Sequence record: NZ_CP120538.1
DNA from: a plasmid
Direction: 5' to 3' (one strand)
Length of the DNA: 9,630 bases
Shown here: positions 1 through 9,630 of the stretch, piece by piece
Layout of the letters: the number at the start of each line of letters is the position of its first letter
How positions within the stretch are numbered: position 1 is the stretch's first letter
The notes under the pieces: model-generated
The model's input: the letters and a program-made list of their open reading frames with translations, nothing else
Told to the model about the DNA's origin: nothing
Database searches by the model: none
Made by a program: the position numbers and the translations under genes

Positions 1-199
1 TCTAAATGTTCTTATATCTGTAGTGGACATTTATTTTATCTAATTGAGCGAGATCCGAAAGAGATCCTGATTTAGAACCTTCGTTATGTTTCCTCTATCT
101 AGTTTTTCGGCGTTTTTTATATTCACCCTTTACGATTACTCAAAACTCAATCAAGCGCGTTATACGACGTTTAACGTATGGTGATAAAAATTAGTTAAT

Positions 200-326
200 A
201 TTTTTATTGAATGAGACTTATCATTAAATCATGATAGCATGAAGTTTTATTTTAATCTCAATCTAAATATGGCAATATAACCAACTACAACATGAAATAA
301 TGAAAGAGTGAAATCATGATAATTTC
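200..326 (+). promoter_or_regulatory. Putative parA/parF promoter-operator region. It holds the inverted repeat TATCAT-N6-ATGATA (219-236), the palindrome ATCATGAT (228-235), and a second ATCATGAT (313-320) overlapping the parA start codon.
   Basis: Seen directly: TTGAAT at 207-212 as a possible -35. The 12-mer TGAAATCATGAT occurs at 309-320 and again at 1215-1226. The palindromes sit on the start codon, as expected for an autoregulated par operator. Confidence 0.45.
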
Positions 327-936
327 TTGCATTGGTCAGAAAGGTGGTGGTGCAAAAAGCACTATAGCCAGAACGTTAGCCGTAGGTTTTACTGAAGCCG
401 GTTGGAAAACTCACCTTGCAGATATTGACGAAAAACAGCAAACCTCTTTGAAGTGGTGCAAAAGAAGAGAAGATGCCGGCTTAGCTGTTGTTGATTGTGC
501 ATTATATCGGCGAATTGAAACTGCAGTTAAAATAAAAGATCAATATCATTTGCTAATTATCGATGGAAGACCTGCAGCGGAGACGACTTCGTTAGACGTA
601 GCTCTCGAGTCAGACCTTGTTCTGGTTTCTACTGGAACAACAATTGACGACTTAGAGCCATCATTAGAGTTAGTGAGAGAGCTGATCAAAAAGGGAATAG
701 ATAAAGATAAGATTACTTTTATTGTTGCTAAATCCCCGTCTGACAGTGAAGGCGCTAAGGCTCAAGAAACCATAAGGGCTTGGGGCTTTAATGTGCTTAA
801 TTCAATAATTCCTTTTAAAACGAGCTACGGAAACGCACTTGATCTAGGTAGAGCATTGAATGAAACCTCGTTTAAGTCATTAAATCTTATTGCTAAAAAT
901 ATGATTGAAGAAGTTCATGATATAATTAATTCATGA
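316..936 (+). CDS. parA: Plasmid partition ATPase, ParA/ParF-type small Walker-type ATPase (206 aa)
   Basis: Deviant Walker A KGGGAKST near the N-terminus (GQKGGGAKST). Walker B-like hhhhDG (LLIIDGRP). 206 aa is the size of type Ib ParA/ParF proteins. Followed by a small RHH gene. AAGAG RBS 7 nt upstream of the ATG. Confidence 0.85.
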   Translation: MIISCIGQKGGGAKSTIARTLAVGFTEAGWKTHLADIDEKQQTSLKWCKRREDAGLAVVDCALYRRIETAVKIKDQYHLLIIDGRPAAETTSLDVALESDLVLVSTGTTIDDLEPSLELVRELIKKGIDKDKITFIVAKSPSDSEGAKAQETIRAWGFNVLNSIIPFKTSYGNALDLGRALNETSFKSLNLIAKNMIEEVHDIINS

Positions 937-947
937 TATCATGAATT
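928..947. promoter_or_regulatory. Perfect 20-bp palindrome AATTCATGATATCATGAATT overlapping the parA stop codon. Preceded by a direct copy of TTCATGATAT at 914-923.
   Basis: Seen directly. Belongs to the same TCATGA-centred motif family as 228-235, 313-320 and 1211-1234. Candidate ParG-type operator or centromere site. Confidence 0.5.
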
Positions 948-986
948 GGTATTGTGAATAAAATTGATTAATTAGTAGAGGTGAGA

Positions 987-1214
987 ATGAAAGCGCCAAA
1001 AAGTAATATCAAATTAACACCACCACAAGATAATGAGCCAACCCTTGACGTGACAGGGAAAGGAGCAAAACCTGATACAGATATCAAGCCTATTCAAATA
1101 AAAATTCCTGTTAACAAACATAAAGAAATGAAAGCGTATGCTGCAGAGCAGGGGATCTCAATGACAGAAATGTTATTGACTGGATATGAAATGTATCGAA
1201 GTAAAATGAATTAA
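987..1214 (+). CDS. ParG-like ribbon-helix-helix centromere-binding / partition adaptor protein (about 75 aa; ATG at 987 preferred over GTG at 981)
   Basis: Small basic protein immediately downstream of parA. C-terminal RHH pattern (KIPVNKHKEMKAYAAEQGISMTEMLL), basic and proline-rich flexible N-terminal tail. GAGG RBS at 976-980. Size matches ParG (76 aa) of ParF/ParG systems. Confidence 0.55.
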   Translation: MKAPKSNIKLTPPQDNEPTLDVTGKGAKPDTDIKPIQIKIPVNKHKEMKAYAAEQGISMTEMLLTGYEMYRSKMN

Positions 1215-1234
1215 TGAAATCATGATTTCATTAA
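1211..1234. promoter_or_regulatory. Perfect 24-bp palindrome TTAATGAAATCATGATTTCATTAA immediately after the parG-like stop, followed by a T-rich run. Operator/centromere site and possible weak terminator.
   Basis: Seen directly. Shares the TGAAATCATGAT 12-mer with the parA start region (309-320). Confidence 0.5.
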
Positions 1235-1307
1235 TTTGTTTGTGTTATATCAAATAGTTAGTTGGATTTTTAATTGTTTGTTATTTTTACATTCAGTATT
1301 TTCTTAT

Positions 1308-1336
1308 TTGAATATTTTGTATTTCAGTAATAAAAT
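1308..1336 (+). promoter_or_regulatory. Candidate sigma70 promoter TTGAAT-17-TAAAAT, reading rightward into the recombinase segment. Predicted start about 1343, at the edge of inverted-repeat site A.
   Basis: Hexamers and spacing seen directly. The region is AT-rich, so this may be fortuitous. Confidence 0.35.
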
Positions 1337-1340
1337 GCCA

Positions 1341-1363
1341 GTATCAAAAACCGAACGGTTATT
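1341..1363. repeat. Site A of a perfect 23-bp inverted repeat, GTATCAAAAACCGAACGGTTATT. The outer half TATCAAAAACCG plus central AA resembles the Hin/Gin hix half-site (TTATCAAAAACC, AA core).
   Basis: Exact reverse-complement copy at 2583-2605. Half-site similarity is from recall of hixL (TTCTTGAAAACC AA GGTTTTTGATAA). Confidence 0.7.
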
Positions 1364-1365
1364 AT

Positions 1366-1860
1366 TTAAAAATATTGAATTGAAAGGCTTTTTTTGCCTT
1401 CATCTCGATAAATCTCTTTTCCAGAAGCTCCCTTACCTTTCTCGCTTGAAATAAGAAGTTTTCTACCTAAAATGGAATCCATATAGTTTTTTTCATAAGT
1501 ATCAGAGCTAACTAGTGTTGAAGAACAAATATTTTTGTTTGTATTCGTATTTGTGAATTTAACAGTGAAGACTTTTTTGGCTGTGTCTTTTAGCTCTTTA
1601 GCAGATAGCCCACCATAGGAAACATTGATCAGTGTTGGAGAGGTCAATTGGTTGAACTCTTTTTCAGAGTAGTAATCACCGTTCTTTGTGATATAGAAAA
1701 ATTGAGAGCCACTAATGTAATATTTTTCGTTATGTCGATCTCTATCATTTTCTATATTAGAACAAAAAGCGGAATGGTCACCTAACCCGAACTGGTGAGA
1801 GTAATATGCACAGCCATTTAACGTAAATAATGATATGAATATGATTGATAATGATTTCAT
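1366..1860 (-). CDS. Lipoprotein of unknown function (164 aa), inside the putative invertible segment
   Basis: N-terminal signal peptide with lipobox LNGC (MKSLSIIFISLFTLNGC). No recognisable domain. The gene ends 3 bp inside site A. Confidence 0.65.
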   Translation of the reverse strand: MKSLSIIFISLFTLNGCAYYSHQFGLGDHSAFCSNIENDRDRHNEKYYISGSQFFYITKNGDYYSEKEFNQLTSPTLINVSYGGLSAKELKDTAKKVFTVKFTNTNTNKNICSSTLVSSDTYEKNYMDSILGRKLLISSEKGKGASGKEIYRDEGKKSLSIQYF

Positions 1861-1884
1861 GCTAAATATTACTCTTTGAATTAT

Positions 1885-2475
1885 TTAAATTTTATTAGCG
1901 TTCCAGTGTCTTTTTACTGTTGCTATACCAATACCTAAATGCTTTGCTACTTTGCTTTGGCTTAAACCTGCTTCTTTGGCTATTTGTATAGCTTCTTTAT
2001 GAATGCTTGACCCTTTAGGCCTCCCCAGTGTGACGCCTTTCGCTTTGGCTTTTCTTAATCCTTCATGTGTTCTCTCGATAATCCGAGATTTTTCAAATTC
2101 AGCAAAAGAGGCAAAAAGTTGCATCATTAATTTACCTTCTGCAGACATGAGATCGGCTATTGGTAAATCGAGACAAATTAGGTTTATTTCTTTCTCACTT
2201 AATAAGCTTATCGTTTTTTGAATATCGATATTATCTCTTCCTAAGCGATCTAATTTCAAAACAACTAACGAGTCACCCGCTTCCAGCTTATTGTTAACCA
2301 AGTTAGCAAAATGGGGACGTTGCATTGCAGGAACACCACCACTAATAGTCTCATTCACAACCCTATAATCTGGAATATCTTTAAATTCTGCTCTCCAATT
2401 ACGTATTGCCATAACTTGGTTTTCTGTATCTTGTTCTACCTTTGAACACCTACAATAAATAAAAATTCTACCCAT
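1885..2475 (-). CDS. Serine recombinase of the resolvase/DNA-invertase family (196 aa); Hin/Gin/Pin-like DNA invertase favoured
   Basis: N-terminal catalytic region IYCRCSKVEQD (R-x-S...Q). Conserved GDSLVVLKLDRLGR. ERTHEGLRKAKAKGVTLGRPKG, then a C-terminal HTH (HLGIGIATVKRH) resembling the Hin C-terminus. The gene lies between inverted hix-like sites, as hin does in the Salmonella H segment. Confidence 0.9.
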   Translation of the reverse strand: MGRIFIYCRCSKVEQDTENQVMAIRNWRAEFKDIPDYRVVNETISGGVPAMQRPHFANLVNNKLEAGDSLVVLKLDRLGRDNIDIQKTISLLSEKEINLICLDLPIADLMSAEGKLMMQLFASFAEFEKSRIIERTHEGLRKAKAKGVTLGRPKGSSIHKEAIQIAKEAGLSQSKVAKHLGIGIATVKRHWNANKI

Positions 2476-2582
2476 AACTTTATCCTCCTAAGAATCATTA
2501 ATCGGTATCATAATGTTTTAAGGTATCAATAAGTTATGTCAATGCTTTTGTAGCGAATAAAGTTACCTATATCCCTAATATC
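2476..2582. promoter_or_regulatory. Divergent control region between the recombinase gene and the Zn-ribbon gene. Contains three additional hix-half-like motifs: GGTATCATAATG (2504), GGTATCAATAAG (2522), ATATCAATAACC (2578).
   Basis: Motifs seen directly. Could be accessory recombinase sites (res subsite-like), a promoter region, or both. Confidence 0.4.
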
Positions 2583-2605
2583 AATAACCGTTCGGTTTTT
2601 GATAC
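2583..2605. repeat. Site B of the 23-bp inverted repeat (AATAACCGTTCGGTTTTTGATAC), exact reverse complement of 1341-1363
   Basis: Seen directly. Identity extends imperfectly to about 26 bp. Confidence 0.7.
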
Positions 2606-2631
2606 CGTAAAAATACTTAGGGGGAATAGGT

Positions 2632-2943
2632 ATGGCTGAGTGTCCATTTTGTAAATCAGAGGTTCATGATGAAGCTTCGATATGTCGAAGCTGTGGAGCT
2701 GAAAAAGTTGACTCATTCGGGGGGCACTTTAATAAAGCATTTAAAGAGACTCAACATGGAGTAGCGCCATTAGGTTTTGTAGGATTGCTTATTGGGGGGC
2801 TTTTGGGGCTTTCAGTCGGCATGAATTCAAATGGTGTTCTAGGTTTTATTGTATTCATACTTATTCTTTTATTTTTTATAACGCTCCCTGCTTTATTAAG
2901 AACACTACTTTTTAGAAGAAATAAGACAATTTGGTATAGATAA
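2632..2943 (+). CDS. Small membrane protein with an N-terminal zinc-ribbon (CPFC...CRSC) and two predicted C-terminal TM helices (103 aa)
   Basis: Two Cys pairs C-x2-C spaced 13 aa apart. Hydrophobic stretches LGFVGLLIGGLLGLSVG and VLGFIVFILILLFFITLPALL. GGGGG RBS 8 nt before the ATG. Confidence 0.65.
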   Translation: MAECPFCKSEVHDEASICRSCGAEKVDSFGGHFNKAFKETQHGVAPLGFVGLLIGGLLGLSVGMNSNGVLGFIVFILILLFFITLPALLRTLLFRRNKTIWYR

Positions 2944-2962
2944 CTTATAAATAGGAATAATT

Positions 2963-3484
2963 ATGTCTAAGTTTAAATGTTCAGTATTAGCTTTAACGGT
3001 ATTAGCTTTGTCTGGTTGTGGTGAGAAAAGCGACATAGAGAACGCGATAAATAAAAACATAGAAAATAAGGAGTATTGTTATAGCCTACAAGATAATGAT
3101 ATTTCATTTCCTATCACAATAGGACGAGATAACTTTTCTCAAGATTTTTCACCTATTTTAAAAGGATTAGCTAATCAAGGGTTAGTAACTTTACATAATC
3201 AAGGTTATAGGGATTATGTTATAAGCTTAACCGAAAAGGGGGCTAAAACAGATTTTTGGGATAAAAAACGTGGTGTGTGTATGGGGAAACGGGTTGTTGA
3301 CGATATAAAAGAGTGGACTGAAGGTGAGCAAAATACAATCATGGTCACATATACAGAGAAATTAGTTGATGTTCCTCGTTGGGTAGATAAAAAGTCTTTC
3401 TCTGATATTGAAGGAATGGATAGCCCTGCAGAGAAACGTGCTGTTTTAAAAAAAACAAGTAATGGTTGGAAAGTTTGGAATTAA
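2963..3484 (+). CDS. Lipoprotein of unknown function (173 aa)
   Basis: Signal peptide plus lipobox LSGC (MSKFKCSVLALTVLALSGCGEK). Follows the Zn-ribbon gene after a 19-nt gap, so probably an operon. No known domain recognised. Confidence 0.7.
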   Translation: MSKFKCSVLALTVLALSGCGEKSDIENAINKNIENKEYCYSLQDNDISFPITIGRDNFSQDFSPILKGLANQGLVTLHNQGYRDYVISLTEKGAKTDFWDKKRGVCMGKRVVDDIKEWTEGEQNTIMVTYTEKLVDVPRWVDKKSFSDIEGMDSPAEKRAVLKKTSNGWKVWN

Positions 3485-3504
3485 TATAAAACTTTTTCAA
3501 AAAA

Positions 3505-3544
3505 ACACAGAAAGCAGACAAAACAAGTTTTGCCTGCTTTCTGT
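3505..3544. terminator. Long perfect hairpin (CACAGAAAGCAG-A-CAAAAC-AA-GTTTTG-C-CTGCTTTCTGTG) downstream of lipoprotein gene 2. A-run on one side and a T7 run on the opposite strand.
   Basis: Seen directly. The T-run is stronger on the minus strand, so it may act bidirectionally. Confidence 0.55.
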
Positions 3545-3585
3545 GTTGTCATAACTAAATTTAATAGTATTCGATAGATAAAAAT

Positions 3586-3639
3586 TTGACATTACCTTTT
3601 TATGTATTATTTATATTGCTAAATAATCGATTAAATAAC
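3586..3639 (+). promoter_or_regulatory. Candidate promoter (TTGACA at 3586-3591 with an AT-rich -10 around 3608-3616) immediately followed by operator copy P1, GCTAAATAATCGATTAAATAAC (3618-3639)
   Basis: Seen directly. The -10 assignment is ambiguous in AT-rich DNA. The palindrome core TAATCGATTA is shared with three copies at 4196-4287. Confidence 0.45.
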
Positions 3640-3655
3640 TATAAAGAGGTTTATA

Positions 3656-4186
3656 ATGAATTATAATTTACCAAGCCCAGAGGAAATGATTAAACAATTA
3701 GGTGATTTAATTAATAAAAGGAATGAAAAAGAGAGGTTGGGAGATTTTTTCAATAATGATTATTTTTCTGAGTTCAGAAAATGTATAAACAATGAAGTTT
3801 CTGAAATAAAAAACATGGAGGTTAAAAGGTCAATAAAAGGTGCATATTTAAGCGCTTGTATAAAAAGATACAAAAGGAACATAGTAAAAGACTACATACT
3901 TAAAATAGCGCTTATTGAGGGGTTAGACCTGACTCAGAGGATAGCAGATCTATTTTTTATTGAATGCCTAGGAAGAAGTGTGGGAGAGTTCTTTCTCAAT
4001 GAGCATTTTTCTGGGTTGCAATATAAAGAAAATAAATTAACTAAAATAAAAAGAACGAGTGAAAATATTGTATTAAATCCAGTAAAAAAAGAAGAAGTAA
4101 AAGGAATTATAGCAAAATATAAAAATCAAATTATCGACTCAGTAGAAAAAATAAAATGTTATTTTTACGAAGCTAAGCTTTATTGA
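3656..4186 (+). CDS. Hypothetical cytoplasmic protein (176 aa), no recognisable family
   Basis: ORF with a GAGG RBS (AAAGAGGTTTATAATG). Lys-rich with no TM segment or signal peptide. Bracketed by the TAATCGATTA operator family. Confidence 0.6.
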   Translation: MNYNLPSPEEMIKQLGDLINKRNEKERLGDFFNNDYFSEFRKCINNEVSEIKNMEVKRSIKGAYLSACIKRYKRNIVKDYILKIALIEGLDLTQRIADLFFIECLGRSVGEFFLNEHFSGLQYKENKLTKIKRTSENIVLNPVKKEEVKGIIAKYKNQIIDSVEKIKCYFYEAKLY

Positions 4187-4195
4187 AATACTATT

Positions 4196-4287
4196 GCTAT
4201 TTAATCGACTATATAACTTTTAGTATCTAAGCTAATTAATCGATTAATTGATATTAATAACTAAAGCTAAATAATCGATTAATTAGC
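4196..4287. repeat. Array of three 22-bp near-palindromic operator-like repeats at a regular 35-bp pitch. P2 GCTATTTAATCGACTATATAAC (4196-4217), P3 GCTAATTAATCGATTAATTGA (4231-4251, with a perfect 16-bp palindrome AATTAATCGATTAATT), P4 GCTAAATAATCGATTAATTAGC (4266-4287).
   Basis: Seen directly. A fourth copy (P1) at 3618-3639 shares 17 identical nt with P4. P4 lies just upstream of a TTGACT hexamer (4304-4309) ahead of the mob genes. Confidence 0.7.
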
Positions 4288-4339
4288 TTTAAATGTAAAT
4301 ATTTGACTTTTATTTTATTTGTTTTATTTACTTTATATG

Positions 4340-4430
4340 TGAGAGAGCAAGCTCAGACAATACTGCGTATTGTCGCTTGTGAGGGGTTGGCTTCGCCCTC
4401 CCCTTCAATCCCCACCCAAGGGCGGAAAAA
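4340..4430. other. Candidate oriT / nic region: hairpin GACAATAC-TGC-GTATTGTC (4356-4374), followed by a conspicuously GC-rich structured island (4381-4425; GAGGGG..GGC-TTC-GCC..CCCCTT stem-loop; CGCCC/GGGCG repeat) in otherwise about 30% GC DNA
   Basis: Lies upstream of mobC, where ColE1-superfamily oriT elements are found. Structures seen directly. No nic consensus could be matched with confidence. Confidence 0.45.
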
Positions 4431-4469
4431 CTAAAAGAAAAAATCAAAACCTAATCGGAGGTGTTATTT

Positions 4470-4829
4470 ATGGAAGTGAAAAAGTTTTACAAAGATCGCT
4501 ATCAGAGAAAAAATTTTGTGCGTTTATGTTTTAATGATTTCGAGTTTTCTATTGTTGAACAAATCGCAAAAGATAAAAGGAAAAGCAAAGCTACCGCATT
4601 GCGTGAATTTATTCTCGATAAAGAAATAAAAATTAAAAAAGATATTCAGTTAACAGATCGATCTGGTGTTTATTATGAATTACACAAAATTGGTGTGAAC
4701 ATAAACCAAATTGCTAAAAAAATGAATACAGATTTGGAATCATTTTTATCTGGTAATGGTGAGGAATTCGCTTATTTAATGGAGGAAATCTTCGAATATA
4801 TTGAATATATAAAGAACAGGATAAATTAA
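4470..4829 (+). CDS. mobC: MobC/MbeC-family mobilization accessory protein (about 119 aa from the ATG at 4470; the listed GTG at 4461 has no room for an RBS)
   Basis: MobC signature L-x3-G-x-N-x-N-Q-x-A-x3-N present (LHKIGVNINQIAKKMN). GGAGG RBS at 4456-4460. Stop overlaps/abuts the relaxase start (4832). Confidence 0.8.
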   Translation: MEVKKFYKDRYQRKNFVRLCFNDFEFSIVEQIAKDKRKSKATALREFILDKEIKIKKDIQLTDRSGVYYELHKIGVNINQIAKKMNTDLESFLSGNGEEFAYLMEEIFEYIEYIKNRIN

Positions 4830-4831
4830 TT

Positions 4832-6244
4832 ATGTATCATAAAATTATAGGCGGGATAGCAGATAGAAAACAACGAAATATAAAAAATGCGGTTAATTAT
4901 TTATTAAGGCTAAATAAATCAGAAGAGCAGATACACGTTAAAACGCTCTCTATGACGTCACAACAAGACTTATTAAATTTTAATAACTTCATATTACCAA
5001 AGAATAAAAAATCGCCCTACGTGTGTGGCGTGCTCTCATTTGAAGAAGAAAACATAAATGAAGACTTAAAAGTTAAAATTATGACTGATTTTGAAGAAAT
5101 GCTTTTTTCAGGGATAGAACTAACGAATAGACCACCTCTCATGTGGGTGCAGCATACCGACAAGGGTAGGTTAGAACTTAATTATTTAACATTTAATGTA
5201 TTAGCTGATGGTCGTTCTTTTACTGCTTACTTTGATAAGACTGATAGAAAATTATTCAACACATTTTCTGAGATCATAAATTATGAAAATGATTTTTCTA
5301 GCCCACTGGAGAAGTTAGATAAAAGAAACACATTAATAAATAACCCAAATCCTCAAGCCCCCAAAGATAAAAAGCTTCTTATTGAAAACCTTAACAATGA
5401 AATTATGGGGCAAATTTTGATTGGCGAATTAGCAGATCGTAACGAAGTAATAAAATACATAAAATCAAAAGGTTATAAAATAAATAGAGTAAGAAAAAAT
5501 GCGATAAGTATAAAGTTAGAAAATGACGATAAACCCATTGTTTTGAAAGGAGATATTTATGAAGAGGGTAGAATATACGCAGATTATAGAAGAGAGCCAG
5601 AAGTTAGCAATAGAAGAGATCCAGAAGTTGTTAAAAGCGCACTCAATCAATTTAGAGACGACTTTGAGCGATTGCTTAGCAAACGACAAGATAAAAATAG
5701 AAAACGCTTTAAAAGCTCACAGAGAAGCATTGAGAAAAGAATTGAGAGCAGAGTTAACAGCCAATATTTGGATCAAAATTTTGAAGTTAAAAATTCATTT
5801 GGGGTTGGGGGCGTTACTTTCTCTAAGTCTAATTTATATCACGATATTAACCATAATAATAATTTTAAAATAAAGGAGAAAAACAGTGAGTTATATATTG
5901 GAACGTATAAGAGAAAAGAAAAAACAGAAGCAGAAAGATTTGAATTATTACGAAATAGAATACTTGAAGCTAAACGAGTCCAGAAATCAACTGATCATGG
6001 AATTGAGAGATTTAGAGATCAGCAGCATAGAATTCGAGACTCAATTAGAACTACTCAATACAGAACTCGATTTGTTAGAGGATACGTTGCTAGATTTAGT
6101 GAATTATTTAACGAAATCTTGCAAAGAGCTTTCAGCTTTAGTTTCAGAGCTAAAACCCTCGAAGAGCGCAAAGAAAAAGCAAAAATCCTCCAAAAAGAAA
6201 AAACGGCCGAACTCAAAAGTTCAGGAAGAAAGTTTAGAGTCTGA
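4832..6244 (+). CDS. mobA: Conjugative relaxase, ColE1 MbeA-like (MOB_HEN / MOBP5 type), 470 aa
   Basis: N-terminal catalytic Tyr motif AVNYLL (compare MbeA VDYLL, Y19). H-x7-E-x-N motif (QHTDKGRLELNY) replaces the 3-His motif, as in MbeA. Preceded by mobC and contains embedded out-of-frame genes like mbeB/mbeD of ColE1. Confidence 0.85.
   Translation: MYHKIIGGIADRKQRNIKNAVNYLLRLNKSEEQIHVKTLSMTSQQDLLNFNNFILPKNKKSPYVCGVLSFEEENINEDLKVKIMTDFEEMLFSGIELTNRPPLMWVQHTDKGRLELNYLTFNVLADGRSFTAYFDKTDRKLFNTFSEIINYENDFSSPLEKLDKRNTLINNPNPQAPKDKKLLIENLNNEIMGQILIGELADRNEVIKYIKSKGYKINRVRKNAISIKLENDDKPIVLKGDIYEEGRIYADYRREPEVSNRRDPEVVKSALNQFRDDFERLLSKRQDKNRKRFKSSQRSIEKRIESRVNSQYLDQNFEVKNSFGVGGVTFSKSNLYHDINHNNNFKIKEKNSELYIGTYKRKEKTEAERFELLRNRILEAKRVQKSTDHGIERFRDQQHRIRDSIRTTQYRTRFVRGYVARFSELFNEILQRAFSFSFRAKTLEERKEKAKILQKEKTAELKSSGRKFRV
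5559..5873 (+). CDS. Embedded mobilization gene (MobB/MbeB-like analogue), 104 aa with a C-terminal membrane anchor, in the +2 frame inside the relaxase gene
   Basis: Strong RBS AAGGAGAT 6 nt before the ATG. C-terminal hydrophobic segment LGLGALLSLSLIYITILTIIIIL. Its position matches the overlapping mob genes of ColE1/RSF1010-type systems. Confidence 0.55.
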   Translation: MKRVEYTQIIEESQKLAIEEIQKLLKAHSINLETTLSDCLANDKIKIENALKAHREALRKELRAELTANIWIKILKLKIHLGLGALLSLSLIYITILTIIIILK

Positions 6245-6329
6245 TATTGAAAATATTAAGCGTATGGTTGATTTTTTAATGTCAGAATATAAAAAATCTA
6301 TAGAAAAAAATAGAAAGGCTAGAAACTAG
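5886..6329 (+). CDS. Second embedded/overlapping mobilization-associated gene (147 aa, GTG start), coiled-coil with a poly-Lys C-terminus. Overlaps the relaxase 3' end out of frame.
   Basis: AAGGAG RBS at 5873-5878, 7 nt before the GTG at 5886. Heptad-like LxxLxxE repeats. KKKQKSSKKKKRPNSK tail. Ends inside the terminator hairpin. Confidence 0.5.
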   Translation: MSYILERIREKKKQKQKDLNYYEIEYLKLNESRNQLIMELRDLEISSIEFETQLELLNTELDLLEDTLLDLVNYLTKSCKELSALVSELKPSKSAKKKQKSSKKKKRPNSKVQEESLESDIENIKRMVDFLMSEYKKSIEKNRKARN

Positions 6330-6338
6330 CCTTTCTAT
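6310..6338. terminator. Bidirectional rho-independent terminator ATAGAAAGGCTAG-AAA-CTAGCCTTTCTAT with T-runs on both strands, between the convergent mob and restriction genes
   Basis: Perfect 13-bp stem seen directly. T7 run on the minus strand, T-rich on the plus strand. Confidence 0.7.
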
Positions 6339-6366
6339 TTAAGCTATTTTCCTGAGTAAAAAAAAC

Positions 6367-6891
6367 TTATAACTTTTTACTTCTAGGTTTTGACAAGTCT
6401 GGAGGCGAACCAAAATATAAATCACCATTTTCTATTACGTATTTTATTGGTATTTTTGGGTTATTGATATCTTTTCCTCCATCTGAATGCCATTTTTTTT
6501 CCCATTTATCATAAAAAAATTCTAGATTTTCAGGCTGTAAAATATATATGCTTTTTATTTCTATGTTTTCGTAAATTGCAAAAACCCAAGGAACTTTTCT
6601 GTATTTTTCTATTATTTTTGGATTCATATGGTGGTGTGTTGAAAAGTTTTTCACTAGATCAATATTTGCTGATTTTAATTCATATTCAATACCACTTGAG
6701 TCAATTGCATCATTTCCCTCTCTTCCGGGGAGTACTTTTATGTCTAGTAATAATAATACTTGTAATAATTTTCCTCCATTGTCTTGAAATATATCATATA
6801 TTCCATGCTCATTAGCTAGATTTTGGTATTCTTGGATAGCAGGCCATAAATGTAGTAGTTTTTCGTAGTCTTTATTTGGTTTCAGAGTCAT
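6367..6891 (-). CDS. Type II restriction endonuclease, R.PvuII-like (174 aa)
   Basis: Close similarity, from recall, to R.PvuII across its length: LWPx[19 protein letters not shown], [22 protein letters not shown] (catalytic D/E/K region), [44 protein letters not shown]. Adjacent to the C gene and a divergent beta-class MTase, exactly as in the PvuII operon. Confidence 0.9.
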
Positions 6892-7114
6892 TAAATTCTT
6901 CCTTTAACAAATCTGATGCTGATATTTTCATCGCTTTTGCAATTTTTTCAATATTATCAATAGATATATTTCTTTCTGACCGCTCTACAGCTCCAATGTA
7001 TGTGCGGTGTAAGCCAACAAGGTCTGCGAAAGATTCTTGTGATATATTGTTTTTATTTCTATGATTTTTAATGTTTTTAGCGAGTATTTCTCGTAGCATC
7101 ATCTTCATTTTCAT
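6872..7114 (-). CDS. Controller (C) protein of the R-M system, XRE-family HTH (80 aa)
   Basis: [28 protein letters not shown]. Lies upstream of, and overlaps by 20 nt, the endonuclease gene. C-box-like repeats 35-60 bp upstream of its start. Confidence 0.85.
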
Positions 7115-7133
7115 TGAATAATAAAGGAATAAA

Positions 7134-8159
7134 ATGTACTATTTGATGACTATATATCTACAGACTATGAGTAGCAGATTGATGATTGATGATTTAAAGC
7201 GTGCATATTATACGAATAATGGAGCGGTATATGAGGGGGACTCTCTGAAGTTATTAGATTCTATCGCTGATAATAGTATAAATCTAATTATTACAAGTCC
7301 GCCTTTTGCTTTGCAGCGTAAAAAAGAATATGGGAATCATGATCAAGATGACTATATAGATTGGTTTATCCCTTTTGCTGAAAAAGCAAAGAGAAAATTA
7401 ACTGATGATGGTAGTTTTGTTATAGATTTTGGTGGTGCTTATAAAAAAGGTATGCCAGTAAGAAGTTTATATAATTTTAAAATTCTAATTGAATTAGTTG
7501 AAACGGTTGGCTTTCATTTGGCTGAGGATTTTTATTGGTTTAATCCATCAAAACTACCAAGTCCTATTGAATGGGTAAATAAAAGAAAACTAAGGGTAAA
7601 GGATTCAGTAAATACTATTTGGTGGTTAAGTAAAACTCCATGGCCTAAATCAGATGTAACAAAAGTATTGAGTCCATATAGTGAAAAAATGAAAAAGCTA
7701 ATTGATAATCCTGAAAAATATTATACACCTAAGATGAGACCGTCAGGACATGATATTGGAAGTAGCTTTGGTAAAGACAATGGTGGTGCTATCCCTCCGA
7801 ATTTACTTCAAATCCCAAATTCAGAATCAAATAGTGGATATTTATCAGGTTGTAAAAAAGTAGGAGTTAAATCGCACCCAGCAAGATTCCCTGCTAAGTT
7901 GCCTGAGTTTTTTATCAAAATGCTTACAGACGAAAATGATATTGTTCTTGATATTTTTGGTGGTTCAAATACTACAGGAATGGTTGCAGAAAATCTAAAT
8001 AGGAAATGGATTACTTTTGAGAAAGAGATTAATTATATAGCAACATCAGCTTTCAGATTCTTTGATAAAGGTGAAAATGAGGAATCTCTCATAAAAGTTC
8101 ATGATGATATCCTTTCTGGAAATGAAGTTAAGTTAAATGAGTTTTTAGTAAAAAAATAA
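7134..8159 (+). CDS. DNA methyltransferase, beta-class (motif IV before motif I), M.PvuII-like N4-cytosine MTase (341 aa). Alternative internal Met starts are possible (codons 5, 12, 17).
   Basis: Motif IV SPPF (IITSPPFAL) near the N-terminus. Motif I FGGSNTTG (DIFGGSNTTGMVA) near the C-terminus. The size and the divergent C/R arrangement match PvuII. Confidence 0.9.
   Translation: MYYLMTIYLQTMSSRLMIDDLKRAYYTNNGAVYEGDSLKLLDSIADNSINLIITSPPFALQRKKEYGNHDQDDYIDWFIPFAEKAKRKLTDDGSFVIDFGGAYKKGMPVRSLYNFKILIELVETVGFHLAEDFYWFNPSKLPSPIEWVNKRKLRVKDSVNTIWWLSKTPWPKSDVTKVLSPYSEKMKKLIDNPEKYYTPKMRPSGHDIGSSFGKDNGGAIPPNLLQIPNSESNSGYLSGCKKVGVKSHPARFPAKLPEFFIKMLTDENDIVLDIFGGSNTTGMVAENLNRKWITFEKEINYIATSAFRFFDKGENEESLIKVHDDILSGNEVKLNEFLVKK
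7148..7173. promoter_or_regulatory. C-box operator pair, GACT-ATA-TATC TACA GACT-ATG-AGTA, upstream of the C gene and embedded in the 5' end of the MTase ORF
   Basis: Tandem GACT-N3-AGTC-like half-site pairs with a 4-bp spacer, matching the known C.PvuII-type C-box layout. Sequence seen directly. Confidence 0.6.
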
Positions 8160-8166
8160 TTTAATA

Positions 8167-8200
8167 AAAAGAGAATTTTATTAGAATAAATTCTCTTTTA
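8167..8200. terminator. AT-rich bidirectional hairpin terminator (AAAAGAGAATTT...AAATTCTCTTTT) between the MTase gene and the convergent HTH gene
   Basis: 12-bp perfect stem with T-runs on both strands, seen directly. Confidence 0.6.
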
Positions 8201-8202
8201 TT

Positions 8203-8466
8203 TTAAATTTGGTTTTTATCTTGCTGCTTGTAGCGCTTTGCTAAGGATTTTACCGCATCAATTGTAGCGTTCATGCTATCAGCAACGTCTTTCCAGGCTA
8301 AGCCTTTCTGTCTAAGTTCAAACGCTTGTTTTCTACGGGCTGCAGCTTCTTGTTCGTAATCTTCACGATCCTGTGAATAGTATTTTTTTACTGTTGCGAT
8401 TGATACGCCATATTCAAATGCTAAATCTTTTGCTTTTGTGTTTCTTTTTTGATTTTTAATTTTCAT
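8203..8466 (-). CDS. Small HTH DNA-binding protein (87 aa), translationally coupled to the upstream rep gene
   Basis: HTH segment LAFEYGVSIATVKKY. Start ATG overlaps the rep stop (ATGA). Basic C-terminus. Confidence 0.7.
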   Translation of the reverse strand: MKIKNQKRNTKAKDLAFEYGVSIATVKKYYSQDREDYEQEAAARRKQAFELRQKGLAWKDVADSMNATIDAVKSLAKRYKQQDKNQI

Positions 8467-9317
8467 AGTAATTCATTCCTTAGTGCAGCGAGTAGATTAG
8501 CAGCTTTTTTCTTCGTCTTAGTCTTCCCTAGGTTTCTTTTTCCTCGCTCACTTTGTATTTTTGAAAATTGTTCGGAGCTAAAATTCTTCCATACCCACTT
8601 TCCAACGCTTCTTGCTGTTGCTTTAATTTCGTTAAAAGGTAATAAATTAGTCGGATTTGAATAAGTATTGAGATTAATTGCTTGTTTTTCGATTTCATTC
8701 ATCCAGTGATGAAAATCGCTGATTTCTTTAAATTTTAAAACATTTTTATAAGCATAATGTCTTAAGTCGTCAAAGAGGTTGACGTTGCGACCTAATCCAA
8801 AGCTTTCATACTTAGTGGTCTCTTTATTTGAGTTTTCTAGTGTAATGAAATCAGCTAAATAATCGAGTTCATATAAATCCGCATTGCTCCAATGAGGTCT
8901 CCAGTGTGGATTGAATGGGTTTTTAGTGATTAAACCTGCAAATCCCTGATCTGCTTTTAGATTTTTTCCCATTTCTAATTCAACTGCAGCCGCATAACGT
9001 AATGGTTCTAACTTTGCATTTTGAGTCTTACATACTCCTCTTTTTAGTATATATCCCATATGACAACGCCCGTTTTCTGGGTTTTGAGTTGTAAAATGAG
9101 GAACTGGGAGGTGTGCTTCTTCAAAATCATAAAAGCTGTTATCTCTATCTATATCAAACAATAAGCATGTTTGAATTGAAGGATTATTTATCTGTAAGTA
9201 AAGCATATCTAACGCTTTATTTTTAGGTCTTATTTTTAGCCCGTAATCTAGGTTATCACTACAATATGGCTTATAGGGAAGTTGACTAATTATTGTTTCT
9301 TGGTTATCGTTATACAT
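8463..9317 (-). CDS. rep: Plasmid replication initiator protein (284 aa); tentatively ColE2-Rep/Replicase (primase-type) family
   Basis: Sits as the first gene behind a repeat-rich leader. Acidic hhhhDhD motif (LLFDIDRDN) as in primase-type Reps. Basic C-terminal tail. The family call rests on recalled features only. Confidence 0.6.
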   Translation of the reverse strand: MYNDNQETIISQLPYKPYCSDNLDYGLKIRPKNKALDMLYLQINNPSIQTCLLFDIDRDNSFYDFEEAHLPVPHFTTQNPENGRCHMGYILKRGVCKTQNAKLEPLRYAAAVELEMGKNLKADQGFAGLITKNPFNPHWRPHWSNADLYELDYLADFITLENSNKETTKYESFGLGRNVNLFDDLRHYAYKNVLKFKEISDFHHWMNEIEKQAINLNTYSNPTNLLPFNEIKATARSVGKWVWKNFSSEQFSKIQSERGKRNLGKTKTKKKAANLLAALRNELL

Positions 9318-9392
9318 GAATAAACAATTCCTTGTAGTTGAAACCCTGCACTTAAGTTTGCCGACCAGAGTGTGGGGTTTTGTTTTTTATAA

Positions 9393-9420
9393 GTTATAAC
9401 TCCTTTTTTCTTTGTGTCAA
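9393..9420 (-). promoter_or_regulatory. Strong candidate rep promoter on the minus strand: TTGACA (complement of 9415-9420), 16-nt spacer, TATAAC (complement of 9393-9398)
   Basis: Read directly from the reverse strand. The -35 lies inside copy 1 of the 38-bp direct repeat. Confidence 0.55.
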
Positions 9421-9546
9421 GTGTCTAAATTAACCATATCAGATAACAGCCAATTTTTGGTGGGTTTTCATATTCAAAAGGAAAACTGTTTATTTAGATT
9501 ATTGAACGTGTCAAGTGTCTAAATTAACCATATCAGATAACAGCCG
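9414..9546. repeat. Two perfect 38-bp direct repeats GTGTCAAGTGTCTAAATTAACCATATCAGATAACAGCC (9414-9451 and 9509-9546; 95-bp period). Each is followed by a TGG(T/G)GGGTTTT G-tract/T-run element, with a third such element at 9370-9389 in the rep leader.
   Basis: Seen directly. Too few and too long for classic iterons or a CRISPR array. Probably duplicated rep control or origin sequence. Confidence 0.75.
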
Positions 9547-9630
9547 GATCTCTTGGGGGGTTTTAGATCATAGGAAAGTAATGCTATTTATCAAAACGGA
9601 CTGATTTCTCAGCCCTTTTCTTCATATTGT

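Follow-up and report, generated by a model that had tools for sequence, protein, structure and literature searches.

An invertible segment carrying a resolvase-like serine recombinase on a small mobilizable plasmid of Providencia

The window, that is, the whole 9,630-nt stretch of plasmid DNA analysed here (record NZ_CP120538.1), carries two open reading frames on the minus strand between positions 1341 and 2605. The first encodes a small serine recombinase of 196 aa (1885-2475; PF00239, E 2.4e-32, spanning residues 4-148), with the catalytic Ser11 that is invariant in the family and a C-terminal helix-turn-helix (HTH); the second, lipo1, begins 24 nt downstream of the recombinase stop codon and encodes a lipoprotein of 164 aa with the lipobox LNGC (1366-1860). 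To their right, on the plus strand, lie ZnR (2632-2943) and lipo2 (2963-3484). ZnR, of 103 aa, has an N-terminal zinc ribbon, with weak matches to Pfam Zn_ribbon_3/DZR below the curated cut-offs, and a hydrophobic C-terminal half in which two membrane helices can be read by eye; lipo2 is a second lipoprotein, of 173 aa and with the lipobox LSGC, and the third gene of what we describe below as the operon lipo1-ZnR-lipo2. The operon is closed by a strong stem-loop at 3504-3547 (no strand assigned; 20-bp stem, -25.5 kcal/mol, z -5.4), the T-run of which would make a canonical terminator on the minus strand. An Rfam search of the window returned no RNA family.

The recombinase and lipo1 genes, and nothing else, are enclosed by an inverted repeat, as an earlier note on this DNA had stated. 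Its arms at 1341-1363 (GTATCAAAAACCGAACGGTTATT) and 2583-2605 are 23 nt long, 100% complementary and 1219 nt apart in a repeat search of the window. The perfect 23-bp match claimed for them is thus confirmed, and it exceeds the longest perfect non-overlapping inverted repeat in every one of 200 dinucleotide shuffles (12-19 nt, mode 14); with up to three mismatches allowed, the 21-nt core of the repeat occurs at these two places only, against 0.00 expected from 200 dinucleotide shuffles. Both arms belong to longer sites of two-fold symmetry around a central AA, of which they make up the outer part. The proximal site (2579-2606, no strand), which contains the right arm, reads GTATCAAAAACCG-AA-CGGTTATTGATAT (plus strand: ATATCAATAACCG-TT-CGGTTTTTGATAC); it is close to a palindrome, its half-sites being symmetric at 11 of 12 positions, and is centred 116 bp upstream of the ATG of the recombinase gene. 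The distal site (1340-1367, no strand), which includes the left arm, reads GTATCAAAAACCG-AA-CGGTTATTATTTA and combines a good outer half-site with a degenerate inner one. The central AA is identical in the two sites, in inverted orientation, and the 2-bp core identity expected for strand exchange, the lack of which had been named as an argument against inversion, is therefore present. Accessory sites were looked for beside the distal repeat and not found, and no GTATC/GATAC cluster lies nearby: the distal site is a lone copy of what we call site I below.

The crossover sites are conserved beyond the window. The central CGAAC is kept in five lineages and, in comparison with a syntenic lineage of 71-73% DNA identity, the block around the left arm is 92% identical against 32-52% for the adjoining outer intergenic DNA; in that lineage, diverged by ~27%, the repeat is 26 bp long and the same C-to-T change has occurred in both arms. 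These comparisons support the view that the lone distal site forms an island of conservation and is under selection. A scan of JGI metagenome contigs for the 23-mer gave only two matches, single copies inside an unrelated open reading frame on a gut contig; we consider these a coincidence, and the scan produced no plasmid copies.

Both orientations of the segment are found in public assemblies. Aligned by blastn, the window matches the contig L010 at 300-1363 on the plus strand, at 1341-2605 on the minus strand and at 2583-4200 on the plus strand again, and the breakpoints of the reversed state, orientation B, fall inside the repeats. A census of the fetched loci gave 36 in the window's state, orientation A, and three in orientation B (L010, L068 and L069); as L068 stands for seven further similar contigs, orientation B is represented by 10 contigs from two plasmid lineages, the segments of which differ, being 99.3% and 97.9% identical to that of the window. 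Sequencing runs with orientation B include SRR24628720 and SRR26188345, and a contig of SRR26035368 matches the window without a difference. Orientation A alone was seen in a lineage of 87% identity (seven loci), and PLSDB holds the segment in three plasmid records only, all in orientation A; a search of complete E. coli genomes found none. A scan of GTDB species genomes with the recombinase gave three Veronia loci of 60% identity and, from Providencia, a single contig of 955 bp in orientation A, adding nothing further on orientation, and our literature search found no paper describing the segment of this plasmid. We conclude that inversion of the DNA between 1341 and 2605 is real, the carrier being a small mobilizable plasmid of Providencia of the ColE2 type, and the central proposal of the earlier note, a site-specific invertible segment with its own serine recombinase, has stood up to the comparison. 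One copy of the segment is embedded in an NDM-1 plasmid.

The details of the reversed contigs argue against a trivial origin. In the lineage of L068 and L069, the distal site reads CCG-A-CGATT, 1 bp of the central AA being deleted; only one other indel occurs over 3.2 kb, counted from parA through lipo2. The segment is probably locked in this lineage. That orientation B was created by RecA-dependent homologous recombination at the 23-bp repeats, or by an error of assembly, is extremely improbable: any inverted repeat can recombine in principle, and the orientation-B sequences all come from short-read assemblies (Logan), but the repeat is shorter than the k of 31 used by the Logan assembler and both junctions are thus spanned by real k-mers. 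Moreover, 23 bp make a very poor substrate for RecA, the reversed state recurs across the two lineages, the repeat, as the putative place where the enclosed recombinase binds and exchanges strands, is conserved in relatives, and the indel of the locked lineage falls exactly in the core dinucleotide. One Logan contig (L022), present in two samples, among them run SRR6660870, is exactly 1265 bp long, starting with GTATCAAAAACCG and ending with CGGTTTTTGATAC; ends running from repeat to repeat reflect the branch pattern of a k = 31 graph when both junctions are present, as in a mixed sample, and the contig could alternatively come from a sample holding two plasmid populations.

The segment was initially described as putatively Hin-type, and parts of its layout agree with this. 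As in the Hin/H-segment, Gin, Cin, Pin and Min systems, a small serine recombinase is combined with two short inverted sites that share an identical, non-palindromic 2-bp centre; as had been pointed out for hin in the Salmonella H segment, the recombinase gene lies inside a segment of ~1 kb, and inversion would alter the transcription of genes outside it. The host is an enterobacterium and has Fis, and PHROG 125, a model annotated as "DNA invertase" but broad, matches the recombinase at 8.7e-51. The likeness of the half-site to hix holds in part: compared with Mu gix, which we read from the phage genome AF083977 as a reference for invertase sites (TTATCCAAAACC-TC-GGTTTACAGGAA), the half-site TATCAAAAACC does resemble TTATCCAAAACC, but in the window the two copies of the motif are 4 bp apart (TATCAAAAACC-GAAC-GGTTATTGATA), each being shifted outward from the centre by 1 bp. 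The site thus measures 28 bp, as does site I of a res, and not the 26 bp of hix or gix, in which half-sites of 12 bp adjoin the 2-bp core directly. The protein itself points elsewhere. Among PDB structures, it matches gamma-delta resolvase at 1.2e-18, Gin at 3.6e-12 and Sin at 8.8e-11, and the alignment to gamma-delta resolvase (residues 2-178) covers the full length, DNA-binding domain included, whereas BLASTP aligns Gin over 147 aa only (34% identity) and leaves the DNA-binding domain outside. The C-terminal domain matches Hin's DNA-binding domain at a non-significant E of 1.3, and the Hin-like HTH of the earlier note is not supported. In alignment A1, the identity is 30% to Gin and 32% to gamma-delta resolvase; members of the Hin/Gin/Cin/Pin group are ~60% or more identical to each other.

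The functional residues are in line with this. R3, R38, K63 and E65 of the recombinase, kept across its family, align with R2, R32, K54 and E56 of the Tn3 and gamma-delta resolvases, the residues of the Tn3-type regulatory (R or 2-3') interface (PMC9943657), and Gin has L/Q/R/Q in these columns. In helix E, the GRFFFHVM of Gin is replaced by GKLMMQLF or GKLMLQ in the window protein and all of its relatives, so that LMM stands in the place of the invertase Phe triad FFF; in Hin, this triad (F104-F106) gates the formation of the tetramer (PMC4513852). Relatives of 65-79% identity are found on plasmids of 3-5 kb with a single site, which fits a role in resolution. The best NCBIfam model, NF009949 (Mpi), scores 71.5 bits against a cut-off of 272, and the protein is thus not a member; relative to Tn3 and gamma-delta, it has a 5-residue insertion and the active-site motif YCRCS. 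Taken with the accessory sites described next, which adjoin one of the two crossover sites at the spacing of a res, the comparisons support the enzyme being, by ancestry and site architecture, a plasmid multimer-resolution resolvase, and the label Hin-type is not supported. An invertase of the Hin/Gin type, dependent on Fis and an enhancer and acting on two hix-like sites, is largely refuted by these sequence features, and we regard it as very unlikely. Fis sites are too degenerate to call in DNA of ~30% GC, and no evidence of a Fis enhancer was seen. Grouping with resolvases and res-site logic had been named in advance as grounds for abandoning the original reading; for the classification of the enzyme these grounds do apply, but the inversion itself is observed and unaffected. 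We also considered the serine at the position of Tn3 G101 as a cause of inversion and rejected it, as the whole family has the serine, single-site relatives included. In Tn3, G101S is an activating mutation.

The comparison of lineages supports a res of ~114 bp, with Tn3-like spacing, directly upstream of the recombinase gene. It would consist of a 28-bp site I (the proximal crossover site), a linker of 21-22 bp, a site II of ~34 bp and a site III; in five lineages, the half-site ends fall at -14, +14, +35/37, +69/70, +86/87 and +100 from the centre of site I, and the recombinase ATG follows at +109 to +117. To our knowledge, invertase systems have no accessory recombinase sites with the spacing of a Tn3 res. 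The accessory part lies at 2493-2558 (minus strand) and is marked by the conserved half-site ends and by a cluster of heptamers, all three GGTATCA heptamers of the 9.6-kb window being located within 2504-2606; the diverged lineage keeps 88-100% identity over 2490-2539. Site II extends from a degenerate left half at ~2554-2558 to a GATAC at 2524-2528, and site III is formed of GATAC at 2506-2510 and GATTC at 2493-2497. The window's own left half of site II and right half of site III are degenerate, and its GATAC motifs at +69 and +87 are in direct repeat; relatives have an inverted pair at +35/+69, like Tn3 site II. In Sin/beta-type resolvases, site II consists of half-sites in direct repeat. 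A perfect TTGACA -35 box at 2539-2544, inside site II, probably belongs to an autoregulated recombinase promoter, with a weak proposed -10 (TAAAAC). The res of Tn3 measures 114 bp, of which site I takes up 28 bp and the linker 22 bp, and the wild-type Tn3 resolvase strictly needs two complete res sites and discriminates ~1000-fold against inverted ones (PMC2602789, PMC9943657). The Tn3 rule of two complete res sites in direct repeat leading to resolution does not apply at this locus, where the inversion is between a res and a bare inverted site I.

The genes around the sites give the inversion a context. In orientation B, the order is recombinase, lipo1, a 51-nt spacer, ZnR and lipo2, and the prediction that inversion would make the recombinase, the first lipoprotein, the Zn-ribbon protein and the second lipoprotein co-directional is realized in L010 and L068. 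On other Providencia plasmids, represented by contigs of P. hangzhouensis of ~110 kb, lipo1 (65% identity), ZnR (56%) and lipo2 (62%) form a static operon, with a lipo1-ZnR spacer of 51 nt and with neither the recombinase nor the site; judged by this gene order, lipo1-ZnR-lipo2 is the ancestral operon, and lipo1 its first gene. The stop codon of lipo1 is 2 nt inward from the left arm, and ZnR starts 26 nt outside the proximal site and right arm in the window, a distance too short for a separate ZnR promoter outside the segment, and ~20 nt outside in the L024 lineage, which has a 60% identical gene at the same position. A consensus scan found seven promoter-like sites in the window against 13.5 in shuffles. 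Inspection of res by eye for an outward promoter driving ZnR in orientation A revealed no convincing candidate and none that the lineages share; res may nevertheless contain a divergent promoter, like that of Tn3, which would keep ZnR-lipo2 on in that state. A promoter-like site at 1308-1336, just outside the left arm, was dropped, being only 40-48% identical and not conserved.

The same comparisons bear on whether the segment is a mobile cassette, with the 23-bp repeats as its terminal inverted repeats and the serine recombinase as a transposase, an idea to which we give next to no credence. The repeats do bracket the recombinase and a single passenger gene, the 1265-bp contig ends where the repeats end, and segment and flanks form a mosaic in the P0001 lineage, the interior being 7.5-14% and the right flank 0.5-1% diverged from the window. 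However, in 39 of the 39 loci with flanks the segment occupies the same place, between parG and ZnR, and the 27%-diverged lineage is no exception; the flanks, reading atgcca up to the left end and cgtaaa from the right end, show no target-site duplication; elsewhere, where the element is missing, the three cargo genes adjoin each other and no scar is left between them; and the recombinase family elsewhere adjoins a single res.

We think it probable that the segment is a real switch, in which a resolvase-derived enzyme acts on a res and a bare inverted site I and thereby joins and splits a three-gene operon of envelope proteins. In this plasmid lineage, a second, bare and inverted copy of site I occupies the lipo1-ZnR spacer of the operon, and dimers of the recombinase would bind both copies; the strands would be cut at the central AA, staggered by 2 nt as is usual for serine recombinases. 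Rotation and rejoining would follow, and the block of res accessory sites, recombinase and lipo1 would be turned over. All four genes could then be transcribed from the recombinase promoter in orientation B, with the ancestral operon restored, whereas in the common orientation A, that of the window, the rear of res would adjoin ZnR-lipo2, for which no promoter is evident, and the two genes would probably be silent or low; the recombinase and lipo1 would be expressed in either orientation. As one partner has no accessory sites, the reaction is probably slow, and a slow reaction is consistent with clonal assemblies fixed in one state. Against this reading count the requirements of wild-type Tn3 resolvase, by which inversion between a res and a bare site I is no reaction of the textbook enzyme, the degenerate halves of sites II and III, the shortfall of promoter-like sites together with the weak -10, the second possible source of the 1265-bp contig, and the 87% lineage seen in orientation A alone. 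We infer that the enclosed recombinase is the catalyst, that it cleaves at AA and that the outcome is ZnR-lipo2 being turned on or off; the regulatory output and the cargo function of the switch are to be read in the same way.

The inversion might instead be an incidental by-product, the distal repeat being a relic of, for example, an old res x res exchange between plasmids by which the cassette was acquired or rearranged, and the resolvase only resolving dimers, with rare leaky flips that have no selected role. The resolvase-like enzyme and proximal site agree with this, as do the dominance of orientation A, with 36 loci against three and assemblies clonal for one state, and the mosaic of the P0001 lineage, which points to a hotspot of recombination between plasmids. 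We nevertheless find a by-product unlikely: the lone site stays conserved amid unconserved intergenic DNA at ~27% divergence, with the matching change in both arms; it falls precisely between lipo1 and ZnR, the ends of both genes adjoin the sites in two lineages, and inversion recreates the ancestral operon; and the core deletion in one of the orientation-B lineages is as expected for a fixed state. Taking the reading as a selected switch further, a Tn3-type resolvase, not a Hin-like enzyme, may have been turned into a phase-variation invertase. The full res would be kept for the resolution of dimers, and sites II and III would serve as a cis "enhancer", the enzyme's own dimers on them activating the synapse of site I with the bare site I in a three-site complex that resembles the Hin invertasome but lacks Fis; an envelope operon would be cut after its first gene, the cell being toggled between "lipo1 only" and "lipo1 + ZnR + lipo2", and the carriers would be mobilizable plasmids, which also become integrated into NDM-1 plasmids. 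This extended scheme is conceivable but doubtful.

Compared with known systems, the element shares with Tn3 and gamma-delta the domain architecture, the residues of the R interface and a res that abuts the gene, overlaps its promoter and spans ~114 bp. At 32% identity, it nevertheless belongs to a separate subfamily; its partner site is a bare inverted site I and the product inversion, not deletion, a pairing on which wild-type Tn3 resolvase is inefficient, and the central dinucleotide is the asymmetric AA, compared with AT in Tn3. From Hin it differs also in that not just a promoter is moved: the first gene of an operon is severed from the second and rejoined to it. Naturally inverting relatives of resolvases are the beta recombinase of pSM19035 and Bin/Sin, whose sites flank an invertible segment on staphylococcal beta-lactamase plasmids with Tn552; these, too, are plasmid-borne enzymes of the resolvase class that invert DNA at inverted sites and also serve plasmid maintenance. 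With them, complete sites serve as both partners, and between site I and site II a bending protein of the host binds, whereas here only one partner has accessory sites, in a Tn3-like layout of three sub-sites. Mpi, the master DNA invertase of Bacteroides fragilis, is likewise a serine-type invertase outside the Hin subfamily, but acts in trans on many promoter segments, the enzyme here acting on one segment, which includes its own gene.

Textbooks present invertases, which use Fis and an enhancer, and resolvases, which use paired accessory sites that block inversion, as separate solutions. The element looks like a natural intermediate between the two: its ancestry is that of a resolvase, with a Tn3-like res and intact interface residues, yet the flipping arrangement has been kept over ~27% divergence. 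Should the encoded enzyme prove to be the catalyst, the locus would allow one to examine, on a natural example, how resolvases can come to relax their topological filter; it would also supply engineering with an uncomplicated two-state switch, made of a 28-bp and a 114-bp site, and be an instance of phase variation on small mobilizable plasmids of clinical Providencia and Citrobacter. The variable, plasmid-borne copy also offers a handle for studying the cargo. Lipo1 is a rare lipoprotein, ZnR a membrane zinc-ribbon protein and lipo2 a lipoprotein widespread in Enterobacteriaceae.

Our analyses are in favour of the 1341-2605 segment being a resolvase/res-derived invertible element whose flipping separates and reunites the genes of a three-gene envelope operon, and natural variants confirm that it inverts in nature. 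In the window, the segment is framed by a perfect 23-nt inverted repeat, with arms at 1341-1363 (IR-L) and 2583-2605 (IR-R), and holds two minus-strand genes, a 196-aa PF00239 serine recombinase (1885-2475) and a lipoprotein (lipo1; 164 aa, 1366-1860), just as the earlier note had described; when the window was shuffled 200 times with dinucleotides preserved, perfect inverted repeats reached a maximum of 12-19 nt, and the 21-nt repeat core, allowing up to three mismatches, occurs in two places only, with none expected by chance. Contigs encoding exactly the window's recombinase or close variants yielded 39 loci in which the segment is accompanied by one or both flanks: 36 have the window's orientation (A) and three the flipped one (B; L010, L068 and L069, with L068 representing seven further similar contigs). 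The blastn blocks of L010 against the window alternate in strand (300-1363 plus, 1341-2605 minus, 2583-4200 plus), its breakpoints thus falling inside the repeats, and with both orientations present in assemblies the inversion proposed in that note is borne out. The B lineages are distinct from each other: segment identity to the window is 99.3% in one and 97.9% in the other. The orientation-B sequences are Logan assemblies; the Logan k-mer of 31 exceeds the repeat length, and the B junctions are therefore spanned by real k-mers. RecA recombination or an assembly artefact as the source of the flipped copies is, in our judgement, extremely unlikely. Another Logan contig (L022), found in two samples, is exactly 1265 bp long and runs from repeat end to repeat end (start GTATCAAAAACCG, end CGGTTTTTGATAC). 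For a de Bruijn graph to break at exactly both repeat ends, the base that adjoins the repeat must differ on either side, and this base does differ between the two flanks (a vs. g); the contig suggests that A and B were both present in one sample, a pattern that two co-existing plasmid populations would also give. Three complete plasmid records in PLSDB carry the segment, all in orientation A: pMobC of C. freundii, pPRVEN3-3 of P. vermicola and the NDM-1 plasmid pNDM15-1091, where the copy is embedded between two IS3000 elements. In this last, a 118-kb plasmid of Providencia rettgeri (NZ_CP012903.1; locus L001, 1361-17456), the entire small-plasmid backbone lies with the invertible segment between two copies of the IS3000 (Tn3-like) transposase. 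In a metagenome contig from the human gut (L012 1902-1924, L013 3528-3550), the exact 23-mer also occurs once, within an unrelated ORF (...QVSKTERLLLE...); no recombinase is near it, and we take it as a coincidence.

Read from outside inward, each arm makes up the outer half and the centre of a bigger symmetric site, GTATCAAAAACCG-AA-CGGTTATTGATAT at the proximal and GTATCAAAAACCG-AA-CGGTTATTATTTA at the distal end. Counted from the site centre, five lineages share the half-sites GTATC starting at -14, GATAC ending at +14, GTATC starting at +35 and GATAC ending at +69/70, +86/87 and +100, with the recombinase ATG at +109 to +117; these positions define a 28-bp site I, a 21-22-bp linker, a site II of about 34 bp and 114 bp overall, and site I, linker and overall span match those published for Tn3 res (114 bp in total, 28-bp site I, 22-bp linker; PMC2602789, PMC9943657). 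All three GGTATCA heptamers of the window lie within 2504-2606, and a search of the window found no accessory sites near the distal repeat. Given the conserved spacing, the heptamer cluster and the accessory sites at one end only, the proximal repeat is, on sequence grounds, site I of a res and the distal repeat a bare copy of site I. In the window, site II contains a perfect TTGACA, and the left half of site II and the right half of site III are degenerate.

The match to hix half-sites pointed out previously is real as a resemblance of motifs, TATCAAAAACC here and TTATCCAAAACC in gix (sites and Gin taken straight from the phage Mu sequence), but both copies of the motif stand one base further out from the centre, which makes the site 28 bp long and not 26 bp. 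Against solved structures, the recombinase aligns full-length with gamma-delta and Tn3 resolvases (1.2e-18) and with Gin from residue 53 onward only (3.6e-12); the isolated C-terminal half again prefers resolvases, the Hin DNA-binding domain reaching E 1.3, and a Hin-like character of the C-terminal HTH is not supported. In the family alignment, the recombinase has 30% identity with Gin and 32% with gamma-delta resolvase and forms a separate subfamily, marked by a 5-residue insertion and the active-site motif YCRCS. The regulatory R interface of Tn3/gamma-delta resolvases consists of R2, R32, K54 and E56 (PMC9943657); in the alignment all four residues are kept throughout the recombinase family and are missing in Gin, and LMM occupies the position of the Phe triad that gates Hin (PMC4513852). 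On the structure matches, the R-interface residues, the LMM, the res layout and the 28-bp site, we reject the Hin-type label of the earlier note; a true Hin-type system, to which the half-site motif bears a likeness, is very improbable. Relatives with 65-79% identity are found on 3-5 kb Providencia and Proteus plasmids with a single site each. Some contigs have two direct-repeat copies of the recombinase locus (L045/L046, ERZ24991170 NODE_881; L059/L060, GCA_001680125.1 LYBX01000015.1); they represent plasmid multimers or else a circle read through by the assembly, and hence the kind of substrate on which a resolvase would act.

The family of lipo1 is tiny: out of 1.8 billion proteins, a homologue search returned nine representatives. 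P. hangzhouensis contigs about 110 kb long (L070-L073) encode a lipo1 homologue (65%) and behind it, in the same direction and after a 51-nt spacer, homologues of the window's 103-aa zinc-ribbon protein (ZnR; 2632-2943, plus strand; 56%) and 173-aa lipoprotein (lipo2; 2963-3484, plus strand; 62%); these loci have no recombinase or crossover site, so elsewhere the three genes form an ordinary operon. In the window, the recombinase gene and res immediately precede lipo1, with 24 nt between the recombinase stop and the lipo1 start, and the bare site I is located in the lipo1-ZnR spacer; lipo1 ends 2 nt within one site, and ZnR begins 26 nt beyond the other (about 20 nt for the L024-L030 lineage). 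The gene order in orientation B is recombinase, lipo1, a 51-nt spacer, ZnR and lipo2; the operon is thereby restored, and the co-directional arrangement predicted for the inverted state is what these sequences have. In orientation A, ZnR-lipo2 is severed from lipo1 and the recombinase promoter and faces the back of res, where neither the window nor the lineage comparisons revealed a convincing or conserved outward promoter toward ZnR. From the gene layout we infer that ZnR-lipo2 would be off or low in A and on in B, with the recombinase and lipo1 expressed in both; Tn3 res contains divergent promoters, and some expression of ZnR-lipo2 in A is therefore possible.

Comparison among lineages provides evidence that the second site is maintained and not accidental. 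A syntenic lineage (L024-L030; recombinase variant P0002, 87% identical) has a regional DNA identity of just 71-73%, with protein identities of 89% for ParA, 81% for ParG, 67% for lipo1 and 60% for ZnR and a 430-aa lipoprotein substituted for the third gene; it keeps both arms, as a 26-bp repeat, with an identical C-to-T change in both outer half-sites. In 25-nt sliding comparisons with this lineage, the IR-L block is 92% identical, vs. 32-52% in the intergenic DNA just outside, and the site II/III-promoter block 88-100%. That the segment is instead a mobile cassette seems to us hardly conceivable. The distal site of the L068/L069 lineage, which is in orientation B, is GTATCAAAAACCG-A-CGATTATT, with one base of the central AA missing and a G-to-A change in the inner half. 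Only two indels occur across the 3.2 kb that span parA through lipo2, and this core deletion is one of them; it points to the central dinucleotide being the functionally critical position and should, we predict, lock the plasmid in orientation B. In the P0001 lineage (L014-L021 vs. window 1364-2499), the segment interior is 7.5-14% diverged and the right flank, from ZnR onward, 0.5-1%, and on its left the divergent block is bounded by IR-L; plasmid lineages seem to have swapped the segment among themselves.

Wild-type Tn3 resolvase strictly needs a synapse of two complete res sites and discriminates approximately 1000-fold against inverted sites, and mutants selected for activity on res × site I have lost this control and give inversions (PMC2602789, PMC9943657). 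Given this behaviour of the wild-type enzyme, we see two options: a normal resolvase may react slowly and leakily at res × bare site I, which the 36:3 census and the clonal assemblies would fit, or control in this subfamily may be relaxed or re-purposed, such that the one set of accessory sites present here triggers synapsis of site I with site I. Inversion as an incidental by-product is rather unlikely, the conservation data favouring a selected function over pure accident. The invertible segment, of which we found no description in the searchable literature, is of note for specialists in site-specific recombination and plasmid biology.

Among the cargo proteins, lipo1 is predicted to fold as an OB-like barrel (pLDDT 81), and ZnR combines a zinc ribbon with a hydrophobic C-terminal half that, read by eye, would form two membrane helices; family searches with the cargo gave no match to defence or phage families. 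Homologues of lipo2 (P0149-P0266, about 49% identity) are chromosomal in Klebsiella, Salmonella, E. coli, Citrobacter and Yersinia, and many records list them under the wrong name 'DNA-directed RNA polymerase subunit beta'. Sister plasmids encode 384-aa PAAR-motif proteins (L005 1-946, L007 944-2098, L008 9054-9405), and one chromosomal lipo1 homologue adjoins a Rap1a-like gene (L078 4673-5074); these observations hint at the lipoproteins being candidate type VI secretion immunity proteins.

By gene content, the window (about 30% GC) is a ColE2-type mobilizable plasmid, with ParA (316-936), a ParG-like small ribbon-helix-helix protein (981-1214), MobC (4461-4829), an MbeA-like relaxase (4832-6244), a PvuII-type restriction-modification system (6367-8159) and a ColE2-type Replicase/PriCT Rep (8463-9317, minus). 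The PvuII-type cassette consists of the endonuclease (6367-6891, minus; PF09225), a C-protein HTH (6872-7114, minus) and an N4/N6 methyltransferase (7134-8159, plus); sister plasmids have at its position an NgoBV-type R-M, a TIR-domain protein, PAAR proteins, colicin immunity or CcdAB instead. Upstream of the Rep gene, two perfect 38-bp direct repeats (9414-9451 and 9508-9545, 94 bp between them) are probably iterons or the origin. Four partly palindromic GCTAAATAATCGATTAA-like repeats (3618-3645 and 4196-4293), on both sides of an uncharacterised 176-aa ORF (3656-4186) that closely precedes mobC, may serve as an operator or belong to the oriT region. Finally, TCATGA-centred palindromic repeats before parA (223-246), in the parA/parG gap (925-948) and after parG (1214-1237) are likely ParG operator or centromere sites, and the last may double as the parG terminator.

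Follow-up and report, generated by a model that had tools for sequence, protein, structure and literature searches.

Organization of the rep region

The window analysed here, a stretch of 9,630 nucleotides from plasmid record NZ_CP120538.1, carries on its minus strand a replication gene (rep) followed by a small overlapping ORF, and upstream of rep two copies of a 38-nt direct repeat (Table 1). In a profile search the rep product matched Pfam PF03090 (E=7e-35) as well as PriCT_1, and its residues 177-273 matched the DNA-binding domain of ColE2-P9 Rep (PDB 3vw4, E=1.2e-7); no NCBIfam model matched Rep. PDB entry 3VW4 describes this ColE2-P9 domain crystallised with ori DNA. The 87-aa product of the overlapping ORF scored 25.5 bits against Sigma70_r4_2, for which the cut-off is 25.7, and 10 of its 11 homologs matched this family (best E=8e-13). 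An AlphaFold model of the helix-turn-helix (HTH) protein, calculated from the single sequence, was poor (pLDDT 66, pTM 0.31). In replicons whose ori lies upstream of rep, rep and the HTH ORF form a conserved pair.

Table 1. Features of the rep region and their positions in the window
Feature	Position	Strand	Details
Small HTH ORF, 87 aa, sigma-70 region 4-like	8203..8466	-	overlaps rep stop codon (ATGA)
rep, ColE2-family primase-type initiator, 284 aa	8463..9317	-	
Promoter-like site for predicted antisense RNA	9282..9310	+	TTGACT 9282-9287, 17-nt spacer, TATCGT 9305-9310
Predicted antisense (RNA I-like) transcript, ~73 nt	9317..9389	+	predicted loop motif UUGCCG 9358-9363; U-run reaches 9389
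rep mRNA leader, ~69 nt	9318..9386	-	SD AAGGAA 9333-9328; predicted antisense RNA target
G-tract/T-run element of the leader	9371-9381	+	TGTGGGGTTTT
rep promoter	9393..9420	-	-35 TTGACA 9420-9415 (within copy 1), 16-nt spacer, -10 TATAAC 9398-9393
Copy 1 (proximal), ColE2-type ori / predicted Rep-binding element	9414..9451	+	left arm TGTCAAGT 9415-9422; core ATCAGATAACAGC 9438-9450; putative primer site AGA 9441-9443
Diverged rest of unit 1	9452..9507	+	holds TGGTGGGTTTT 9458-9468; inverted partial copy of 38-mer left arm 9488-9505
Copy 2 (distal), ColE2-type ori / predicted Rep-binding element	9508..9545	+	core 9532-9544; putative primer site AGA 9535-9537
Diverged rest of unit 2	9546..9601	+	holds TGGGGGGTTTT 9554-9564

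A first-pass annotation of this DNA had reported the 38-nt repeat, GTGTCAAGTGTCTAAATTAACCATATCAGATAACAGCC, as perfect. This is confirmed, with a start-to-start spacing of 94 nt instead of the 95 given there. Identity at 38/38 positions within 9.6 kb is far beyond what is expected by chance (~5e7 position pairs / 4^38). The same annotation described a G-tract/T-run element behind each copy and in the rep leader. These elements are real and all lie on the plus strand, but the one in the leader has a mismatch to the pattern proposed. Four matches to the pattern occur in the window where 0.29 are expected, a number reached in 0 of 200 shuffles. The tails that follow the two copies are a degenerate form of the small GC hairpin and T-run trailing ColE2-type oris generally. 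As real terminators they were rejected because their folding is not significant here (-6.5 kcal/mol with z -1.5, and -4.6 kcal/mol with z +0.6). With only two copies the repeats do not form a CRISPR array, which has at least three regularly spaced repeats and unique spacers, and on this point the first-pass annotation was right.

The 38-mers carry the ColE2-type origin core

Each 38-mer ends in ATATCAGATAACAGC. ColE2-type origins have this sequence as their invariant core, and we therefore read the repeats as two origin or Rep-binding sites. The window contains two occurrences of the 13-mer ATCAGATAACAGC, one in each 38-mer and none elsewhere, and both are identical to the ori core of ColE2-P9, R repeat CAGATAA and primer site AGA included. 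The ColE2-P9 ori sequence used here was checked against plasmid records; 45 colicin plasmids of E. coli/Shigella contain it at 100%, situated at the stop codon of rep. In a comparison of 16 origins (ColE2-P9, pAsa1, pEI1, Acinetobacter, pJD1 and the clade of the window) the same 13-mer was the only conserved block, with a single variable position that is either A or T. A text search of the literature with the core sequence returned irrelevant fungal primer matches only.

The ColE2 ori is defined in the literature by CAGATAA repeats, specificity sites and a primer site. A 32-bp ori is enough when Rep is given in trans, and its canonical place is directly after rep, on the strand of the gene. 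The window has the core with the R repeat and AGA, next to a cognate Rep with PF03090, PriCT and C-terminal ori-binding domains. The L repeat CAGATAA, expected ca. 15 nt upstream of R, is absent; the position reads TAAATTA (4/7). The cores also do not lie directly downstream of rep on the same strand, as they do in the canonical replicons L004, L006, L021, L022 and L024, but on the opposite strand ahead of the gene, 121 and 215 nt from its start. Since the L repeat is not conserved and both position and orientation are non-canonical, recognition of the left half by Rep is an extrapolation from ColE2. We consider it quite probable that the segment 9282-9601 contains both the origin and the replication control of a replicon of the ColE2 superfamily (class C theta), each 38-mer being an origin. 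This likeness of the 38-mers to ColE2-type replication origins had been overlooked in the first-pass annotation.

A rep promoter fused to the proximal copy

The proximal copy carries the -35 box of the rep promoter, as had been proposed, and the complete TTGACA-16-TATAAC motif is present on the minus strand. The distal copy has no matching -10: at equal spacing from its TTGACA the sequence reads TAAACA. In every relative examined TTGACA-16-TAnAAC follows the proximal ori, and in one replicon (L023) promoter and ori each have a TGTCAAGT motif of their own. Transcription of rep would start near 9386. The -10 box ends in C, which is atypical, and a promoter scan did not list the rep promoter.

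Proposed antisense RNA control

The suggestion that a countertranscript as in ColE2 controls rep gains strong comparative support, all of it in silico, from a promoter-like site, a hairpin with U-run and covariation. The plus-strand pairing between AAACCC and GGGGTTT on which the suggestion was based is real. RNA covering 9317-9392 folds into a 14-bp stem (9340-9353 with 9368-9381) with an energy of -21 kcal/mol (z = -3.1), followed by GUUUUUU. A simple terminator scan did not report this hairpin because its loop of 14 nt exceeds 8 nt, and an Rfam scan of 9282-9400 gave no family match even at E<=1. The predicted RNA has a 5' tail complementary to the SD sequence and start codon of rep. The promoter-like site sits within rep codons 3-12; TTGAYT-17-TATnnT inside the first rep codons is conserved in all relatives, and the ColE2-P9 equivalent is TTGAAG-16-TACGAT.

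A hairpin and U-run were found on the antisense strand of ten diverged sequences (z -3.6 to -5.3) in a layout shared with ColE2-P9. Compensatory changes occur in 7 of the 9 stem pairs, and stem cells are paired in 84% of cases compared to 72% in shuffles. The covariation score was 0.45 vs 0.21 in shuffles, 0/500 of which reached it, and slid controls gave 0.06-0.29. The loop of the window's predicted antisense RNA has UUGCCG where the family has UUGGCG. The latter motif is located on the antisense strand in ColE2-P9, L008 and pJD1, and on the mRNA strand in most other relatives. Speculatively, such a flip of the UUGGCG loop between antisense RNA and mRNA in close relatives could change incompatibility specificity in a single step.

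Age and conservation of the duplication

The 38-mers are the best preserved part of an old tandem duplication that is larger than first described and consists of two 94-nt units, 9414-9507 and 9508-9601. The tails of the units align in 36 of 60 columns, a score reached in 4 of 2000 shuffles, and the 38-mer part is still identical at 38/38. Tandem Repeats Finder reported no repeat for the units because outside the 38-mer they are too diverged. Both copies are 97-100% identical in pPRVEN3-3 and pMobC, and five plasmids from Providencia and Citrobacter keep them at this level. Among the relatives identity drops to 69-88% in the spacer that separates the copies, and it is 88-93% at third-codon positions of rep and 98-100% in the rep leader. 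Both copies are under selection. Recent slippage, one of the explanations offered for the repeat in the first-pass annotation, is ruled out because copies and leader are conserved to this degree and the spacer is not.

Repeat number varies among related plasmids, most of which have one copy and others two or three; the comparison had been recommended with the first description of the repeat. Two copies are also present in plasmids of other lineages (L008; L009 and L025). The spacings between copies are 84-85 and 94-96 nt, which is near whole helical turns. The proximal copy of pMobC has ATCAGC in place of AACAGC, and its distal copy is canonical. We found no mention of pMobC in the literature searched, and a pattern scan of a genome collection returned 3 loci only.

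Proposed mechanism

Replication of the ColE2 type is dependent on Rep and DNA polymerase I, independent of DnaA and DnaG, unidirectional, and primed by ppApGpA. In the model that we propose the neighbouring Rep would use the DNA-binding domain at its C-terminus to bind each 38-mer and would, by analogy with ColE2-P9, make a short primer at the AGA of one or the other copy. Leading-strand synthesis would then head to higher coordinates, away from rep. The left arm TGTCAAGT is the complement of the -35 of the rep promoter, so that a protein bound to the proximal copy should repress transcription of rep as well. This protein might be the conserved small HTH protein instead of Rep. The HTH ORF accompanies the TGTCAAGT arm in every replicon sampled, and its product is a candidate reader of the arm.

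The distal copy may act as a second origin, as a Rep sink that lowers free Rep per plasmid, or as both. A ColE2 ori is documented as a Rep-titrating incompatibility determinant, also when cloned in trans, and copy number follows the Rep dose. Titration of a regulator by the duplicate, as envisaged in the first-pass annotation, is plausible only if the titrated factor is Rep or the small HTH protein. The plus-strand antisense RNA would also control translation of Rep, as in ColE2. Predicted to extend over the entire rep leader with its SD and the start codon, it would end in the conserved recognition/terminator hairpin.

Alternative explanations

As a refinement of this explanation, one copy could be the live origin and the other a copy-control decoy, a possibility that we take seriously without preferring it. 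The substitution in the proximal copy of pMobC and the incompatibility exerted by a cloned ColE2 ori are consistent with such a division of labour. So is a difference between the copies in the 2-3 nt that match the right end of the 32-bp ColE2 ori, which read CAA in one and CGG in the other. The two copies are equally conserved, however, and the A-to-T variant is probably tolerated since the sole ori of an Acinetobacter plasmid (L022) carries it as well.

It is improbable that the 38-mers are only operators or decoys for Rep or the HTH protein and that the working origin lies elsewhere on the plasmid. The overlap of the TGTCAAGT arm with the -35, the arm at the L023 promoter without a priming core, and the co-occurrence of arm and HTH ORF in all sampled replicons would fit an operator. 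But the priming core, which a pure operator does not need, is perfectly conserved, and the window holds no other match to the core at <=2 mismatches. All matches with 3 mismatches are inside coding sequence and not conserved in pMobC. In the 4-kb single-copy relatives, with Rep proteins 60-65% identical, the upstream element is the sole core match in the record. A possible third origin on the minus strand, TAGAGATAACAGC at 9135-9147, was rejected; its letters fall in the codons for D-R-D-N-S, within the primase motif region, and its nucleotides are not conserved in pMobC. GC skew, dominated by gene orientation, located no origin.

Very improbable is a promoter element with a functionless slippage duplicate, in which only the rep promoter and the antisense region have a function. 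The proximal copy has the -35, the distal copy lacks a good -10, and one copy is enough for most relatives. This reading does not account for the retention of both copies in the five Providencia and Citrobacter plasmids across a decayed spacer, for intact 38-mers between decayed unit tails in the window itself, or for the two-copy arrangement in other lineages. Furthermore, the conserved part runs 30 nt past the -35 and equals the ColE2 ori core.

We give hardly any credence to iterons of a class A theta origin, with cooperative Rep binding and handcuffing: the direct repeats adjoin rep at spacings near whole helical turns, and one review loosely terms the internal repeats of ColE2 'two iterons', but this Rep is of the primase type (PF03090) and not a winged-helix Rep_3-type protein, a single copy suffices in most relatives, and a 38-bp unit with a priming site differs from an array of 17-22-bp repeats. 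A partition centromere was rejected, the element being present in 4-kb relatives without an annotated ParA gene. An oriT was rejected as well; the core has been defined by experiment as the ori of ColE2-P9, and plasmids typed as non-mobilizable have the element too.

Comparison with known replicons

ColE2-P9 and ColE3-CA38 (class C theta, with a Rep primase, a 32-bp ori and RNA I) share with the window the Rep family and DNA-binding domain, the core ATCAGATAACAGC with its CAGATAA R repeat and AGA primer site, and the small GC hairpin and T-run after the ori. The leader is also the same in design, with an A-run, a hairpin, whose loop has UUGGCG in ColE2-P9 and UUGCCG in the window, and a predicted antisense promoter at the rep start. 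In ColE2-P9 the ori lies directly downstream of rep on the same strand, whereas in the window it is upstream on the opposite strand, and where ColE2-P9 has the L repeat the window has TGTCAAGT and a variable block. The window further differs in the fusion of the ori to the rep -35, in having two copies, in the extra HTH gene translationally coupled to rep, and in a shorter leader (~69 nt) of which the predicted antisense RNA covers SD and start codon.

The cryptic plasmid pJD1 of Neisseria gonorrhoeae resembles the window in its TGTCAA arm, an HTH ORF after rep, and an ori core that precedes rep by ca. 115-130 nt and lies on the other strand. It has UUGGCG on the antisense strand of the leader and, like the closest relatives of the window, carries DUF5397 and VapD. 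Differences are the single ori copy, a Rep that is ~32% identical, and a shorter spacer between TGTCAA arm and core. No published description of a pJD1 ori was found in the literature searched.

Plasmids of ~4 kb from Klebsiella, Enterobacter, Citrobacter and Serratia, which belong to rep_cluster_1451 or are untyped (L008-L014), share a composite element of TTGTCAAGT, a variable stretch of 10-11 nt and CCATATCAGATAACAGCC. They also share the promoter fusion, the leader hairpin and the HTH ORF with the window. Most have one copy, L008, L009 and L025 having two that are 84-85 nt apart, and they differ in the variable block and the C-terminal domain of Rep. Most of these plasmids carry the loop motif on the mRNA strand instead of the antisense strand. 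A natural ColE2-like plasmid with two oris is pEI-S97-773-1 of Edwardsiella ictaluri (pEI1-type, L024). Its copies (2213-2225 and 3279-3291) both lie downstream of rep on the same strand, ~1 kb apart, and have the canonical L repeat (CCAGATAAC).

The mycobacterial plasmid pAL5000 has a two-gene operon with the origin upstream, encoding a PF03090-like RepA and then RepB, a small sigma-factor-like DNA-binding protein. The window may have a comparable arrangement, in that its ORF with Sigma70_r4_2 similarity overlaps the end of rep at ATGA. In pAL5000 the origin binder is RepB, whereas the Rep of the window itself keeps a ColE2-type DNA-binding domain.

A broader reading, speculative and rather unlikely to hold in all its parts together, is that the clade of the window, pJD1 and many 4-kb enterobacterial plasmids form an ori-upstream subclass of class C theta replicons with three joint features. 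The priming origin would be fused to the rep -35, so that transcription of the initiator gene would depend directly on its occupancy; an accessory protein resembling sigma region 4 would read the -35-like TGTCAAGT arm; and extra ori copies at 84-85 or 94-96 nt would be kept as a titration/looping layer of copy control in addition to the antisense RNA.

Significance

The module arranges a familiar type of replicon in a different way and is not a new kind of element. The known mechanism is unchanged and the importance is therefore moderate. ColE2-type replicons are textbook examples of the smallest known plasmid origin and of an initiator acting as its own primase, and they are also engineered, with a copy number that is tunable via the Rep dose. 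Our comparison points to a sizeable and clinically widespread group of small plasmids with this layout, from Providencia, Citrobacter, Klebsiella and Enterobacter; the gonococcal cryptic plasmid probably belongs to it. These plasmids have the same priming core upstream of rep in divergent orientation, joined to the rep promoter, and they add an HTH gene; their predicted origins number one to three. This accounts for the status of these plasmids as separate or untyped clusters in replicon-typing schemes. It also gives many 'cryptic' plasmids a concrete origin annotation, along with a testable model in which origin occupancy, transcription and antisense control would be coupled.

Identity of the repeats

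A perfect 38-nt direct repeat, GTGTCAAGTGTCTAAATTAACCATATCAGATAACAGCC, occurs twice upstream of rep. The first-pass annotation had described this pair with a spacing of 95 bp, whereas the start-to-start distance is 94 nt, and it had missed the central identity of the repeats, which carry the core of a ColE2-type origin. The right half of the 38-mer, ATATCAGATAACAGC, was presumed to be ColE2-P9 origin sequence and this was then tested against plasmid records. The presumed 44-nt ColE2-P9 ori sequence was 100% identical in 45 E. coli/Shigella colicin plasmids of about 6.7 kb, where it spans the stop codon of the rep gene encoding the protein of PDB 3vw4. In a second E. coli ColE2-like plasmid ACCTATATCAGATAACAGCGCC directly follows the rep stop codon. 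Allowing at most two mismatches, ATCAGATAACAGC was found exactly twice in the window, once in each 38-mer. Alignment of 16 origins (ColE2-P9 type, pAsa1, pEI1, two Acinetobacter plasmids, pJD1 and the window clade) gave ATCAGATA(A/T)CAGC as the sole conserved block, invariant at all positions except the bracketed one.

The published ColE2-type ori is a 32-bp sequence downstream of rep that contains two CAGATAA repeats (L and R), specificity sites and the AGA primer site; it supports replication with Rep in trans, copy number tracking the Rep dose. The 38-mers have the core, the R repeat, the primer site and a cognate Rep. They differ in that TGTCAAGT and a variable block stand in place of the L repeat, and in their position upstream of rep on the opposite strand. 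On sequence grounds the region is a ColE2-superfamily origin-and-control module of variant architecture. A further core-like sequence on the rep-sense strand, TAGAGATAACAGC (10 of 13 matches; 9135-9147, minus), was rejected: it lies inside the D-R-D-N-S codons of the primase motif region of rep and is probably a coding coincidence because its nucleotide sequence is not conserved in pMobC.

Features of the replication region and neighboring genes, with identities to two close relatives
Feature	Position	Strand	pPRVEN3-3	pMobC	Remarks
Restriction endonuclease	6367-6891	minus			PvuII-type; within 6367-8159
Small ORF	6872-7114	minus			overlaps endonuclease gene start
N4/N6 DNA methylase	7134-8159	plus			within 6367-8159
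HTH ORF	8203-8466	minus			87 aa; ATGA overlap with rep stop codon; two HTH units, sigma-70 region 4-like
rep	8463-9317	minus	93% (third-codon positions)	88% (third-codon positions)	284 aa, ColE2-family initiator; Pfam Replicase PF03090 (E = 7e-35) and PriCT_1
Antisense promoter-like site	9282-9310	plus			TTGACT-17-TATCGT; predicted start about 9317
Leader	9318-9413		100%	98%
Shine-Dalgarno	9328-9333
G-tract/T-run elements	9371-9381, 9458-9468, 9554-9564	plus
Copy 1 (proximal)	9414-9451		100%	97%
rep -35	9415-9420	minus			TTGACA
Rep-contacted region	about 9422-9453				predicted by alignment to the 32-bp ColE2 ori
Spacer between copies			88%	69%
Inverted partial copy	9488-9505	plus			18 nt
Copy 2 (distal)	9508-9545		97%	100%
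Tail after copy 2			91%	75%
94-nt units	9414-9507, 9508-9601

Residues 177-273 of the window Rep match the DNA-binding domain of ColE2-P9 Rep (PDB 3vw4, crystallised with its origin; E = 1.2e-7), the sole solved relative. When Rep of the ~4-kb enterobacterial plasmids L008-L014 is compared with that of the window, divergence is faster in the DNA-binding C-terminus than in the N-terminal primase region; between L010 and L014 identity is 97% in the N-terminal and 82% in the C-terminal part. The ori variable block changes alongside the Rep C-terminus, consistent with co-evolving specificity determinants.

Duplication and copy number

The duplication is larger and older than would be judged from the 38-mer alone. 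Outside the 38-mer, 36 of 60 columns of the two 94-nt units align, a score reached by 4 of 2000 shuffles, and the 38-mer is retained at 38/38 between units whose remainders have diverged. Both copies and the leader are also under stronger constraint than synonymous sites, as judged from the tabulated identities, which excludes the recent slippage considered earlier as well as a neutral duplicate. An inverted partial copy of the left arm (14/18) lies 5 nt before the distal copy and gives it a palindromic flank, with weak conservation in relatives.

The closest relatives, at 92-96% nucleotide identity, are Providencia plasmids (pPRVEN3-3, pBML2531 and two others) and Citrobacter pMobC. The ~4-kb plasmids of Klebsiella, Serratia, Enterobacter and Citrobacter, with 60-65% identical Rep, share the composite element of the window, (T)TTGTCAAGT followed by a variable block of 10-11 nt and CCATATCAGATAACAGCC. 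This element, the sole core match in those records, is on the strand opposite to rep and 120-220 nt upstream of it. The comparison of repeat number that had been proposed revealed variation: one ori copy in most ~4-kb relatives, two in L008, L009 and L025, and three in the closest relatives of the window, the third lying beyond a DUF5397-VapD module absent from the window. Spacing is 84-85 nt in the three two-copy plasmids and 94-96 nt in the window clade, roughly 8 and 9 helical turns, a phasing that would place both sites on the same DNA face.

The third ori-like copy (L001 3485-3522, L002 3498-3527, L018 about 7134-7171) is located upstream of the DUF5397-vapD operon and is more degenerate: it carries a ATATCAGC variant, and its variable block is altered or shorter. 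Compared with pPRVEN3-3 and pMobC, the window is missing ~630 nt (L001 2933-3561) that include vapD, the DUF5397 gene and this copy, and its positions 1-28, at the 9630/1 junction, resemble the vapD 3' end (22/28). These features give the window the look of a complete circular plasmid from which the module has been deleted; were it a fragment instead, sequence beyond its ends could contain a third copy.

The gonococcal cryptic plasmid pJD1 is organized like the window, with an upstream, divergent ori core and rep followed by an HTH ORF, and carries DUF5397 and VapD as do the window's closest relatives. In contrast, ColE2-P9, L004, pAsa1, one Acinetobacter plasmid and Edwardsiella pEI1 have a canonical ori downstream on the same strand and lack the HTH ORF. 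The ColE2-like plasmid of Edwardsiella ictaluri (L024) has two canonical copies on the rep strand (2213-2225 and 3279-3291), ~1 kb apart, so natural duplication of ColE2-type origins reaches beyond the window clade.

Promoter, HTH protein and other genes

The rep promoter recognized in the first pass, TTGACA-16-TATAAC with its -35 inside the proximal copy, holds up: every relative examined has TAnAAC (TATAAC, TAAAAC, TACAAC or TAGAAC) 16 nt beyond the proximal origin's TTGACA on the rep-sense strand, and the distal copies indeed have no matching -10. The predicted Rep-contacted region abuts the -35, so occupancy of the proximal origin should interfere with RNA polymerase. A more distant Klebsiella replicon (L023; 1225-1275, minus) contains GTGTCAAGT(A/G)GTCA twice, 25 nt apart. 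There the TGTCAAGT motif occurs once at the rep promoter, where it supplies the -35 and no priming core accompanies it, and once as left arm of a diverged ori-like element whose core reads ATATCAGGTAATAATGG. This arrangement suggests that TGTCAAGT is a separable protein-binding module, with Rep and the sigma-region-4-like protein as candidate readers.

From the ATGA overlap the HTH ORF is predicted to be translationally coupled to rep, and 10 of its 11 homologs match Sigma70_r4_2. Among the sampled replicons an upstream ori with a TGTYAAGT arm and an HTH ORF after rep always occur together, and the HTH ORF is absent from every replicon with a downstream ori. Since TTGACA is recognised by sigma region 4, the HTH protein might read the ACTTGACAC arm of ori and promoter. 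The window also encodes ParA, a resolvase and a PvuII-type restriction-modification system, in which the small ORF has the position of a controller (C) protein. At intergenic positions 4196-4287, after the 3656-4186 ORF, one hairpin-type Rfam model matched weakly on each strand, pointing to a long palindromic stem-loop, perhaps a terminator or an inverted repeat of oriT type.

Predicted antisense RNA and terminal hairpins

The G-tract/T-run elements noted earlier at both copies and in the leader are present; the pattern has four matches in the window compared to 0.29 expected, a number reached by 0 of 200 shuffles. The leader element would form the 3' arm of a predicted antisense terminator. 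The other two correspond to the small GC hairpin and T-run that generally follow ColE2-type oris (for example GCGCCTTTTTGGCGCTTTTTT in L004 and GCCCCAAAGGGGTGGTTTTTT in L017); folding of both window tails gave no significant structure and they are degenerate.

The proposal of an antisense RNA was supported by the sequence comparisons. The AAACCC...GGGGTTT pairing and T-run on which it was based are present, and a 14-bp stem followed by GUUUUUU is predicted for plus-strand RNA 9317-9392 (-21 kcal/mol, z = -3.1). Four G·U pairs of the stem are impossible on the rep-sense strand, which folds at -14 kcal/mol (z = -1.5). Ten distinct relatives have the same hairpin and U-run on the antisense strand, with differing stem sequences (z -3.6 to -5.3; 7-10 U among the 12 bases after the stem). 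In a MAFFT alignment seven of nine consensus pairs had changes on both sides, and the covariation score was 0.45 versus 0.21 in shuffles (reached by 0 of 500) and 0.06-0.29 in slid controls. All relatives have TTGAYT-17-TATnnT at the equivalent place inside rep. In ColE2-P9, whose RNA I has been demonstrated by experiment, the corresponding position reads TTGAAG-16-TACGAT, and the terminal hairpin is shared, with a UUGGCG loop and U-run. The predicted RNA of ~73 nt would be complementary to all 69 nt of the leader, Shine-Dalgarno sequence and start codon included.

The loop motif on the antisense RNA is UUGGCG in ColE2-P9, L008 and pJD1 and UUGCCG in the window (9358-9363, plus); UUGGCG is on the rep mRNA strand in L005, L009-L015, pAsa1, L022, L023 and L024. 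Between L008 and L009 the stem arms are similar and the loop is reverse-complemented, as if by an inversion mediated by the hairpin arms. If the loop was inverted, antisense/target specificity, and hence incompatibility, would swap in one step.

Proposed mechanism

In the mechanism that we infer for these parts, themselves identified from sequence, each 38-mer would be bound by Rep and primed at AGA, with leading-strand synthesis toward higher coordinates. The proximal site would also serve as rep operator, Rep binding there causing repression. The distal site would be a second origin and/or a Rep sink, its titration of Rep resembling the incompatibility function that the ori is known to have in ColE2. 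Translation of Rep would be set by the antisense RNA. Some upstream origins may already be listed by Yagura et al. (2006). The variant architecture is common to a substantial group of small plasmids, a group that is apparently undescribed.
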